DNA from: Candidatus Bathyarchaeota archaeon | GTDB lineage: Archaea > Thermoproteota > Bathyarchaeia > Bathyarchaeales > Bathycorpusculaceae | Assembly (NCBI GenBank): GCA_963715865.1 | Contig: OY970280.1 | Coordinates: forward strand, 1,504,001 to 1,568,000 | DNA: 64,000 bases | Reading direction: 5' to 3' | Shown: positions 1-64,000 of the stretch, one piece after another | How positions within the stretch are numbered: the stretch's first letter is position 1 | Layout: every line of letters starts with the position of its first letter | Notes under the pieces: generated by a model | The model's input: the letters and a program-made list of their open reading frames with translations, nothing else | What the model was told of the DNA's origin: nothing | Databases searched by the model: none | Made by a program: the position numbers and the translations under genes

Positions 1-870
1 GTCAGTCGCCATATTGACTTTGCTATTGCCTATTTTTTTGCTTATGATCGGTAGCAGGTTTTGGTCTGTCTCATACCCGATGCTGTTACGTTCGTTTTGC
101 ATGGCTACTTTTGCCGTTGTCCCTGAGCCAAGGAACGGGTCTAGTACGATGTCACTTTTGATGCTGAACATTTTGATAAGGCGGTTGGCAATTTCGTCTG
201 GGTAGGCTGCGGTTCTTCTCTCAAGCTGGCTTGCGGTTTGGCGTGTTCCCTTCAGAGCCCAGATTTGGCTGAACCACTCGTCACGCTGATGCTTTGTGAA
301 GGCGCTGTCGTAACGTTTTGGGTCGTGGGGTTGGAATTTGCGGAGGTTGCCTTTTCTGAAAAGCAGGATGAATTCGCAGTCGAGAGTGACGTAGGCGTTT
401 GGGGGGAGGAAGCCGGAGCCTAGAAAAGCGCCTTTTCCCTTGTATTTTGGTTTTGTCGTGGGTTTCTTCCATAAAATGTAGGGCAGTGTGGTGAAGCCGA
501 TTTTTTCGCAAATCTCCGTTATCCTAGAGTGGTTGGGGTAAAGCTGGAATTTGCCGTTTACTGTTCGTGTTGCGTCTCCGATGTTTATGCATGCTATGCC
601 GCCGTCAGCGAGGACTCGGAAGGTTTCCTGCCAAACCTTAGCCAAATAATCATGCATGGCATCGTAGATTTGCGTCACGGTTTCTTCTTGGCAGTCTGCG
701 TTCAGCTTTTGCCATAGCTCTGCTATTTTTGGGTCTGCTTTGGCGAAAAGAGCGTCCCACATTTTTATCATGGGGTAAGGAGGCGAAGTCACCATTAATT
801 GGACGCTGCCGTCGGCGAGTTCGGGCATTTGTTGGCTGTTGCCAAGTATTATTTTGTGCTGGGTTAGCAT
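1..870 (-). CDS. Beta-class amino (N4-C/N6-A) DNA methyltransferase, 3' end beyond window edge
   Basis: Manual translation from ATG at 870 is open to base 1 (290 codons): MLTQHKIILGNSQQM...VTSPPYP (motif IV)...IVLDPFLGSGTT (motif I). The IV-before-I order is beta class. Absent from the ORF track. Confidence 0.9.
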   Translation of the reverse strand, partial: MLTQHKIILGNSQQMPELADGSVQLMVTSPPYPMIKMWDALFAKADPKIAELWQKLNADCQEETVTQIYDAMHDYLAKVWQETFRVLADGGIACINIGDATRTVNGKFQLYPNHSRITEICEKIGFTTLPYILWKKPTTKPKYKGKGAFLGSGFLPPNAYVTLDCEFILLFRKGNLRKFQPHDPKRYDSAFTKHQRDEWFSQIWALKGTRQTASQLERRTAAYPDEIANRLIKMFSIKSDIVLDPFLGSGTTAKVAMQNERNSIGYETDQNLLPIISKKIGNSKVNMATD

Positions 871-1006
871 GCGTGTTCCTTTATGTATCGTTGAAGCAGC
901 GTTTTTACTTTTGCGGTGTACCGGGAAACGATTAATGAGCTAGAATCAAATAATGGGCAAACCCAAAATAACTCAGCCGAGTTTAATCTAACTAAAGGCG
1001 AAACGA

Positions 1007-2794
1007 ATGACTAACACGGAACAGGAAGTTACCTGGGACCTGACGGAGCTTTTCCCCAGTATCAACGACGCTTCCGTCGAAAAAGCAATTGATGAAACAA
1101 AAGTTTTGGCGGACGTTTTCGAGAAGGCATACCGAGGAAAAATAGCCGTCCTTGACCCAGCCAATCTGCTACGGTGCCTCCGAGAACTGGAGACTTTCGA
1201 AGCTAAGCTGGGCGACATATCGCTTTTTGCAGACCTGTCTTTCTCAGCTAACATGACGCTGCCCCAGACGCAGGCGCTCTACGACAAGGTAAGCAAGCTT
1301 GAGGCACAACTGGGTAAGCAGCTAGCTTTCTTTTCGCTGGAGTTGGGCGCACTCGTGAAAGCCAAGCCCGAACTGATTGCGGAGACAGCATTGGCTGGGT
1401 ACCGGCATATGCTGGAGCGTATGCAACGGCGCGTAGCCCACCAGCTGACGGAAGTGGAGGAGCAGCTCATCATCGAAAAGGATCAGTTCGGCGTCCAAGC
1501 TTGGGAGGAACTACAGAGCAAATGGCTCAACACCTGCATGTTCGACGTTGTTGTCCTGGGCGAAAAAAAGACGCTTAGTTACGGCGAAGCCAACGGGTTA
1601 ATGCCTCACCCCGATAGAGCAACAAGGGAATCCGCGAACCGCGCGATTTACAGCTTGCTTGGCAGAGACGGCGAAATCTTCGCTTCAGCCCTTCGCAGTA
1701 TCTGTAACGACTGGGTCACCGTTTCCCAGCGCAGAAAATACGCATCGCCTATGGAGTCAAGCCTCATAAGCAATGATACCGAACAGGCAATAGTTGACAA
1801 TCTGCTACGGGCAATAGAGGACAACGCGGACACATATCGCCGCTATCTCAAACTCAAAGCTAAACTGATGGGACTGCCGTTGCTTGGTAACCATGACATC
1901 GTTGCACCCTTGCCTCATGCGCCGGAACAAAAGTTTACGTTTGAGAAAGCCAAAAGCCTGATTACGAGGGCGTACAGCCGCTTCTACCCTGAATACGCAA
2001 CTGCAGTCAAAGACATGTTTGCCAGACGACACATCGACGCTTCACCCAGGTTTGGCAAGCGAAACGGAGCCTTCAATGCTGACTGGTACACCGGCAAATC
2101 TGCTTTCATACTTCAAAGCTTCACTGGGTCGCTGAACGACGTTTATACATTGGCGCATGAACTTGGACATTCCACACATGACTATTACGCTTCACGGAAG
2201 CAGCCCCTGATGAACATGACCATCCCAGCCATAGTGGGTGAGACAGGATCTATCTTCGGCGAACTTCTCCTAACAGACCTCCTTCTAAGCGAAACAAAAT
2301 CGGATGAAGAACGAACAGCAGTATTATGTCTAGTTCTGGATGAGGCAGGAATGACGACTTTCCAAGTAACCGCTCGTGTTTGGTTCGAGCAGGCACTTTA
2401 CGCGTCAATTCAGCAAGGCGAATATCTGGATTACAAGACCATCTGCAGGCACTGGACCAAAGCGCGGGACCGCATCTACGGCGACGCAGTCACGTGGTTC
2501 CCTGAAATGGAAGCCGAATGGACCATGAAACCGCACTATTACATGGCGAACTACCGCTTCTACAACTATCCTTATGTTTACGCCCAAATGTTCGTATATG
2601 CCCTGTACGAACGATACCTGCAGGAGGGCAAGGCGTTTGTGCCTAAGCTGGAGAAGGCGTTATCAGCCGGCAGCAGCGTGTCGCCGCTGGAAATCGGCAA
2701 AATCGTCGGCTTAGATGTGGCAGCACCTGACTTCTGGAAAGGCGGCTTAAAGGTGTTTGAACGCTTCTTAGTTGACTTGGAAAAAATCGTCTGA
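1007..2794 (+). CDS. pepF: Oligoendopeptidase F (M3B family)
   Basis: 595 aa; N-terminal WDLTELF, HELGH zincin motif, ETGS, HYY...FYNYPY C-terminal motif. Confidence 0.92.
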   Translation: MTNTEQEVTWDLTELFPSINDASVEKAIDETKVLADVFEKAYRGKIAVLDPANLLRCLRELETFEAKLGDISLFADLSFSANMTLPQTQALYDKVSKLEAQLGKQLAFFSLELGALVKAKPELIAETALAGYRHMLERMQRRVAHQLTEVEEQLIIEKDQFGVQAWEELQSKWLNTCMFDVVVLGEKKTLSYGEANGLMPHPDRATRESANRAIYSLLGRDGEIFASALRSICNDWVTVSQRRKYASPMESSLISNDTEQAIVDNLLRAIEDNADTYRRYLKLKAKLMGLPLLGNHDIVAPLPHAPEQKFTFEKAKSLITRAYSRFYPEYATAVKDMFARRHIDASPRFGKRNGAFNADWYTGKSAFILQSFTGSLNDVYTLAHELGHSTHDYYASRKQPLMNMTIPAIVGETGSIFGELLLTDLLLSETKSDEERTAVLCLVLDEAGMTTFQVTARVWFEQALYASIQQGEYLDYKTICRHWTKARDRIYGDAVTWFPEMEAEWTMKPHYYMANYRFYNYPYVYAQMFVYALYERYLQEGKAFVPKLEKALSAGSSVSPLEIGKIVGLDVAAPDFWKGGLKVFERFLVDLEKIV

Positions 2795-2893
2795 GGCTGA
2801 GTAAAGAATGGCAAATGATTAATAAGAAAGAAAACGGAAAAGTCTGTAGCCTGTAAATGTGTGCAGCGGTAACCAAGCCAGGTCAAAGGTGAA

Positions 2894-2922
2894 AGAGCGC
2901 GCATCGCAGTGCGTTCCACTAA
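2894..2922 (+). other. tRNA intron at non-canonical position 28/29 (29 nt)
   Basis: BHB: central helix GGTG/CACT, bulges AAA and AAG, intron stem GAGCGC/GCGTTC. Confidence 0.85.
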
Positions 2923-2931
2923 GGACTCAAG

Positions 2932-2970
2932 ATCAGATCGTTTGGCCTGTAATGGGCCTCTAGATGGGAT
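2932..2970 (+). other. tRNA intron at canonical position 37/38 (39 nt)
   Basis: BHB: central helix CTCA/TGGG, bulges AGA and ATA; intron hairpin contains GGCC/GGCC. Confidence 0.88.
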
Positions 2971-3184
2971 ATCCTTTCCCGTAGGGGTTCGCAGGTTCGA
3001 ATCCTGCCCGCTGCACCAAACAAAAACTCCAAAGATACGCTCGTTTTAAGCAGTTTTTCGCTATTTAGACGCTGTGAATATTGCTCTAATTCTGCGGTAT
3101 TTTGCAATTTTCACTATCTTCCGTTTCTGTGTTCGCAGAGCCCTCTCAGGTTATCGTCTTCCCACGTACGAGCAGACAATTTTG

Positions 3185-4078
3185 TCAGCTTGTAGAAGTT
3201 ATTTTTCCCAGCAGACCCATAAACCAGTCAGTTGCGTACCCTGCAAGAAAACACACTATTAATGGAACTACTAAGTTTGTCGCTGTTCCACTTTGGGTCG
3301 CAGTTTGAGTGACAGTTTGATTAGTGCCTATTTGAGTAATGGTAGTTGTAGTGATGGTTTGATTAACAGCTTGATTAAGTACAAACTGACCTTGAGATAT
3401 GTTGAGTAGCCCAGCCTGTATCAAGAGAAAAGCTATGAATCCAAAAGCAAAACTTACAGGAAGAATAACTACATACCATAATCTTTTGTAAGCAGTTATC
3501 ATGCAATCATCCTTGTAGTCTTTCACTACCCCTACAAAAATTTGAACAGAAGCCCCAATAACAGCTACCAAAGACGCCCAAACAGGCACAGCCATTATCG
3601 TTGAACCACCAAAGTATTTTATAGCGATAAAAGAGACAATCAGTCCTACGGCAGCAGTCAAAATGGGAACAATACCCCAAATAGATATTAAATAATTCCA
3701 CCGATATCGACGTCTTAACGCGCTGACTAATATACTCAGGTTGTTCTTGACTTTGATCAGACGATCTTGGGCATCAACCAAATCTTGTTTTTCTGAAAAA
3801 CTCTTATTGGCTGATATTAATTCTTCTTCGACCTCATCTGCCTTAAGCCCCTTCACTTTAACCTCGTTAACCTCGTTAACATGTTGTTTGTATGCTACGC
3901 TTAACTGGTTCTCCAGTCTTTTCATTTGCCCTTTTGTCTCAGCTTTTGTCCAAACCAGCCTATCATCAGGAAGCGCAAATTTTTCTTCTGCTGGTTTTTT
4001 GTCTTTCTCCTGAGAAGATGGAGAAATTGACTTTTTTTGAGCTGCCTTTTTTTCTTCGGCTGTCATAAAAACCCACAT
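3185..4078 (-). CDS. Hypothetical membrane protein (N-terminal coiled coil, ~4 TM helices)
   Basis: 297-aa ORF; charged helical N-terminal half followed by hydrophobic segments. Start may be the ATG at 4066. Confidence 0.72.
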   Translation of the reverse strand: MWVFMTAEEKKAAQKKSISPSSQEKDKKPAEEKFALPDDRLVWTKAETKGQMKRLENQLSVAYKQHVNEVNEVKVKGLKADEVEEELISANKSFSEKQDLVDAQDRLIKVKNNLSILVSALRRRYRWNYLISIWGIVPILTAAVGLIVSFIAIKYFGGSTIMAVPVWASLVAVIGASVQIFVGVVKDYKDDCMITAYKRLWYVVILPVSFAFGFIAFLLIQAGLLNISQGQFVLNQAVNQTITTTTITQIGTNQTVTQTATQSGTATNLVVPLIVCFLAGYATDWFMGLLGKITSTS

Positions 4079-4301
4079 TTCTTAGTCTTTAATTCAATTT
4101 ACCTTATAATTTTTGCTACTTGAGCGCTAAGCGCGCTTTCTATTTATGCAATAAGGTAAACGAAAACCTCGAGAAACCTTACTTTTAGGAGAATTCACAT
4201 TCTGCAAAGCCCAGTGCACAAAACGTAAATGCCCTTGACTCTAAGTTTTCGAAAACAAGATTAATTACATAATTGCATATTCTATTAATGAGGCGTGTTA
4301 G

Positions 4302-4511
4302 TTGACAGAAACCATCTCGATTCCCTTGCCTTTACTGAAAGAGCTCTATGAGCATTTTGACCGGATAGAAGAAATTCTAGCCACTCTTGAAGAGCTTTCT
4401 GACAAAAAAGGATTAAAAAGAATCGAAAAAAGCCTTGAAGAATACAAGAAAAAAGAATACATCACCGTATCAAGTCCTGAAAAAATAAGAGAAGCTCTCA
4501 TGTTGGCTTAA
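4302..4511 (+). CDS. Small antitoxin-like protein (RelB-type, archaeal)
   Basis: 69 aa; TISIPLPLLKELYE...LEELSDK..LKRIEKSLEEYKK resembles archaeal type II antitoxins. Confidence 0.5.
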   Translation: MTETISIPLPLLKELYEHFDRIEEILATLEELSDKKGLKRIEKSLEEYKKKEYITVSSPEKIREALMLA

Positions 4512-4531
4512 GAAAATCAATTTACGAATAG
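4499..4531 (+). pseudogene. Possible C-terminal remnant of a RelE/ParE-type toxin
   Basis: An alternative frame reads HVGLRKSIYE-stop, resembling the RelE C-terminal (I/V)GHRxxIY motif. Only 10 codons. Confidence 0.28.
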
Positions 4532-4634
4532 CGGGCCTAAATTGGTTATACCCTGTCCGCTTTACCAAACACTCATCAGAAAAGTTAAGCGCTAGCCGAT
4601 TTTCTTTAGTCAGAGGTGTAGCTGTTATTTTCTG

Positions 4635-5438
4635 TTAGAAGCCTAAGAGCGCCAAAATTATCAGGGCAATTCCAAGGGCAAAGGTGTACAGAGCGAAGTA
4701 ATGGAACTTTTTGCTTAACACAAGCTTTTTCACAAGCACGATGGCTAAGTAGCCTGCAACCATCGCAAGCACCACAGCCACTAGAAGATTTAGTGGACTG
4801 ACGCCGACGCCTTGAGAAACCAAGCTTCCTCGCTCTAGGTAGGCTTCGACGCCTAAATCCCCTATTATGGCGGGAATGGAGAGCAAGAATGAGAACTTGA
4901 ACACCATTTCCCGCTTGACGCCTTGCAACAGACCAGTGGATATTGTTGAACCGCTTCTTGAAAGTCCTGGAAAACTCGCGGCTCCTTGAGTAGCGCCCAT
5001 GACAAGCGCCTTGCGGTATGAAACTTGAGCTTGGTTTTCTTTGCCGAATTTGGAGAAAAACAGTAGTGCGGCGCCGACTAGAAAAGTGATTCCCATAATT
5101 AGGAATGTTTGATAATTGTCCGCCAGAAACTTGTCGTAGAGTATGCCAATTATGCCAGTGGGGATTGAAGCAACCACGATTAAGGGGATAAATCGGCCGT
5201 ACTCTGAATGGAAATCCAGATGCACCAGTGCAGTGAGAATGACTTTGATGTCATGCCTAAAGTAGAATATTACAACCGCAAGCGTGCCAATGTGTAAAAA
5301 CACGTTAAAGAGCGGTGTTGCTTGAAAACCCAAGAAATACTCAGCAATTTTCAGATGAGCAGTGCTAGAGATAGGTAGCCACTCTGCTAAGCCTTGAATC
5401 AAACCGAGGATTATTGTTATGAGTAATTGGTCAATCAA
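4635..5438 (-). CDS. uppP: Undecaprenyl-diphosphate phosphatase (BacA/UppP family)
   Basis: GLIQGLAEWLPISSTAH and PGLSRSGSTI motifs; multiple TM helices. Confidence 0.9.
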   Translation of the reverse strand: MIDQLLITIILGLIQGLAEWLPISSTAHLKIAEYFLGFQATPLFNVFLHIGTLAVVIFYFRHDIKVILTALVHLDFHSEYGRFIPLIVVASIPTGIIGILYDKFLADNYQTFLIMGITFLVGAALLFFSKFGKENQAQVSYRKALVMGATQGAASFPGLSRSGSTISTGLLQGVKREMVFKFSFLLSIPAIIGDLGVEAYLERGSLVSQGVGVSPLNLLVAVVLAMVAGYLAIVLVKKLVLSKKFHYFALYTFALGIALIILALLGF

Positions 5439-5681
5439 ACGCTGGGCACCTGCAAATGTTAATTATGGTTGCTAAGTTAACATATTCTTATTAATAGCTT
5501 TTCCAAAAATGTTACTTTCCGTGCCGAGATTGATGACATACAGGTTTTAGGGTTTTTATTGTTGGGTTGTTACAGTCACATAGCTTTAAAAATCATACAT
5601 CAACTAGAAAACTTGTTTTTCCATGAACTAAGTGGAGGTGGTATTTTGGAATCTAAAAAATCCAAAATTCCTGAGCCGAAA

Positions 5682-5786
5682 ATGACACCTAAAGGCAAAT
5701 TCCGATGCACCGCTGATAATAAAGAATATGATACAAGAAAAGACTATGATGAACATTGCCGGGAAGAACATGCAGGCGGCTGGTAA
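5682..5786 (+). CDS. 34-aa C2H2-like zinc-finger microprotein
   Basis: MTPKGKFRCTADNKEYDTRKDYDEHCREEHAGGW from ATG at 5682; F-x-C-x2-D-x3-Y-x5-Y-x2-H-x4-H pattern. Confidence 0.55.
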   Translation: MTPKGKFRCTADNKEYDTRKDYDEHCREEHAGGW

Positions 5787-5854
5787 AATAAACAATAAGA
5801 AAATGGAATAAAATTGAGCGGAGGGCTTGCCCTTTTTTGCTACTTGCTTTCTTT

Positions 5855-6343
5855 TTATTTTGATTCTTGGAAGAGCTTCTTGATTGCGCTGATTCTTGCT
5901 TTCTGCGCCAGCACATCGCTTGTAACTACTGTTAATGCTTCTTCAGGGCACCATTTGACGCATTGCGGCTCGCCTTTATCTTTGCAAAGGTCGCAAACGT
6001 AAACTACTTTGGTTTCTGGATGCAGCATTATAGCGCCGTAATCGCATGCTTCGATGCACCAGCCACAACCGTTGCATTTGTCTTTGTCAAGAATTATTGT
6101 TCCTGTTTCTTCTGATTGTGTAAGCGCGTCTCGTGGGCAAGCTGCTACGCAGGCTGGGTCTTCGCAGAGTCTGCATGTAACCGCCATGTTGGCTAACTGG
6201 TTAATGCGCACAACGCGGATGCGTGACTTGAGTGGGTTGAAGGCTTTCTCCTTTGTGAATGAGCAAGCGTACTCGCATATTTGGCAGCCGACGCATTTTT
6301 CTGGGTCAGCGGAAACGAATTTTCTTTCGTGAATCTTTACCAT
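5855..6343 (-). CDS. 4Fe-4S dicluster electron-transfer subunit of the oxidoreductase
   Basis: Four Cys clusters (CVGCQIC, CRLC..PAC...CP, CNGCGWC...C, CDLC...C...CP); 4 nt downstream of the AOR gene. Confidence 0.9.
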   Translation of the reverse strand: MVKIHERKFVSADPEKCVGCQICEYACSFTKEKAFNPLKSRIRVVRINQLANMAVTCRLCEDPACVAACPRDALTQSEETGTIILDKDKCNGCGWCIEACDYGAIMLHPETKVVYVCDLCKDKGEPQCVKWCPEEALTVVTSDVLAQKARISAIKKLFQESK

Positions 6344-6347
6344 TTTT

Positions 6348-8204
6348 TTACGCTTCTTTTCCTTCTGTTATGCTTGATAAATCTTCCATGCCGAGCTTGT
6401 TGAGCTGAGATTTTGTAGGTATACCGTCAAGTGTCCATCCGCGTGATTGGTAATAATCATCCAGTAGTAAGTCAAGTTCATCTTGGGTTACCATGGCGCC
6501 TTTTGCTGGACCATCATCAGGGATTGGCTGGTTCATCACTTTCCATGGTAACGTGTCATCTTTGCGGCTTAATCCTTCTCTGAGGTTAATTAGCCGTGCA
6601 AGGGTGTTTATTCGTTCGCCTGCAGCGCTAAGTTCTTCAGGTGTCATCTCGTATCCAGTCACGAGCGTGTAGAGTTTTGCCATGTCAGCTAGTTCCTTGT
6701 ACAGCGTGCCTTTGGCATTCTTGCAGACAATGAGTGAATCAATCAATGCGTAAACATTTTCTGAATCTTTAACCAGTTTACCGCGACCCTTCTCAGCCTT
6801 CAAACGGTCAACTTTACCCGTCATGTCTAATGCATAAGCGCCGCTTCGGTTATGGTCTGCTCCTCGGAAGGAAACAGCAAAGCCTAACGCTGCTGTTTTA
6901 AGGCATCGTAAATCATAGCCTGTGACTTCCAAGCCCTTAATGTTTTGAGCAAGTTTATCGGAGCCTTTGCCGATTTTTTCTGCGGCTACTTTTACGCCGT
7001 CAGCGAGAACATCGCCGATTCCTTCTCGTTTGCCTATTTTCTCTATGAGTTGTATGAGTGCTTCTGCGTTGCCAAAGTGAGCATCAATTCCGCCAAGGTC
7101 CTCGTGTGACAGGATGCCGGTTTCATGGCAGTCCATTACGAAACTTACGGTTACGCCTGTGCTTGTTGCGTCTAATCCGTAATAGTTGCAGAGTTCAGCG
7201 GCTTTTATTATTGCGTCAAGTTTATCTATGCCACAGTTCGGCCCCAACGCCCACAAATTATCATATTCCATTCGTGCCATAGTTCCCTTATAGGGCCCTT
7301 CGCGAACTACAGCTTCGTGTTCGCATCGCATGGCGCATGAGTTACAAGCGATTATTTTTGCAATGTACCGTTCGTTTAATGCTTCTCCGCTTACTTTTTC
7401 AGCGTTCTCAAAATGAGCGTTATTGTAGTTGCGTGTGGGCATGCAGTACAAAGCGTTTTGAATCATGACGTTTTCTGCTGTTCCTAAAGTTCGGTATTTC
7501 TGGGCTGCTGGTCCCTTCATTCTTTCATGGAATTCTTTCACCATTTCCATAAATTCGTCCGGCTTGGCGACGATAATGTCGTGGGTTCCTCGGACAGCGA
7601 TGGCTTTGAGGTTCTTAGAACCCATAACCGCTCCTAAACCTGTTCTTCCAGCAGCACGAGTTTTCTCGTTAATTATGCTGGCTATTTTCGATAATTTTTC
7701 ACCGGCTAAACCGATAGATGCTACACGAACGTAATAATCGCCAACCTCGTCTTTAATCGCATCTTCAGTTTCAGATGGCGATTTGCCCCAAATGCTTGCA
7801 GCATCAAGTAATTGGACTGAATCATCATCAATCCATAAGTAAACAGGCCTTTCCGCTTTCCCAGTTAAAACAACTGCATCATATCCAGCTCTTTTTAATT
7901 CTGCTCCAAAAGTGCCGTGACTTACTGCTTCTCCGACACCGTTGGTGGCTGGTGATTTTGATATGAATGCGTGTCCGTTGCCGCCTGTGGGAAACATTGT
8001 TCCTGAAACTGGACCAAGAGCTAGAACAAGCGGGTTTTCAGGGTCAAATGCGTCGACGCCTGCTTTCGAATTGGCTAGCCAAAGTTTCATGCCTATGCCT
8101 ATGCCGCCAATGTATTTTCTGGCGATTTCTTCGTTTAGTTTTTCTGCACGGGTTTTGCCTGTGGTTAAATCGACGTATAGGATTCTTCCTGCATAACCGA
8201 GCAA
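6348..8204 (-). CDS. aor: Aldehyde:ferredoxin oxidoreductase family protein (W/Mo-pterin)
   Basis: GYAGRILYVDLT start, AAGRTGLGAVMGSKNLKAI, CxxCxxxC, EYDN, GLDAT, YYQSRGW; TTG start after GGAGG. Confidence 0.93.
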   Translation of the reverse strand: MLGYAGRILYVDLTTGKTRAEKLNEEIARKYIGGIGIGMKLWLANSKAGVDAFDPENPLVLALGPVSGTMFPTGGNGHAFISKSPATNGVGEAVSHGTFGAELKRAGYDAVVLTGKAERPVYLWIDDDSVQLLDAASIWGKSPSETEDAIKDEVGDYYVRVASIGLAGEKLSKIASIINEKTRAAGRTGLGAVMGSKNLKAIAVRGTHDIIVAKPDEFMEMVKEFHERMKGPAAQKYRTLGTAENVMIQNALYCMPTRNYNNAHFENAEKVSGEALNERYIAKIIACNSCAMRCEHEAVVREGPYKGTMARMEYDNLWALGPNCGIDKLDAIIKAAELCNYYGLDATSTGVTVSFVMDCHETGILSHEDLGGIDAHFGNAEALIQLIEKIGKREGIGDVLADGVKVAAEKIGKGSDKLAQNIKGLEVTGYDLRCLKTAALGFAVSFRGADHNRSGAYALDMTGKVDRLKAEKGRGKLVKDSENVYALIDSLIVCKNAKGTLYKELADMAKLYTLVTGYEMTPEELSAAGERINTLARLINLREGLSRKDDTLPWKVMNQPIPDDGPAKGAMVTQDELDLLLDDYYQSRGWTLDGIPTKSQLNKLGMEDLSSITEGKEA

Positions 8205-8439
8205 ACCTTTTCCTCCATGTGAATTTAAAGTTATTAGTCAGTTGAAAAGTATATTAACTTAATGGGTTCTAACTTGGAAAATTCATGCGCTTAAATGGCG
8301 CTTTTTGCTTGCCGTCATATATGATGAAGCATAACGGTTTTTTGGCCTGTCGCAGGCTAAAACTACAGTCAAGTAAAGAAAAAAGATATGAGACGCTTCA
8401 ATTAATTTCATACACAAGCGCGATAGTAAGGTTTGAAAA

Positions 8440-8727
8440 ATGAGAATTAAAGTTCATTACATAAGTTTGGTCAAAAGCTTTACAAAAACAAGCCAAGATG
8501 AATTCGACCTAAAAGAAGCTGCCCTGCTATCAGATGCGCTGTACAAAGTCGCCGATAAATATGGAAAACCGTTCACCCAAGAAGTTTACGACCCGAATCA
8601 TAAAGAGATGAAATCAACCTTCGTAGCCATGGTGAACGGCGTCTTAATGGACCAATTAAAAGGCATTAATACACCATTAAAAGATGGCGACAGCATAATC
8701 CTCATGTCTCTCATGACAGGCGGATAA
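8440..8727 (+). CDS. moaD: MoaD/ThiS-family sulfur carrier protein
   Basis: 95 aa, ubiquitin-like size, VNG motif, C-terminal GG. Confidence 0.85.
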   Translation: MRIKVHYISLVKSFTKTSQDEFDLKEAALLSDALYKVADKYGKPFTQEVYDPNHKEMKSTFVAMVNGVLMDQLKGINTPLKDGDSIILMSLMTGG

Positions 8728-8730
8728 AAA

Positions 8731-9360
8731 CTGTCTAAAAATGAAAAACCCAAAACCGTCTACTGGCTAGATAACAAGCTTTACCTAAACATAACCAATC
8801 AATGCTCGAACTGCTGCTTTTTCTGCCTCAAACGCTATAGGCATGGCGTCGGCGGTTTCAACCTTAAACTATCTCAGGAGCCAAACATAGCCCAGATTAC
8901 GAGTGAGCTCGGCGAAGTTTTGAACATGAGAAGTTGGGATGAATTGGTTTTCTGCGGTTTCGGCGAGCCAACGGAGAGGCTTGATGTTTTGTTGGAGGTT
9001 GTGCGGTGGACAAGGCAGCATTACGGTAGACCACTGCAAATCCGCGTGAACACGAACGGGCATGGCTACGTGCTTAATCCAGGCAGGGATGTGGCGGCAG
9101 AGTTGAAGGCGGCTGGCGTTGACAAGGTAAGCGTCAGCTTAAACGCTGGCGATAGTGAAACCTACATGGAGATTTGCAAGCCAACTTTCGCCGGTGCCTA
9201 CGAAGCAGTGATTGATTTCATACAAAAAGCCAAGCCTGTGCTCCAAGTCGAGGTTACGGCGGTAAGAATGCCAGAAGTAGACATAGCGAAGGCGCAGGCT
9301 GTTGTCGACGGGTTAGGTGTTGAGTTTAGGGTTAGAGAGTACATTCCATGCTTCTACTAA
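8731..9360 (+). CDS. Radical SAM protein, TatD-associated type
   Basis: The frame extends 63 codons upstream of the track ORF to CTG at 8731 and adds YLNITNQCSNCCFFC (CxxxCxxC). ELVFCGFGEPT and RVNTNGHG are also present. Confidence 0.87.
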   Translation: MSKNEKPKTVYWLDNKLYLNITNQCSNCCFFCLKRYRHGVGGFNLKLSQEPNIAQITSELGEVLNMRSWDELVFCGFGEPTERLDVLLEVVRWTRQHYGRPLQIRVNTNGHGYVLNPGRDVAAELKAAGVDKVSVSLNAGDSETYMEICKPTFAGAYEAVIDFIQKAKPVLQVEVTAVRMPEVDIAKAQAVVDGLGVEFRVREYIPCFY

Positions 9361-9778
9361 CTACGATGTCACAGGTAAATTGTGGTTTAACGCTTAATTT
9401 ATGATGGAAAGATTGCATGAGCAGCGAAAACGTTTTAAATGGAAACATGTCCAAGCCCTATGCTGGAGATAATAATTTGAAAAAAACTCCGCTCTTCGAG
9501 TTCGAAGTGCCCAGCTACAGAAAACGCCCAGTCGGACTCGCAGCAAATCATAAACAATCAAGGTAAAGAAATACTTGAGGCGCATCAAGCCTAAGTGTTG
9601 CTCAAGTTAGCTGTTTTGCTCAAACTTTTGCGGAAAATTGTTTTTCTTTTCAAGCAAACCAACGTCACAAAGAAAACTGCTATTATTAGCGCTGGTAATG
9701 TCCGCTGGAATGGTAAAACATATATTAATTAGTTGTTAACGAAATACTTCTTAATAGTGCTGAACGAGGAATAAAAAT

Positions 9779-10780
9779 TTGGTTTCTCTAAGAGCATTAG
9801 CCCCATCATTAACAAGAATAACAATTGCTGGAGCCGTAGGTGCTGCTTTGCATGTCGGTCAAGGCGACTGCGACTTAATCGACGCAAACGCCGTTCAATA
9901 TTCAAGAGCAGTCCTTGCCCAAACAGATGTTGAAGGAGAAGTAATCTGCTGCGAAGGACCCAAAGACAATGCACCATCATTTGGATATAGAGAAAAAGTG
10001 GGAACAGGCGGAGGACCCAAAGTAGAGTTCATTATTGACCCGGTTGACGGAACCACAGCTGCCAGCAAAGGCAGAAAAGACGCGATATCTGCATTGGCGT
10101 GTGCACCAGCAGGATGCTTCCAAGTTTTACCCGACGATGGCTACTACTTCAAAATTGCCACAGACTACCATTCCATAGGCAAAATATCCATGGACATGTC
10201 AATTGAAGAAATCGTGCGTACAGTGGCCCGCGAAAAAGGTGTCCCCGTATCCAACTTTACCGTTATCATGCTGGAACGCGATAGACACGCTGAAATGCTG
10301 AAAACTCTCAGAAAACTCGGCGTAAGAATCATACTTATTCCAGACGGCGACATTGCTGGCGCAGTAGTCTCATGCATTCCAGAATCAGGTGTTGACTTGC
10401 TTTTAGGTGCAGGTGCTGGTCCAGAAGCCACCATTGCCGCTACAGCCGTAAAGTGCCTTGGCGGAACAATGCTTGTTAAGGTTTGGCGAGAAAAAGACGA
10501 CTCGGCAAGAATGGAACGCCTAAAAAAAGAAGGAGTAGACATAGACAAAACTTACAGCCAAGATGAACTGGCAAAAGGCAAAGAGCTCGTGTTTGCGGCT
10601 TCAGGCGTTACAAAAGGAGAACTTTTAGATGGCGTACGCTTGATTCCTGAAGGCGCAGTTGTGCATTCTATTTGCATGAGGTTGCCAAGCGGAACGATAG
10701 AGAAGTCGGAAACAACGCTGCGTTTTAAGGGACACCCTGTGTATGAGCAGTTTGCCGTGAAAAAAACTCTTAAAGCATAA
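9779..10780 (+). CDS. glpX: Class II fructose-1,6-bisphosphatase (GlpX-like)
   Basis: IDPVDGTT, LIPDGDIAG, GAGPEATIAA, FAASGVTKGELLDGV motifs. Confidence 0.82.
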   Translation: MVSLRALAPSLTRITIAGAVGAALHVGQGDCDLIDANAVQYSRAVLAQTDVEGEVICCEGPKDNAPSFGYREKVGTGGGPKVEFIIDPVDGTTAASKGRKDAISALACAPAGCFQVLPDDGYYFKIATDYHSIGKISMDMSIEEIVRTVAREKGVPVSNFTVIMLERDRHAEMLKTLRKLGVRIILIPDGDIAGAVVSCIPESGVDLLLGAGAGPEATIAATAVKCLGGTMLVKVWREKDDSARMERLKKEGVDIDKTYSQDELAKGKELVFAASGVTKGELLDGVRLIPEGAVVHSICMRLPSGTIEKSETTLRFKGHPVYEQFAVKKTLKA

Positions 10781-10851
10781 AATTGCGCTTCTAGTTCCAA
10801 ATTGCTTTTTTCCAAGTTTAGCATTAACATTAAAGTAATTGGTTTTAAAAA

Positions 10852-12808
10852 TTGAACGAAAAAACCTGCATAGAAAAGCCAAAGCAAAAAGAAACAGCAG
10901 AACATGGAAAAAAACGTGTAATGATTTCTTTTGCCGTTTTACTAGGCTTAACTGTTGTTATAGGTGGTCTGCTTGACTTTTTCTTTGCAGGAGTTTCCCT
11001 TGGCTTTATCATACCAATTATAAACGTTAAAGCAACTCTCAGTGCGATTTTGTATTATGTTTCGGTTCTTTTTGCTTCCATGTACATTGGCGTAATGGGT
11101 CTGAGAGAGCTGTTTGTTGAAAGAAGATTTTCAGTTGAATTTTTAATGGCTGCCGCAGCATTAGGAGCCTTGTACCTAAATGCACGATTCGAAGCGGCAA
11201 CTGTACTGTTTCTTTATTCTGTCGCCGAGTATTTTGAAGGCTACATTGAGGATAGAGCGCGCCGAACGGTTGAGAAACTATCAAAGTTCATGCCAGACCA
11301 AGCTAGAATCATAGCGGATGGAAACGAAAAGAACGTTAACGTCAACGAAGTCGAGCCCAACATGACTTTGCTTGTGAGACCAGGCGAACGGATACCTTTA
11401 GATGGCAATGTTGTTGAGGGTTTCTCACATGTTGACCAAGCCGTAGTTACTGGTGAATCTGTGCCTGTGACTAAGAAAGTGAACGATTGCGTTTACGCTG
11501 GCACATTAAACATGAGTGGCCCTCTAAAGATTGCTGTCACAAAAAAGGCCAGTGAAACTCTTGTCTCGAGAATTATGGTGCTTGTGGTTGAATCGGGCAA
11601 ACGAAAAGCATCCATAGAAAAACTTGTTGACCGGTTCGCGAAAGTTTACGTTCCAATAGTTGTTGTATTAGCCGTTTTAACCGCTGCTTTGCCACCGTTG
11701 GTGGCTGGCATGTCTTTTAACGTGTGGTTGTACCGTTCGCTTATTCTTCTTGTGGTTTCTTGCCCAAGCGCCTTCATCATTTCTGTTCCCGCAACAGTCT
11801 TTGTAGCGATAACGATTGCGGCTAGAAGAGGAGTAATAATCAAAGGCGGAATCTACGTTGAAAAATTAGCCAAAGTAAAAAGAGTCGTTTTTGACAAAAC
11901 AGGCACATTAACGCTGGGAAGACCAGCCGTTCATGAAGTACGGCTTGTAGAAAGAACTGAAGCAGGAAGCGTTGGCTTACGCTGCTGCACTCGACCAGTT
12001 TTCAAATCACCCCGTCGCTCAAGCCATTGTTAGACGCGCCACGGAAAGAGGCGTTGACCTAAGCAAGTTCAAGGTAACCGATGTCACGGAGGTTCCTGGG
12101 AAAGGCATTGTTGGCAATGTTGACGGGAATTTTGTGGCGGTTGGCAACTTAGAGTTGATGAAAGAGTTCGGTTGTAACTGCAAGGAAGCCTTTGAAATCA
12201 CTGAAAATGACACCCATACTTCAGTTTGTGTTTCTGTCGGTAAAGAAGGGTTGGCTGCAGTTTGCGTTGTGGATCAAGTTAGGGAAGATGCCCTCAAAGC
12301 AGTGAGCGATTTGAAAAAAAACGGCATAAAAACCGCCATGTTAACTGGCGACAGAGCAGAGATTGCCAAGGAAACAGGGGACATCTTAAAGATTGATGAG
12401 GTATACGCGGAACTGTTTCCTGAGGATAAACTGAAATGTATTGAAGAGATGAAGGGTAAAGACGGACTCGTAGCAATGGTCGGCGACGGCGTGAATGATG
12501 CTCCTGCCCTTGCCGCTTCAGACGTTGGCGTCGCCATGGGCGCAGCTGGAGTTGATGTTGCCCTAGAATCCGCGGATGTGGTGTTGGTAAAAGATGAGTT
12601 GGCGCAAATTCCATACCTGATTAAGCTCAGCGATAAAACAATGGGAATAGCTAAGCAAAATATTGCGGCATCACTTGTCATAAAATTAATTTTAGGAGCT
12701 TTAGGAGTATTTGGCGTGACAGGTTTGCTGGCAACTGTGATTGCCGGTGACGATGGGGTTACAATGCTCCTTTTGCTAAATTCGTTGCGCCTTGAAAGAA
12801 TAAAATAG
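10852..12808 (+). CDS. Heavy-metal P1B-type ATPase, split by a +1 frameshift near 11962-11966
   Basis: TGES, SCPS in the metal-binding helix, DKTGT, HP, TGD and GDGVNDAP lie across two overlapping frames; removing one G rejoins them. Confidence 0.88.
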
Positions 12809-12889
12809 TTTGTTTCGCAGAGTTGACCGAAGACTTCCCTTGTTATTTTATGAAAAATTAATTAAGCGAAAATAATAGTCAGATGAGTC

Positions 12890-13387
12890 ATGCCTAAGAC
12901 TTATCCGAAGACGCATCCTAAAAATACCAAGCCGAAGAAGACTCAGCCTAAGGCTCAACCAAAACCAGTAAGCCTAATGACACGCAAATCTTATTGGATA
13001 ACGCTGACGTCAGTCATACTGGTTTTTACTTTTGTTTATGGATATTTAATGAAAATTTCTGTGGAAAAAGAAGCATTGATATTGGGTAGTATTCTTTTGG
13101 TGATATGCTTTGCATTCTATATAGGGTTTAAACCTTCCACTAGTTACAAAAAGAGAGCAACATTCATTTTTGTTGGAGCATCCATCGTTGGCTTCAGCAT
13201 TTGGGCTGTAATGGTGCTTTCCTTTAACGCAACGGGGATTAACTCGCAAATCGCAAGTTCGATAGGTGACGACTCCTTTGCCATAACAAGTCTAATAATC
13301 TGCTTGACTTTAGGAGCATTCATCGGCGACTTGATAGGCAAAAACAGAGAAGCACTACGGCTTTTTGCTGACAAATTCAGAAACTAG
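12890..13387 (+). CDS. Hypothetical membrane protein (basic N-terminus, ~4 TM)
   Basis: 165-aa ORF with a K/P-rich N-terminus and four hydrophobic stretches. Confidence 0.68.
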   Translation: MPKTYPKTHPKNTKPKKTQPKAQPKPVSLMTRKSYWITLTSVILVFTFVYGYLMKISVEKEALILGSILLVICFAFYIGFKPSTSYKKRATFIFVGASIVGFSIWAVMVLSFNATGINSQIASSIGDDSFAITSLIICLTLGAFIGDLIGKNREALRLFADKFRN

Positions 13388-13512
13388 CTTGCCTTTCTCT
13401 GCGTCTTGAAAGGATAAAATAACTGCTTTTAGGCTATATTCTGCCACAGAAACTTTAAGAGCACAATCAGTTAGCATCTTTTCAAAACACATTAAGCAAG
13501 GACAGACCTGCA

Positions 13513-14391
13513 TTGAAATTTGGAATAATGACGCGGAACATGGAAGCATGGAGCAGCACGCAAGTTCGGGAAGCCCTAACTAAACGAGGCATCCCATACG
13601 AATGCTTCACTTTTCCCAAACTGGTCGCAAGGCTCGCGTACAAACCCTACTTCAAAGTTAACGGCACCAGCATCCTTGACGATTTAGATGCACTTATTAT
13701 CCGTCCAATTGGGCGCGGTTCACTTGAGGAACTGGTTTTCCGAATGGACATGCTCTACAAACTTGAACGCCAAGGCTTCTACATGGTGAATCCGCCAACC
13801 GCAATTGAACACTGTGTCGATAAATATGATATTTTAGCCATCCTTGAGGACGAAGGCGTTCCTGTACCACGTACATTAGCCACTGAAAGCGTAAACGAAG
13901 CGCTAAAGGCTTTTTCTGAACTAGGCGGCGACATCGTGGTTAAACCAATTTTCGGTTCCAGAGGACAAGGCGCAACACGCATAGTTGACGCAGACATCGC
14001 CGACACTGTTTTCAAAGCAATAACCTTCCATCACGGCGTAATCTACATGCAAGAATTCGTACCTCACGGGCACTCTGATATACGTGCATTCATAATAGAT
14101 AGCCGAGTAGTCGCATCCATGCGCCGCGTAGCTGAAGGCTGGAAAACCAATTACAGTCGAGGAGCCAAACCAGCACCAGCAAAAATCAGCAAAGAATTCG
14201 AAGAATTAGCCATAAAATCAGCAAAGGCTGTGGGCTGCAAAATCGCGGGCGTAGACATCCTGGAAGGACCAGAAGGACCACGCATCGTAGACGTAAACAG
14301 TCAGCCTGGATGGAAAGGTTTGCAGGCGGTAACGAAAGTCAACATTGCCGAAGAAATAGTTAACTTTATGTTATCTGAATTGAAAAAGTAA
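13513..14391 (+). CDS. RimK-family ATP-grasp alpha-L-glutamate ligase (MptN/CofF-like)
   Basis: VVKPIFGSRGQG, YMQEFV, DIRAF, WKTNYSRG, GVDIL, VNSQPGW. Confidence 0.87.
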   Translation: MKFGIMTRNMEAWSSTQVREALTKRGIPYECFTFPKLVARLAYKPYFKVNGTSILDDLDALIIRPIGRGSLEELVFRMDMLYKLERQGFYMVNPPTAIEHCVDKYDILAILEDEGVPVPRTLATESVNEALKAFSELGGDIVVKPIFGSRGQGATRIVDADIADTVFKAITFHHGVIYMQEFVPHGHSDIRAFIIDSRVVASMRRVAEGWKTNYSRGAKPAPAKISKEFEELAIKSAKAVGCKIAGVDILEGPEGPRIVDVNSQPGWKGLQAVTKVNIAEEIVNFMLSELKK

Positions 14392-14393
14392 AC

Positions 14394-15393
14394 CTATTTT
14401 CCAGAAAGAATCAATGTGTAAGGGTCGTCGGCAACCTGTGGAAAAGGCGCTTCTTTTCCCGTTTTAATTAGAACGCGTTCTTTATTTTCCGTGAATTCAC
14501 CCAAAAAGCAGGCCGAAAGTCCGTTCTTGCTCAATGTGGCTTTGACTTTTTCTTGAGCTTGAGCATCAACCGCCGCCAAGATTGTGCCTGTTGAAGACAT
14601 CGCCAACACCTGATTATCATTAAACTTAAAGTAATCTTGCAAAGCTAACATTTCCTTGCAAACCGGTATTTTTTCCCAATTCACCCTAAAGCCCACTTTT
14701 GATGCTTCAGCCAACTCGTTTAGCGCTGCTACGAATCCTCCTTCTGTAGCATCATGCATGGCATGGACACCGCTTATTTCAGCCAGTTGCAAGGCTTCCT
14801 TTACGCAACTTTGCATGCGAACCTGATTAGAAAGTTTTTCTTGCTGCTCAGCTCCGAAGAGTTTTTGCGCTAGCGCCTTGTGAGTTAACGAGAAATTTGT
14901 GATTGTTTCTAAACCAAGCGGCTTAGTGCATAATATTAGGTCTCCTGGCTTAGCGTTTCCGGGCGTAATCAACTTTTCTGGTTGTACCGATTCCATAAAC
15001 AGTTGCGACGCCAAGCAAATCTGAAAGGCTATCATACATGCCTGTGTGTCCTCGAACGATAGCTATGTCCAATTCGTCTGCTGCCTCGCATGTTTGCTTC
15101 ATTATTTTTTGGAAAGTTGCTGGTTTAGTTGATTTTGGTCCCAAGAGGTTAATGGTGCAGAATTCTGGTTTGGCTCCGGATAGCGCAACGTCTGAAGCTG
15201 CGTAATTGATTAGTAGCCAACCGAACCATTCTTCTGGGACGCCAGTGCATGGGTCAGTCGCTACTACTACGTACTTGCCATCTAAGAGGTGAACGCCTGA
15301 ATCGTAGCCAACCATGGGCGGAATAATAACTCGCGAATCCTTCTTTATGCAGCTTAAGAGCGTCTTCAGTTCTTTGTTAGGTAGTTTTCCCAT
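14394..15393 (-). CDS. AIR synthase-related (PurM/ThiL/HypE superfamily) protein, frameshift near 14990-14994
   Basis: ATDP, SDVALSGAKP, IVRGHT in the 5' frame; AKPGDLI, AMHDATEGG in the 3' frame. Removing one base gives VYG(S)VQPEKLITP. Confidence 0.85.
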
Positions 15394-15406
15394 GTTTCCG
15401 TAAACC

Positions 15407-15964
15407 TTACATGTAAATGTTTAGTGTCTTGCTTTTTTGCAGTAGGAAAATTGCAAATGCACAGATTATAATGCTTGGCACCATGTAGATTGCGTTATAT
15501 GATGCGGAGTAAACGACTGGGCTCATACCTGCTGGTGCGTACTGGGGAAAATAGATGACACCTGAAACGAAGTGAGATATGAAACGGCCTGTCCCACCAA
15601 CAACGACGCCGACAACCGGGCCAACAACTTTAAGTTTTCGGAAGAACCCGGCAAGTCCAAGGCAAGCGAACGCCAATGGATAATCAAGGATAAATTGAGC
15701 AGGATTAACAACGAAAGGCTCAATCGCAAGGTCAACCACGCCAAGCACGGCGCCTGCAAATATGCCTATTTTTGGTCCTCTTCTAAGCGCCAGCCAAAAG
15801 ATAGGCACCATCCCAAGGTTAATTGAGCCCCCTTGAGGCAGGCTGAAGAAGGAGTGGCTAACCAGAGCTAATGCTCCTGCCATTGCAACAAATACAATTA
15901 TTTCTGCAAGTATCTTGGTTGAGAAAATATTATTATTTTTAGTCGGTTCAGTTTGATGTTTCAC
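15407..15964 (-). CDS. thiT: ECF thiamine-specific S component
   Basis: PQGGSINLGMVPI, RRGPKIG, QFILDYPLAF, RFISHFVSGVIYF, YSASYN; lies directly below a TPP aptamer. Confidence 0.9.
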   Translation of the reverse strand: MKHQTEPTKNNNIFSTKILAEIIVFVAMAGALALVSHSFFSLPQGGSINLGMVPIFWLALRRGPKIGIFAGAVLGVVDLAIEPFVVNPAQFILDYPLAFACLGLAGFFRKLKVVGPVVGVVVGGTGRFISHFVSGVIYFPQYAPAGMSPVVYSASYNAIYMVPSIIICAFAIFLLQKSKTLNIYM

Positions 15965-15969
15965 TTTTT

Positions 15970-16066
15970 TTCCCTCCGCCAGTATTATCTGGTTCAGGTT
16001 CTAAGGGTCGACAGCACATTAGCCGTCCTCTCAGCCGGGTCATTTTCCCAGCTCCCCGAGACCTTA
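15970..16066 (-). ncRNA. TPP riboswitch aptamer
   Basis: Minus strand: CGGGGAGC-(P3 hairpin)-GCTGAGAG-(GACGGC/GCTGTC hairpin)-GACCCTTAGAACCTGAACCAGATAATACTGGCGGAGGGA. P2-P5 pair well; P1 looks weak. Confidence 0.88.
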
Positions 16067-16129
16067 TTGATGGGATAATGTTTTTAGGTTATATTTTAGT
16101 TTTCCTACCGTCAACAATAACGAGTAGGA

Positions 16130-18602
16130 TTGATTAACATGCAGCCTATGCCTAAAGAATACAACTTTGCAGAAATAGAACGAAAATGGCAGCAGAAATG
16201 GGAAGAAATGGGTATCTACCATTACGACTGGAACGACAAAAAACGCGTTCCCTACAGCATAGACACTCCACCGCCCTATCCGTCAGGCGAATTGCACATG
16301 GGCAACGTTTTGAACTGGACCTACTTTGACATGGTAGCACGATACAAACGCATGCAAGGCTTCAACGTGCTCTTCCCGCAAGGCTGGGACTGCCATGGCT
16401 TAGGCATAGAAATCCAAGTTGAAAAAACACATAACATACGCAAACGTGACGTTCCGCCAGACCAGTTCCGCAAGTGGTGCATGGAGCTGGTGGAAAAATA
16501 CATTGCCATGATGAAAGAAGGCATTCTCAAGCTGGGCTGCAGCATAGATTGGACAACAGAGTACCGCACAATGGATCCAGATTACTGGAGACGCACGCAA
16601 TTAAGCTTCATTTTGCTCTACAAAAAAGGCTACATGTACCAGGGCACGCACCCAGTGAACTGGTGCCCCAGAGACGAAACCGCCATCGCGGATGCTGAAG
16701 TAGATTATCAGAAACGCGAAGGCATACTGCATTACATCCGTTTCCCATTCGAGGGCACAGGCGAGTACGCGTTAATCGCAACTTCCAGACCAGAGTTTAT
16801 TCCTGCATGCGTCGCCATCGAAGTCAATCCCAAATGACGAGCGATACAGCAAGTACGTTGGCAAAAAAATCGTTGTACCAATAGTCAACCGTTCCGTGAC
16901 GGTCATCGCTGACGAATGCGTTGATCCCGCCTTTGGCACTGGAGTAGTCATGATATGCACCTACGGCGACAAAGAAGACGTTAAAACAGTCATCAAGCAC
17001 AAGCTTCCCGTCATAATGCTTCTCACCGAAAATGGACGCATTAACGAGAACGGCGGCAAATACGCTGGCTTAACAATAAACCAAGCACGAGCAGCCATAG
17101 TTGAAGACCTCACGGCAGCTGGGTTGCTTGAGAAAACCGAGAAAATCATGCAGGAAGTAGGCGTTTGTGACCGCTGCAAGACTCACGTGGAAATCCTTGA
17201 GCGAAAACAATGGTTCATGAACACCCGCAAATTAACCGACGCCGTAGAAAAGACAGCGAACGAGATAGCTTGGTATCCTGATTACATGAAAAACCGCTTA
17301 ATCGACTGGGCAAAATCGCTCGATTGGGACTGGGTAATAAGCCGCCAACGTCTTTTTGCCACACCGATTCCAGTTTGGTACTGCAAAAACTGCGGCGAGC
17401 TAATCCTAGCCGAAGAGGACTGGGTTCCAATAGACCCAAAACTGGAGAACCCACGCATAAACAAGTGCCCAAAATGCGGCGGCAAAGAGTTCACTGGCGA
17501 ACAAGACGTTTTCGACACCTGGATGGATTCATCAATAACATGCGCTGTTCATGCTGGCTGGCCTGACAGGGCAGATTGGAAGCATCTTTTCCCAGCGGAC
17601 GTTCATCCCTCAGGCACCGATATAATCAGGACTTGGGCGTATTACTTGATGGTTCGGCACTTGGCGCTTTTTGATGAGAAGCCGTTCAAGAGTTGTCTTA
17701 TCAACGGCATGGTTCTAGGTTCTGATGGCAGAAAGATGAGCAAATCGCTGAAGAATTATGCTGCTGCGCCTGAAGTGCTAAACAAGAACGGAGCCGATGC
17801 TACTCGCCAATGGGCCGCTGGTGGTGGAGCAACAGGCTCCGACATTCCGTATCGTGCTCAGGATGTGGAGTATGGCAGGCGTTTCTTGGTTAAGTTGTGG
17901 AATGTTTCAGGTTTCACGAGTAAACTCTTAGCTGACTATGAGCCTAGTGTACAGGCTGATTTGGAGCTTCAGCCGCTAGACAAGTGGATTATTAGCAAAG
18001 CCGAAAACTTAACAAAAAAGGTGACCGAGGCTTTTGAAAAATGCCAGTTTAACATTGCTGTTGAAGATATCCGAAATTTCACATGGCACGTTTTCTGCGA
18101 CTATTACGTTGAAGCAGTGAAAGATAGGCTTTACAATCCTGACTTGCATGGTCAAGCGAAACGGTTGGCAGCTCAGTACACACTCTACGAGGTTCTCTAC
18201 CGCGTGTTGCAGTTGCTGGCGCCTGTTACTCCACATTTGACTGAAGAAATTTACCAGCACATGTTTGCAGAAAACAAGGGCTTTGAAAGCTTGCAGATTT
18301 CGCCCTGGCCCCAGTTCAATTCGGCACTTGTGAATGAAGAAGCAGAGAAGAACGGTGACTTGATTATTGCTGTTATCAGCGAAGTGCGGCATGATAAGGC
18401 AGAGAAGAAGTTGCCTCTTAATGCGCCAGTTAAAAACTTAATCATTTACGCTGGCAGTGATGAGAACGCGAAAGTTATCCATTCAGGCAGCGCAGACATT
18501 GCTGGAACCTTAAAGGTTGCAAACATCCAAGTTCTCCCTGAAAAGCGGTCTGAAGGACGTCAAGTCAGTCCTTATGACGTTTACATCAGAGCGGAATATT
18601 AA
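16130..18602 (+). CDS. valS: Valine--tRNA ligase, split by a +1 frameshift at 16832-16834
   Basis: DTPPPYPSGELHMGN (HIGH), GWDCHG, FGTG, DWVISRQR and KMSKS. CCC-AAA-TGA would read CCC-AAT-GAC without one A. Confidence 0.95.
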
Positions 18603-18612
18603 GGTGCAAAGC

Positions 18613-19365
18613 ATGACCGAAAACAAAGAAAAAAAGAAAGTGGGACTGATAGGTTGCGGCGCAATTGGCACTGTACTAGCAGAAGCTATCGAACGAAAAC
18701 TAGTAGTCTGCGACGAGTTGGTTGTTTACGACTTTGACGCTTCAAAAGCGCAGAAGCTCAAGAGCACACTCAATTTTCCTGTCACAATTGTTGAAAGCGT
18801 TGATGAATTGCTTGCTTTAAAGCCCAAGGTTATTGTGGAAGCTGCGTCGCAGCAGGCAGCTAAAGATTATGTTCCAAAAGTTGTTTCTGCAGGAATCGAG
18901 CTAATTGTAATGAGTACAGGCGCATTGTTAAGTTTGAATGTTGATTTAAGTAGGGTTCATGTTCCTTCAGGTGCTATCGGCGGCTTAGATGCACTTTCCA
19001 GCGCGGCTTTAGCTGGGATTAACGAGGTAGTTTTGACTTCACGCAAGAATCCGAAAGCTTTAGAGACTGACAACAAAGAAGAAAAAATTGTTTACGAGGG
19101 CTATGCTGAAGAAGCCGCTAGGCTGTTTCCAAGGGAAATGAATGTTGCCGCCACTTTAGCGTTAACTGTTAAACCAGCCAAAGTGAAAGTACGAGTGGTT
19201 TCTGATCCGTCGGTTAAACGAAACACCCACGAGATTCAAGTTAAATGGCGGTTCGGTGAAATGTTTTTGCGTTTTGCGAACGATCCTCACCCTGAGAATC
19301 CACGTACAAGCGCATTGGCTGCATGGTCTGCCATTAAATTATTGCAGTCTCTTTTGAAAACTTAA
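18613..19365 (+). CDS. nadX: L-aspartate dehydrogenase (NAD biosynthesis)
   Basis: GCGAIG Rossmann motif, EAAS, PSGAIGGLD, FPREMNVAA, NTHEI, NPRTSALAA; ATG at 18613. Confidence 0.85.
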   Translation: MTENKEKKKVGLIGCGAIGTVLAEAIERKLVVCDELVVYDFDASKAQKLKSTLNFPVTIVESVDELLALKPKVIVEAASQQAAKDYVPKVVSAGIELIVMSTGALLSLNVDLSRVHVPSGAIGGLDALSSAALAGINEVVLTSRKNPKALETDNKEEKIVYEGYAEEAARLFPREMNVAATLALTVKPAKVKVRVVSDPSVKRNTHEIQVKWRFGEMFLRFANDPHPENPRTSALAAWSAIKLLQSLLKT

Positions 19366-19412
19366 TGCTAACATGATTGAAAATTAAAGATAAAGAAAAA
19401 AGGAAAAATGGT

Positions 19413-20639
19413 TTATTCAGTTTTTTCTTCACTGGATTCTTCTGCTTCTGTTTCGGCTGCGGCTTCTTCTGCGGCTGCTTCCGTATGCGCCCCCTGAGGC
19501 GCTTCTAAAGGGTGGGCCTGCGGTATGGCCTCCTCCACTATTACCGGCTCGATAACTGGCTCAATTACTGGTTCAACTGTTGCCTGCGTCGGCGCTTCTT
19601 CTGGGATGACCTCTAAAACTTCGTTTTCAACCTCAACTGCTGGCTGTTCTGGCGCTGGCTCAGCGATTACTTCAGTCGGAGTAACGTTTGCTGTTTCAGC
19701 TTCATCTGCTGGTTGTTCTGGCGGTGCTGCTTCTGGAGCTGCTGCTTCCATGTTTATGGCTGGTTCTTGTGGCGTTGTCTCGGTTATTGCTGGCTCTTGA
19801 GGGGCAATTTCAGGTGTTGGTTCATTTATTACTTGTATTTCTGGTTCTGGGGGAGCAATTGGAGCAGTCTCTACTGGAGTAATCTCGACGGGTGGAGTCT
19901 CAGCTGGGGCAACTTCAACTGGAGCGGTTTCCACTGGTGTATTTTCGATTGTCGCGGTTTCGATTGGGGCTGGAGCAGTTTCTACTGGGGTTGCTTCTAC
20001 TGGAGCAGTTTCTATAGGAGCGCTTTCAACTGGGGCTGCTTCTGCTTTTGCAGTTTCAACTGGAATCTCAACTGGAGCAGTTTCAACAGGAGCGGGCTCT
20101 GCTGGCGATGTTTCTACTACAGTTTCAACTGGGGCTGCTTCGACTGGAACCTCCACCGGGGTTGGTTCAACTGGCGCTGGTTGTGCAACTTCAGCTTCGA
20201 TGATGGGAACAACTGGTTCTGGGGCTGCTGGCGCTTGTATTGATGGTGCTGTTGGGCTTAGTTGGTTTGCGGCTTGTTTTATTACGTTTAGTTCGTTTCT
20301 AGTTGTTTCTAGTCCAGTTGTGAGAAGGTTCATTTCCCGCTGATAAATTTCCTCATCGATTTCTCCTACTACGTGTTGAATCTCATAGTTAGCAAGAAGT
20401 GTTTCTAATGTTTTAATCTGGTTTTCTAGTTCTTCGGTTTTTACTTGCATTCTTTCAACTAGTTCTTTCTGTTGTTTTTCGATTTCGACGATTGCTGCAC
20501 CGATGTCGCTGTTAAAAGAGTCGCGTGTTGCCTGAGAAATTTTGCCAGTTTCAAAAAGGTTGTCTAACGCTTTCTTCTTTTTCTTAGCTATTTCGTATTC
20601 TTCATTTAATCGTTTAAATGTATATTTCCATGAAATCAA
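19413..20639 (-). CDS. CdvA-like coiled-coil protein with long acidic P/E/A/T-rich tail
   Basis: From TTG at 20639: ISWKYTFKRLNEEYEIAKKKKKALDNLFETGKISQATRDSF...LLANYEIQHVVGEIDEE, resembling the CdvA coiled-coil domain. No N-terminal PRC barrel. Confidence 0.72.
   Translation of the reverse strand: MISWKYTFKRLNEEYEIAKKKKKALDNLFETGKISQATRDSFNSDIGAAIVEIEKQQKELVERMQVKTEELENQIKTLETLLANYEIQHVVGEIDEEIYQREMNLLTTGLETTRNELNVIKQAANQLSPTAPSIQAPAAPEPVVPIIEAEVAQPAPVEPTPVEVPVEAAPVETVVETSPAEPAPVETAPVEIPVETAKAEAAPVESAPIETAPVEATPVETAPAPIETATIENTPVETAPVEVAPAETPPVEITPVETAPIAPPEPEIQVINEPTPEIAPQEPAITETTPQEPAINMEAAAPEAAPPEQPADEAETANVTPTEVIAEPAPEQPAVEVENEVLEVIPEEAPTQATVEPVIEPVIEPVIVEEAIPQAHPLEAPQGAHTEAAAEEAAAETEAEESSEEKTE
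19860..20190 (-). repeat. Degenerate 15-bp (PVETA-type) coding tandem repeat
   Basis: Many imperfect PVE(T/A/I/S)(A/P) pentapeptide units inside the CdvA-like ORF; boundaries approximate. Confidence 0.8.
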
Positions 20640-21040
20640 TTTTAAGGCACCGTACCTTTTTAGCGTAAAAGAAGAGATAACGTTTGTTAACATGCGCATA
20701 TATCGCTAACTATTAAAAATGGCTACTGAAGCAGCGTAATGGAAATTTTGCATTAAAATTTCATACTGTTTCTACGTGTTTATGTATATGAAAATTGAAA
20801 ATTTTTTAGACTTTACTTAAAGCCAATGACATTTCCATGTAAATTATTGCATATCCGTTGCCGTGCGATGGCATAATATTTGAAAATGCGTCTATTGTCA
20901 ATTGACTTGTACGAGAGGCTTGTTAGTGCATATTCGTTTATTTTGTTTATACTTTTCTGATTCTGTTATAACATACTATTCTAAATCCGAATAAATCTTA
21001 TATATCTAAACACGAATAAACAATAACGAGCGTGCAAAGC

Positions 21041-21400
21041 ATGGTAGCATTAACAATTACAGTTAACGGTGAAAAATCAGAAGCAAAAATAATAAAAAAA
21101 ATGCATGAAAGAGTAATCAAAAGCTTCATGGACACAATAATAATGGCCGAATTACAAAACGGACCCATAAGTGGATACGACGCAATATCATACATACATA
21201 ACAAGTTCGGCTTCCTAGTCAGTTCAGGCACAGTTTACTCACTTCTATACTCTCTTGAAAGAAACGGCCTAGTCGAAGGAACATGGTTTGAAAGAAAAAG
21301 AGTCTACAAACTCACCGAAAAAGGCGCAAAAACCATCGAAACAATACTTAACTCTCAGGATAAAATCAAAGGTTTCATGACAATGATCCTAAAAGCATAA
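21041..21400 (+). CDS. PadR-family transcriptional regulator
   Basis: SGYDAI...SSGTVYSLLYSLERNGLV...RVYKLTEKG winged-helix pattern. Confidence 0.86.
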   Translation: MVALTITVNGEKSEAKIIKKMHERVIKSFMDTIIMAELQNGPISGYDAISYIHNKFGFLVSSGTVYSLLYSLERNGLVEGTWFERKRVYKLTEKGAKTIETILNSQDKIKGFMTMILKA

Positions 21401-21492
21401 ACAATCCATTAACCTATTTCTTTTTATCACTATTTCAATCGAAATGCTAAAAAACCCCTTCTCATTTTCCTATAGCCACAACAAATTCGAGC

Positions 21493-21567
21493 GGGTCCGT
21501 AGCTCAGTCAGGCTAGAGCACCGGACTTTTAATCCGGGGGTCGCGGGTTCAATTCCCGTCGGACCCG
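21493..21567 (+). tRNA. tRNA-Lys(TTT), no intron, CCA not encoded
   Basis: GGGTCCG/CGGACCC acceptor, GCTC/GAGC D stem, CCGGA-CTTTTAA-TCCGG anticodon arm, GGTTCAATTCC T loop. Confidence 0.96.
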
Positions 21568-21568
21568 C
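21541..21568 (+). repeat. attL core (tRNA-Lys 3' end)
   Basis: TCGCGGGTTCAATTCCCGTCGGACCCGC. Confidence 0.88.
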
Positions 21569-21634
21569 CTTTTCCCGAGGTTCAACAACTTTATAAGCTC
21601 GAACAGCCTTATTTTCCGCGTAGGAGGATAAATC

Positions 21635-22984
21635 TTGCCCTATAAGGGGTTGGAGAGCCTAAACATAAAAGAAAACTGCGTCGCAAAGTGGGCAGACGAC
21701 CTAAGCCCCAAAACCGCGCGCAACTACGTATACTACTTCTTGCGCTACCTCCAATGGTGCAAGCAAAAGAAACTTTGGGCTTCAGCCGCCGACATGCTAA
21801 AAGACTACGGCGAACTCTCTGCAAACGAGAAATACAGGCATCTTGACGCCCTAATAGAATACGTCAAAACCAGAGGAACAGGCACAAGCGATAAGAGACA
21901 CTTCTATTTCGCGGCGAAGAGCTTTTACGCCTATCACAGGCTCCCGCTTCCCGAACCCTCCAAAAGCGAACTATCAAGGATGTTCAGGCCTTCGGAAAAC
22001 GACAAGAGAAAAGCCATAGAAACGCCTCCCCTAATGCTGGACGAGGTTCGGAAACTGATCATGAACGTCAGGCACCCCTACAAAGCAGCGTTGATGACCA
22101 TCCTTCAGAGTGCAATGGGGCTTGAAGAGTTCGAAGAGTTCAACCTTGCGGGATGGAGAAAAGCCGTTAAGAATCTCGATGCGTCCGAGCCGTTGAGGAT
22201 CGACCTTTACAGAGAGAAGACAAGCAAGACCCAGGTCAAGAAGTACTACACTTGGATAGGGCGAGACGCAAAAGAGCTGCTAAAAGAGTGGCTCCTCATA
22301 AGGCCGGAAAACTCCAGGAACGACGCGTTATTTCAGGTGTACAATAAGAATGTTGGAGAGTTTGTTCCGTTGAGCGGAAGGGGACTTTCTGACTGCGTTA
22401 GGGAAACAGCTAAGAGGATTGGACTGATAAAGCCTAACCAGCTTAGGAGGTATCACGTTCATGCTCATGAGTTCCGGGATCTCTTCAAGAGCCTTTGCAC
22501 TCTGAGCGGGGTAAATCCGTTGGCTAGCGAATTTTTCATGGGGCACGACATTGACAAGCTGGGGTATGATAAGTCGCCACAGTACGACGAATCGTGGTTC
22601 AAGAGGGAGTACTTGAAAATCGAGCCCAAGCTGAATATTCTTTCGAATCCTTCTGGTGCAAATATTGAGGAAAAGATGGATCAAATGAGAAGAGACATGG
22701 TGCAAGCCGCCATCGGAAAGTTTGCTGAGGCGTTTGGGATAGACCCGATCAGGGTAAAGGTGGAGAAGCAGAAGGAGCTTGGGAGAGAACTGAAGCCGGA
22801 AGAGGAAATACAAGCGCTGCAATTAGCAATTAAGAAGGCGAGGGAAAATGACACCTCTCATAATGGGGATAACGATCCCAAGAAGATCATAGGAGAGGAT
22901 GAACTGGAGAAACATCTGCTTGAAGGGTGGGATGTGCAGATGACTTTGCCAAGCGGAAAAATCTTGGTGAAAAAGCTAAACTAG
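21635..22984 (+). CDS. Tyrosine recombinase/integrase
   Basis: N-terminal SAM-like core-binding region, HAHEFRDLFKS (HxxR), FFMGH, downstream Tyr (LGYDK); starts ~70 bp after the tRNA. Confidence 0.88.
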   Translation: MPYKGLESLNIKENCVAKWADDLSPKTARNYVYYFLRYLQWCKQKKLWASAADMLKDYGELSANEKYRHLDALIEYVKTRGTGTSDKRHFYFAAKSFYAYHRLPLPEPSKSELSRMFRPSENDKRKAIETPPLMLDEVRKLIMNVRHPYKAALMTILQSAMGLEEFEEFNLAGWRKAVKNLDASEPLRIDLYREKTSKTQVKKYYTWIGRDAKELLKEWLLIRPENSRNDALFQVYNKNVGEFVPLSGRGLSDCVRETAKRIGLIKPNQLRRYHVHAHEFRDLFKSLCTLSGVNPLASEFFMGHDIDKLGYDKSPQYDESWFKREYLKIEPKLNILSNPSGANIEEKMDQMRRDMVQAAIGKFAEAFGIDPIRVKVEKQKELGRELKPEEEIQALQLAIKKARENDTSHNGDNDPKKIIGEDELEKHLLEGWDVQMTLPSGKILVKKLN

Positions 22985-23104
22985 GGCAAATGAGATTGAC
23001 ATAAAGGCTCTCCATTTCAACATAGCAACCCTATCGGTTCCTAATACTAAGTAACTCAAAGTTGTAGACAAGTTTTAAATCTATTAGTTCAGAAATCTAA
23101 TGAT

Positions 23105-23368
23105 ATGCCAGAAAGAAATAAATCCCCACCAGACTGGAAACTTTGCGAAACCGCAAAAAGCATCGAATATCAAGGGCAAGGTTGCTTTGTAGCGCCCACT
23201 GGAAGGGGATCCGATTTCGTTGCGGTGTGTCCCGACAGAAAGCCAACGCTTGTTGAAGTAAAAAAGGGATATGGGGCGTTAAGTAAACTTCAAAGAGAAA
23301 CAAGAGATTTAGCGCTGACAAGTGGTTTTGACTACAAAGTCGAATTGCTTAACTCAAGACTGCCCTAA
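23105..23368 (+). CDS. Small PD-(D/E)xK nuclease (Hjc/restriction-endonuclease-like)
   Basis: GRGSDFVAV...TLVEVKKG catalytic-type motif in 87 aa. Confidence 0.62.
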   Translation: MPERNKSPPDWKLCETAKSIEYQGQGCFVAPTGRGSDFVAVCPDRKPTLVEVKKGYGALSKLQRETRDLALTSGFDYKVELLNSRLP

Positions 23369-23423
23369 ACGTATTGGAGGCATGCCAAGCGTAGGTAAAA
23401 TCGAAATCCATCCTTTTGCCTCC

Positions 23424-24053
23424 CTAGAGGTTAAGAATCCTCACCTTGTAGCCTTCAGCATTCAGTTTCTCGAACTTAGCCTTCTGGTCAGCCTCATCTT
23501 TGCATTCGATTACAAGCTCATAGCTCTCAGGCACAAGGCTGGAGCCTTCATGTGGACCCCCTAAGTCTTCCGGCAGCTTCTCTCCAACGGCTGAGAGCAA
23601 TGCCTGCAAATCATCCCTTTCCCCAGCCTGGATAATTCGGGTAAACTCTTCAATGTTTAACTCGTGGCTGTGTTTGCCCTTGAGCTTGTTTAAAATCTGC
23701 CTGAGCATTCGCCTATCCACATCAGAAACAGGTAACCGCAATACTGGAGCGAAAAACTCTTTATGAGCAATGCAAACTTGCGCACGTTGTTCGCCGTCTG
23801 CAAAAACTCCGTTTTTATTGGCAATGATAGGATAGGTCCAACCGTACTTTTGAAGGCTATGCCAGACTTGCTCCTGCTGCTTTGCAGTCATCTTGTTGGG
23901 GTTCTGCTCATCAGTTTTCAATAGTCGGATGTCTTCAAGCAGAGGCAGATAAGCTGAAGGAATATTGAGGGTTGTTTTCTTTTCAGCCAAGATAGCCATC
24001 GATAAAAAGTAAATTCTGGGTCGGAGAAAAAGGCTGTTGTTATACTTTAACAA
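23424..24053 (-). CDS. ParB/Srx-like N-terminal domain protein (virus-type)
   Basis: SLQKYGWTYPIIANKNGVFADGEQR, LNKLKG, and a C-terminal YELVIECKDEADQ module. Confidence 0.72.
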   Translation of the reverse strand: MLKYNNSLFLRPRIYFLSMAILAEKKTTLNIPSAYLPLLEDIRLLKTDEQNPNKMTAKQQEQVWHSLQKYGWTYPIIANKNGVFADGEQRAQVCIAHKEFFAPVLRLPVSDVDRRMLRQILNKLKGKHSHELNIEEFTRIIQAGERDDLQALLSAVGEKLPEDLGGPHEGSSLVPESYELVIECKDEADQKAKFEKLNAEGYKVRILNL

Positions 24054-24097
24054 CCATTATTAACACGGGCTACCTAGCAAGTAAAAGGGAATATATC

Positions 24098-24250
24098 ATG
24101 CGGAAGCACCCAGTAAGCATAGCTCTATCAAACCGCATATTGCAAAAGATAGACCAAGAAGCCGCAGGGCAAAAAAGGTCAAGAAGTGACTGGGTGGAAC
24201 TGCATTTCGAAGAAGTCTTCTCAAAGAAGGAAAACTCAAGCAATAGCTAA
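24098..24250 (+). CDS. 50-aa ribbon-helix-helix (CopG-like) protein
   Basis: Manual translation MRKHPVSIALSNRILQKIDQEAAGQKRSRSDWVELHFEEVFSKKENSSNS; below the ORF-track length cutoff. Confidence 0.72.
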   Translation: MRKHPVSIALSNRILQKIDQEAAGQKRSRSDWVELHFEEVFSKKENSSNS

Positions 24251-24446
24251 TAAGTGATGTTATTACTTGGTTTTCAATTATAGGTTTGCTGAGGCCCTGG
24301 CACAACTTATAGGAGAAAAGAAAATGCAACTATCACGATCTATAGCGACATATTTAATTTTAACCAGAGCCCTCTCAGCCCCTATCTCTTCTCAATTGCT
24401 TTTTAAGACTAAAAAAGGGGAAAATGGAATTTTTGGCTGTGCATTT

Positions 24447-27059
24447 TTATGGTCGTTTTCTAAGCGATAAGATTGCTAGTAAAGCAAAGCCGATGATTAT
24501 TACAGCAATTATGGCAATGACAGCAGGAACAAAGTACATGTCAGCAGCAGATTGCGGAAGAGGTGTAGCTGGGATTGGTGTTGCCGCTGGCGCGCTAGCG
24601 TAGAAGGCTGTTGCAGCTGACGATGAATAGTAGGATTGTGTGCCTGCAAAGCTTGCAATGACAGTGTAGTTGCCTGGGATATCCGGTGTCCAAGTTAAAC
24701 TGTAGGTTCCATAGACATTGCTTGTGGTGGTGCCGATAGTTCTGTAGTTGCCGTTAGAGTCAACGACGCTTATCGTAACTGGAACTCCGGTTGTGTTGGT
24801 TGGCATTGGCTGCTGCTCGTAAACGTATTCCATCCATGCGGTTTGGCTTGCGTCAGATACGGCTGGAAGACCGTTTGGAAAGTTCATTGCTACTGCATTT
24901 TGTTGTGAGCCGGCTGAGATGTCGGTAACTGTACCTGTTATCGTTACTGGTGTAGAGGTTGTTACGCCAATGTTAGGTGCTGTAACGGTCGTTTTGCTGG
25001 GTCCCATACCGAAAGCGTATAGTTGGTTGTCATAGGAATTTTCCGTTATCATGATGCCGTCTGAGATAGGGAGAGTACAGTAAGCTCCATTCCCGTCGCC
25101 GTCAAAGTCCAATATATTAAATACTAGCTGTCCAGTGGTGGCGTTTATAGCGTATAGCTCAGATCCTTTATACACTGGGGGAGTATAGCTGTGACCTGAT
25201 ACGACATAAACCATTCCATTAGCAACGAGTGCATCCGCGCTCAAAGACCAAAGAGGATAATTACCGTAGGGAACGTCATAGCCGGCGGGTCCAGTGCTCC
25301 AAAACCAGTTGAGAGCGCCTGTAGTAAGGTTATAGCAGTACACAGCTCCGCTTAGGCTCCATGTGTAAAAGTTACCGTAAGCGATAATCCCTAAACCACG
25401 GTCAAAATAACCCCATGCGTTTGTGTAGGTTGTGGAGGGCTGAGTTGGACCCCATAGCTGGTTCCCTGTAAGTATGCTATAGCCACTCCAACTCTGCAAC
25501 TGTTCATTGTATTCAGTGTAGATTCCGTTCCCCGCAGGACCCATATATATGGTTGTCCATGGTGTTATCGTTCGATTAGTTATCCAAAGCTGTTGTCCAG
25601 TTGTTAGACTGTAGCCTGCTTCAATTCTCCAACCCTCTGTAGCGTGACCGGCGGTTTCTGGCGCTGTCATTTGCATAAGTACTACCCCGGAGGCATTATC
25701 AATTTCGGAAATTCCTAAGCTGATCTGTGCGCCTTCATAAGTAGTGGCCACGGGCACGCTCCATTGGTTTCCTCCCGCCCAGTCAATAGTCGCTCCTTGA
25801 GGAGGCCGCCAAATCTCTGCAGAGCTATAAACCGTATAAGTGTTATACTTTGTTGATCCTGCTGCGATACACAGGCTTGCGTTCCACATAGTCAACTGAC
25901 CTCCTGAAACCCTGTAACTTAGCAGTTCCCCTTGTGGACCATCCACGATTGTACCAGGAGTTGCATTTGCGATGTTAAGTATCCACTGTCCTGTCATAGC
26001 TTCATACATTGACCACAAAGTGGCATTTGGTAGTGCAATGAATCCTGTTGGCATTGTACCCCCAGGGTATGTAAATAGGTATGTGTGGGCTCCGTACTGG
26101 TCTCCTGTTATGAAATTGTATACCATGCCGTATGCTAGTATTCCGTTGGTGTTCTCAGTCCATAACGTTTGTCCAGTTTGTAGGTTAACAGCGGTCAAAG
26201 GTCCTGGGTTGTTCCAAGCCCCTGGAAATTGATTGTAGTAAAGTATGCCATTGATGATTATTGGCGTCGCAAATTTTGTTTCGTACGCTGCTCCTGTCGC
26301 GTAGAGACTTGTACTGGTCGAGCCAAATTCTCCTCCAATTTGGCCTCCGAAAGCTATCGGCTTCGTCCATATTATGTGACCAGTGGTCGGCCCCGTGGTA
26401 TATGGTCTGTAGTTTCCGAGGCTAAAAGTTTCTGCCGTACCAAGCCAGTTTCCGCTGATTATGGACCATTCTCTGTTCATTGAATTTATTGGGCGTGTCC
26501 AGTAAGCAGTTGGAAGCGGAGCTGCCGGCGTGGTTGGAATTGGCTCCTCTTGTACGGTGAGTGTCACTACGTTGCTGGTGCTGGCTAAATAAGTATCGTT
26601 GACATAATCGATATACCTATTAGATTGCATAGTAGCGGTGATATAGGGGTAGGGATTCTCGTTAGTTGCGGTTTGTTGAGGGAAGTGACCAACGAAAGTG
26701 TAGTTGCCGACTTGATCGACCACTAACGAAGTCCATGTTCCTCCCGTAGGGTCAGAAGTTAACGGCCCTAGGGTTTCAGGGGTTCCGTCGGGCTTCGTAA
26801 CTGTCACTGTCATATTATGCCACCTATCCCCCCACTGGCCTTCCGCTGTTGGCGGCACACTATCTATCCAAAAGTTAACGTATGCGGTTTGACCGACTCC
26901 TACGGGGTTAGGATCTACATTGAGAAATGCGTATGTTAGAATCTGCCATGGAGGCGTATGTGCACTAGCACTTGGTATTAGTGTCATTGAAGCTGACATT
27001 GAAATTGTTAAGAGTATAGCAATCGAAATAGCTGCAATTTTATTTTTTAGCGTTTTCAT
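24447..27059 (-). CDS. Secreted PQQ-like beta-propeller repeat surface protein with Ig-like domains and C-terminal TM anchor
   Basis: Signal peptide, repeated (A/Y)xxLxTGxxLW propeller blades, T/P-rich linker, C-terminal TM helix ending RKRP. Confidence 0.85.
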   Translation of the reverse strand: MKTLKNKIAAISIAILLTISMSASMTLIPSASAHTPPWQILTYAFLNVDPNPVGVGQTAYVNFWIDSVPPTAEGQWGDRWHNMTVTVTKPDGTPETLGPLTSDPTGGTWTSLVVDQVGNYTFVGHFPQQTATNENPYPYITATMQSNRYIDYVNDTYLASTSNVVTLTVQEEPIPTTPAAPLPTAYWTRPINSMNREWSIISGNWLGTAETFSLGNYRPYTTGPTTGHIIWTKPIAFGGQIGGEFGSTSTSLYATGAAYETKFATPIIINGILYYNQFPGAWNNPGPLTAVNLQTGQTLWTENTNGILAYGMVYNFITGDQYGAHTYLFTYPGGTMPTGFIALPNATLWSMYEAMTGQWILNIANATPGTIVDGPQGELLSYRVSGGQLTMWNASLCIAAGSTKYNTYTVYSSAEIWRPPQGATIDWAGGNQWSVPVATTYEGAQISLGISEIDNASGVVLMQMTAPETAGHATEGWRIEAGYSLTTGQQLWITNRTITPWTTIYMGPAGNGIYTEYNEQLQSWSGYSILTGNQLWGPTQPSTTYTNAWGYFDRGLGIIAYGNFYTWSLSGAVYCYNLTTGALNWFWSTGPAGYDVPYGNYPLWSLSADALVANGMVYVVSGHSYTPPVYKGSELYAINATTGQLVFNILDFDGDGNGAYCTLPISDGIMITENSYDNQLYAFGMGPSKTTVTAPNIGVTTSTPVTITGTVTDISAGSQQNAVAMNFPNGLPAVSDASQTAWMEYVYEQQPMPTNTTGVPVTISVVDSNGNYRTIGTTTSNVYGTYSLTWTPDIPGNYTVIASFAGTQSYYSSSAATAFYASAPAATPIPATPLPQSAADMYFVPAVIAIIAVIIIGFALLAILSLRKRP

Positions 27060-27200
27060 TTTGTTTTCTTCTTCCTATAATTTTATTTCCGTAAATTAGG
27101 ATGCACAGATACGCCTAATAAGCCCTGTTAGGAAGCTGCTAGACTGACAATGGCAAAAATTTATAAATGAAATGAATAATAAGTTTAAAAAGGGACCTCT

Positions 27201-28043
27201 ATGACGTGGGCAGTGGATGAGGTCAAAAAACTGGCTCATGAAGTACTGACAGAATTAGGGCTTACAACAACTCAAGCAAGAGTCTACTTTTCACTCTGCC
27301 AAGTAGGGATTTCTACGGCGAATGCGATCTCAAAAGAATCTGGCATAGCCCGCCAAGACATTTACCGAGTCCTAACCGAACTGGAAGAAATGGATTTTGT
27401 TGAAAAAACCATAACTAAACCCGTTATGTTTGAACCTGTGCCTTTGGAAGAAACCATCGACGTTATGATGAAAGAAAGAGCCAAGAAAAGCAGTGAATTG
27501 CAGACAAAAACACATGAATTAGTACAATCGTTCGTGGCGAAAAAGACCAGGCTTATAGCTGAAGAACCGCAATTCGTTTTGATCCCTAAGGGAAGAGCAA
27601 TCCTCCAGAAGGGAAAAGAAACCCTTAGGGCTACTCAGGACAGCATGGATTGCGTTACTTCGTACAAAAGATTTCTTCAAATGATGTTTACCATAAGTGG
27701 AGATATTTTTGAAACATTGAATAGAGGAGTAAAGTTTCGATTCATTTTGGACAAACCTGACGACACAAGAATGCAGTTACCAAAAAATGTTGAAGATTTC
27801 CGCAAAGCCTCGTCTTGCAGCATCAGGTACATATCGCACCCTCCACAAGCTCTAATAGCAATTTACGACAAAAGAGAAGCTCACATCGTAACTTCTCTTT
27901 ATCCAGATTTCAATGGGGCTTCAATGTTGTGGTCAAACAATCCCTCGATCGTCGGGATAATCAAGCATTACTTTGAAACAATCTGGTTCAACCAATCGGA
28001 AGCCTTTGAGAGTTTCGAGGAAAACAGCGCTCAGAATTTCTAG
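27201..28043 (+). CDS. TrmB-family transcriptional regulator
   Basis: LGLTTTQARVYFSL...IARQDIYRVLTELEEMDFVE HTH; effector domain ending ASMLWSNNP...YFETIW. Confidence 0.88.
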   Translation: MTWAVDEVKKLAHEVLTELGLTTTQARVYFSLCQVGISTANAISKESGIARQDIYRVLTELEEMDFVEKTITKPVMFEPVPLEETIDVMMKERAKKSSELQTKTHELVQSFVAKKTRLIAEEPQFVLIPKGRAILQKGKETLRATQDSMDCVTSYKRFLQMMFTISGDIFETLNRGVKFRFILDKPDDTRMQLPKNVEDFRKASSCSIRYISHPPQALIAIYDKREAHIVTSLYPDFNGASMLWSNNPSIVGIIKHYFETIWFNQSEAFESFEENSAQNF

Positions 28044-28419
28044 TCTATTTTCGCTTTCCATCGACACCATGCAAGATGACAAAGAAAGACTTCACTTGAT
28101 AAAATCTCAAAATGAAAAAAATTCCGCGTATGAAAATTCTCCAAGAGCACGGTTGAACTAATCCGAAGGAGTTATTAAGAAACTAAACAAAAACGAGAAA
28201 AAAAATAAGAGGTGAGATTGAGCGGGTGATATCTTCGTTGGGGATCAAATCCCGCCCGGTCCACTTCAACCAGTCTCTAGCTTCTACGCCAGATCAAAGT
28301 TACGCACTAGTTTGAAACAGATAACCAAAGCGTGTTTATTTTTCTGTTGCCAATTTCAATTTCTTTAATACCGACTTCATATTTGCTGTCAATTGTGCTA
28401 CTAAGTTGAACCCGTGATA

Positions 28420-28447
28420 TCGCGGGTTCGATTCCCGTCGGACCCGC
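28420..28447 (+). repeat. attR core (copy of tRNA-Lys 3' end)
   Basis: TCGCGGGTTCGATTCCCGTCGGACCCGC; 27/28 identical to 21541-21568. Confidence 0.88.
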
Positions 28448-28616
28448 TTCTTCAGCATTTAGTTGTTCTAAACCTTGCGTGTTAACTGATATTTTCCGTC
28501 AATTTAATTTTCGAAAAAACATTTTTAAGTTTCTTTTCTTTTCCTTCTTTCAAGCAGAATTTCGAGTGCTAACACAAAAGAAAAAGAATAGTTGCGAAAA
28601 AGAATTTAGTGCTTGA

Positions 28617-28817
28617 TTACTTCTTTGGTTTTTCAGGAGCTTTTTCAGACGCCTTTGCAGGAGCCTTCGAGGCAGTGCTTTTTGCTGTTGCTTTGACCGG
28701 TTTCATTGGTTGCTCACAACATACTATTTCGCATGCTTCACATTCACACGGATTTTCAACCATCACAACAAGACCACATTCTTCACACTTATACGCTTCA
28801 CCTTTCTTTTTTACCAA
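28617..28817 (-). CDS. Desulforedoxin-like small metal-binding protein with K/A-rich tail
   Basis: TTG at 28817 after AGGTGA; YKCEECGLVV...CECEACEIVCCEQPM. Confidence 0.72.
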   Translation of the reverse strand: MVKKKGEAYKCEECGLVVMVENPCECEACEIVCCEQPMKPVKATAKSTASKAPAKASEKAPEKPKK

Positions 28818-29174
28818 AAAATCACCTTCTAAAATACCGCTATAGAATAAACTAGTTTCGAAAAATATAAAAATTTCTATAATTAACAAGTTTCTAATTT
28901 CTGGTTTCAAGAACCTTGATTAGTCGTTACCAACCATGGAAAATACGAATACGTCATGGATGAAAACAGCGACTACGTAAAGTTACTCAAGCAAGTGTAC
29001 GGTGAAAGAGTCAAAATGCCATTCGGATACTTCTCTAAAACAATCAATATCGGATTTTAAACCCAAATTTTTTCTCAATTTTTATTGAATTCTATCAATA
29101 TTAATAAAATATGATGCTTGCTGAAACAAAGCTTATATTTTGAACGGTCGAAATAAACGGCTGAAGGATGGAGT

Positions 29175-29495
29175 ATGAAGGGAGCAATAGTATTCTTAGT
29201 AGTATTTGCTATAGCGGTCGTCATAACATTGGGCAACACGTCAATTCCACCTGGAAAAGCCATTTATCAGGCACTTTTGCCTAACACAGAAGCAGCTTCT
29301 GGCTACTTAGTCGGCGGCACTGTAGATGCAGTGACTCTAATAATTGCGGTTTTCAACGGCGTCATCTACGGATTCGTAGCTTGGCTAGTGTTTACTTTGG
29401 CAACAATGGGCAGAAAGAAACAGCCACAAAACATACAGCAAGTCGTCAACGTTAACGTCGGCGACAAAAAAGACAATGCGCCGCCGTCACCTTAA
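29175..29495 (+). CDS. Small hypothetical membrane protein
   Basis: 106 aa with two hydrophobic helices. Confidence 0.65.
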   Translation: MKGAIVFLVVFAIAVVITLGNTSIPPGKAIYQALLPNTEAASGYLVGGTVDAVTLIIAVFNGVIYGFVAWLVFTLATMGRKKQPQNIQQVVNVNVGDKKDNAPPSP

Positions 29496-29706
29496 AACTA
29501 AATGGCAAACGAGCTAAAATTTGCCCTAATTTTTTCTATCTAACTAAATCGCTGTATAATTTTCTGGCTCCGTTTTTGCGGGATAGAAAAAGTTATAGCT
29601 TCTGGAAAGATAACTAACTTGTGAATAGATATGCAGTTTTTTACCATAACTGATTGAATCCAGTGTTAAACATAAGGTTCTCGTCGTACCCTTAAACGAT
29701 AAAGAA

Positions 29707-30063
29707 ATGAATACGCTTGTTGGTCAATGCGAAAGATGCATTCCATCAATTTCTGTTTCGTCTTTAGTTCAAAATGGACACCCATATGTTATTGTTGACT
29801 TTGGCGCTGGCGGTTCATGGAAAACAGCCATAGCCCTAGAAGAGGCTTTCGAGGATGGGCATAAAATCGGCGACGAATTGGCAGTTGGAGACGTTTTAAC
29901 AGTAATTTTAACTCCTGAATCTCAAGCGGTAAAAATTTCTAAGGATAAAGTTTACATGAACGTTCCTTTGAAAGAGGTTTTAGCGTTCAGTTTCCTGTAC
30001 ACGGCAGACATGGCGGAGAACTACGCGCTATTTAACATGTACTGGCAGCCGAAAGGCGAATAA
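29707..30063 (+). CDS. Hypothetical protein
   Basis: 118-aa ORF containing CxxC; the frame is open upstream to CTG at 29650. Confidence 0.55.
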   Translation: MNTLVGQCERCIPSISVSSLVQNGHPYVIVDFGAGGSWKTAIALEEAFEDGHKIGDELAVGDVLTVILTPESQAVKISKDKVYMNVPLKEVLAFSFLYTADMAENYALFNMYWQPKGE

Positions 30064-30070
30064 ACATTTC

Positions 30071-30721
30071 TTAGCGTAGGTAACGCAGAAACCAATCTGT
30101 TGATAGTTTAGCGACTTCTTCAAGTTTGCCTGGTTCCTCAAAAAGGTGAGTAGCGCCCGGAATAATTACGAGCTTTTTTTCAGCGGACATTTGCTCCATC
30201 GCCTGCCTGTTTAGCTCAATCACCACCGTATCCAAACCGCCCACCAACAAAAGAGTCGGCGCCACCACTCTTGCAAGATAATCACCTGCTAGGTCAGGCC
30301 GTCCTCCACGCGAAACCACAGCCGCAATATCGCTTGGAAGCTTTGCAGCCGCAATTAAAGCCGCCGCCGCTCCTGTACTTGCCCCAAAATATCCGAAGAC
30401 TATATTTTTTGTATCTAGGTCTTTATTGAGCCATTCAGTTGCGCCTATCAGGCGCTCAGCGAGTAAGTTGATGTTGAACCTGTATTCTGCTGTTTCTATG
30501 TCTTCTTGGTCTTCTTCATTGGTGAGCAGGTCGAATAGTAATGTTCCGATTCTTGCCTTGTTAAACTGTTTTGCTACGTATTGGTTTCTTGGGCTGAATC
30601 TGCTGCTGCCGCTTCCATGGGCAAATAACACGACGCCTTTAGCGCCGGAAGGAACGGTTAAGTTGCCTTCTACAACTACACTGCCAACGGGAATTCTAAC
30701 AACGGTTTCTTGATGAATCAT
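30071..30721 (-). CDS. Dienelactone hydrolase-like alpha/beta hydrolase
   Basis: AHGSGSSRFSPRN, GYFGASTGAA nucleophile elbow, VGGLD, ATHLFEEPG. Confidence 0.86.
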   Translation of the reverse strand: MIHQETVVRIPVGSVVVEGNLTVPSGAKGVVLFAHGSGSSRFSPRNQYVAKQFNKARIGTLLFDLLTNEEDQEDIETAEYRFNINLLAERLIGATEWLNKDLDTKNIVFGYFGASTGAAAALIAAAKLPSDIAAVVSRGGRPDLAGDYLARVVAPTLLLVGGLDTVVIELNRQAMEQMSAEKKLVIIPGATHLFEEPGKLEEVAKLSTDWFLRYLR

Positions 30722-31392
30722 GCCGTCACTATCCCCGCTGGTTTCTCACGACTTTTCTGTTTGCTTTGTTTGAGTAGTTGGATTACTTCTTCGTCGGTAG
30801 TTTGGTTAAAATCCGTGTAGAATTGTCCTATTGCCTGGAAATATTCAGGAGCGTAGAGACAAACGACTCGGTCTGCTTGTTTTTTTAACTCTTTAATGGT
30901 TGAAGGTGGACCAACTGGAACGGCAACGGTAACGGTGCTTGCGCCTCTGTTTTTGACTGAAGCCAAGGCTGCTTTCATAGTTGAGCCTGTAGCTATCCCG
31001 TCATCCACAATAACTACGTCGAGACCTTTTAAGCTGGGATAAGGCTCGTTTTGCCTGTATAATTTTAGCCTGCGCTCGATTTCATGTTTTTGCCGCTCGC
31101 TTTCCGCCTTAATGTAATCCCTTTGGACTCCTATGTACGTGATTAGGTTGTCGTCGAGGATTATGGTTCCGTCCTCGGTCATGGCGCCTATGGCTAATTC
31201 AGGATTGTCAGGTGCTCCAATTTTTCGTGGAATAATAACGTCTAAGGGAAGGCTGAGCGCTTTCGCGATTTCGTAGCCTACAACTACGCCGCCTCTTGGA
31301 ATTGCTAAAACAATCCCGTTTTTTCCATCAAAATCCCTCATGGCTGAAGCCAAGCGTTTTCCAGCTTCAACTCTATCCGAAAAATAAGCCAT
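30718..31392 (-). CDS. Phosphoribosyltransferase-family protein
   Basis: AIPRGGVVV, RKIGAPDNPELAIGA, VIVDDGIATGST PRPP loop; overlaps the hydrolase start by 4 nt. Confidence 0.88.
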   Translation of the reverse strand: MAYFSDRVEAGKRLASAMRDFDGKNGIVLAIPRGGVVVGYEIAKALSLPLDVIIPRKIGAPDNPELAIGAMTEDGTIILDDNLITYIGVQRDYIKAESERQKHEIERRLKLYRQNEPYPSLKGLDVVIVDDGIATGSTMKAALASVKNRGASTVTVAVPVGPPSTIKELKKQADRVVCLYAPEYFQAIGQFYTDFNQTTDEEVIQLLKQSKQKSREKPAGIVTA

Positions 31393-31505
31393 TTTTTTAT
31401 TCCTCAGAAAATTTACTGTTTGATATAGAGTAGCTTGTAATATAAAAAGTGGTTGACATCATCATTGAGGGGTATACCCCAAAAGAGCACTTGAATTTTG
31501 ACGTG

Positions 31506-33908
31506 TTAGGTTTTCTTGGTTAGCCACAGGTTCTCCTTGTCGAAGGCGAATTCGCTGAACCTTTGAATATAGTAGAGTCTTAGGTATTCGCCTGCAAACT
31601 TTGCTTGGAATGGAAGGTCTTGCGGTGAAAGACGCTTCTTCCTTCTAAGTTGTTCTTTGATGGCGGCTTCCGCAGTTGGATAGTTGAGTAGAAACTCTTT
31701 TCGCTCATTATAAACCGCCAACGTCTGCATTGTCTCATCCACGTAAGACAGGTACTTGGGCAAGTTTTCCATTATTTGGTTAATCGTGCAGTTCGATGGG
31801 TTTGCGAGAGTTTCAGTTGCTTTCTTTAGGCGTTCCCGCAAGGTGGAGTTTTTCTCCCACAAATAATCCTTTGTCGGCAATAAACGCTCAATTGCCTCTT
31901 CCTCGCTAATCAGTTCAGCATACAGCATTGAGAGCACGTCTTTGGAAATCCCGAGGAAAGATTGAATGTCATCTTTCAACGCAATAACATCTACAATGTT
32001 TAGCTGGTCTTTCTCAGCTTTCTTCTCCGTTGCCACTTTCATTGCCTCAGCTTTCTTGGCATGCTCCAGCACTTTGGGCAGGTTTTCACCAAAAATCGGC
32101 GGCAAAACTTCGCTTTCACCACTCAAATTGGCTATTGGCGCCAAGGAGCTTTTAAGATACTTCATCGACGCCAGGATTTCAGCGCCATACTGCTTCTTCC
32201 AATTATTCAATGAACTGTACAATGCTTCTATAGCAATCCATGGTGCCTCTTTTTCCCCTAGCTTTTGCATCGTGAACTCTATCGCTCGGCTTTTCTCTGG
32301 AAGAGTCGGATCATACAAAGGCCTAATAATCCCGTAAATTGGCTCAGCAACAGTAACAACATCCTTGGCAAGAACCCTTCCTCCGTCTAAGACTTGTTTG
32401 ATAGCTTCTATTCTTGCTTCAAGAGGCATTTCTTTTTGGAAACCAGCGTTCACTGTGGATTTGATGTCTAAGCCGCTGTCTTTGAGTTTTCCTACCCAGT
32501 TAGAAAATTCGCAATTAGCAAAAATCTGGTACTCTGACAGTATAATGTTGAGTTCTGATTCTAAACCGTCGATGTCTTTGCTTAACTTTTCTAACTCCTC
32601 AAATTTCTGGTTCAATTCTGACAGTTCATAAAGCCGCATCTCAAACTTTCTCAGCAGGTCTTCAAGCGAGTCTTTGATAACTAACATTTTACCTTCAGGA
32701 GAACTCACAACCACAGGAATATTCTCCTTAACATTATTCAGTTGGCCCTCAAAAACCTGCAACCGACCCATAAGCGCTTGAGCTTTCTCAGTAATCTCTG
32801 AAGTTGTCGCCGTTTGTTTAGGAGTATAATCAATGAAGGCTGCAGGAAGCGTAAATAAAAGCGTAGCCAAAGTACCAAACACCATCGTTGCTGGGCTAAC
32901 ATTTGCGGTAAAAGCTAATCCATATTGAAGAGCCCCAAGCATGATAAAGAAGAACGCTGCGGCACAAGTAGCCATGAAAGATGGAATAATCCTATCGGCA
33001 AACGACTTGCTACCTTCTGGCACCAACAGCCTTGCTAGGAAAACAAGCGCCAGAGAAAGCCCTGCCACAATGACGATAAACATCAGCATGCCAGGAACAG
33101 AATCACGATACTGTGTTAACGCATCCGAAAGGGTGCGCCCAGCGAAATTAGGTTGCCATGTAAGCTGGCCAGTAATTGCATAAACAGCTTGGGACGCGTC
33201 ATACAATCGAAACTGACTCATAGAAGAACCAAGGTCTGCCAAAATCTGGTTCAAAGGCACAAAAACAGGCGGACTTGAACCAGGTGCAAGCCACCAGTCA
33301 GGCCTAGCAATTTTTGCAACTGTATAATTGAAGTACTGAACGATCTGAAGGGGGACCGTAATTAAAACGTAATACACGATGGTTAAGGCAACTTGTTTTT
33401 TAAAGAATACCGCTGAAGCCAAAATCAATGGAATAGCCAAGAAATAGGTTGAAGTAGAGAAGAGACTTGTGACGGCTAACAGGCCTAAATCAATGGCAAG
33501 AGCGCTCTTGTAGCGGTGAAAAACTATGGGTAAAACGATAAACAAAGTCATCCAGACAACAAGTATTGCTATGCGAACCTGTATTTCCCCGAGGAAGGAA
33601 ATAAAGTACAATTCGGCCAAATGATACATCAAGCCTAACCCAATAACAGCGCCACCAATAGGCATCCCAAACCTCGGATCCTTAAAAGTTACAAACGCCA
33701 CTAGAACCGCAAGTAAAATTGGCACGGGTTGAGGAAATAGCGGCAAAAAAGACATCCCTAATGCCATAGCGGCAAGCGTTACAAAAAAAGTGATGATCTT
33801 AAGCGGCGCTGGCTCAGAAATACGCTGTTGCTCTTGTTTTTCCTTGCTTTTCTGCTTCCTTTCCTTATACCATGAGCGTACACCAGAAAAATTAATTGCC
33901 TTCTTCAA
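31506..33908 (-). CDS. Polytopic membrane protein (~9 TM) with ~440-aa C-terminal coiled-coil region
   Basis: 800-aa ORF; hydrophobic N-terminal ~360 aa, then a heptad-rich charged helical region. Confidence 0.8.
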   Translation of the reverse strand: MKKAINFSGVRSWYKERKQKSKEKQEQQRISEPAPLKIITFFVTLAAMALGMSFLPLFPQPVPILLAVLVAFVTFKDPRFGMPIGGAVIGLGLMYHLAELYFISFLGEIQVRIAILVVWMTLFIVLPIVFHRYKSALAIDLGLLAVTSLFSTSTYFLAIPLILASAVFFKKQVALTIVYYVLITVPLQIVQYFNYTVAKIARPDWWLAPGSSPPVFVPLNQILADLGSSMSQFRLYDASQAVYAITGQLTWQPNFAGRTLSDALTQYRDSVPGMLMFIVIVAGLSLALVFLARLLVPEGSKSFADRIIPSFMATCAAAFFFIMLGALQYGLAFTANVSPATMVFGTLATLLFTLPAAFIDYTPKQTATTSEITEKAQALMGRLQVFEGQLNNVKENIPVVVSSPEGKMLVIKDSLEDLLRKFEMRLYELSELNQKFEELEKLSKDIDGLESELNIILSEYQIFANCEFSNWVGKLKDSGLDIKSTVNAGFQKEMPLEARIEAIKQVLDGGRVLAKDVVTVAEPIYGIIRPLYDPTLPEKSRAIEFTMQKLGEKEAPWIAIEALYSSLNNWKKQYGAEILASMKYLKSSLAPIANLSGESEVLPPIFGENLPKVLEHAKKAEAMKVATEKKAEKDQLNIVDVIALKDDIQSFLGISKDVLSMLYAELISEEEAIERLLPTKDYLWEKNSTLRERLKKATETLANPSNCTINQIMENLPKYLSYVDETMQTLAVYNERKEFLLNYPTAEAAIKEQLRRKKRLSPQDLPFQAKFAGEYLRLYYIQRFSEFAFDKENLWLTKKT

Positions 33909-33969
33909 ACGACTTACCTAAAACCTTATTTTGGGTAGAGTCTTCTTAAATGTTACGTAGGTACCTCGG

Positions 33970-35127
33970 ATGAAAGATGGCAAAAGCTCTTTTAACATTC
34001 TGGAAAGCATTAAGAATCACATAGAAACGTTAAAACCATTACTGCCAAAGCAAGCCATAGTTTGCATTGGCGAATACCCCATCAAGATATTTTTAAAAGA
34101 ACCATACGTTAACAAAGTAAACGAAACGTTGCCGATTCTCATTGGAAAATCAAGCGATGATATTTTTAAATGGATACCAAAAGGTTATGACCCATACTTT
34201 ATTTTAGGTTTTGAAGACGCAGACATTGACACTCATTTCTGGTATAACGTGTTACCATTTATTTCAAAGGATGAAACTTTAATCGGAGGCTTAAAGAAAA
34301 AACCCATCGAAAAACTGCACAGCGCCATAATAGTCGCATCAATATGGGATGGAATTGGCAGCGCTTCATTACCAACCTTAATATCGAAATTCAAAGCCTC
34401 AAACATACATTCACTATCCATAGCCATATTGCCCTCAAAAATACAGCCCACAGATGCATACTTCAACACGATTGCATCATTAGGAATGTGTGCGTCCACC
34501 GATGCTACAACAGTTCTGCTCATAGACAGAGACCACCTTGAAAACTATGAAGGCGTCGATAGAAATGGCTCCCTAATAAAAGGCAACATAATCGCAAATT
34601 ACTTAGTGAACCTATTGTTAGCTAAAGAAACGCTTGTTCAAGAAATCTCCGAGCTATCCAGAACATTCAACGTCAAAATGTACACTGTTCTATTAGCCAC
34701 AGGAGCAAGCATCAAAATTTACGGTTCCCTAGAAAACATGCTAAACGCAACATTGCTCAAGCCCCTTTTAGATTTTGATTTATCAAGCGCTTCATTACTC
34801 TATGTTCTTCTACGCATGCCCATAAGCCTAAAGGATAAGCTTCCAAGAGGAAAAATCGAGTTAGCCATAGCAGGCTGGTTTAAGGAAAAAGCTAACCTTA
34901 AATCCATCTACATAACCGAACCCAGCTACGTCGAAGACACAAGTGACCGAATAGACCTAGCCTTATTTGTTGGCGGCTTTGACACTACCAAAATGTTCAA
35001 TGACTTCGATAAGAAAGTTAAAAGTTTGAAAAGTCGCGCAGTTGAAAAAGGTTTCATAAAAGAGGAAGATTGGCAAATCATTATGAAAAATTTGGAAGGA
35101 CAGAAGGAGCAGCAAACTCCTTCCTAA
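33970..35127 (+). CDS. Degenerate FtsZ/tubulin-fold protein (predicted pseudo-GTPase)
   Basis: By-eye match to FtsZ: AIIVASIWDGIGSASLP (T4 region), SIAILPS (T5), LLIDRDHL (T6), DFDLSSASLLYVLL, DRIDLALFVGG (C-terminal domain). Gly-rich loops are eroded. Confidence 0.7.
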   Translation: MKDGKSSFNILESIKNHIETLKPLLPKQAIVCIGEYPIKIFLKEPYVNKVNETLPILIGKSSDDIFKWIPKGYDPYFILGFEDADIDTHFWYNVLPFISKDETLIGGLKKKPIEKLHSAIIVASIWDGIGSASLPTLISKFKASNIHSLSIAILPSKIQPTDAYFNTIASLGMCASTDATTVLLIDRDHLENYEGVDRNGSLIKGNIIANYLVNLLLAKETLVQEISELSRTFNVKMYTVLLATGASIKIYGSLENMLNATLLKPLLDFDLSSASLLYVLLRMPISLKDKLPRGKIELAIAGWFKEKANLKSIYITEPSYVEDTSDRIDLALFVGGFDTTKMFNDFDKKVKSLKSRAVEKGFIKEEDWQIIMKNLEGQKEQQTPS

Positions 35128-35129
35128 GT

Positions 35130-37790
35130 TTACTTTTTGTTTTGATTGCTGTTGCTGTTGTTGTGATTGCTGTTGTGATTTATCTCTTTAATGATTTGTA
35201 CAGCGGACACTCCGTGCTCAATTAGGTAAGATCTGGATAGGTGTCTTTCGAAATCACTAGATTTGCTGTAAAGTAGTTGCATTTCGTCGTAGGCTTCCAT
35301 GTCTTCAGGTCTTCCTCTACCGCCTACAACCAGTAATCTTGTTGTCCATGGGTCACGAGAGTCAATTACACGAACGGTAATTGTTCTTGACACTTCGCTG
35401 GTAACGTAGCCTGCTAATGCAGTGTAGACTTCTTGAGACAATTCTTCTGTCCACAGGTTTGGAGGTGCTTGCACAGTAACCCAAAGGTAATCTGTCCTGT
35501 AAACTGGTTTATAGCCCATAATGCTTGGCGTTTTGAAAATCCTAATTACACTTTTCATGTAATCCTTAAAGTGGTCCATGTCAAGTATATCTTTGAATAT
35601 TACGTCTCTTGTAAGACTCTCTTCCTGTTCAGTGAGTATCTTGAAGATTATCTTAAGTTGTTCGCTTTCAGTGAGGTCAGCTGACTTCACAAAGTATTTC
35701 TTAGGCGCGACAATGTCAGCAATCTTTTCTCTATATTCCCTGTGTAAATCTACGATCTTATTCAGTCTCTTCCGGTAATCAGACGTAAGTTCAAGTCTCT
35801 TTGTTAATTTTTCGTAAAGTTTAATTGCACTGTCAACTTTGCCCAGGTTCTCAAGCGCATAAGATTCTTCTTCCCCTATCCTCCTCAGGTCACGCTCAAG
35901 ATTCAAAAGCTGTTCTCTAGCATACCGTTTTGTGCTGAAAACTTTTCTTAGCTGCATTTCCATTTTTGACTTATCAAATTCTTTTCGTTTCTTTGTCTCT
36001 TGCACTCTCATGACTTCGTTGTCGAAATTGCCCCTTTTCTGCATTCGTTTTGCCAAGATTTCGTTAATGTAGGTTAAATGTTCATCAATCATTCTTGCCT
36101 CGTCGAATGGCGTTCTAAGTATCATCTGAACTACAAGGTAGATTGTTGCCAGTTCTGATTGAATGTCTTTTAAGTCTTCTAGTTCGCGTATGGATTCTGG
36201 AAGCACTTCATAGTACCTTATTAAAGCGTCAGTTAGGTATCTGGTTTCGTCATAGAATTTCAGGATGTTGAGGGATTTTTCAGCGAGCTCTGAAAGATTT
36301 ACTAAATCCTCCAAAATCTTCTTTTGCCTTAAGGTAAAGGCTTGTGAGCTAGGAATCAATTGCTTGAGCCGATCTAAGATAACTGCCTTTCTCTCAGAGA
36401 ATTCTAAATGTGTTTTTGTTAGGTTGGTAAGTAAGGCTTCTATATTATCTACTTTCCTTGAGCCATCTTTGCGCAATGTTAGGTTTATTATGGCGTCTTC
36501 GATTGGCCCTGTTTTTCCCATTAACTTTATGGTTGACAGGAACTTCATGATTTCGCTTAACCAGTTTTTAACCTGTATTTCGATGCCTTTAACATGTAAT
36601 TCTAAGTCATCTTCAAGTCGTGGATTGCTGTTAATGGTTGTCTTAAGTTTTTCCTCGAACTGTTCTTCGTTGAAAGTACCTGTTTTTATAAGGTAATTCT
36701 TGAAAAGGTCCCTTGTTATTTCATAATCCACTTTTATGATGTTGTTGATTTCATCGAGGATGTCTAGTTTTTCTTTTCTCAGTTCCTGTAGAAGTTGAAT
36801 TCCTTCAAAATTCAACTTATAAGCTGAGATGTATTCTTCAACAGGATAGACTACCTTGACCATACCCAATGTGTGCGATGAATTGTTGGTGAGTCCGACT
36901 TCTGTGCCGATTCCTCCTAGAAGGTCTGCCAAGTCAAAGTCCATTAAGGTGTAAAGCATGTCCACAACCATGTCGTCCATTTCTTTTCGGGCATTAACAA
37001 TGTTGCCTACTTTTGAGAAAGCAGGTAATAGCGGCAAGTAGATTAGAGCATTCAAAGGATTTCTATAGTAGTCACCGTAGGATTTTATGACAAATTCATT
37101 GTAATCCTTATTCAACAACAGCGAAAGTTCATTCATCGACACAAATGCGGAGCATCCTTTTGCTGGAGGGTCATCTCCGCCACAAGGAGTTATTACGAAA
37201 GCTATTATTGGTACGCCAGAACCTAACACTTTTCGTAAATGTCTAGCGAAATCAAAGAATATACCGCTTCCAGTGCCACCGCCTAATCCATAAACCAAAA
37301 CCACTGTCGGCGTAATTATTGATGAAAGGGCTTGCTCTTTGAATGAGTTTATGCAGTTTTTGATTATTCCAAGTTGGTAATAGTTTAAGGCGTAGATTGC
37401 TTTTGCTAAGGCTCTTCTTCTGCCTGCGCCGCCAGCCATCGGCGGAATAGCCATTGTCGATTGTAGCCAAGGAATAAAGTTTTCAAGTTTTGCCCCTTCG
37501 CCTACGAGGTATTCGTTGTATTTTTGGTTGATGAAGTCGAACATTGCCTCGGCAGTTGGGAATTTTACTGATTGGGCGATTAGGCGCATTCTTTCGCTTG
37601 GGATACCTGCTTTTATCATCGATTTCTGTATTTGTTCATGGGTTTCCTGTAAACTTCTGATTTCAGGGTCAGCGATATCGATAGCTAAAAGAGAAAGCCT
37701 TGTAAGGTCATTCTGCATCAGCTCCTTAGTTTTTTTGTTTGATAAAAAAGCTTCTACAATGTTAGTTCCAGCTGAACCCAGCCCTATCAC
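35130..37790 (-). CDS. FtsZ/tubulin-superfamily GTPase with large coiled-coil insertion; true start probably 9-11 codons upstream
   Basis: VIGLGSAGTN (T1), GGAGRRR (T3), LGGGTGSG (T4 signature), ITP (T5), MDFDLADL (T7-like), long helical insert, then an FtsZ-like C-terminal domain. Confidence 0.88.
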   Translation of the reverse strand: MIGLGSAGTNIVEAFLSNKKTKELMQNDLTRLSLLAIDIADPEIRSLQETHEQIQKSMIKAGIPSERMRLIAQSVKFPTAEAMFDFINQKYNEYLVGEGAKLENFIPWLQSTMAIPPMAGGAGRRRALAKAIYALNYYQLGIIKNCINSFKEQALSSIITPTVVLVYGLGGGTGSGIFFDFARHLRKVLGSGVPIIAFVITPCGGDDPPAKGCSAFVSMNELSLLLNKDYNEFVIKSYGDYYRNPLNALIYLPLLPAFSKVGNIVNARKEMDDMVVDMLYTLMDFDLADLLGGIGTEVGLTNNSSHTLGMVKVVYPVEEYISAYKLNFEGIQLLQELRKEKLDILDEINNIIKVDYEITRDLFKNYLIKTGTFNEEQFEEKLKTTINSNPRLEDDLELHVKGIEIQVKNWLSEIMKFLSTIKLMGKTGPIEDAIINLTLRKDGSRKVDNIEALLTNLTKTHLEFSERKAVILDRLKQLIPSSQAFTLRQKKILEDLVNLSELAEKSLNILKFYDETRYLTDALIRYYEVLPESIRELEDLKDIQSELATIYLVVQMILRTPFDEARMIDEHLTYINEILAKRMQKRGNFDNEVMRVQETKKRKEFDKSKMEMQLRKVFSTKRYAREQLLNLERDLRRIGEEESYALENLGKVDSAIKLYEKLTKRLELTSDYRKRLNKIVDLHREYREKIADIVAPKKYFVKSADLTESEQLKIIFKILTEQEESLTRDVIFKDILDMDHFKDYMKSVIRIFKTPSIMGYKPVYRTDYLWVTVQAPPNLWTEELSQEVYTALAGYVTSEVSRTITVRVIDSRDPWTTRLLVVGGRGRPEDMEAYDEMQLLYSKSSDFERHLSRSYLIEHGVSAVQIIKEINHNSNHNNSNSNQNKK

Positions 37791-37823
37791 TTGTACACTG
37801 TTTTGATAGAATCTCGTAGGTTG

Positions 37824-38822
37824 TCACATCCCAACTAGTCTTTTCAATCTGTCCTTAACTGACTCCAAACTTGACGACATTGTTCTGTCGATTTTTGAAG
37901 CTCGCAACGTTAAGCCTTCCAAGTCCTTGATTTGGTCTTCAACGACAAGTTGGAAGTAGCTTACTTTCCCTCTCACCCTCAGGAACATGACTACGAATAC
38001 AACTGCTACAACGGCTAAGACACCGATTATCGGGATGAAGAGCGATTGCATTGTTGAAGACGCAGGCTCGTTGGAAACGTTGAGACCATTAAGCATAGCT
38101 ATAGCATCGGTGACATCCCCAGCGTTAGCTACAACCTTTGATTGGTTGAGAACATTAGTGTAGATGTCAATGTATCCTTGGACAACTCCCGATGACTCAA
38201 GGGATTTCAGGTGGGTCTCCTTCTGGCTATAAAGTGTCAGGAACTGACTCATCGCCGCAGTGGTTGATGACACGGTAATTTGGTCAAGAGGCACCCCGCC
38301 CGATGGACCATACAAGGTCACGACATTAACTGGCGCCTGTGCTTCTGTAGCAGAGGGAGTTGGAACTACGCCAATGACAGTCATAGTAAAGGTTCCTTGA
38401 ACCCAATTGAAGGATGCTGTTTTTGCGCCTGCTGAGAAATCTGAGCCTAGCGTATAATTGCTTGAAGTGTCTAGTGACCAGTATTGACCTTGAAGCAGTT
38501 GTCCCAAGCTGGTTGAAAGCTTAAGGTCGCCAGAGCCAGCAGCGATAACGTTGACTGTGAATGTCACCTTAATGTCTGCTCCAGGCAGTATCGTCGCTAA
38601 TGTTTGATTCACGCCTGTGGCTGAATTGTATTCAGCATAATGCTGGTTGGAATTATAATCGTAAATATCGTAGCTTGTAATCCATTGGCCTTCGCCAACG
38701 GCTTTAACAGATGATGTTAAAACGGAAGTTACACAGACAATTGTTAACATTAGAAGGAGACTTAAAGCTAGAATTTTCTTGTTCAATTTTGTTCCCTCAT
38801 AATTTTTTATTGCATGATACAT
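37824..38822 (-). CDS. Secreted, single-pass membrane-anchored protein with short cytoplasmic helical tail
   Basis: N-terminal signal peptide, beta-rich S/T extracellular domain, TM helix LFIPIIGVLAVVAVVFVVMFL, ~50-aa charged tail. Confidence 0.8.
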   Translation of the reverse strand: MYHAIKNYEGTKLNKKILALSLLLMLTIVCVTSVLTSSVKAVGEGQWITSYDIYDYNSNQHYAEYNSATGVNQTLATILPGADIKVTFTVNVIAAGSGDLKLSTSLGQLLQGQYWSLDTSSNYTLGSDFSAGAKTASFNWVQGTFTMTVIGVVPTPSATEAQAPVNVVTLYGPSGGVPLDQITVSSTTAAMSQFLTLYSQKETHLKSLESSGVVQGYIDIYTNVLNQSKVVANAGDVTDAIAMLNGLNVSNEPASSTMQSLFIPIIGVLAVVAVVFVVMFLRVRGKVSYFQLVVEDQIKDLEGLTLRASKIDRTMSSSLESVKDRLKRLVGM

Positions 38823-38984
38823 ATAACTCTTGCGCTAAACCGCTCGAAAAAAAATTTCTCTGAATTTTAGCCCTTACTTAGCTAAATTAATCATGCGCTA
38901 AGCCCACGAAGCCTAAAATTAGTCACTTCTATGACAAAGAATAAGAGATTTCACGTATAACACTTGCAACACGAGTGGTTAAAG

Positions 38985-39914
38985 ATGGAGATCATAAACG
39001 TTCGCTTACCCGACAAAATTCTCTCAGACATAGACAAACTAGCCCAAAAACACAGTCTCAGCCGATCAGAGGTTATGCGTCAAGCGTTAACAGTCTATTT
39101 GCACCTTGTAGAGAACGTTGGCACAATGCTGCGTCCTATAGTTTTCCAAGTGAAGCCTGCCCAAATAACTTACACGCGAAGAGGCGATGTTTCAATCCTG
39201 AAAGTTCCCACAGGACACGCTATCGTGGTAGGGTCAACCTCGTCAGGAGCGGTTGGTCCAAAAATAATGGATAAAGTCAAAGTTGAGGGGCGAGTGCTGG
39301 GAAAGTTTCTGGCAAGGGTTGCCTTAATGGACGTGATAGCGACAGGCGCGTTTCCTCTTCTTTTATCCGTTACGTTAGGCGTGGAGAAGGAGCCTACAGG
39401 CAACGAGATACTAGAGGGCATTCGACGTGAAACCAGAAGCCTCGGTCTTGACCCAAACCAAGTGCTGATGGAAAATACGGAGGATAATTTTGAAACCGTG
39501 CAAACTGGCGCTGGGTTAACTGTAGTTGGTTTTGCAAACGAGGACGAGCTGAGACTTGGAAAAACAAGCCCTGGCGACTTAATAGTTGCCGTTGGCAAGC
39601 CTAAGGTTGGTGATGAAGTGATTTTGGCTGAAGCGAAGGGTGAAATTGCTGATCTCAAAAATGTAACTCAACTTTCCCAGAAAAAATATGTTCATGACAT
39701 TGCGCCTGTCGGCACGTTTGGCATTGCGGATGAGGCTAGAATGATGGCGTTTGGCGTTGGTAGGCAATTGAAACTTGTCGAGGTGCAGGGATTGGATTTG
39801 AACAAGTCTGCTGGTCCAGCCACGGTTGTTCTTGCCACTGTGGATAGAGAGAGACTTGAAGATTTAATGTCGTTAATTAGTAAACCTATCAATGTGGTAG
39901 GAGAAATATTATAG
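38985..39914 (+). CDS. RHH DNA-binding domain fused to an alpha-ribazole kinase (CblS)-like / AIR-synthase-fold domain
   Basis: INVRLPDKILSDIDKLAQKHSLSRSEVMRQAL (RHH), then SSGAVGPK..D, ARVALMDV.ATGA.P, VEKEPTG, TEDNFETVQTG.GLTVVG. Confidence 0.72.
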   Translation: MEIINVRLPDKILSDIDKLAQKHSLSRSEVMRQALTVYLHLVENVGTMLRPIVFQVKPAQITYTRRGDVSILKVPTGHAIVVGSTSSGAVGPKIMDKVKVEGRVLGKFLARVALMDVIATGAFPLLLSVTLGVEKEPTGNEILEGIRRETRSLGLDPNQVLMENTEDNFETVQTGAGLTVVGFANEDELRLGKTSPGDLIVAVGKPKVGDEVILAEAKGEIADLKNVTQLSQKKYVHDIAPVGTFGIADEARMMAFGVGRQLKLVEVQGLDLNKSAGPATVVLATVDRERLEDLMSLISKPINVVGEIL

Positions 39915-39926
39915 AAGCAAAAGTTA

Positions 39927-40412
39927 TCACTGTTTTTGTGTGCTCTTGAGCAAGTGACCGTTTCGGTCGATTTCTCCCCTTCTAATCCGTGTTGTGGAGA
40001 TTGGAGTGCTGTTTTCTGCTGGAACCATGCTTATTGTAATAATTTTTAATGGTGGAAGCCCTGCTTCCGTGCGTATTTTGTTTATTTTGGCAGCTGTCGA
40101 TTCTGTTTCTTTACTAACAACCAAAGCGTCTAAGCCCTTGCCCGATATAGTTAAACCATAAGGGTCATTTAATGGAACGATTTCCGCTCTTTTGGCTAAG
40201 CCAGATTTTTCTAAGAAAGCTTCTAGTTCTTCAAGCCGCTCGGCGTAAGTTGCAGTTTTGTGTGGTTTACCCATTTTTGAGGCAAACTCGTCAGAGGACA
40301 AGCCGATTACAATTTTTTCGCCAATTTCAAAGGCTTTATCTATTAGGGCTTTGTGCCCTCTATGAAGCTCATCGAAGGTTCCGCCAACCGCTACTTTATT
40401 ATATTTTTTCAT
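39927..40412 (-). CDS. coaD: Archaeal phosphopantetheine adenylyltransferase
   Basis: VGGTFDELHRGH, LVVSKET, ISTTRIRRGEID. Confidence 0.9.
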   Translation of the reverse strand: MKKYNKVAVGGTFDELHRGHKALIDKAFEIGEKIVIGLSSDEFASKMGKPHKTATYAERLEELEAFLEKSGLAKRAEIVPLNDPYGLTISGKGLDALVVSKETESTAAKINKIRTEAGLPPLKIITISMVPAENSTPISTTRIRRGEIDRNGHLLKSTQKQ

Positions 40413-41346
40413 GCGTTACCAGCCTAGCGCCTTGAAAATCAACTTTGCTTACTATCACTTTTTCAGGGGGTAAAACTTGCTTAAAAGCTTCTGCTACTTG
40501 ATCGGCATTTTCTTGCGGCACTAAGGAGTGGACAGCTTGGCCAACCATGTTCTGTGCTGATCCAACAGCGCCAGCTTTCTCAGCTAGCTTTACTAACTGC
40601 CTTAAGCTTGGTGTCATGAAGCCTGTTTTTTCAGCGAACTCAAGACAACGGGCTAAAAAATTCTCAATAGATGGCTCATCCAAAATTGCCTCTAACGTTT
40701 TTCTACCATATCGGTTAACTTCAAGCCGTTTCTCAGCGGATGATAGTATTTGTTTGGTCGGTGTGGACCCGAAAACTCCTGCGACAATAACGTAGTCTGG
40801 ACTTAAGGGTAAACGGTCTATGACGCTTATTCCGGGTGCGCCAGGTTCAAGGGTTAAGACGCAGCCGCCGAGCATTAAGGGGCCAACTGTGCCTAAGCCC
40901 GTTTTGCATTGGACTTCGGCAACATGCGCTATTTTGCCGATTTGGTTGTAGGTTAATGGTAAATATAGTGCTTCTTTGAGTGCCAAAGCAGTGGTTAATG
41001 CTCCTCCAGCGCTTGTGCCGAAGCCTGCGCCGATGGGAACCTCAACTTTATGGTCAACAATAACAACGTAAGATTTATCCAGTTTACTTAGCAAAGCTTC
41101 TACGACGGTTCTGGTTGTTTCAGCTTCCGGCGCACGTTTGCCATTAATGAAAACGGTGATGCCTGAGCTTTTTGCTTCTTGAACAGTAACCTGTGTCAAA
41201 ACGCCTTTCTGAAGCCCAAAACCGCCCCCTCTAGCGCCAACACGCTCCAAGTCTATAATCGGTTTGCCGTCAATTGTATCGCAGATTTCAAAAAAACTAG
41301 AGATTCCAGCTGGCGCAAAGGCTTTAGCAGTCTTCGTCTGACTCAT
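40399..41346 (-). CDS. Pantoate kinase (GHMP family)
   Basis: AFAPAGISSFF, VPIGAGFGTSAGG, AHVAEV...TGLGTV, AQNMVG; overlaps coaD. Confidence 0.86.
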   Translation of the reverse strand: MSQTKTAKAFAPAGISSFFEICDTIDGKPIIDLERVGARGGGFGLQKGVLTQVTVQEAKSSGITVFINGKRAPEAETTRTVVEALLSKLDKSYVVIVDHKVEVPIGAGFGTSAGGALTTALALKEALYLPLTYNQIGKIAHVAEVQCKTGLGTVGPLMLGGCVLTLEPGAPGISVIDRLPLSPDYVIVAGVFGSTPTKQILSSAEKRLEVNRYGRKTLEAILDEPSIENFLARCLEFAEKTGFMTPSLRQLVKLAEKAGAVGSAQNMVGQAVHSLVPQENADQVAEAFKQVLPPEKVIVSKVDFQGARLVTHEKI

Positions 41347-42119
41347 TGTTTCGCCTTTTCCTCGATTTGCCGATACTGCCCAAGGAACGGGAATGCAGCG
41401 TAACAGGCTTTTATTACCGGAGGCGAGACAAGCAGTACAAATGGTATTTCAGTGGCAAAAGTCCAAACAAAGATAAGCGATACAAATGCTGATGATAGGG
41501 GCGCCGTGAAGTAACCTGTCGATGAAAAGAACAGTTGACTATACACCCAAACTCCAATTGCAACTATTATAGCGCCTACTCCTTGTCCAATTATGGCACC
41601 TACGCCAAAACTTCTGAATTCCTTCCAATATTTTGCGATAACTGCGAACAAGATTAGGCTTGTGACCATGATTACCCCAAAAAGGGTAACAACTGTTTCG
41701 GTTGACAGTTTAGTGAAACCCAAAGACTCTGTTGGAAGAAATATAGTTGGCAACAGAAGACCTGCCAGAATAACTGCGCCCCCCATGATTAAACTTAATA
41801 GAGTTCTCTTTTGATCAAGCTTAGTGTGCGAAAAATACCCTATTAAGAAAAACATTGCAAAATTTGATGTAACACCCGCGGTTAAACTTAGTAAAGGTTG
41901 TCCGATGACTATCACGTCCCTGATGAATATGCCAATCGCAGCTCCGATGCCTCCTTTCCAAGGTCCGAATAACACTGCGAAAATAGCTGGAACAAACGCT
42001 GCGGGCCAAAAGGCCACTCCGCCAAAACTTAAATTGAAACTAGTAAGATAACCCACAACTGCATACAAGGCGGCACATAAGGCGATAATCGCTACATCGA
42101 ATGCTTTGACTTTTCTCAT
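41343..42119 (-). CDS. ECF transporter S component
   Basis: IALCAALYAVVG...FWPAAFVPAIFAVLFGPWKGGIGAAIG S-component pattern; overlaps the pantoate kinase start. Confidence 0.8.
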   Translation of the reverse strand: MRKVKAFDVAIIALCAALYAVVGYLTSFNLSFGGVAFWPAAFVPAIFAVLFGPWKGGIGAAIGIFIRDVIVIGQPLLSLTAGVTSNFAMFFLIGYFSHTKLDQKRTLLSLIMGGAVILAGLLLPTIFLPTESLGFTKLSTETVVTLFGVIMVTSLILFAVIAKYWKEFRSFGVGAIIGQGVGAIIVAIGVWVYSQLFFSSTGYFTAPLSSAFVSLIFVWTFATEIPFVLLVSPPVIKACYAAFPFLGQYRQIEEKAKQ

Positions 42120-42338
42120 TTTAGTTTATGCTCCATTTTTAAGTGTATAGCACTGTTGAAACGGAGCTTTTGTAAATAAAACTTCCCTATGAACTCTTTA
42201 AACGTGTTTAAACTCGCATGTGATTTGAGTTGTTAAAGTGTGGTATAGTGCTCTCCGGGAGCTATCCCCTTCTTTTATAATAGATTAAATCACAGGAAAT
42301 TTCAGAAATAAATTAAAGTAAAGGCAGCGTTAAATTGG

Positions 42339-42683
42339 TTATTTTTTGTGCCTTTTGATTCTTTCTTGCCTTTGGGTTTTCTTGCGCCAATCTTTCTTTC
42401 TCTGGGTTGTTAAGGAAAACCTTTCTTGCCTGGGCATGGACAGTTTCCTGTGATGCGAAATGTTGAGGTAAAATGTTTCGTAATCTATTTTGTTTGATTT
42501 TAAATCCTCAAGGTTCTGGTTCAGCTCCTTTTTCGCTTCAGCCTCGGTTACTTTGTCAAATGTTTCTGAGTAAACAAGGTAAGCAGCATGGAACTGGAAG
42601 TGGTTGAGGTCGTCGATTAAAAGTTTCTCTATTTGGGGTACTGATGGGCTATTGTTGTTTTGTTCGTTTGGTTGTTGAGTCAT
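42339..42683 (-). CDS. Hypothetical protein with basic C-terminus
   Basis: 114-aa ORF with clear ATG and stop. Confidence 0.65.
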   Translation of the reverse strand: MTQQPNEQNNNSPSVPQIEKLLIDDLNHFQFHAAYLVYSETFDKVTEAEAKKELNQNLEDLKSNKIDYETFYLNISHHRKLSMPRQERFSLTTQRKKDWRKKTQRQERIKRHKK

Positions 42684-42798
42684 GTTATTCAGCTTTTGAT
42701 GTGAAGCAATGTTGTTTTTCCCTCTTTTATAGGTGTGCCCTCTAAAAACAGTTTTGAAATTAACTATACATCCATATACAGGGCTTTTTGTGCTTTTG

Positions 42799-43212
42799 TT
42801 AAAGGTGCTTCCTTATTTTTTCAGCATCTTTCTCTAACAAGTCAAGAGCTCGGAAACCGTTTTCATGGCGAAACTGACTGTAAGGTTTCATTGGAATAAC
42901 ATGCACATGCAAGTGAAAAACCACCTGCCCAGCAGCTTCCCCGTTATTCTGCACAATCCTGATGCCTTCAACGCCTATTGCATCGTTAACCGCATGCGCT
43001 ACCCTCTTGACAATCCGAAACAGGTAAGCTGCTTCTTCCTCTGGAATCTCATAAATGTTAACGTAATGCTTTTTGGGCGCCACAAGCGTATGCCCCACGT
43101 TCACTGGGCGATTACTCAAAAAAGCAACCGCTTGCTCATCCTCGTAAACGATGCTTGCAGGCGCTTCCTTACGGATTATCTGGCAGAATACGCATTCGGA
43201 CATCAGAGTCAT
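42799..43212 (-). CDS. HIT family nucleotide-binding protein
   Basis: CVFCQI, GHTLVAPKKH, AGQVVFHLHVHVIP histidine triad. Confidence 0.93.
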   Translation of the reverse strand: MTLMSECVFCQIIRKEAPASIVYEDEQAVAFLSNRPVNVGHTLVAPKKHYVNIYEIPEEEAAYLFRIVKRVAHAVNDAIGVEGIRIVQNNGEAAGQVVFHLHVHVIPMKPYSQFRHENGFRALDLLEKDAEKIRKHL

Positions 43213-43274
43213 ACCTTTCAGCGGTTTAAAGGTAGGTATAGCTTTAATAGAATTTCTATAGTCAATAGTGCTTT

Positions 43275-44312
43275 ATGGATACTTTAGTTGATGATATAGG
43301 CAGTTTTCCGTTGCCGTCTGGGGTTGGAAGAGAAAGCTTTAGCAGGGCGTATCAGCTTGCAAGAGAAACAATATTCCAGGGCAAGGATATAACGAAGGAT
43401 GACTTCCTACAAAGCAATTTCTGCAATATAGTGCTTGATGCTTTTAAGAAAAAAATCGCTTCCGGTTTGGATGTGGTTAATTTTCCCCAGCAGTACGATG
43501 GCATAAAACAGGTTGGTGACGTGTTGCATGTGGCGATGGAGAAAGGCTCATTCCTCGTGGAAGAGAAAAACGCTGTTCTACCAGAAGTATATCTAATCAA
43601 TCAACAAGCCAAAGCTCTCAGCGAGGAATTTGGCAAAAAAATCCAGTTACGAGTGTCAATTTTTGGTCCTCTCGAGCAGTATTTGCATGAGGTTGGAAAA
43701 ACCCCCTATCAAGACGTGTTGGACGCGTTGGCTGAGACAATTAGGCGTTTCGCAAAAAACTCAATCTTAAACAACAAATACATCGAAACCAAGGTAGTTT
43801 CGATTGACGAGCCAAGCTTCGGCTTCAACAACATCCAAGCCACACCTGACGTGATTTGCGAAGTGCTGGAGAAAGCCTTTGATTTCCAAGGCGCCGTAAG
43901 GCAGATTCACTTGCATTCAGCTTCGGGAGTTCACGATTTACTCTGTATAAAAAACCTTGATGTGTTATCGTTTGAGTATGCGGCTTCGCCAAGCAACATT
44001 GAAGCAGTTCCTAAAAGCATTCTTGAAAAAGCGGATAAGCAAATCAGGGCAGGTGTTTCCAGAACAGACATTGACAGTATTTTGGCTGAACTCTACGAGA
44101 AAGGCGTCGCCAAGCCATCAGCGGAGCAATTGGTTGAATCAGAAGACACAATAAGGAAAAGATACAAAGTTGCCAAAGAAAAATACGGCGATAGGATGAC
44201 GTTTACGGGTCCTGATTGCGGTTTAGGCGGCTGGCCTAGCCAAGAAGCGGCTCAACTTTTGCTGGAGCACACGGTGAAAGCAGTAAAAGCAGCTCCGACC
44301 AAGCTAACATAA
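43275..44312 (+). CDS. Core (single-barrel) MetE-like methionine synthase
   Basis: DDIGSFP start, SIDEPSF, IHLH, FEYA, GPDCGL; only the catalytic-domain length (345 aa). Confidence 0.7.
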   Translation: MDTLVDDIGSFPLPSGVGRESFSRAYQLARETIFQGKDITKDDFLQSNFCNIVLDAFKKKIASGLDVVNFPQQYDGIKQVGDVLHVAMEKGSFLVEEKNAVLPEVYLINQQAKALSEEFGKKIQLRVSIFGPLEQYLHEVGKTPYQDVLDALAETIRRFAKNSILNNKYIETKVVSIDEPSFGFNNIQATPDVICEVLEKAFDFQGAVRQIHLHSASGVHDLLCIKNLDVLSFEYAASPSNIEAVPKSILEKADKQIRAGVSRTDIDSILAELYEKGVAKPSAEQLVESEDTIRKRYKVAKEKYGDRMTFTGPDCGLGGWPSQEAAQLLLEHTVKAVKAAPTKLT

Positions 44313-44436
44313 CTGCCTTTCTTGTTTTTGCTCCCCGATTCAAGCCAAAAGCTCATCTTTTTCAGTTACAAATTCAATAAGTTTAAACGCTTTTGGGTCT
44401 GCCGACAAAAAAGGAAAAGAAAGAAAAAAAGGTTGC

Positions 44437-45300
44437 TTACTCTGGTTGTTCGGGTTGTTGTGGCAGTTCTTGGTTTGCCATTGGTTTCTTCTTTGCTGCC
44501 ATGGCTTGTTGTGCCGTAGTTAGGTCTTTGAAGCCGTAGGTTCCAACTGGAGGCCAGCCTGCTTCTGGCATGACTGCCGGGATCAGCATTATGGTGTTTG
44601 TTTGTGATTGCTGACCTAACTCGTAGAGTATGTTCATCCACCTAAGTCTTAGGCCTTCTGGGCTTGCCTCGTACGCTTTTGCTGCTTCGATCATTTTTTG
44701 TGACGCTTCAAATTCTGCCGTGGCCAGGGTCACTCTTGCCATTCTTTCTCTTTCAGCCTGCGCCTGTCTGGACATGGCGTCCTGCAGGTTGCCGGGTATT
44801 ATGACATCTCTCACTTCGACTGCAGTGGCTTTTATTCCCCAAGCCTCAGTTTTTTCGTCAATGATCTCGCGCAGGTGGGCCCCAATTTTTTCCCGTTCCG
44901 CGAGTAACTCGTTAAGTGTAACCTTGCCTATTACTTCCCTGAGGGTAGTTTGTGAAGCTAGCTGTGTGGCTTGAAAATAGTTCTCAACGGCCAGAACAGC
45001 TTTCTCCAAATCCACGGGCTTCATGTATAACACTGAATCAACGTTTACTGGAACGTTGTCCTTGGTTAAGGTTGATTCTGTGCGGAATTGTATAGTGTCT
45101 ATCCTCGTGGAGATTTTCATAGGTGCCCTGTCAATTATCGGAATAAGATAGATGATTCCTGGACCTTTCAAGCCTACATATCGTCCAAGCCTTAAAACTG
45201 GCATCCTTTCCCATTCTCTTAGCACGCGGATGCCGCTTAACAGGAAAATTGCAACTACAAAAGCTATGAAACCGATGATAGGAGTTAGAACGTCAGCCAA
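44437..45300 (-). CDS. SPFH/stomatin-like (slipin) membrane protein
   Basis: LRLGRY..LKGPG, TKDNVPV.VD, QAQAERER. TAA at 44437-44439 and TTG at 45300 are on the minus strand, so the track's + label is wrong. Confidence 0.92.
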   Translation of the reverse strand: MADVLTPIIGFIAFVVAIFLLSGIRVLREWERMPVLRLGRYVGLKGPGIIYLIPIIDRAPMKISTRIDTIQFRTESTLTKDNVPVNVDSVLYMKPVDLEKAVLAVENYFQATQLASQTTLREVIGKVTLNELLAEREKIGAHLREIIDEKTEAWGIKATAVEVRDVIIPGNLQDAMSRQAQAERERMARVTLATAEFEASQKMIEAAKAYEASPEGLRLRWMNILYELGQQSQTNTIMLIPAVMPEAGWPPVGTYGFKDLTTAQQAMAAKKKPMANQELPQQPEQPE

Positions 45301-45340
45301 CCTTTCACACCCTCAATAAGCTACTCTGCATTCCGGAGAG

Positions 45341-45745
45341 TTAAGCTTTTTGCTCGGCTGGTTTTACTACAAGGAACATGCCTTCCATGCCCACGACTTC
45401 CACCACTTGACCGACGGCTATTGTTGTGTCTTTGGCGGTGGCTTGCCAGAACTCGCCCATAACGCGGACTTCACCTTTAGGTTTAAGATCAGTTGCTGCT
45501 ATGCCTTTGGCGCCGATTAAGGCTTCTTTGCCTGTTTTTATCCGCCTATACTGAGCCTTGACTCCTACATAGAATATCCACCCTACAATCAACGCAATGA
45601 CAAAGAGGGTTACTGCAAGGGTCACTTCAACTTGAATAGCTATCCCATAGTACGTTGTTCCTGAAAGGGCTGCAAAAAAGAGGAATGCCCCAATTGCTAC
45701 TAAAACTCCAATAAGGAAGGCTAGCCAAGCATGCATGCGAACCAC
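45341..45745 (-). CDS. Short NfeD-family protein (OB-fold partner of stomatin)
   Basis: TGKEALIGAKG, LKPKGEVRVMGEFWQA; directly upstream of the SPFH gene. Confidence 0.88.
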   Translation of the reverse strand: MVRMHAWLAFLIGVLVAIGAFLFFAALSGTTYYGIAIQVEVTLAVTLFVIALIVGWIFYVGVKAQYRRIKTGKEALIGAKGIAATDLKPKGEVRVMGEFWQATAKDTTIAVGQVVEVVGMEGMFLVVKPAEQKA

Positions 45746-46064
45746 TTTGACTATTGGATAGTCAGAATCTGCTTATAAGGTGATTTACAGTCAGCAACTA
45801 GCTAAGCCTTTTCAAAAGACTTGCACTCTGAAAACAAATTTCATGCTCAGAGCATTTGCTCAGACCCAACTATGTATGTTGGTTAGGACGTTATAGAAAA
45901 AAATAAAAAAAATTGCTCCTTTGCCTAATCGAAAACAGAGGGAAAAGGAGCCATTGAAGCAACAGCGCTTGCACTGTTTATTTGTGGCATCGGGTAAGGT
46001 GAACGCCGAAGTGGCGGTGGACGCAGTGGTTCTGGCGGTTCAAGCTCTAGTGGAGAACGATTTA

Positions 46065-47009
46065 TCATTCTTCTTCGCCTCCGTGGACGGTTGGGATAAT
46101 GGTTAATTCGATTAGGTTTTCTCGTCGGATTATGGTTAGCTTGGTTTCTTTACCTATCACGTCTTCACTGAGTAGTCTTGGTAGGTCGTAGAAGTCGGTT
46201 ACGGGTTTGCCGTTGAATTTTACTAGTACGTCGCCCATGGCTAAGCCTGCTTTGCGTGATGGTGAGCCTGGTTCAACGGAAAAGATCATTACTCCGCTTT
46301 CTTGTTCTAAGCCTGCTTGCTCAGCGATTTCCTGTGGGATGGCAACGGTGTTAGCGATTATGCCAAGGTAACCTTTTTGGGCTACTCTTCCAGTCATTAG
46401 CCTATCAGCGACTGCTTTTACCTTGTTTATGGGTATAGCGATGCCTCTTTGCCAAACATAAGCCGTGTTTATGCCGATGATTCTGCCTTCCACGTCCACA
46501 AGTGGTCCGCCGCTGAAGCCTGGATTAAGTTGTGCGTCGGTGGCGATTATGTTTTCCATTTGTGTTCCACGCCAGCCTCTAAGCGTGCTGTTTACGCTTG
46601 TCACGATGCCTGTTGTAGCAGTTGGCTGCTGCCGATTGAATGGGTTAGCAATAGCCAAAACGTATTGGCCTACGCTTAGTTTTTCTGAATCGCCCATTTC
46701 TATGGGTGTAAATTCCCCTATCTCCGCCTTTAACAAAGCAAGGTCATTGTATGGGTCTGTTCCAACGATTTTTGCGTTGAATGTTTTTTCTCCTTGACCT
46801 ATTTTGACTGTGTTGCATCCTGCGAGAACATGGTTGCAGGTGATGATGTAGCCGTCTTTGGTTAAGATGACGCCTGTGCCGCGTGACATTTGCGCTTTTA
46901 CGCTAACAATTGACTCTGAGATTTTCTTGATTAGAATGCTTGTTGCTTCCGAGAGTGATTTCAAAACTTCTAACGGATTAGCTAGTTGACTCATTTTGTT
47001 TTTCACCAA
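46065..47009 (-). CDS. HtrA/DegP-like serine protease with PDZ domain
   Basis: GTGVI, TCNHV, DLALL, NPGFSGGPL catalytic triad motifs; C-terminal PDZ. Confidence 0.92.
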   Translation of the reverse strand: MVKNKMSQLANPLEVLKSLSEATSILIKKISESIVSVKAQMSRGTGVILTKDGYIITCNHVLAGCNTVKIGQGEKTFNAKIVGTDPYNDLALLKAEIGEFTPIEMGDSEKLSVGQYVLAIANPFNRQQPTATTGIVTSVNSTLRGWRGTQMENIIATDAQLNPGFSGGPLVDVEGRIIGINTAYVWQRGIAIPINKVKAVADRLMTGRVAQKGYLGIIANTVAIPQEIAEQAGLEQESGVMIFSVEPGSPSRKAGLAMGDVLVKFNGKPVTDFYDLPRLLSEDVIGKETKLTIIRRENLIELTIIPTVHGGEEE

Positions 47010-47071
47010 TAAGGTACTATAGCAAAAGGGTATTTGTTGACTAAGGAACAGCTGGAGTTAGTCACATAAAT

Positions 47072-47695
47072 TTAGGCTGGCATCATGAAACTTGAGCCGC
47101 CATAATAAGCCACGTTCCTTGCTGCATGTGAGCCTTGGCAAAGCTTGCCGATGTTCGCCATAAGCTGGTAAGAAGCCTTCAATGCCATGTTAAGGTTGTT
47201 GTTTGTTAAGAATTTGGCTTCTATGTTAAGCGCTGTTCCTTGAATGTTTGCGGCTATTTGGATCCCGCCGTCTTCCGTGATCCACTTCAAAGTGACGCCT
47301 TGATTGTTTTCTGATATGCCCAGCCAACGGAGCAAACCGAACCATTTGCCTTTAAGCGCCAAGATAAGTTGTTGCGTCATGAGGTCTGATGGAAGAAAAG
47401 TTTGAATAAGAGGCGTTGTTGGTTCTTCATTGCGTGCCTGGTTATGTTTTAGTTTAGTTATTTTTGGGGTAACGCGGTAGCCTTCGGGTTCTTTTTTCAC
47501 AATGCCCTCTTGTTCCAGTCGGCTTAGGATGCGTGAGAGCGTTTCGGAATGCAGTCCTGTTCTCCGTTTTAACCCATCGAATGTGAATATAGTCAAGTCT
47601 TCATTTTCTATTAGCGCCAACACGTCAGCATCGCGTTCGCTGAGGTAATAGTTGGCTGGAAGGCTTGGCCAATTAACATTCAGAACAGGTATCAT
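47072..47695 (-). CDS. Hypothetical protein with N-terminal winged helix
   Basis: FTFDGLKRRTGLHSETLSRILSRLEQEGIVKK wHTH-like pattern. Confidence 0.7.
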   Translation of the reverse strand: MIPVLNVNWPSLPANYYLSERDADVLALIENEDLTIFTFDGLKRRTGLHSETLSRILSRLEQEGIVKKEPEGYRVTPKITKLKHNQARNEEPTTPLIQTFLPSDLMTQQLILALKGKWFGLLRWLGISENNQGVTLKWITEDGGIQIAANIQGTALNIEAKFLTNNNLNMALKASYQLMANIGKLCQGSHAARNVAYYGGSSFMMPA

Positions 47696-47925
47696 TATTC
47701 TAATGTTTGGTTAAAGTGTTGCTTTTGAATGTTATCCCATTTTGGTAAGAAAAGCAACGATGATTATGGTGAAAACTTGAGTTAACTTAATTGAAAATTG
47801 CATTTGATAGAAAAGCTAAAGAAGCTCGATATGCTCATAAGAATATGAGCTTACACAGTTATTTCAGGAAACTGTGAAGTTTGATTGTTATAAACTGCTC
47901 CTTTATTGAGGAGGGTGAATAATTA

Positions 47926-49497
47926 ATGACAGATACTGGTATTCTCATTCAAAAAAAAGGAAAACCAAGCGCTGATTCCGTTTCTAACCCTGAGAAAGGA
48001 GAGCATCCTCTGTCAAATAATCAAAGTAGATATGGCGGTTTATTTTTACACATGAATGATGGCTTTGCCTATTGCGAAGTAATATTGGACCAGTATGGAA
48101 AACCTGTTGACTACATCTTCGCTGATGCAAACGAAGCCTATAGGCGACTCACTAAGTTAAACGGCAAACCTGTTATTGGAAGAAAAGTCACCGAGGTGAT
48201 TCCAAGCTTAAAAAATGACCCTTTTGACTGGATAGGAACCGGCGGGAGAGTTGCCCTGACAGGTAAAAATCTAACATTCGAGCGGTATTGCAAAACTTTA
48301 GACAAATGGTTTGCAGTTAACGCTTACTGCCCCGAGAAAGGCTATTTCGCCATGATAATCAAAGACATAACTCAACGCAAGAAAACTGAACAAGCCTTAA
48401 GGCAAAGTGAAAAGCAATACAAGCAACTTGCCAATAGTATAACTGATCTTTTCTTTGCTTTAGATTCATGCTTAAAGTTTACTTATTGGAATAAAGCAAG
48501 CGAAAAATTCATCGGAATAAGCGCTGAAAAAGTTGTAAGAAAACATTTTTATGAAGTATTTGGAAAGGACAAGACAACAAGGAAAGCAGCCAGGATATAT
48601 TTTGAAGTGATGAAGACACATAAATCTCGAACTTTCATCGATACGCTTCCTAAAGTTAATAACAACACTATTTTTGAAATTCAGGTTTACCCAACAGGAA
48701 ATGGAATCTCAGTATTCGCCAAGGACATTACAGAACGCAGAAGACTTCAAGGCACATTGGAACAGTACACCAAGCGTCTTGAAGAACTAGTTAAAATCCG
48801 CACTGAAAAACTAAAAGGCGTTGAACGCTTAGCCGCCATCGGAGAAACCGCAGGAATGATAGGCCACGACATTCGTAACCCGCTACAATCCATTATCGGC
48901 GAATTATACTTAGCAGAAGAGGAATTAAAGGCGTTACCTGAAAGTGAAGAAAAGAAAAAAATCGCTGAAAGCATCCTCAGCATCGAAGAACAAACATTTT
49001 ACATCAACAAAATTGTTACTGACTTGCAGGATTATGCTAAACCTCTATCCCCTGCCGTCCAAGAAACAAACCTTGAAGAAATAATTCAAAGTACAATATC
49101 AACATTAGATGTTCCAGATAAAATAAAAGTTTCTTACTTGGTAGAGAAGCCTTTTCCAATCTTTAAAACTGACCCTTCATTTATACAGCGGATACTGACA
49201 AACCTGATTCTTAACGGCATCCAAGCCATGCAGGAAAAAGGCGGAGGAGAATTAAGAATAAATGCTTTTCCAAGAGCAAAAACGGTCATAATCGCAATCT
49301 CAGATACTGGGGTAGGAATACTTGATGCAGTTAAGGAGAAAATTTTCAAGCCATTATTCACAACTAAATCTAAAGGTCAAGGATTCGGATTAGCTGTAGT
49401 GAAGAAACTGGTGGAAGCGTTGTACGGGCATATCAGTTTTGAAACAGAAGTTGGGAAAGGAACAACCTTCATCATTGAAATGCCATTAAGAGATTAA
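47926..49497 (+). CDS. Cytoplasmic PAS-PAS sensor histidine kinase
   Basis: Two PAS/PAC units, GHDIRNPL (H box), NLILNGIQA (N), DTGVG, FTTKSKGQGFGL, GKGTTF. Confidence 0.92.
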   Translation: MTDTGILIQKKGKPSADSVSNPEKGEHPLSNNQSRYGGLFLHMNDGFAYCEVILDQYGKPVDYIFADANEAYRRLTKLNGKPVIGRKVTEVIPSLKNDPFDWIGTGGRVALTGKNLTFERYCKTLDKWFAVNAYCPEKGYFAMIIKDITQRKKTEQALRQSEKQYKQLANSITDLFFALDSCLKFTYWNKASEKFIGISAEKVVRKHFYEVFGKDKTTRKAARIYFEVMKTHKSRTFIDTLPKVNNNTIFEIQVYPTGNGISVFAKDITERRRLQGTLEQYTKRLEELVKIRTEKLKGVERLAAIGETAGMIGHDIRNPLQSIIGELYLAEEELKALPESEEKKKIAESILSIEEQTFYINKIVTDLQDYAKPLSPAVQETNLEEIIQSTISTLDVPDKIKVSYLVEKPFPIFKTDPSFIQRILTNLILNGIQAMQEKGGGELRINAFPRAKTVIIAISDTGVGILDAVKEKIFKPLFTTKSKGQGFGLAVVKKLVEALYGHISFETEVGKGTTFIIEMPLRD

Positions 49498-49503
49498 GGC
49501 TTG

Positions 49504-50148
49504 TTATCTTAGGGTTATTTTTTCACCTGTTACTATGTACACGATGGATTCGCAAACGTAAGTGGCGTGGTCAGCTATACGCTCCAAATACCGGGTCATT
49601 AGTGCGCTGGAAATTACGCATTTACTCTTAGCCTGCTCTGCACCAATTAGCCTGTGAAGATAATCAAAGTACATTTTGTCGACTTCAAGTTCGGTTTCGG
49701 AGATGGTTTTGGCGAGGGTTATGTCGAGTTTCCTAAGGGAATCAACGCTTATCTTAACCATCATGAGTACTTTTTCGCTCATTTCTTCAATGTAGTCTTT
49801 TGCCCACGCTTCGCATTCTTTTAAACCGTTTAGCTGGTCGTTAATGTATGATATGTCAAGGGCGTATCTTCCGTATCTTGCAAAGTCATAGCCTATTTTC
49901 ATGTAGGATTTTATTGTTCTAAGGTCAGAAGCAACTGGCTGGAACCGGGCGATCAACTCAAAGGTTTTATCTTCAACCTTATCCGCCATTGAAACGAGCA
50001 TATCTGACATTTCACGCACTTGCGGGTGAACACTTTTTCCATTGAGGTAGCCGCGTATTGATAGGGCAAGCGTTTCAAATGTTAATTCGCCCATCTTAAC
50101 CAGTAGGACTGCTTGTTCTTCTAAGCCCATGTCAATTATTCTGCTCAT
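49504..50148 (-). CDS. phoU: Phosphate transport regulator PhoU
   Basis: QPVASDLRTI, RYGRYALDI, RYLERIADHA. Confidence 0.9.
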   Translation of the reverse strand: MSRIIDMGLEEQAVLLVKMGELTFETLALSIRGYLNGKSVHPQVREMSDMLVSMADKVEDKTFELIARFQPVASDLRTIKSYMKIGYDFARYGRYALDISYINDQLNGLKECEAWAKDYIEEMSEKVLMMVKISVDSLRKLDITLAKTISETELEVDKMYFDYLHRLIGAEQAKSKCVISSALMTRYLERIADHATYVCESIVYIVTGEKITLR

Positions 50149-50162
50149 AGCTTTTTTCTCCT

Positions 50163-50975
50163 TTATCCGAATTCTCCTGTTATATATTTCTCTGTTAACG
50201 GGTTCTTGGGATACTCAAAAATGTCTTTAGTTGCCCCAAACTCAACAAGCGCACCTAAGTAGAAAAAAGCTGTGTAATCTGATACTCTGGACGCTTGCTG
50301 CATGTTATGTGTTACAATAACAACGGTGTAATCACGCTTAAGCTCAACAACCAACTTCTCAATTTTAGCGGTGGCAATAGGGTCCAACGCTGAACACGGC
50401 TCATCCATCAAAATAACCTCAGGCTGCAAAGCAATAGCCCGTGCAATACACAACCGCTGTTGTTGCCCTCCTGAAATGCTTGTGCCCGGCTTCTTCAAAT
50501 CGTCTTTCACCTCAGCCCAAAGGGTCGCCTGCTCAAGGCTACGCTTGACTACCTCATCCAGGTTCTTTCCTTTCTTGGTTCCAGTTAACCTTAATCCTGC
50601 CGCTACGTTATCGTAAATAGACATTGTGGGGAATGGGTTTGGCTTTTGAAAAACCATGCCTACTCTTCGGCGAATCTGTACCGGGTCAACCTGTTTTTCG
50701 TAAATGTTTTTGCTGTCTAATAGCACTTGGCCTGACGTTTTGGCGCCTGAAACAAGTTCGTGCATTCTGTTTAGGCATCGTATGAACGTTGATTTACCGC
50801 ATCCTGAGGGCCCAATTATGGCTGTTATTGCGTTGGTTTTGACGTTTAAGTTTATGTCTTTTAAAACTTGTTTTGCTCCAAACCAAGCGTTTAAGCCTAT
50901 GCTCTGCATTTTCATGTCTAAATCGATAGGTTGTTGGTTTACCGCTTTATCTTGAGTGCTGTTCATACTTGTCAT
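50163..50975 (-). CDS. pstB: Phosphate ABC transporter ATPase
   Basis: [46 protein letters not shown]. Confidence 0.96.
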
Positions 50976-51802
50976 TTTTTAAGTCGACCTCTGCTTGCTA
51001 TTCTAACTGCGATATTCAGGCTTAATACTATAAGAATCAGAATTAAGGCTGCTCCCCAACCCTGAGCCTGCAAGCTAGCATAAGGCTGCAATGAGTCCCG
51101 CCAGATTTCAAGCGGTAAAGCAGCCATAGGCTGTGTTAAACCTTGGAAGAAGTACCTGTTACCTAAAATCGTCATAATTAATGGTGCGGTTTCGCCTGCG
51201 ATTCTGGCGACTGCAAGCAGTGTACCAGTTACCAAGCCGCTTTTAGCTGCTGGTAATACGACGCTAAGGGTAGTTCGCCACTTGTGAACCCCCAGAGCAA
51301 GTGAGGCTTCTCGTACATTATTCGGCACCAGCTTTAGGGATTCCTCTGTTGTTCGGGCAACTATGGGGATTAAGATGAAGGAAAGCGCGACTGCACCTGC
51401 AATCGCCGAGTACTCCCCAATAAGCGCGATAACTATTACGCCGTAAACTGTTATTCCAACAACTATTGACGGAAACTCGGTTAATATATCGTTGACTGTG
51501 CGCATGGTGGCTGCATACTTGTTGTTTCCAAATTCGGCAAGGTAAACACCCGATAGTATTCCTATGGGGATTCCAATGAGGCTTGTTAACCCAATCAGAA
51601 TCAACGTGCCCTGTATTGCTGGTCCAATGCCGCCGCCAGAGGTACTTTGAGTCAAGAAATTGAGGCTAATTTGCGGTGCCCCTCTCACAATTACCTCGTA
51701 TAGTATGCTTAGTAAAGGAGTGATCGCTATAACAACGCATGCAGCGCAGAGAATAAAGAAAAGTCGGTTCTTGAATTTCCTGAAGCCGTAATTGGAGATT
51801 AT
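50972..51802 (-). CDS. pstA: Phosphate ABC transporter permease; probable ATA start overlapping the pstC stop
   Basis: [32 protein letters not shown]. The frame, including a TM helix, extends 38 codons beyond the track start with no ATG/GTG/TTG/CTG; ATA at 51802 follows GGAGG. Confidence 0.9.
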
Positions 51803-52773
51803 TCGATTGCGCCTCCCTTAACCTTTAACAAGCGACTCACCATTACGTGCGCAACCACGTTAATCAGCAGACTGAGCAGGAGCAGGATTAATCCAACACC
51901 GATATAAGCTGCAACCTCTAACGAACCTGTAGCTTCGAGAAAACCGTTAGCGATAAGTGAAGCCATTGTTTGGCTGGGTTTAAAAAGTGATGTTGGTATG
52001 GCTGCTGGACCAGTAGCGTTTCCGATAAGCATTGAGACCGCCATTGTCTCTCCCACAGCCCGCCCCAAGCCGAGGATTACTGCTCCAAAAATGCCTGAGC
52101 GACCATAGCTTAAGATCCAGTATCGGATAACTTCCCATTTTGTTGCTCCAATGCTGTAAGCGCCCTCACGGATGGAGTTAGGAACCGCGCTTATGACTTC
52201 TTTTGAGATAGAAGCTACCGTGGGAATTATCATGATTGCTAAGATTGTTCCTGCGGTGAAAATATCTAAGCCGAAGGGTGTTCCGCTGAAAATCGGTATC
52301 CAGCCTAAATAGGTGGATATTGGTGTTTCAATGTAGTGAAGCATCCAGTAGCGGAAGATGAATAGTCCCCAGAGCCCGTAGATTACGCTTGGAACTGCTG
52401 CGAGTAACTCAACAAGGTAACCGACTGGCACTCTGAGCGCTCGGGGAGCCATTTCTACAAGAAAAATCGCTATACCCAAACTTAACGGAACACCTATGAG
52501 GAGTGCGATGCCTGAGGTAACAAGCGTTCCCATCACGTATGGGAGCGCACCAAAGAGTTCTCTACCTTCAACCGGATTCCAAGCTGTGCCAAAGAAAAAG
52601 TTTGAACCGAACCTTTGCAAGACGGGCACTGAACCAGTTGTTAAGGTGTATCCGGTAATGAGTAAGATGATCATTGCCGAAGCCGCAACAATAGCAGCAA
52701 TGGTTTTGAATAAGTTATCGCCTGTTAGTTTTATTTTACTGGAAAAAAACTTTTGGGGGTGGGGCTGGGTCAG
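51799..52773 (-). CDS. pstC: Phosphate ABC transporter permease; CTG start
   Basis: WNPVEG..FGALP, LAAVPSVIYGLWG, LGRAVGETMAV; in-frame CTG at 52773 after GGTGG. Confidence 0.93.
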   Translation of the reverse strand: MTQPHPQKFFSSKIKLTGDNLFKTIAAIVAASAMIILLITGYTLTTGSVPVLQRFGSNFFFGTAWNPVEGRELFGALPYVMGTLVTSGIALLIGVPLSLGIAIFLVEMAPRALRVPVGYLVELLAAVPSVIYGLWGLFIFRYWMLHYIETPISTYLGWIPIFSGTPFGLDIFTAGTILAIMIIPTVASISKEVISAVPNSIREGAYSIGATKWEVIRYWILSYGRSGIFGAVILGLGRAVGETMAVSMLIGNATGPAAIPTSLFKPSQTMASLIANGFLEATGSLEVAAYIGVGLILLLLSLLINVVAHVMVSRLLKVKGGAIE

Positions 52774-52785
52774 AGCTAATCCACC

Positions 52786-53910
52786 TTAAGTTGTTGGTAG
52801 TTGTTGTCCGTTGAATGTTAATGAGCGAATAGTTGCTTCGTCTATTTGCACAACGTTTGATGGCAACTTTGCGTAAGCAAGCCTTGGCGCCAAGTCTTGA
52901 CCATCATGCACTACGTACCAGAGGAACTGGACAAGTGCTGTTGCCCGCTCCTGAGTCATTCCAGGAATTACGTTAAGCTCCTTATATGTTAGCAAGTAGG
53001 TGAAGCTTGCAATTGGGTACGCGTTTGCATCTGGAGCATTAAGAAGGCTAACGCTTGTCCAACTTTCGTTGCCTGCTGGCAAGCCACTTGCAGCGCCAGA
53101 TTGGACAGCTAGTTGTGTTGATTCTAAAGTTGGTTGTATCCAGTTTCCAGCAGGGTTCTGAACTGCCGCAACAGTCATACCGTTCTGCAGTGCATAAGCT
53201 AGTTCAACGTATCCTATGGCGTACTGTGTTCCATTTACCGTTGAAGCAACACCTGTGTTGCCGTTTGAACCAATGGCTCCACCGGGCGCATTAGGCCAAG
53301 CAACTGTTTTGCCCTGTCCAACTGAACTATTCCATGAACTGCTGGATGCGCTTAAGTAGCCAGTGAAGATGAAGGTTGTTCCTGAACCGTCCGAACGGTG
53401 AACTGTTACTATAGCTTTTGACGGAAGAGTCACATTAGTGTTTAAGCTTTGAATTGCTGGGTCGTTCCACATTGTTACTGTTCCCTGGAAAATGTCGGCG
53501 ATGACTTTACCTGTTAAATGAAGACCCGAGGGAACGCCAAGCAAGTTATAGGCTAATGTCACGGCGCCAATAGTTTCTGGGATATGAAGGGCACTTGGAG
53601 CCTTAGCCGCATCAGAAGCGCTTAATGGAGCATCTGAGGCAGCAAAATCAACTGTTTTGGTTTGCAAGTCAGAGATTCCGCCGCCGCTACCGATTGATTG
53701 ATAGTTTATTTGTACGCTAGGTTTCACATTTGTTGAGTATTTTGTGATGATGCTGTTTAAAAGTGGATAGGGGAATGTCGCTCCCGCACCATTCAAAGTG
53801 ATCGATGGGGCAGATGCGCTTGGTTGCGAAAGGTAAACGTACGCTGCTACTGAACCTATTATTATGGCGATTGCAACTATTGCAATTACGACTGCATATT
53901 TAGTATTCAT
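52786..53910 (-). CDS. pstS: Phosphate ABC transporter substrate-binding protein (copy 1)
   Basis: GAGATFPYP, YQSIGSGGG, DFAASDA, HRSDGSGTT, IGYVELAYA; N-terminal TM anchor. Confidence 0.95.
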   Translation of the reverse strand: MNTKYAVVIAIVAIAIIIGSVAAYVYLSQPSASAPSITLNGAGATFPYPLLNSIITKYSTNVKPSVQINYQSIGSGGGISDLQTKTVDFAASDAPLSASDAAKAPSALHIPETIGAVTLAYNLLGVPSGLHLTGKVIADIFQGTVTMWNDPAIQSLNTNVTLPSKAIVTVHRSDGSGTTFIFTGYLSASSSSWNSSVGQGKTVAWPNAPGGAIGSNGNTGVASTVNGTQYAIGYVELAYALQNGMTVAAVQNPAGNWIQPTLESTQLAVQSGAASGLPAGNESWTSVSLLNAPDANAYPIASFTYLLTYKELNVIPGMTQERATALVQFLWYVVHDGQDLAPRLAYAKLPSNVVQIDEATIRSLTFNGQQLPTT

Positions 53911-53953
53911 ATTTTTGGTCCTCGTTTTTGTTTAACTAAGAAGTTCATGTTTT

Positions 53954-53992
53954 TTATATAGTGAATCTCCATAAAATTTATAGTCTATATAG
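53954..53992. promoter_or_regulatory. Candidate phosphate-regulon operator (TATAG/ATAG repeats) between divergent pstS and the AbrB-PhoU gene
   Basis: ATAG at 53958, 53980 and 53989; CTATATAG palindrome at 53985-53992; similar clusters at 56521-56542 and 56899-56938. Confidence 0.38.
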
Positions 53993-54006
53993 ATATACCT
54001 AATATA

Positions 54007-55092
54007 ATGACGCCTCATAGAAAAAGTAACTTGGAGTCAAATGTGACTAAAGAAGCAGAAAAAATAAATGAAGAGCAACGCAAACTTCAGGTGACAGGCG
54101 GATCAACATTCATACTCTCGTTGCCTAAGGATTGGGCTATTCGAAATGAGCTTAAGAAAGGAAACTCAATGGTGGTCCGTGAGGAAGACGATGGCTCACT
54201 ATCAATAGCGCCTTCAAAGTTTGTAAAAAAAGAGAAGCAAGATGAAGCCTTCATCAAAGCATCCTTAAACGATAATCCTGATGCCGTCATGAGGACAGCA
54301 ATTTCCGCCTATTTAGATGGGTACAACATTCTGCATATTAGAGCGCAAGGACAAAAAGTGCTCTCCTCAAAACTTCGAAACCACCTCAAAACTTTTGCCA
54401 GACACTACTTGGTTGGAACAGAAATCGTAATTGACACCCCAACAGATTTAACACTACAAGTTTTACTTAATTATCCTGAGCTTACTGTTCAGAATGCGCT
54501 AAGTCGAATGTCGATAATAGCTTCGTCTATGCATAAAGAAGCTATAGTTGCACTACAGAAACTGGATTATCCCAGTGCTAAAGCGGTTATTGAAACCGAC
54601 CGGGAAGTAAACCGATTTGGCCTGTACATAGTGAGGCTTCTGAAGCTGGCGGTTTCAAACCCAAGAATCGTCAAAGAAATCGGATTAAACAGCCAAAAAG
54701 ACTGCTTAGGTTACAGACTTATAGGGAAAGCGGTTGAGAGAACCGCAGATCACGCAACCAAAATCGCCGAAAACACGCTACTCTTAAAAGAACCAGTCAA
54801 TGAAGAGCTTTTAGAAAAGATAGGTCAGTTAAGCGGTTTGGCTAATTCAATGTTTGAGAGTGCTATGGACGCGTTGTTTAGGCATGACTTTAACTTGGCT
54901 GAAAGTGTTATTGAAAAGCTGAGTCAGGTACATAAGCTGGAGAAAGAAGCTGTTCTTTTTTCGCAAAACGCTAAGATCGAAGAAATCGTTAACTTAAGAT
55001 TGCTTATCGAAAGTGTCAGGAGAACAGCAGAATACGCCAGCGACATTTCCGAAGTTGTGCTTAACTTAAACGTTGATTCAGTTCTAAGCTAG
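54007..55092 (+). CDS. AbrB-domain PhoU-family phosphate uptake regulator
   Basis: RKLQVTGGSTFILSLPKDW (AbrB/SpoVT fold), followed by two PhoU repeats (ERTADHA, RRTAEYASDI). Confidence 0.9.
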   Translation: MTPHRKSNLESNVTKEAEKINEEQRKLQVTGGSTFILSLPKDWAIRNELKKGNSMVVREEDDGSLSIAPSKFVKKEKQDEAFIKASLNDNPDAVMRTAISAYLDGYNILHIRAQGQKVLSSKLRNHLKTFARHYLVGTEIVIDTPTDLTLQVLLNYPELTVQNALSRMSIIASSMHKEAIVALQKLDYPSAKAVIETDREVNRFGLYIVRLLKLAVSNPRIVKEIGLNSQKDCLGYRLIGKAVERTADHATKIAENTLLLKEPVNEELLEKIGQLSGLANSMFESAMDALFRHDFNLAESVIEKLSQVHKLEKEAVLFSQNAKIEEIVNLRLLIESVRRTAEYASDISEVVLNLNVDSVLS

Positions 55093-55192
55093 TTTTTTTT
55101 AATCTATTTCCTATCTTTTTACTTGACGATTGGTTAAGAATGATGTATTTTTTTAATTTAAATTAAAAATAAAAAGTTGGGGTTGGGTTATT

Positions 55193-56446
55193 TTAGATTG
55201 TGGGTAATGTTTGCCCATTGAAGGTTATCGACTTAATGGTTGTTTCGTCTATTTGGACAACGTTTGGTGGCAGTTGAGCATAGGCTAATCCAGGTGACAA
55301 GTTTTGACCGTCATGCACTACGTACCAGAGGAATTGCACGAGTGCTGTTGCTTTGTCTTGAGTCATGTCGGGTAACACGTTCAGTTCTTTGTACACCAGC
55401 AAGTAGGTGAAACTTACAATTGGATACGCGTTTGGTTCTGGCGCATTAAGTATGTTTACGCTTGTCCAGCTAGCGTTGCCTGCCGGTAGACCTGCTGAAG
55501 CTATTGATTGAGCCGCTACTGTTGTTGATGCGAGTGATGGTAAGATCCAGTTTCCAGTTGGATTCTGAACTGCTGCAACAGTCATGCTATTTTGCAATGC
55601 ATAAGCTAATTCAACATAGCCGATAGCATATGGTTGTCCTTGAACCACCGAAGCAACACCTGTGTTGCCGTTAGAACCGATTCCTACTGGCCATGAGACT
55701 GATTTGCCTTGTCCAATTGAACTGTTCCATGCTGTGCTTGATGCGCTAAGGTAGCCGGTGAAGATAAAGGTGGTTCCTGAGCTGTCTGAGCGGTGGACTA
55801 CTAGTATGGATTTTGCTGGAAGTGTAACATTAGTGTTTAGGCTTTGGATTTCCTGGTCGTTCCACATTGTTACTGTTCCCTGGAAAATGTCTGCAATAAC
55901 TTTGCCAGTTAAGTGAATGCCTGTTTGTACGCCGGGTAAGTTGTAGGCTATTGTTACTGCGCCGATGGTTTCTGGAATGTGCAATGCGTTAGGTACGTTA
56001 GCCTGGTCGGTGGCGCTTAATGGTGCATCTGAGGCTCCGAAATCTACCGTTTTTGCTTGCATTGCTGAGATTCCGCCGCCGCTGCCTATTGATTGGTAGT
56101 TTACTTGTACGTTAGGTTTCACAGATGTTGAGTACTGGGTTATCATTGCGTTAAGCAGTGGATAGGGGAACGTTGCTCCTGCACCGGTCAATGATACTGG
56201 TGATGAAGTTGGCGTTGGACTGGGTGTCGCTGTTGGGGTTGGAGTTGGGGATGCTGTCGAAGTAGGAGTACTGGTTGGTGAGGATGTTGGTGTTGCAGTT
56301 GGATTAGGGTTTGTTGATGCGGTGGGAGTTGGAGTTGGTGTGGGCTGTTGTACTGAACTTGAATTTACTATGTACATGTAGCTGAACACTGCTGCGATAA
56401 CTATTACGATTGTCGCTATGCTTAGGATTGTATATGTTTTATTCGT
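55193..56446 (-). CDS. pstS: Phosphate ABC transporter substrate-binding protein (copy 2); probable ACG start
   Basis: Same PstS motifs as copy 1. ACG-AAT-AAA-ACA-TAT at 56446 aligns with ATG-AAT-ACT-AAA-TAT of copy 1 after a shared AAAACGAGG site. The track ORF begins at 56512. Confidence 0.9.
   Translation of the reverse strand, partial: TNKTYTILSIATIVIVIAAVFSYMYIVNSSSVQQPTPTPTPTASTNPNPTATPTSSPTSTPTSTASPTPTPTATPSPTPTSSPVSLTGAGATFPYPLLNAMITQYSTSVKPNVQVNYQSIGSGGGISAMQAKTVDFGASDAPLSATDQANVPNALHIPETIGAVTIAYNLPGVQTGIHLTGKVIADIFQGTVTMWNDQEIQSLNTNVTLPAKSILVVHRSDSSGTTFIFTGYLSASSTAWNSSIGQGKSVSWPVGIGSNGNTGVASVVQGQPYAIGYVELAYALQNSMTVAAVQNPTGNWILPSLASTTVAAQSIASAGLPAGNASWTSVNILNAPEPNAYPIVSFTYLLVYKELNVLPDMTQDKATALVQFLWYVVHDGQNLSPGLAYAQLPPNVVQIDETTIKSITFNGQTLPTI
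56205..56350 (-). repeat. Thr/Pro/Ser linker repeat in PstS copy 2
   Basis: PTPTPTPTASTNPNPTATPTSSPTSTPTSTASPTPTPTATPSPTPT; boundaries approximate. Confidence 0.85.
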
Positions 56447-56676
56447 TTTTTTTCCCTCGTTTTGGGGTTTATAGATAAACAGGGTAATATATTCGCCCGA
56501 CATAGAATACAAACTGACTCATAGAGAATATAGAATATATAGAAAAATGCGCGTATATGAATCATAATAAGCATAAACAGCGAGCTATTGTTAAATTTAA
56601 AAATAGCTATGTTAAATTATTTTCCCGCTTCTCTCTGGCCTATTGAGGGGGCCGAAGCAAGTTAAGGCTGTCTAAA

Positions 56677-56850
56677 TCAATGAAAAGCTTCTAAGAAACA
56701 GATTACATCGGGGCTTTGATTTATACTGTAATTGTCAATAAGGTGAGCTGTTCCGTCTGGGCAGTAGACTTTGTCATCTTTCATGGCTTTCCGATAGCGT
56801 CTGCTGCATTCCTTAAGCATGGAGCAGCCATCGCAATCTCTTGAGAGCAT
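56677..56850 (-). CDS. 57-aa Cys-rich putative metal-binding protein
   Basis: ATG 7 nt after GAGGTGA; MLSRDCDGCSMLKECSRR...YCPDGTAHL. Confidence 0.6.
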   Translation of the reverse strand: MLSRDCDGCSMLKECSRRYRKAMKDDKVYCPDGTAHLIDNYSINQSPDVICFLEAFH

Positions 56851-57020
56851 TCTTTTTTCACCTCTCCACATATTCAAGGTAGAAAGTAATAAGAGGCTCC
56901 TATAGAGATTCTCATCATAATCTATATAGAAATCATAGAAATGGCAAGATTAACTCTTCAAATTTATGAGAAACGTTTAAGAAATAAGGAATCACCATTC
57001 AAGGGCAAGAGACACGGTTC

Positions 57021-57676
57021 ATGAACGAAAACGGATTCAAAGTGAAAGGCATTTTCTTGGACTTAGACGGCACAATAGTTGACTCCAAAGAAGCCTATAT
57101 AGAAGCAGCAAGAATAGCATTTCAATCTGTTGGGCAAAAACCGCCAGAAAGGAAGACTGCCTTGGAAATTCCGAGAAGGCTCGAACAAGGTCTCACAATC
57201 AGCGACATCATGAATGGCGATACCAAAAAGTTCCTAGTCGTGTACTTGAAAACTTACTATTCAATAACACAAGAAAAAACCAAGCTTTTACCTAACGTTT
57301 CAGAAACACTTGAAATCCTCTCGGAAAAAGCTAAACTCGCCCTGATACCATGCGCCAAGTCTCAAAACAAGCCATCATAAAAGAGCTAGATTGCTTCGGC
57401 ATATCAAAATATTTCACGCATGTTGTGACTGCTCTGGATACGTCTAAACCTAAGCCTTCGCCTGAAGCATTAATAAAATGTGTTAAAGCCCTAGATGTTG
57501 AAATATGCGACTGCATCATTGCGGGAGACTCTGTTAATGATGTGCGGGCGGGAAAGGCAGCGGGCGCGAGAACGGTAGCGGTTTTATCTGGGCTGTTTCA
57601 ATGTGAAGAACTTGTCAAGGAATGCCCTGATTTGATTTTACACGATGTAACTGCACTTCCCAAGTTTATCGAGTAA
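57021..57676 (+). CDS. HAD-family phosphatase (phosphoglycolate phosphatase-like), frameshift near 57345-57348
   Basis: FLDLDGTIVDS in frame 1; KPKPSPE and GDSVND in frame 2. One missing base restores LALITMR. Confidence 0.88.
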
Positions 57677-57805
57677 TGCTCTGGGATGTATCGGAATTTG
57701 ATATATTGCTAGAAATCGACTTATGCAGTTATATGTCCGCGTGAAAATAAAGTTTAATTAAAACCTTTATCTTTAATCAATAATGGAGAGGGCTTCAGAG
57801 CGGGA

Positions 57806-58426
57806 ATGAGAATGAACTTCGTAGAAATAATGGTAGGGGAGAAATTGAAGGAGGCGGATCCAGCCCTTGATATTATGGGGTCAGACCGCAAAGTTTTGCA
57901 GGTTGCTTGCCAAGACTTCACTAATTACCTTAAATTTCACTGGAATCTTATTGGAAAAGAAGCAAGCCAATGCGAACTAGTTGAAAGACTAGAGAATCTT
58001 TTCAGGGAAGATCCATCTGAGCTAGACGGATTTTTAACCGTTTGGATCGGCATTTGGTTCAAGAAATGGAAAGAACGGGTCAAACTGCTCATAGGCGACC
58101 AAAACGCTAGCAGATGGAATAAAATTTCAAAAACCATCAGCAACGCTGAACCGGTATGGAAGAGAATTGAGAACAAGCAAGAACTCCTAGAGATTGTAGT
58201 GGCTACTCTGGTTAAGAACGGAGAGATATGTGGAACAGAAATCTTGTCTGAAAATCTTCTAAAAATGGAACTTGGAGAAAAACGCGTGCAAGAGCCCAGC
58301 GACAAAGAAAGAATTTTCACTGCAGTTAATGACGCATTGAGGAAAGCTCGTGAGATGGCTCAAAGTAAAGGTCCACTAATCTTTGTTAAGATAGATAAGG
58401 GCTATTACAATACAACAAGCGAATAA
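57806..58426 (+). CDS. Hypothetical protein
   Basis: 206-aa helical ORF; no motif recognised. Confidence 0.7.
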   Translation: MRMNFVEIMVGEKLKEADPALDIMGSDRKVLQVACQDFTNYLKFHWNLIGKEASQCELVERLENLFREDPSELDGFLTVWIGIWFKKWKERVKLLIGDQNASRWNKISKTISNAEPVWKRIENKQELLEIVVATLVKNGEICGTEILSENLLKMELGEKRVQEPSDKERIFTAVNDALRKAREMAQSKGPLIFVKIDKGYYNTTSE

Positions 58427-58544
58427 AAACGGACTAAGCCCTCTCACTATTTTTGTTTTTTAGTGAAATAAACTGCAAGGCTAAAAACAAGAAATCTCAA
58501 AATAGATTATTTTTAAAAGAATGAGTTGTTTGAAATTAGGGAGT

Positions 58545-58733
58545 TTAGACGACTCGGACTCTTTGAAGAGTCTTCCTCATCCAGGTATAGTGCCTCATGG
58601 TCTTGGTTTCTCCGTAACCGCAAGCTGCACAACGCTTGTCACGCACGTGATATGCGCGTCTTCCACAGCGCCTGCATTTTATGTGAACAGTTTTGCCCTG
58701 GCGCTTGCCCATTGATGGTGTTCCTTTTCCCAC
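58545..58733 (-). CDS. rpl37e: 50S ribosomal protein L37e
   Basis: KGTPSMGKR, HIKCRRCG..AYH....CAACGYG; GTG at 58733 after AGGTGA. Confidence 0.95.
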   Translation of the reverse strand: MGKGTPSMGKRQGKTVHIKCRRCGRRAYHVRDKRCAACGYGETKTMRHYTWMRKTLQRVRVV

Positions 58734-58738
58734 GGCGG

Positions 58739-58966
58739 TCACCTGGGCGGAGGTGAAATAAGGACTACGTTGTCTCCACGGACGATTATTAATCCAAGGC
58801 TCTTTTGGTTTTCAACTTGTGTTGTGTCTTCTGTTTCTTCTAGAACTAGGTTTAGGTGTTGGTCGAAACCCTTCAGTTTTCCTCTGAGGCTTTTTCCGCC
58901 TTTCAGTCGTACAAGTACGACTTTGCCGAGGTTTTGTTCAAGGATTTCGGTTGTCATTTCGCTCAT
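58739..58966 (-). CDS. Sm-like (Lsm/SmAP) RNA-binding protein
   Basis: VLVRLKGG...GKLKGFDQHLNLVL (Sm1), IIVRGDNVVLISP (Sm2); conserved linkage to L37e. Confidence 0.95.
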   Translation of the reverse strand: MSEMTTEILEQNLGKVVLVRLKGGKSLRGKLKGFDQHLNLVLEETEDTTQVENQKSLGLIIVRGDNVVLISPPPR

Positions 58967-59308
58967 TCTGGAACCCTCATGTATCTTTATCTCTTTCTAT
59001 ACTTTAACTCTCCACATTTAAACCTATCTAAGCATGAGTTGGGATTCTCTTTGCTGGCTTAGGTTAAGTTAACTTTGTGCCTGCAAGCAACTTTTGTTAA
59101 GAGTTAATTTAGGTGTGTATGGTTAGCTGGCTTTGACTACGACGTTTGTGTGTGCGCTCAGCCTACCCCTCCGGTCTACTATATGCTCCAAATATGATCC
59201 TAATAGGCTTGAGCCCTTGGGAGTATGGCAGTATTGCAGTCTTGGTTTGCTTGTGCTTATAAGAGTGTGCTTGGATTATTTTTTTAGGGGAAATTTGGGT
59301 AGCAGGAT

Positions 59309-59911
59309 ATGACGCCAATCATTGAGTTTCTAATTACTTTCCTGTTCGCTTTTGGGTTAAACTTGATACCCTTCTTTGGCCCCTCAAACCTCTTAATAGC
59401 TTCCACAGCAGCAATCGGCATGGCAAACGCTGACGCAACTGCACTAGTCACAATAGGTTTTCTTATTGCCCTTGCCGCAGCATTAGCAAAAGGCATTCAC
59501 TACATGATTACTTTCTTTGTGAGCGGACACCTTAGTGAAAAAAGTCGCCAGCGGCTTGATACTGAGGCTGGAAAGGTTAAACGTTGGGCTTTTCTGCTGC
59601 TGTATTTAGCTGCGGCGACGCCTATTCCTGATGAACCCGTGGTTATTCCGCTGGGGCTTATGAAGTATAGTCCAGCAAAGTTTTTCTTATCTTACTTTCT
59701 AGGTAAAATTACTATCACGATTGCAGGCGCCTTTCTAGGCAGCTGGGTTGAAGCTAATTTTGCCTCTTGGTTGAGTCCAGAAGCAATGATTGCTATCTCC
59801 ATAGCCTTAACTGTTATTATCACTGTTATACTGTTTAAAGTAGATGTGGGCAAGCAAATAGATAAAATCCTAAAAAGATTGAAGCCATACAAAAAAGCAA
59901 CAAGTGATTAG
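59309..59911 (+). CDS. DedA/VTT-like membrane protein
   Basis: NLIPFFGPS, AATPIPDEPVVIPLGLMKY...FFL...GK. Confidence 0.75.
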   Translation: MTPIIEFLITFLFAFGLNLIPFFGPSNLLIASTAAIGMANADATALVTIGFLIALAAALAKGIHYMITFFVSGHLSEKSRQRLDTEAGKVKRWAFLLLYLAAATPIPDEPVVIPLGLMKYSPAKFFLSYFLGKITITIAGAFLGSWVEANFASWLSPEAMIAISIALTVIITVILFKVDVGKQIDKILKRLKPYKKATSD

Positions 59912-59962
59912 AGAGCAAAGTTAAATTTCACGCTTACAAACATACGAGAGAGAAAAAACCAT

Positions 59963-60466
59963 ATGCCTACAAAACAAAGAAGATACGCCCTGAAAACGAA
60001 AGAAGCAAAACAAATTCTAACCGAAGCATCGAAAAACCTGAAACTCGACATAGAAGCGCTCTTTGGTTCTAAAGTAAACGTGGAAGTTGTTGAATCTGAC
60101 GTAGGCGCAGTTTACCTCATCGGCGGAAAACCACTACTCTTCAAAGCAGACGGCAAAATTCTGCCCACGCTGCTTTTCACCGAGTTCACGGCTCAAGCGC
60201 CAAAAATAGTGGTTGACATGGGCGCCGTCCCTTACGTTTGCAAAGGCGCAGACGTTATGGCGCCAGGCATAGTGCGCATTGAAGGAGAATTCAGCAAAGG
60301 TGACCTCGTCCTCGTAGTGGATATGAAGTTTGGCAAAGCGTTGGCTTTAGGCGAAAGCCTCTACGATGCTGAAGCGGCAAAACAAACCAAGAAAGGACCA
60401 GTAGTTAAAACGCTACATTATGTAAGCGACAAAATCTGGAACTATACCAAAACACTGACTGAATAA
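59963..60466 (+). CDS. PUA-domain RNA-binding protein (MCT-1/Tma20-like)
   Basis: VVDMGAVPYVCKGADVMAPGI, GPVVKTLHYVSDKIW. Confidence 0.9.
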   Translation: MPTKQRRYALKTKEAKQILTEASKNLKLDIEALFGSKVNVEVVESDVGAVYLIGGKPLLFKADGKILPTLLFTEFTAQAPKIVVDMGAVPYVCKGADVMAPGIVRIEGEFSKGDLVLVVDMKFGKALALGESLYDAEAAKQTKKGPVVKTLHYVSDKIWNYTKTLTE

Positions 60467-60506
60467 TTAATGGTTTTTTGCAGCCGATCAAGCTTAAAAT
60501 GGTTTT

Positions 60507-61000
60507 TTAACTTTGCATCTTATTTTTTAATCCTTCTCTTATGTTACCAATCTGTTCGGTTGTAAGATTCGCTATCTCTTTTTCAACCTCTTGCACAAAT
60601 TTACGTGCGGAATCTACATTGTTTTTGATTTCCATTGGGCTAAATTCTCTCGCTACATAATATTGGATGTCTATTCTCGTTTGCTTGGCTTTTACTATAT
60701 CATCAATTAAGTTCTTATTAAGAAAGCCATTTTCCGAAAGGTACTTTGCCAAATTAATTGTGCAGTCATGTATCTCAGACTTGACTCCTATTTTCATAAG
60801 TAATCCGTATAATGCAAAGTATCTAGCGTAGTAGGCTGTGGTGGCTATCCAATCGGTTTCTTTAATTTGAAGCGCTGCTGTCATGGTGTTTAAGGCGCTT
60901 ATTGATTTTTTAGATAGGCTTTTGTAAGATTTTCGTTTGGTTCAATTATGCGGATGCCATGTTTTTGTTTAAAGCACCAGCTTAGGTCGTTATCTTTCAA
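60507..61000 (-). CDS. HEPN-domain protein, frameshift in the A6 run at 60906-60911
   Basis: TTG at 61000 overlaps the MNT end: MKDNDLSWCFKQKHGIRIIEPNENL.KAYL. The other frame continues SALNTM...AYYARY...IHDCT...RIDIQY. A seventh A rejoins them. Confidence 0.8.
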
Positions 61001-61598
61001 TATGGTTTCTCCATAGCATGGTTACAAACGGGTCAGGATTACATAGTACAATGTGGTCTCTAACTATTTCCTTAATTAAAATATCGCCTGTTCGTAAGCC
61101 AATGTTAAAGTTTTCTGTTGAAACGTTTTTTATGTTTATTTTCTTACCATAAATAGTTTCAAACTTCTTGATATGCAACAACTGTTTTTCTGGGATTTTG
61201 CCGATGTAGAATAGGTCTATGTCGCTTTCCTCATTGGCGTAGTCTTTTACGTAACTTCCGAATAAGATAAGCGGGTTTATTACGTCTACGTTGTTTAGAT
61301 GCTCAGTAAGTTTTCGTATTAGAAAATTTTTCTCTAAATAGTTTAACGTGACAAGTTGTTCTGCGGTTGTAAGATAGTATTTTGTTAGAATGTTTTCTTT
61401 GTTAAGTGTGTACTGTTTGTTTCTTCCCACCATTGTAGAGTGAAGAATTTTGAGTTCTTCAAGACGGGCTAGGTAAGGCAGCAAGGTCATGTGGCTGGTA
61501 CTCAGGAGCTTTCCAATAGCCCTCGCATGAAGACTTATTGCATAATTACTTCTATAAAGAGTTAATATTTTATAATATATGGCAGGTTTTTCTTCCAT
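60990..61598 (-). CDS. HTH-fused minimal nucleotidyltransferase (MNT antitoxin-like)
   Basis: N-terminal wHTH, then LILFGSYVKDYANEESDIDL (GS...DxD). Confidence 0.88.
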   Translation of the reverse strand: MEEKPAIYYKILTLYRSNYAISLHARAIGKLLSTSHMTLLPYLARLEELKILHSTMVGRNKQYTLNKENILTKYYLTTAEQLVTLNYLEKNFLIRKLTEHLNNVDVINPLILFGSYVKDYANEESDIDLFYIGKIPEKQLLHIKKFETIYGKKINIKNVSTENFNIGLRTGDILIKEIVRDHIVLCNPDPFVTMLWRNHIER

Positions 61599-61753
61599 AT
61601 GGAAGTAAATACTTCCAAGTAGCTATTAAATCTTACTCCGACTCGTTAGCTTCCTTACACCTATGCAGCCAACAGCAACAAAAAAGCAACATAACCAACC
61701 AAAAAATAACAAAACAAAAGAGATGAAACCCTTTTTGACTATGATTGCTGTTT

Positions 61754-61770
61754 ATTGGGCTTTGACGTAT
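61754..61770. repeat. 16S processing stem, 3' arm
   Basis: ATTGGGCTTTGACGTAT is the exact reverse complement of 63429-63445. Confidence 0.8.
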
Positions 61771-61826
61771 TCTGTGTTTATGTTCTCCTTGCTCCTCCAA
61801 TCAAGCACAAACATGCTTTTTTACTT

Positions 61827-63321
<1,495 letters not shown>

Positions 63322-63428
63322 TGTGACACTCCAGAGTTGAACTGCTGGAACTTGTTGTTTTTTGTGTGGTACGTTCTTTTCGCATAATTGTGCCTAACTG
63401 GATTTGGAGGGAAAAACATTCCACTCAT

Positions 63429-63445
63429 ATACGTCAAAGCCCAAT
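63429..63445. repeat. 16S processing stem, 5' arm
   Basis: ATACGTCAAAGCCCAAT; 17-bp inverted repeat with 61754-61770, flanking the 16S gene. Confidence 0.8.
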
Positions 63446-64000
63446 TCAGACCTAACTGAGCAATTAATCAGGTCCACATTCGTGTCCCCGCAATTGGAGG
63501 CCAACTCCGTCATTCCTGTAAGGCGAATTCGCCGTTTCGGTATGGGTTGAGCCGCCGCCATGTGAAAATTGCGGGGCTAGCAATTATAGCTGAATTCTAT
63601 CAGAAGCGAATTCAACTGATATAAACATTCCGTTATGGGAGAAATAAATGTTGCCTTACATGCTTCTACCGTAGCCTTACTATGCGTAACCTAGACCTCT
63701 ATCTTCTAAGGGTTATTTTTAACCATATATTTTGGCTTAAAACGTAAAAAGGGGCATTTGACTCTTAGCTTTGTTTTGTAAAATGGGTCTTTTCGGTTGC
63801 TGCCTGCTGTTTTTTTGACTGCTCAGATTTTCGTCCTTTTCAGACTTATGAAAAACAAAAAATGCTCATAAGAGAGAAACAGAAAATCAGGAAAAATTTC
63901 CTTTTTAGCTTGTTTGTTTACACCAACCCATTATTCCTCAACAACTTTAGAGAAACCTGTCTACATTCCTTAGTGACTTTTGCGTTTCACTGGATGAAAT

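Follow-up and report, generated by a model that had tools for sequence, protein, structure and literature searches.

The window analysed here, a stretch of 64,000 nucleotides from the single contig (OY970280.1) of a Bathyarchaeia genome, contains on its minus strand a thiT gene, which is directly preceded by a TPP riboswitch aptamer and a candidate promoter (Table 1). The assignment of ThiT is supported by the NCBIfam equivalog TIGR02357 (147.1 bits, cut-off 108.45), and two genes for EcfT (PF02361) are encoded elsewhere, at genome positions 31097-31711 and 1597031-1597657. Downstream of thiT lies a PurM-like gene, which is probably co-transcribed with it and whose 13-nt distance to thiT is conserved. 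In close relatives this gene is a single ORF of 332 aa, which in the window is frameshifted by a one-base insertion near 14992. Divergent to thiT a class I aminoacyl-tRNA synthetase gene is found (16130-18602), which also carries a one-base insertion, near 16828. In comparison to the 94% identical relative L021 these two insertions split each gene into two ORFs; they may be assembly consensus errors or mark real pseudogenes. Paralogues of the PurM-like gene are located at genome positions 1644050-1645006 (32% identity), 1665155-1666012 and 102915-103787.

Table 1. Features of the thiT locus, given in positions of the window and in the order in which they are read on the minus strand.
Feature	Position	Strand	Remarks
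Candidate promoter: BRE-like GGAAAAC (16105-16099) and TATA-like TAAAATATAA (16098-16089)	16089..16105	minus	centre about 36 nt before P2
5' leader AAUAAGGUCU, about 10 nt	16059..16068	minus	holds the residual P1 5' strand; start placed from the TATA-like box
TPP riboswitch aptamer	15954..16068	minus	RF00059, model positions 1-105 of 105
J2/4 and P4 5' strand, AGAACCU	15996..16002	minus	CCU 15998-15996 pairs with AGG 15975-15973 (cmscan alignment)
P5 3' strand, CUGG	15982-15979	minus	
J5/4	C15978, G15977	minus	
P4 3' strand, Rfam register	G15976, A15975, G15974, G15973	minus	G15976 mismatched; A15975, G15974 and G15973 pair with U15996, C15997 and C15998, respectively
Shine-Dalgarno sequence, GGAGG	15973..15977	minus	J5/4 G, G-G mismatch position and P4 AGG
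Linker	G15972, A15971, then six A residues	minus	followed by GTG at 15964
thiT GTG start codon	15962..15964	minus	ATG, GTG or TTG in the same place in relatives
thiT, ECF transporter thiamine-specific S component, 185 aa	15407..15964	minus	Pfam Thia_YuaJ (PF09515), E 3e-46
PurM/ThiL-fold (AIR-synthase-related) gene	14394..15393	minus	13 nt past thiT; below every equivalog cut-off

The window was scanned with cmscan against Rfam 15, and three matches were above threshold. The RF00059 match covers the full length of the model and scores 61.2 bits, which is higher than the gathering score of 54.3 (E 1.5e-9). No second RF00059 match was found in the genome, which consists of a single contig of 2,354,843 bases and is 97.9% complete. 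The original prediction, which had placed a complete TPP aptamer core directly upstream of thiT, therefore holds, and its coordinates are correct; the strand, which it had not given, is the minus strand. Every strongly conserved segment of the model (CUGAGA, ACCC, GAACCUGA, UAAUAC, GGCG and AGGGAA) agrees with the window copy. The ligand-contacting junctions CUGAGA, ACCUGA and GCG-N-AGGGA are all present, as is the L5 loop UAAUA, and these elements are invariant or nearly so across 49 relatives. The pairs flagged by cmscan as non-standard comprise four of the five P1 positions, the outermost P2 pair, the lone pair between P2 and P3, one pair in the next helix and the outer P4 pair, which is G-G here versus G-U in the consensus.

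The fold is also recovered independently of the Rfam model. RNAalifold applied to 49 sequences without that model yielded P2, P3, P3a, P4 and P5, and no P1. In the resulting structure 97.7% of the cells are standard pairs, and nine of the 23 pairs have changed on both sides and are thus compensatory. Sliding the 3' partner by one to three columns leaves only 29-55% of the cells paired. The covariation score was not reached in any of 500 shuffles, a result which, due to the relatedness of the 49 sequences, does not translate into a probability. Taken together the comparison points clearly to structural selection on the aptamer. A chance match or a relic, which had to be considered as well, was rejected on the E-value and the covariation, and a genuine TPP riboswitch in front of thiT in a Bathyarchaeia genome is confirmed at the level of sequence comparison.

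The window copy has practically no P1, the helix by which the three-way junction is normally closed. In the Rfam register GGUCU (16063-16059) stands opposite AAAAA (15970-15966), and only two isolated U-A pairs of five are formed; counted by hand three positions are non-standard, versus the four flagged by cmscan. The best duplex between the 5' flank (14 nt) and the 3' flank (18 nt) reaches only -1.1 kcal/mol. A weak P1 had been raised as a concern from the beginning, and both the flagged pairs and the flank duplex bear this out. A hidden P1, formed with upstream U-runs or with the early coding region, was looked for as well, and nothing conserved was found.

Because the register of P1 varies among the sequences, P1 was scored for each sequence by helix and by duplex in a set of 49 riboswitches from the genus, the order and the class. 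In riboswitches with a start codon 5-11 nt past AGG the flank duplex ranges from -0.6 to -5.5 kcal/mol; the exception is L102, in which an intact P1 of 10 bp contains the TTG start. Those with a start 74-158 nt downstream mostly possess a strong P1 (-6.7 to -16 kcal/mol), with weaker values for L104, L106, L113 and L114. The relation between P1 strength and start distance thus divides the riboswitches of the class into two architectures, a compact, P1-poor one before S-component genes and a classical one with P1 and a long spacer. The weak P1 of the window copy is not a defect of a single copy, and the P1-poor form amounts to a modest variant of this lineage. The long-spacer loci (L103-L107, L110, L111, L113, L114, L118, L123 and L127) precede thiC, thiD-thiN, cytX or thiW. 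One of them, L113 (~1606-1680, before thiC), has an ATG 7 nt past GGAGGGA, while the ThiC ORF starts 86 nt past AGG; this ATG may belong to a short upstream ORF, or the start may be mis-set.

At the 3' end of the aptamer the original prediction had equated GGAGGGA (15977-15971) with the 3' strand of P4 and at the same time with the Shine-Dalgarno sequence of thiT. The latter part stands, since the Shine-Dalgarno sequence indeed lies inside the 3' conserved region of the aptamer. The former has to be corrected: the heptamer is not simply a P4 strand but runs from the J5/4 G through the G-G mismatch and the AGG of the three P4 pairs to the GA linker. None of the P4 pairs varies among the 49 sequences. 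GGAGG is separated from the GTG by an A-rich spacer of 8 nt, so that the last G of GGAGG is at -9. When the sequences before 5,480 candidate starts of the genome were examined, GGAGG was found to end most often between -8 and -11, where each position has 17-26 counts and the background is about 3 (~6-fold enrichment), and the 3' end of the 16S rRNA reads GAUCACCUCCU, ending in CCUCCU. With its end at -9 the GGAGG of the riboswitch falls within this peak and is therefore exactly at the ribosome-binding-site position of this organism, which agrees with the predicted location a few nucleotides before the start. The GTG itself is supported by the start codons which relatives have at that position.

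This geometry is widely conserved. The tail CUGGCGGAGGGA is invariant in all 20 loci of the genus and the order, and in 19 of them the start codon of a long ORF is found 6-11 nt past AGG; in the remaining one, L008, the ORF is broken. Of 43 thiT loci from Bathyarchaeia, 41 have the aptamer core immediately upstream, and the other two have no upstream sequence. In most of the 41 an ATG, GTG or TTG is found a few nucleotides past AGGGA. In L027, L036, L046 and L049 an ATT, ACG or ATA is found ~6-9 nt past AGGGA, where the relatives start; these may be non-canonical starts or sequencing errors. Neither a T-run nor a terminator or sequestor hairpin was found between aptamer and start codon in the window sequence. 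A separate expression platform is thus lacking, as had been predicted, since a Shine-Dalgarno sequence inside the aptamer leaves no space for one.

The 48 related loci with enough upstream sequence likewise have an AT-rich box between -40 and -31 from P2, which corresponds to the TATA-like element of the candidate promoter. In archaea the TATA box and the transcription start are separated by a usual spacing, and together with the position of the box this spacing would put the start of the transcript near 16068 and leave a leader of about 10 nt. Such a start would argue against transcription beginning inside the aptamer. The upstream motif UCCCAUC, which in an RNAfold structure of the RNA from 16075 pairs with GGAGGGA as a candidate anti-Shine-Dalgarno sequence, was also considered. 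It was rejected, because the TATA-like box makes it likely that the UCCC is untranscribed and because the motif is not general.

RF00059 matches are common in the relatives of the organism. Of 24 other species of the genus 22 have a match, and so do seven of 16 genomes of other families of the order. For the class Bathyarchaeia 151 genomes were sampled, of which 93 have a match; these represent 48 of 79 genera, and a single genome can contain as many as four copies. The genes downstream of the riboswitches of the class code for ThiT, ThiW, an ECF-S-like protein, ThiC, an archaeal ThiD-ThiN fusion and CytX, which is a classical thiamine regulon. With about 60% of the sampled genomes of the class and several thiamine genes the riboswitch is not an oddity of this genome.

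In L004 (961-1509) and L019 (1604-2149) a compact riboswitch precedes the gene for a 181-182 aa ECF S-component-like protein, which is not ThiT; it has a weak match to Pfam ECF-ribofla_trS, is assigned to no NCBIfam family and may transport thiamine or a thiamine precursor. The contigs L022, L039 and L040, which are labelled Acidoferrum, Methanocella and Limnocylindrales, encode a Bathyarchaeia-type ThiT (71-84% identity) behind the same riboswitch tail and are probably mis-binned Bathyarchaeia contigs. Outside Bathyarchaeia, within the same phylum, 20 genomes from four families contain RF00059 matches (151 sampled); in these families 8 of 13, 8 of 15, 2 of 5 and 2 of 3 genomes are positive (among G185-G306). 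In the other families of the phylum no RF00059 matches were found, for example in 0 of 19 and 0 of 13 genomes.

The genome offers few other components of thiamine metabolism. ThiC, ThiD, ThiN and thiamine pyrophosphokinase (TPK) were not found in the 97.9%-complete single-contig assembly, and tblastn of the genome with Bathyarchaeial ThiC, ThiD-ThiN, ThiW, CytX and the ECF-S-like protein gave nothing. The search for ThiE revealed only a sub-threshold match, and all that was obtained for Thi4 were short matches to the N-terminal part of the profile (positions 11-73 of 235), of which one barely exceeded the cut-off. By its gene content the organism appears to be a thiamine auxotroph which depends on imported thiamine. 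Since thiC, thiD, thiN, TPK and a convincing thiE or thi4 are missing, riboswitch feedback on import is the only thiamine regulation which is visible in the genome. As TPK, ThiD and ThiN are missing, the PurM-like gene is a candidate for the phosphorylation of imported thiamine. The genome also contains no match to the ThiN domain (PF10120), and therefore a ThiR-type regulator was not found.

The arrangement at the 3' end suggests how the riboswitch would work. We consider it probable, at roughly three chances in four, that the RNA is a functional TPP-sensing riboswitch which represses the translation of thiT by direct translation attenuation, and this repression probably extends to the co-transcribed PurM-like gene. 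The mRNA would probably start about 10 nt before P2. Its ribosome-binding site GGAGG would be provided by the G of the pyrophosphate-sensor junction together with the 3' strand of P4, followed after the 8-nt A-rich spacer by the GTG. When TPP is scarce, the P4/P5 arm would be only marginally stable and the small ribosomal subunit could bind. TPP would bridge the P2/P3 and P4/P5 arms, lock P4 and hide the ribosome-binding site. The sequence comparison shows the aptamer with its conservation and covariation, the genes around it, and how this genome uses and spaces its Shine-Dalgarno sequences, whereas we infer the binding of TPP, the transcription start and the action of the control on translation; to our knowledge there is no archaeal TPP riboswitch with a tested mechanism.

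In a nearest-neighbour model of the RNA 16068-15935 opening of the region from the Shine-Dalgarno sequence to the start costs about 3.3 kcal/mol in the ligand-free state, which fits an ON state that TPP could switch off. The P4/P5 hairpin could form even without ligand, which would bear on the size of the regulatory effect. A further point against this reading is that P1, the normal closer of the three-way junction, is by sequence all but lost in the window copy and in most of the 'direct' relatives. The direct occlusion of initiation put forward in the original prediction is thus plausible, as there is no space for a platform, and the earlier interpretation is partly supported: it is largely right but not novel in its mechanism, since the design is already known from bacteria.

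A more elaborate switch, in which the ligand-free RNA adopts a second fold, is possible, though we lean against it. Here the leader AGGUCU (16064-16059) would pair with AGAACCU (16002-15996) and leave GGAGG free; this leader helix would extend P2 and take up the 5' strand of P4, until TPP forces P4 to form and pushes the leader out. In such a switch an 'anti-P4' helix within the aptamer would take the place of the lost P1. The leader helix is present in the RNAfold minimum free energy (MFE) structure of the window RNA, and in the ligand-free model its pair probability is 0.4-0.8, versus about 0.1 for P4, but only about one third of the relatives have it in their MFE structure. Read by eye, nearly all leaders of the order contain AGGU or GUUC at a varying distance from P2; these two motifs are the complements of neighbouring stretches of the invariant GAACCU. 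However, an invariant target means that true covariation cannot be shown, and the AAGG of the leader is possibly a relic of the 5' strand of an ancestral P1, which is intact in L102, or part of the initiator region. In a test with 28 distinct leaders, which were classed as 'direct' by a rough rule that wrongly takes in the strong-P1 loci L103 and L127 and the bacterial locus L062, the leader:target duplex was better than that of shuffled leaders (mean z -0.88, one-sample t p ~1e-4, a value overstated by the relatedness of the sequences). The single sequences are weak, with typically 3-20% of the shuffles doing equally well, and the difference between 'direct' and 'other' leaders is not significant (p 0.09). 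The wider proposition, that P1 was given up, that the RNA is a self-contained two-state translational switch, and that TPP riboswitches rather than ThiR-type proteins are the main thiamine regulators of Bathyarchaeia and some other Thermoproteota, seems rather doubtful to us. We also judge it unlikely that the control acts on the RNA level, by TPP-dependent folding which leads to early termination of the archaeal RNA polymerase or alters 5' end-dependent decay of the thiT mRNA. The aptamer lies at the extreme 5' end of the predicted transcript, where its folding could influence 5'-to-3' decay, and the 74-158 nt between aptamer and start in other Bathyarchaeial TPP riboswitches indicate that other mechanisms exist in the class. 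Nevertheless, the A-rich spacer before the start is 8 nt long and contains neither an oligo-T tract nor a hairpin, and the conserved, precise distance of Shine-Dalgarno sequence and start codon is what translational control predicts and what control on the RNA level would not need.

That riboswitch and thiT came recently from a bacterium as one cassette, or are bacterial DNA mis-assembled into the contig, and are unadapted to archaeal expression, is very improbable, even though ThiT is mainly a Bacillota family. When one genome per species was searched by tblastn, the closest ThiT loci were all from Candidatus Bathyarchaeia or Bathyarchaeota MAGs (97-45% identity) from peat, bog and soil (SPRUCE, Stordalen, Microflora Danica), which agrees with the Bathyarchaeia-like host assumed from the sequence. 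The next matches are from Synergistaceae and Bacillota with 33-49% identity. A quick maximum-likelihood analysis of 68 ThiT sequences gave an unrooted tree with a weakly supported backbone; under a midpoint root the Bathyarchaeial proteins are found among sequences of Bacillota and Synergistota, where they form two well-supported clades of their own (SH-aLRT 99 and 95). The contig is a 2.35 Mb chromosome, and the 16S rRNA which the Rfam scan identified in the window is archaeal. The unit is present not only in the 22 of 24 species of the genus but in several orders of the class, TPP riboswitches of the class also precede thiC, thiD-thiN, thiW and cytX, an archaeal-type TATA box lies upstream at a fixed distance, and the riboswitches of the bacterial relatives differ in having P1 and an expression platform. 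The class-wide spread, the archaeal promoter and the differing architecture in bacterial relatives thus make a recent transfer of the whole cassette unlikely. Of the transfer considered earlier the recent, single version is therefore disfavoured; an old bacterial origin of thiT itself is possible from the tree. Direct translation attenuation by a resident archaeal riboswitch is the reading we prefer.

The Bathyarchaeia are among the most abundant archaeal groups of sediment and peat, and an apparent auxotroph with a single visible control of vitamin B1 bears on the cross-feeding of vitamins in peat communities. The compact, P1-poor design is a minimal natural test case for the question how much of the TPP aptamer regulation needs, and likewise for the way in which translational riboswitches operate with archaeal ribosomes. 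If the two-state reading were true, the locus would give archaea their first tractable model of translational control by a riboswitch.

The ThiR paper of Rodionov et al. 2017 is said to assign archaeal TPP riboswitches mainly to Thermoplasmatales. Published surveys describe archaea as sparing in their use of riboswitches, and the counts of McCown et al. 2017 list six in Crenarchaeota and one each in Korarchaeota and Thaumarchaeota (PMC5473149). Our literature search for a link between riboswitches and Bathyarchaeia or Bathyarchaeota found no relevant report. In comparison to the published counts we found, which list very few riboswitches in these archaea of TACK-type phyla, the taxonomic point of the original prediction holds. 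The spread is under-reported, though any Rfam scan of MAGs would show it. With one to four TPP riboswitches in about 60% of the sampled Bathyarchaeia genomes and five kinds of thiamine genes, RNA-based vitamin sensing looks normal in this class. The TPP riboswitches reported from Thermoplasmatales, which are found before genes for multi-transmembrane transporters (10.1101/538918), resemble the one described here in being archaeal and in preceding putative thiamine transporters. They belong to another phylum and control another transporter family, in contrast to the ECF-type ThiT of the window.

The E. coli thiM riboswitch, for which a crystal structure is available (2GDI), is of the translational type. 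It shares P2-P5, the CUGAGA pyrimidine-sensor and the GCG/ACCUGA pyrophosphate-sensor junctions with the window copy, which by analogy would likewise be an OFF switch acting on translation initiation. In contrast to the window copy, where P1 is missing and the Shine-Dalgarno sequence is part of P4 and J5/4, thiM forms a stable P1, and its Shine-Dalgarno sequence is a separate one, which an anti-Shine-Dalgarno sequence sequesters in a platform downstream. Bacterial thiT leaders have in common with the Bathyarchaeial ones that a TPP riboswitch controls the same transporter family. The RSthiT leader of Lactococcus lactis comprises 158 nt (PMC8862789), and the thiT loci of Synergistaceae and Clostridia which we examined possess P1, a platform of 44-73 nt between aptamer and start, and a separate Shine-Dalgarno sequence or hairpin. 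Some of these bacterial platforms form CCCCUCC...GGAGG hairpins.

The closest parallel is the direct translation attenuation which Barrick and Breaker 2007 described as common in bacteria (PMC2258182). In the direct type of TPP riboswitches, most often found in Actinobacteria and Cyanobacteria, the purine-rich conserved 3' region substitutes for the ribosome-binding site (PMC2258182). The same design had thus already been reported by these authors, and the mechanism proposed here is not new. Both share the aptamer family, the ligand core, a ribosome-binding site taken from CG-N-AGGGA, a start codon within a few nucleotides and the lack of a platform. The window copy differs from the bacterial direct type in its Bathyarchaeia host, the archaeal TATA promoter, the leader of about 10 nt and the degenerate P1. 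In addition, the consensus U before AGG is replaced by G, which yields a perfect GGAGG with the loss of one P4 pair.

Follow-up and report, generated by a model that had tools for sequence, protein, structure and literature searches.

The locus lies in a 64,000-nucleotide stretch of the genome of a Candidatus Bathyarchaeota archaeon (the window, to which all positions refer) and consists of four adjacent genes. The gene of a 332-aa bitopic membrane protein (37824..38822, minus strand; ORF call and hydropathy) is followed on the same strand by that of an FtsZl1 (Tubulin_2) GTPase, placed by ORF call and Pfam at 35130-37790 and encoding 886 aa from a GTG at 37790. A second tubulin-fold protein of 385 aa is encoded on the plus strand (33970..35127; ORF call, AF2 model and family alignment A1), and an 800-aa polytopic membrane protein is encoded on the minus strand (31506..33908; ORF call and hydropathy). 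The two tubulin-fold genes converge, and their stops are separated by only 2 nt (35128-35129). The 385-aa and 800-aa genes diverge from a 61-nt intergenic region (33909..33969, no strand assigned), which presumably holds the promoters of both. The ORF coordinates confirm the four adjacent genes and the two short gaps reported in a preliminary description of the locus.

The FtsZl1 gene most likely initiates at a conserved ACG, as judged from a codon comparison across loci. This proposed non-canonical start (37815..37817, minus strand) is located 27 nt upstream of the GTG-start ORF, so that the gene would occupy 35130..37817 on the minus strand and encode 895 instead of 886 aa. Of the 79 loci, 71 have ACG at the start position, 6 have it one codon further upstream and the remaining 2 have ATG. 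The codons neighbouring the ACG all vary synonymously, and the gene upstream of FtsZl1 terminates in all three relative frames across loci. A conserved GGGATGTGA (37824..37832, minus strand), in which the 332-aa gene ends with its final codons and stop, is a Shine-Dalgarno-like element 4-7 nt ahead of the ACG. If this codon is used, the gene would be one of the rare archaeal examples of regulated initiation at a non-canonical start.

The 886/895-aa protein is a member of the FtsZl1 family. The 886-aa form passes Pfam Tubulin_2 (PF13809) with 57.0 bits against a cut-off of 27 over residues 1-202 and Pfam Tubulin (PF00091) with 33.7 bits against 33, and its relatives in loci L004 and L095 are likewise above the PF13809 cut-off. 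FtsZl/Tubulin_2 is the closest described concept, as had been suspected from the first reading of the DNA. The model and alignment A2 (10 FtsZl1 sequences with 32-75 % identity) place the nucleotide-binding domain, helix H7, the T7 loop and strand S7 in residues 1-316 (36843..37790, minus strand). The alignment identifies the T1 motif GLGSAGTN (37761-37784), the T4 motif GLGGGTGSG of residues 168-176 (37263-37289) and a T7-like motif DFDLAD (36924-36941), all on the minus strand. T1 and the residues F285, D286 and D289 are invariant in A2, as are four of the six glycines of the T4 loop (G168, G170, G171 and G172).

In the FtsZl1 model, a helical insert of ~440 residues (~317-760; 35511..36842, minus strand), built of long helices of 40-55 residues each (pLDDT 85-94), is a stalk or arm within the C-terminal domain, between S7 and S8. 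The rest of this C-terminal (activation) domain, S8-S10 and a helix (residues ~761-826; 35313..35510, minus strand), has been delimited by structural alignment and invariant columns, and the conserved motifs WVTVQAP and DPW..R..VV.G are found in the FtsZl1 C-terminal domain in A2. The model aligns with CetZ (3zid_B) at Z 19.0 over 281 residues in the model range 1-826, with TubZ at Z 17.3 and with chain 9f6v_D of the Asgard AtubA/B2 heterodimer at Z 16.8. The CetZ, TubZ and tubulin alignments all cross the insert, spanning model residues 1 to 825/826. The model shows a complete tubulin/FtsZ fold that is finished by the C-terminal part; its confidence is low in loops of the GTPase domain (pLDDT 30-60 at residues 97-140, 203-227 and 287-306, from a 10-row alignment). 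The insert by itself matches only generic helical hairpins such as SMC, F-BAR and ESCRT-III at ~Z 10, which is not diagnostic. The preliminary description had proposed a tubulin-signature GTPase with a long coiled coil. The signature stands on T1, T4 and Pfam, and the coiled coil is to be replaced, according to the model, by a helical insert inside the C-terminal domain rather than a tail.

FtsZl1 evolves slowly (median identity 79 %, dN/dS 0.07). Contigs from the RNA libraries of three peat metatranscriptome runs, which are listed under separate studies, cover the gene at ~93 % identity and hint at its expression. No experimental study of any FtsZl1 protein has been found in the literature.

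The 385-aa protein has been shown to be a second tubulin-fold protein, distantly related to FtsZl1. Its AF2 model (pLDDT 87.4, pTM 0.87) retrieves CetZ, TubZ, FtsZ and tubulin in Foldseek at E 2e-14 to 1e-12, with at least 500 PDB tubulin-superfamily matches at E <= 0.001. Using VIA, the model aligns with the Odin tubulin over 342 residues (Z 32.3, rmsd 3.1) and with tubulins generally at Z 30-32 over ~345 residues, C-terminal helices included; the C-terminal domain and helices H11/H12 are present. Profile-profile comparison links the family of the 385-aa protein to FtsZl1 with 95.7 % and E 8e-9, at 12 % identity over 109 columns. An exhaustive search with the 385-aa protein returns 115 clusters, in which the few organism-labelled records are Nitrososphaerales.

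The GTP-binding loops T1 (GxGxxG) and T4 (GGGTGSG) are absent from this protein in alignment A1. The T1 place reads CIGEYP (34063-34080) and the T4 place reads SIWDGIGSA (34339-34365), both on the plus strand, and across the whole Bathyarchaeia subfamily a T4 glycine is replaced with an acidic residue. Among 38 members of the family, no conserved acidic residues of the NxDxxD/E T7 type are found between H7 and S7. With 19.8 bits against 33 (E 1e-3), the protein remains below the threshold of Pfam Tubulin PF00091, while its 420-460-aa relatives with an intact GGGTGSG pass with 39.9-49 bits, and the Nitrososphaerales-type relatives keep both GxGxxG and GGGTGSG. The gene is under purifying selection (dN/dS ~0.14). 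Judged by its motifs, the 385-aa protein is probably a pseudo-GTPase. Both the FtsZ fold and the degeneracy ascribed to it in the preliminary description are upheld, the first by the model, Foldseek and the VIA comparison and the second by the replaced T1 and T4 loops and the absent T7 motif.

The two membrane proteins match no Pfam or NCBIfam family. From hydropathy, the 332-aa protein is predicted to be a type I-like bitopic membrane protein with a signal/TM segment (17-35), ~225 outside residues, a TM helix (261-279) and a 53-residue tail, in agreement with the surface protein with a TM anchor described earlier. The tail is basic and helical, and it is conserved in sequence. The gene is located directly upstream of FtsZl1 in 78 of the 80 loci and also in distant loci. 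From gene order and topology only, the 332-aa protein has been proposed as the membrane tether of FtsZl1. The 800-aa protein, also recognised earlier as polytopic, has a basic N-terminus and ~10 predicted TM helices between residues 38 and 359. The ~440 residues after these are soluble and, from hydropathy only, presumed to be helical and cytoplasmic, where the preliminary description had a long cytoplasmic coiled coil. Its homologues adjoin FtsZl1 in all lineages examined except family f37, where the place is taken by a protein of the same architecture with no sequence similarity that could be detected.

Joint inheritance of the four proteins, two of the membrane and two with the tubulin fold, has been shown for several archaeal lineages. 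In 72 of the 80 Bathyarchaeia loci all four genes stand in identical order, and the other 8 are cut by contig ends. The whole module is found in 8 of the 81 Bathyarchaeia genomes of a class-level sample, and neither the second tubulin gene nor the polytopic gene occurs apart from the rest in any of the 81, so the co-conservation of the four genes is confirmed. The carriers of the module belong to Bathyarchaeia that are widespread in wetland soils and peat. Two further genomes of the 81 have only a more distant FtsZl1 homologue. In one genome (G011) such a homologue occurs without the three partner genes, which indicates that the partners are not obligatory for every FtsZl1. In a phylum-level sample, FtsZl1 of this subfamily is present in 9 of 251 Thermoproteota genomes. 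Clustered homologues of the module have also been identified outside these loci, namely in MAGs of Nitrososphaerales, in one more family of Bathyarchaeia and on further contigs; the second tubulin there often keeps GGGTGSG. All four homologues are clustered in the Nitrososphaerales MAG loci L010/L011 and in L012 and L013; in loci L097-L099 the gene sizes follow in the same succession, and the two tubulin-type genes have Pfam Tubulin_2 and Tubulin matches. In family f37, three of the four genes have homologues, and a polytopic protein of the same build takes the fourth place. The chromosomal context is stable in 24-34 of the 43 loci with full flanks, and a canonical FtsZ is encoded elsewhere in the genome.

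A membrane-remodelling system centred on FtsZl1 was predicted in 2010 (Makarova & Koonin 2010, PMC2875224). In archaea, the operon described there has the order A2 - FtsZl1 - membrane-associated P-loop GTPase - A1, for example MA2710-MA2713, Mbar_A2474-A2477 and PAB1256-1258, with A2 proteins of 164-334 aa and mixed alpha/beta A1 proteins of 408-821 aa (PMC2875224). The present locus resembles these operons in the N-terminal tubulin-like GTPase domain followed by a long helical region and a C-terminal globular part, in its membrane-protein partners and in the canonical FtsZ elsewhere in the genome. By place and size, the small membrane protein of 332 aa directly upstream can be likened to A2. 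On the other hand, the T6-H7 region and the tubulin-type C-terminal domain were not found in FtsZl1 by the 2010 paper (PMC2875224), whereas here the T7-like DFDLAD is invariant and the C-terminal part completes the tubulin fold in the model. The partner set is also unlike that of the published operons compared. Instead of a vWA protein, a Ser/Thr kinase, an OmpA-like protein or a P-loop GTPase, a second tubulin-fold protein and a polytopic membrane protein are present. Pfam and NCBIfam scans of the four proteins show no vWA, kinase, FNIII, effector or peptidase domain and no GTPase family, none of the four has a Walker A/P-loop or NKxD motif, and nine flanking ORFs scanned show no vWA match. 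This agrees with the earlier remark that the typical vWA and kinase partners of FtsZl are not seen here. The preliminary description had considered the system undescribed. That holds for the partner set, but the central GTPase belongs to the known FtsZl1/Tubulin_2 family, with its architecture and upstream membrane protein, and therefore the locus is a lineage-specific variant of the predicted system. The four-gene block is an uncharacterised archaeal variant of the FtsZl1 system and not a new kind of cytoskeleton.

CetZ (PDB 3zid, 4b45, 4b46) is the best structural match of FtsZl1 (Z 19) and the top Foldseek match of the 385-aa protein (E 2e-14), and is also archaeal with a role outside division, in cell shape. 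However, CetZ is an active GTPase without an insert and without conserved membrane-protein partners. The sequence similarity to it is weak (E 0.2), and Pfam does not list the CetZ C-terminal family at E <= 1 for either tubulin-fold protein. FtsZ with its tethers FtsA, ZipA and SepF offers the same concept, in which an anchor encoded by a separate gene keeps a soluble tubulin-fold polymer at the membrane, but the anchors here are unrelated to these in sequence and the tether has been proposed on gene order and topology only.

The explanation that we favour, and hold to be moderately probable, is that the locus encodes a four-part membrane-attached assembly around the FtsZl1 GTPase, likely for local remodelling of the membrane or envelope. 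FtsZl1 would bind and hydrolyse GTP and self-associate through the usual longitudinal tubulin interface. The GTP-dead 385-aa paralogue would enter this interface as a non-catalytic cap, nucleator or adaptor, presenting a tubulin surface while neither hydrolysing GTP nor activating hydrolysis by its neighbour. The bitopic tail and the soluble domain of the polytopic protein would hold the assembly at the cytoplasmic face of the membrane, and the outside domain of the bitopic protein would reach the cell envelope. The link to the membrane is based on the hydropathy of both membrane proteins and on the close spacing of the bitopic and FtsZl1 genes with their Shine-Dalgarno-like element. The likely output would be shape, protrusion or vesicle formation. 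A role in cell division is not expected since a canonical FtsZ is encoded elsewhere and the module occurs patchily within the class.

An obligate heterodimer with strict alternation, in which FtsZl1 takes the place of alpha-tubulin (catalytic T7) and the 385-aa protein that of beta-tubulin (non-catalytic T7), appears unlikely. As in alpha/beta-tubulin, BtubA/B and Asgard AtubA/B (PDB 9f6v, 9hxc), two adjacent tubulin-fold paralogues are present, one with a catalytic T7 and one without. DFDLAD is invariant in FtsZl1 and absent from the partner family, and the two genes always co-occur. The T7-less Nitrososphaerales-type partner also retains GxGxxG and GGGTGSG, which makes a hydrolysable site facing the FtsZl1 T7 formally possible in that group. 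However, under alternation the Bathyarchaeia partner without GTP loops would leave the FtsZl1 T7 substrate-less, yet this T7 is invariant. Also, the two proteins are only distantly related to each other. Sequence identity to the known heterodimeric tubulins is ~10-15 %, and these differ from the present pair, in which one partner has no GTP-binding loops, the other has a 440-residue insert and dedicated membrane partners are encoded.

A biological-conflict system directed against viruses or plasmids, as proposed for bacterial GTPase/vWA/tubulin neighbourhoods, is improbable. GAP1-N2 GTPase-centric conflict systems include tubulin-plus-coiled-coil proteins, with two such genes in Firmicute versions, and a reinterpretation of bacterial FtsZl1 operons counts these among the conflict systems (Kaur, Burroughs, Iyer, Aravind 2020, PMC7159879). 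Two tubulin-domain genes per neighbourhood and membrane-bound partners are common to the Firmicute versions and this locus, and the patchy occurrence of the module and of its FtsZl1 subfamily would also fit. These systems are bacterial, however, and their defining components, a GAP1-type GTPase, vWA proteins and FNIII repeats, are all missing here. Both of their tubulins have coiled coils, where here only one does. The four proteins have no effector or peptidase domain, and PADLOC gives no match for three of them and one chance-level match (E 0.009) for the fourth. The stable chromosomal context and the slow purifying evolution of FtsZl1, with the diversification typical of conflict genes absent, argue in the same direction. 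An alternative apparatus for cell division or DNA segregation, FtsZ-like or TubZ-like, is very improbable: tubulin-superfamily proteins do both jobs elsewhere, and structural and language-model comparisons place TubZ and PhuZ among the nearest neighbours, but the genome has a canonical FtsZ, the module was not found in the majority of complete genomes from its class and family, no DNA-binding adaptor or centromere-like repeats are seen beside it, two dedicated membrane proteins fit plasmid partition poorly and the context is that of a chromosome, not of an element.

In a bolder proposal, which we regard as doubtful, a subset of TACK archaea would have arrived, separately from eukaryotes and Asgard archaea, at a division of labour of the alpha/beta-tubulin kind, with FtsZl1 providing the catalytic T7 and a long helical lever arm. 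The T7-less partner would bind GTP in Nitrososphaerales-type operons and be nucleotide-dead in Bathyarchaeia, and both would co-assemble on the two membrane proteins as a GTP-driven membrane-shaping machine, the tubulin-fold counterpart of dynamin-like proteins.

For the FtsZl1 family, the complete tubulin fold, the helical region inserted in the C-terminal domain and the retained T7-like motif, as modelled and aligned here, are added to the earlier description. The partner appears to have lost catalysis and, in one lineage, nucleotide binding too; the lineages would then form a natural series that leads from an active pair to one with an active and a dead member. The locus represents a compact and strictly conserved archaeal version of the FtsZl1 system, and since it has only four parts, the membrane-remodelling prediction of 2010 becomes testable.

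Four strictly co-inherited genes make up the module in the window. They encode an FtsZl1 GTPase (a tubulin-type protein) whose GTP-binding and T7-like motifs are intact, a tubulin-fold partner that lacks such motifs, and two membrane proteins. ORF calls place the polytopic membrane protein (800 aa) at 31506-33908 on the reverse strand, the partner, here called the pseudo-GTPase (385 aa), at 33970-35127 on the forward strand, FtsZl1 (886 aa) at 35130-37790 on the reverse strand, and the bitopic membrane anchor (332 aa) at 37824-38822 on the reverse strand. The arrangement given in the preliminary description is correct, with the stops of the pseudo-GTPase and FtsZl1 genes 2 nt apart and 61 bases between the divergent pseudo-GTPase and polytopic genes. 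The host is a Bathyarchaeon with a complete single-contig genome of 2.35 Mb, one canonical FtsZ is encoded elsewhere in this genome, and its close relatives are peat, wetland and soil MAGs of the Bathy-6 type. A gene divergent from the anchor gene (window 38964-39914) encodes a ribbon-helix-helix domain fused to an AIR-synthase-related/kinase-like domain.

By its sequence, the 886-aa protein is a member of the FtsZl1 family. Its scores of 57 bits on Pfam Tubulin_2 and 33.7 bits on Pfam Tubulin exceed the cut-offs of 27 and 33, and Tubulin_2 is, according to PMC9871819, the Pfam model found in the FtsZ-like sequences that Makarova and Koonin described in 2010. Ten aligned homologues (32-75 % identity) conserve the GTP-binding loops T1 (GLGSAGTN) and T4 (GLGGGTGSG) and the motif DFDLAD (residues 284-289), with F285, D286 and D289 invariant. 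The spacing of DFDLAD equals that of NxDxxD in the catalytic T7 loop of FtsZ, and in the AF2 model a long helix (264-284) and a short one (287-292) flank the motif in the way that H7 and H8 flank T7.

The full-length FtsZl1 model has a mean pLDDT of 72.9, high in the helical part and low in several loops of the GTPase domain. It aligns to CetZ with Z 19.0 (281 residues, rmsd 4.0), to TubZ with Z 17.3, and to a chain of the Asgard AtubA/B2 heterodimer (9f6v_D) with Z 16.8. All three alignments span model residues 1 to 825/826, so the C-terminal domain would be completed by residues ~761-826, which hold the conserved WVTVQAP and DPW..R..VV.G, and residues ~317-760 would be a helical insert. In the model, FtsZl1 therefore appears to be a complete tubulin fold interrupted by this insert between strands S7 and S8. 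The T6-H7 region and a tubulin-type C-terminal domain were not identifiable in FtsZl1 in the 2010 paper (PMC2875224), and both appear to be present in this FtsZl1 subfamily. A likeness of the insert to the hairpins of SMC, F-BAR and ESCRT-III proteins was rejected, as Z ~10 is below the meaningful level for long helices.

The GTG at 37790 chosen by the ORF finder would truncate the first beta-strand (S1) of FtsZl1. Upstream of this GTG, the peptide R-[IF]-Y-Q-N-S-V-Q is kept in 79 loci with synonymous changes in each codon. The codon preceding the peptide is the exception: 71 loci have ACG there, 6 have the ACG one codon earlier, and 2 have ATG. A conserved GGGATGTGA, which also contains the stop of the anchor gene, is located 4-7 nt ahead of the ACG; the proposed start and this element together span window 37815-37832 on the reverse strand. 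This pattern points to a conserved ACG as the initiation codon of FtsZl1, giving a gene of 35130-37817 and a protein of 895 aa. This reading excludes readthrough of the anchor stop codon into FtsZl1, which is also ruled out by the anchor gene ending in all three frames relative to FtsZl1, often with double stops.

Three peat metatranscriptome runs, listed under separate studies, yielded contigs over the FtsZl1 gene of a ~93 %-identical strain. These assembled contigs are a hint of expression, with DNA carry-over possible. The covered span corresponds to window 34867-37961. One contig crosses the anchor/FtsZl1 junction, and one lacks a single nucleotide at 37819, within the spacer ahead of the ACG. 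The other three genes are not covered by RNA contigs, which, being assembled, are uninformative on their expression.

The pseudo-GTPase is barely recognizable by sequence comparison. Its match to Pfam Tubulin is below threshold (E 1e-3), and a PDB sequence search finds CetZ at E 0.2. The tubulin/FtsZ fold proposed for it earlier is supported by its AF2 model (38-row alignment; pLDDT 87.4, pTM 0.87), with which Foldseek finds 500 or more tubulin-superfamily chains at E <= 0.001, with CetZ, TubZ and FtsZ at the top. VIA-align superposes ~345 of the 385 residues on Odin tubulin, BtubA and eukaryotic tubulins with Z 30-32, and the tubulin matches reach the end of the model, C-terminal helices included.

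The family of the pseudo-GTPase is small (only 115 clusters among 1.84 billion representatives, searched exhaustively with HMMER) and falls into two subfamilies. The first, the Bathyarchaeia type (366-399 aa), has CIGEYP at T1 and SIWDGIGSA at T4, with an acidic residue in place of the phosphate-binding glycines. The second (420-460 aa) has an N-terminal zinc ribbon, GxGxxG and, often, an intact GGGTGSG, and several of its members are above the Pfam Tubulin cut-off (39.9-49 bits). The family alignment contains no conserved acidic residues at the place of T7 in either subfamily. Model and alignment together show the 385-aa protein to have the tubulin fold but to lack the catalytic motifs. At the sequence level it is still a working gene, its ORF being intact in 78 of 80 loci (the remaining two end at a contig edge) and its dN/dS against the window copy being 0.10-0.18. 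In some close relatives (L008:8057-9799 in genome G038, and proteins P0126-P0131), the pseudo-GTPase has a low-complexity, E/Q/T/P-rich N-terminal extension of 100-290 residues, for a whole protein of 496-658 aa.

The pseudo-GTPase and FtsZl1 families are only distantly related (hhalign 95.7 %, E 8e-9, 109 columns, 12 % identity), and the pair is not the product of a recent duplication. A phylum-wide search with the second-tubulin profile returned mostly ordinary FtsZ/CetZ genes (E 1e-6 to 1e-16); such profile matches confirm superfamily membership and cannot count family members. Three tandem tubulin-family genes (331-339 aa; G253:C37:3155-6574) in another Thermoproteota genome match this profile at E 1e-10 to 1e-13.

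The anchor has a basic N-terminus and a signal-like hydrophobic segment, followed by ~225 residues that match no family in Pfam or NCBIfam, a TM helix (261-279), and a basic, conserved C-terminal tail of 53 residues. No fused forms of the anchor were found among proteins of 582-2000 aa, which is weak evidence only. Hydropathy of the polytopic protein, which has no family match, shows ~ten hydrophobic helices in residues 38-359 and then 440 soluble residues, predicted to be cytoplasmic and to form a coiled coil. A Walker A motif is absent from all four proteins.

A search of 81 Bathyarchaeia genomes retrieves the same eight whichever of the four proteins is used: the window's own genome, a second member of its genus, and six of the ten of family f17. 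In all eight, the genes are adjacent, with identical order and orientation. Of 80 loci collected with the FtsZl1 alignment, which are close relatives and all from Bathyarchaeia, 72 have the anchor and FtsZl1 genes pointing in one direction, the pseudo-GTPase gene opposed to them and the polytopic gene turned back, and the other eight are broken by contig ends. Co-conservation of the four genes is therefore upheld. One locus (L059 12610-16567, a Bathycorpusculum MAG) has ~3.9 kb between the FtsZl1 and pseudo-GTPase genes, elsewhere separated by 2-70 nt. Flanking genes are conserved within the genus in 24-34 of the 43 loci with full flanks, which argues for a stable chromosomal gene set and not a mobile island. 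In an empty-site comparison with same-genus genomes free of the module, these flanking genes are on separate contigs (G251) or were not found (G231).

The four genes also have clustered homologues at L010/L011, from Nitrososphaerales MAGs, and at L012 and L013; in loci L097-L099 gene sizes follow the same succession, and the two tubulin-type genes match Pfam Tubulin_2 and Tubulin. Gene order differs among these distant loci. A fifth, soluble gene of 325-357 aa is added in several of them (L010:6930-7907, L012:5881-6924, L097:8950-10011 and L098:8835-9908, in operons of the subfamily bearing GTP motifs); it matches no family, and the window has no counterpart of it. In a further Thermoproteota family, f37, the anchor (E 1e-33) and FtsZl1 occur with a degenerate tubulin-like gene of 329 aa (E 9e-8) and a polytopic protein equal in build to that of the window, with no detectable similarity to it. 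The exception is genome G011, where a more distant FtsZl1 homologue (L004:8408-11290; 960 aa, with a cysteine-rich C-terminal extension) lacks the three partners and lies beside a Cdc6/Orc1 gene and an ABC-2 transporter. Some module contigs were deposited in MAGs with bacterial labels (Limnocylindrales, Sulfotelmatobacter, Chloroflexota/Dehalococcoidia; L037, L061, L097; P0088, P0256, P0258, P0266). Those labelled Limnocylindrales and Sulfotelmatobacter are probably mis-binned, since they are 75-79 % identical to Bathyarchaeia genes.

Published FtsZl1 operons contain vWA proteins, Ser/Thr kinases, a diverged P-loop GTPase, and OmpA-like and lineage-specific proteins, and the archaeal operon has the order A2 (a small membrane protein), FtsZl1, a membrane-associated GTPase, and A1 (PMC2875224). 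The window locus shares the FtsZl1 core and has its anchor in an A2-like position, but it is without the GTPase, vWA and kinase components; domain and motif searches of the locus found no vWA or kinase partners, as previously noted. The earlier claim of an undescribed system may hold for the partner set, which differs from the published operons compared, and not for the core GTPase, which is a known FtsZl1. Kaur et al. 2020 (PMC7159879) reread the bacterial neighbourhoods as conflict systems and described two tubulin-coiled-coil genes in Firmicutes. The GAP1 GTPase, vWA and FNIII parts that define those systems are absent from the window locus, and PADLOC gave no defence-system match for the four proteins. 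Later papers leave Tubulin_2 proteins aside or go no further than naming 'non-canonical FtsZ-like sequences' in Bathyarchaeia and Nitrososphaeria, and no experimental work on FtsZl1 was found in the literature. A plasmid search found tubulin-like genes of different architecture in Rhodococcus, Agrobacterium and Brucella. Rhodococcus plasmids (L094; Rhodococcus jostii pRHL2 163335-166915) have a gene for a 514-aa 'tubulin-like domain' protein, ~30 % identical to the FtsZl1 GTPase domain; the next genes, of 99 and 568 aa, have no assigned function.

We propose that FtsZl1 would self-assemble through the tubulin longitudinal interface with GTP hydrolysis, and that the pseudo-GTPase, itself non-catalytic, may sit at this interface as a cap, nucleator or adaptor. 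The assembly would be tied to the membrane by the anchor tail and the polytopic protein, and the helical insert of FtsZl1 may serve as an arm or spacer. A complex prediction for the 385-aa protein with FtsZl1 residues 1-330 plus 755-830 scored 0.00 against a mark of 0.32, without controls, and is uninformative either way. A strictly alternating polymer of FtsZl1 and its partner is attractive for the operons whose partner keeps GGGTGSG, but it is doubted for Bathyarchaeia because the invariant T7 of FtsZl1 would face a nucleotide-free pocket. The canonical FtsZ in the genome and the patchy distribution make a role of the module in cell division unlikely. The genes and spacing of the preliminary description are thus confirmed, and its interpretation is supported in part only. 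The module is a variant of a known FtsZl1 kind without earlier experimental study, and it is compact, conserved and directly testable, which makes it worth attention.

Follow-up and report, generated by a model that had tools for sequence, protein, structure and literature searches.

P0001, a 385-aa protein encoded in a window of 64,000 nucleotides from the genome of a Candidatus Bathyarchaeota archaeon, is probably the short, non-catalytic member with a tubulin fold in a conserved archaeal module of four genes that centers on an FtsZl1-type (Tubulin_2) GTPase. Its gene is convergent with that of the large GTPase, P0002, with just 2 bp between the two stop codons, and divergent from that of the membrane protein P0003 across a short spacer, while the gene for a surface-anchored protein of 332 aa lies upstream of P0002 (Table 1). 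As the other three genes run in the opposite direction, P0001 is not co-transcribed with the GTPase. An AT-rich TTAAAT about 20 nt 5' of its ATG could be an archaeal TATA element. The genome, a single contig of 2.35 Mb estimated to be 97.9% complete, codes for only one other tubulin-superfamily protein besides P0001 and P0002, a canonical FtsZ at 710 kb. The reading frame given in the original prediction is exact, and the motifs quoted from it are all present, including DFDLSSAS... at residue 268. As that prediction also anticipated, public sources name the homologs of P0001 "hypothetical protein"; NCBIfam has no family for it and Pfam has none for P0003 or the 332-aa protein.

Table 1. Features of the four-gene module (columns: feature, position in the window, strand, basis)
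P0001 gene, 385-aa degenerate tubulin-fold protein	33970..35127	+	exact ORF, ATG start
P0002 gene, 886-aa FtsZl1-type tubulin-like GTPase with long helical stalk	35130..37790	-	Pfam Tubulin_2, Tubulin
P0003 gene, 800-aa polytopic membrane protein with long helical cytoplasmic part	31506..33908	-	sequence
Gene for 332-aa protein with N-terminal signal/TM segment and C-terminal TM anchor, first gene of the module	37824..38822	-	sequence
Divergent intergenic region between P0001 and P0003, 61 bp	33909..33969		sequence
P0001 T1-loop equivalent, residues 32-37, CIGEYP (canonical GxGxxG)	34063..34080	+	alignment
P0001 T4-loop equivalent, residues 124-132, SIWDGIGSA (canonical GGGTGSG)	34339..34365	+	hhalign
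P0001 S5-T5-H5 segment, residues 154-166, LPSKIQPTDAYFN	34429..34467	+	alignment
P0001 shortened H7-H8 (T7) region, residues 217-225, LAKETLVQE	34618..34644	+	DSSP, alignment

The superfamily signal in the P0001 sequence itself is faint. The Pfam Tubulin profile (PF00091) matches residues 114-191 with 19.8 bits (E 0.001), below the curated cut-off of 33 bits, and a single-sequence phmmer search of the PDB returns CetZ (3zid) as its sole match at E 0.2; hence, "cryptic", the word used in the original prediction, is a fair term for this protein. A profile of P0001's own clade reaches AtubB2 and CetZ in the PDB at about 2e-5, and aligns with the canonical FtsZ of this genome only over the T4-S6 region (E 0.022). 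Profiles of the wider family place it within the superfamily: with a combined alignment of the P0001 clade and its distant relatives (A1), E-values range from 4e-12 to 2e-10 for CetZ2, CetZ1, the Asgard protein AtubB2 and FtsZ, and the family profile matches that of P0002 with 95.6% probability (E 1e-8). The AlphaFold2 model of P0001 derived from A1 is confident (pLDDT 86.9, pTM 0.87), and Foldseek searches initiated with it recovered at least 500 matches, all to FtsZ, TubZ, CetZ or tubulin chains, with E-values down to 3e-14. A non-tubulin fold had been named as the outcome that would speak against the assignment; structure prediction and Foldseek gave tubulin-superfamily chains alone.

The predicted structure shows a genuine and complete tubulin/FtsZ-superfamily fold, with its two domains, a Rossmann-like nucleotide-binding one and a C-terminal one, and the core helix H7. 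The model further displays two long C-terminal helices (residues 340-359 and 365-376), and as tubulins also head the Z ranking, the fold is more tubulin/CetZ-like than FtsZ-like. The best whole-chain structural matches, the two C-terminal helices included, are CetZ and the archaeal and Asgard tubulins (4b46, 4b45, 3zid; OdinTubulin 7eve; AtubA/B 9f6t, 9f6v), which are also the best sequence-profile matches; however, these are only 10-16% identical to P0001, retain a GGGTGSG-type T4 and a catalytic T7, and bind GTP. Thus, the proposed FtsZ fold stands at the level of the superfamily, where the profiles, AlphaFold2 and Foldseek concur, but not for FtsZ proper, since tubulins and CetZ are the closer structural matches: P0001 does not have the combination of a C-terminal domain without H11-H12 and FtsZ as the closest relative that marks FtsZ sensu stricto. 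Nor does it belong with FtsZl1/Tubulin_2, having neither a PF13809 match nor a stalk, or with CetZ, the tree separating it from CetZ-like Bathyarchaeia proteins and its GTPase motifs being degenerate.

Conservation of the nucleotide-contact loops was assessed in an alignment of 28 P0001-clade members sharing 23-71% identity (A3), which has five invariant and 15 near-invariant columns. P0001 lacks the GxGxxG signature in its T1 equivalent, CIGEYP, whereas relatives bearing a zinc ribbon (see below) have it there; only the middle glycine is conserved in the clade (G34 in 27/28), and an aromatic residue, Y36 in 24 members and phenylalanine in two, occupies a position where glycine is expected. 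In the T4 equivalent, hhalign pairs WDGIGSA with the GGGTGTG found in the FtsZ of this genome, and the clade has x-(D/E)-G-x-x-S-(G/A) as its consensus, with D/E127 and G128 each conserved in 27 of the 28 members and position 132 being G or A in all of them; the GGGTG(S/T)G signature is lacking in P0001. The S5-T5-H5 segment retains P155 (27/28) and N166 (28/28), whereas 24/28 members have Q or H at position 159, as against mostly E or D in the zinc-ribbon relatives. The NxDxxD motif of T7 is absent from P0001: DSSP assigns helices to residues 207-216 and 222-232, and the loop between them is about seven residues shorter than in the zinc-ribbon relatives. In the profile-profile alignment, the invariant DFDxxD of P0002 falls opposite this H7-H8 loop and a gap. 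Two further residues of the region are well conserved in the clade, namely K219 (25/28) and E/D225 (24/28), the latter located at the first turn of the succeeding helix. Residue 225 is an uncertain candidate for the equivalent of the catalytic Asp/Glu (FtsZ D212/alpha-tubulin E254). The degenerate T1 and T4 loops of the original prediction are accordingly confirmed; its missing acidic T7 motif holds for NxDxxD as such, to which the conserved residue 225 adds a nuance.

As the replaced loop residues are conserved across the clade, these changes point to repurposing under purifying selection and not to decay: the aligned sequences show that the putative T1, T4 and T5 loops carry a different set of motifs, G-x-Y, (D/E)-G and Q/H. 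We infer that P0001 no longer binds or hydrolyzes GTP in the canonical way, in line with the original prediction that it is a pseudo-GTPase. The strong conservation of the replacements (G34, Y36, D/E127-G128, S131 and N166) could alternatively reflect a re-tuned, non-canonical pocket, through which P0001 would bind a nucleotide or another phosphate-bearing ligand as an active, self-assembling tubulin-like protein. A precedent in that direction is the solved Asgard tubulin AtubB2, which has an Asp at the second T4 glycine (SIGDGTGAG), also resulting in a D-G at T4, and was solved in a complex prepared with GTP. Hence, the Asp alone is no proof of lost binding, and the argument rests on the combined changes. 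Four nucleotide-contact elements are altered together—the T1 glycines, the first Gly and the Thr of T4, the T5 Glu and the T7 motif—with an acidic side chain now lying in the phosphate loop, and the independent loss of the signature in related branches suggests that the subunit can do without it. We accordingly regard a ligand-binding P0001 as quite unlikely.

The family of P0001 is distinct and undescribed, and its other branches possess a zinc ribbon and mostly retain GGGTGSG. The homologs of P0001 number 839 at E<=1e-3, all either unnamed or labeled "hypothetical", and an exhaustive search of 1.8 billion representatives yielded 115 relatives. The distant relatives are proteins of 420-460 aa with 22-31% identity (E 1e-14 to 1e-19), which display an N-terminal zinc ribbon (C-x2-3-H...C-x2-C), a GxGxxG T1 and mostly a GGGTGSG T4; those that carry names are "hypothetical protein" entries from Nitrososphaerales and Thaumarchaeota MAGs. 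Three of them (P0182, P0193 and P0194) exceed the Pfam Tubulin cut-off with 39.9-44.7 bits, and thereby tie P0001 to the superfamily by sequence. P0001 and the zinc-ribbon proteins also share the family-specific motifs LPS..E...FNAY, IYGS..NIL and SDRID...GG. In a maximum-likelihood tree, the family is set apart with a support of 100 from the outgroups, which consisted of FtsZ and, on the CetZ side, of CetZ-like Bathyarchaeia proteins only. Within the family there are three lineages, two with zinc ribbons and a third without, which contains P0001 (support 98).

The GTP signature has not been lost in the P0001 clade alone. Nested in one of the zinc-ribbon lineages is a thaumarchaeal subclade (support 100) that has LGENITSG, IGETLVSG or LSEGIVAG in place of GGGTGSG, and the tree places it apart from the clade without zinc ribbons. 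A third degenerate form occurs in the modules of two further Bathyarchaeia genomes (G135 and G112), where a short partner of 346 aa has kept its zinc ribbon and has no recognizable T4. Based on these separate lineages, the signature was lost at least twice and probably three times. The 346-aa partners (L066:5044-6084:- and L068:4950-5990:-) read CxxC...CxxC, have no recognizable T1 either and score no better than E about 6e-7 with the family profiles; in both genomes the entire module lies on one strand. Other variations concern the termini: among members of the P0001 clade such as P0124 (L037:9386-10603:-) and P0125-P0130, some have the N-terminal helix in duplicate, HHFDV...KHIDQL occurring twice, and others have either a low-complexity N-terminal extension, which can reach about 290 aa, or a C-terminal tail that is long and basic. 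None of these has a Pfam match, the N-terminal extensions of the longer homologs included.

Two groups of tubulin-like proteins were considered as possible members of this family and set aside. Bathyarchaeia matches of about 455 aa, at first sight zinc-ribbon paralogs, form a separate CetZ-like family without module neighbors (L052-L064, e.g., L055:9743-11110:+), characterized by GLGHCGGK..., an intact GEGGGTGSG and a Pfam Tubulin score of 86.8 bits. They occur in other Bathyarchaeia families and adjoin no module gene; some of the genomes concerned (G192, G147) also have the P0001 module. The second is Nmar_1262, an FtsZ homolog of Nitrosopumilus maritimus with AGKAGSA at T4 and no T7 loop, which forms no polymer in yeast even when GGGTGTG is restored (Ng et al. 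2013, PMC3684127). As a tubulin-superfamily protein of a TACK archaeon with a variant T4, it offers a precedent for degeneracy. However, AGKAGSA is absent from all the relatives retrieved, the marine thaumarchaeal members of the P0001 family reading IGETLVSG and carrying a zinc ribbon, and Nmar_1262 is hence kept as an analogy only.

The neighborhood of P0001 is strictly conserved. When the 20 kb surrounding each of 17 P0001-clade genes in other genomes of Bathyarchaeia are compared, gene order and orientation are identical in all 17 loci, the short gene always lying opposite to the other three. The P0003 ortholog adjoins the P0001-clade gene in every one of them, and the ortholog of the 332-aa protein is found in 16, the contig of the remaining locus ending before its position. 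This arrangement has persisted despite identities to the window proteins as low as 28% (P0001), 45% (P0002), 28% (P0003) and 26% (332-aa protein). A sample of 201 genomes from the class includes 32 with a strong match to the P0001 clade and 36 with a P0002-type match, and 31 genomes have both; the sole genome with P0001 and without P0002 has its match on a 2.7-kb contig of a 75%-complete assembly. The link to the neighboring 886-aa GTPase drawn in the original prediction is thus upheld by both synteny (17/17) and co-occurrence (31/32). A solitary counterpart is seen in one genome with a P0002-type gene of 960 aa (G011:C6:72446-75076, L067:8408-11290:+), near which there is no recognizable short partner and no pair of membrane-protein genes.

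These data also bear on the idea that P0001 no longer has a function and is what remains of a decaying tubulin gene. It has lost the canonical GTPase motifs and evolves faster than P0002 (28-72% versus 46-79% identity at the same loci), as might a relic; yet 28 of the 32 strong matches have an uninterrupted full-length frame of constant length, three having in-frame stops and some being cut by contig ends, and a family of 839 homologs with invariant and near-invariant columns, a confidently predicted fold and fixed synteny contradicts decay. Such a fate is therefore extremely improbable.

The zinc-ribbon relatives from Nitrososphaerales and other MAGs are found in the same kind of module, with a Tubulin_2 protein of 857-900 aa, a 771-817-aa protein without a Pfam match (the polytopic membrane character having been checked for the 771-aa one only) and one or two small genes. 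These modules contain an extra gene for a protein of about 325-357 aa, which has no counterpart in the window. One example, P0239 (L004:3220-4293:+), has no Pfam match and no similarity to the four module proteins of the window; hence, the 357-aa gene beside the zinc-ribbon relatives was rejected as a counterpart of P0001 or of the 332-aa protein. On the contig of P0193, a GrpE-HSP70-DnaJ operon lies directly upstream of the zinc-ribbon-type module. Bacterial systems coupling tubulins with HSP70 have been described (Kaur et al. 2020, PMC7159879), and the adjacency seen here may be a coincidence with a housekeeping dnaK operon.

In contrast to P0001, the large GTPase is fully equipped. Pfam recognizes both Tubulin_2 (E 2.6e-15) and Tubulin (33.7 bits) in P0002, whose T4 GxGGGTGSG and DFDxxD motifs are invariant in 15 orthologs, so that one partner has the complete set of motifs and the other does not. 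A full-length AlphaFold2 model based on 15 close orthologs has a mean pLDDT of 59.9, in which the helical stalk (approximately residues 317-694) alone is confident and the globular parts are below 50; at that level of confidence, the region after the stalk shows a beta-alpha-beta-beta-alpha order by DSSP, like the C-terminal domain of P0001. Prediction of a complex between P0001 and residues 1-335 and 745-886 of P0002 with GTP gave a score of 0.05 against a mark of 0.32, and was weighed neither way.

The 5' end of the P0002 gene (37787-37836, minus strand) looks shifted relative to its orthologs. Three of the 15 aligned orthologs (L039, L042 and L043) begin with M-G-C-(E/P)..., most others with MSELGYSS..., and the first strand reads ...YQNSV(Q/M)-LIGLGS in L039 and L037. 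In the window, M-G-C-D-N... can be read from a TTG at 37834, in a frame that reaches a stop at 37787. The frame encoding FYQNSVQ-VIGLGS, on the other hand, does not extend back beyond the TGA that ends the upstream gene (37826-37824), and the GTG at 37790 is preceded in it by neither ATG, GTG nor TTG. Possible causes are an unusual start, a frameshift of 1 nt or an error in the assembly.

The architecture of P0002 is that of FtsZl1, in which a long coiled coil separates the tubulin-like domain at the N terminus from a C-terminal domain (Makarova and Koonin 2010, PMC2875224), and like the genes of FtsZl1 operons it sits among membrane proteins. P0001, a member of a family homologous to P0002 at the profile level, differs in having no stalk, Tubulin_2 match or GTP signature. 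The partners listed for FtsZl1 are vWA proteins, kinases, P-loop GTPases and OmpA, with no mention of a second short tubulin-fold gene (PMC2875224); all of the listed partners are absent from the window's module. The nearest functional analogy for the P0001/P0002 pair is alpha/beta-tubulin, BtubA/B and AtubA/B, in which two paralogous tubulin-fold proteins divide the labor and one nucleotide site is non-hydrolytic (PMC13394414). In those pairs, however, both subunits bind GTP, and inactivation is by a Lys in the T7 loop of the partner (PMC13394414), whereas P0001 appears to have lost the binding loops altogether and is a putative partner of P0002.

If P0001 is indeed the non-catalytic subunit of this module, it would act through protein contacts, without canonical GTP binding or hydrolysis. 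The most likely of these would be a tubulin-type longitudinal or lateral contact with P0002, with P0001 serving as a capping, nucleating, spacing or regulatory subunit, which encompasses the cap and nucleator of the original prediction, and the two membrane proteins, P0003 and the 332-aa protein, could tie the assembly to the envelope. A different arrangement is suggested by the conserved divergent P0001/P0003 pair, whose spacer measures 22-61 bp: P0001 could be an adaptor on the cytoplasmic coiled coil of P0003 and make no contact with the large GTPase, the module being an accessory envelope or conflict-type system instead of a cytoskeleton. The module is patchily distributed, being present in 32/201 genomes of the class and in just six of 12 from the same genus, including this one, a pattern as compatible with an accessory system as with a cytoskeleton of the housekeeping kind. 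Moreover, Kaur et al. (2020, PMC7159879) reinterpret bacterial coiled-coil tubulin neighborhoods, some with two tubulins, as NTP-dependent conflict systems. The two-tubulin GAP1-N2 GTPase-centric systems of Firmicutes described there resemble the present module in their two tubulin-domain genes, coiled coils and membrane proteins, but are bacterial, have coiled coils in both tubulins and count vWA proteins and a GAP1 GTPase among their components (PMC7159879). The P0001 module shows none of these. Indeed, the hallmark partners of the conflict systems—vWA, the GAP1 GTPase and effector domains—are missing from the window's module, and PADLOC recognizes none of its proteins. Further, tubulin-fold proteins characteristically contact one another, and P0001 and P0002 are homologs. 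An adaptor role apart from the GTPase is thus an unlikely reading, and a subunit that contacts P0002 remains the one we favor.

More broadly, and considerably more tentatively, Bathyarchaeia, Nitrososphaerales and their relatives within the TACK archaea might possess a two-tubulin, membrane-anchored filament or remodeling machine, in which an FtsZl1-type GTPase and a short subunit with a tubulin fold would form an obligate hetero-assembly, the short subunit having abandoned its own nucleotide site repeatedly. Searches of the full-text literature for a zinc-ribbon family of tubulins, for short tubulin-fold partners of FtsZl1 or for a pseudo-GTPase of the P0001 type yielded no description, and a 2023 survey set the Tubulin_2 proteins aside as too divergent (PMC9871819). 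The FtsZl1/Tubulin_2 proteins have been functionally blank since 2010. In the TACK archaea, they are accompanied by a second, dedicated protein of the tubulin fold, from an unannotated family of over 800 sequences missed by the domain databases, in which the GTP signature has been lost several times independently. P0001 and P0002 offer a concrete, testable two-component system for questions of FtsZl1 assembly, and P0001, as read from its loops, adds a likely natural case of a tubulin-superfamily pseudo-GTPase. If the obligate hetero-assembly of FtsZl1 with a short tubulin is real, it would represent an independent and more extreme version of the division between catalytic and structural labor seen in alpha/beta-tubulin.
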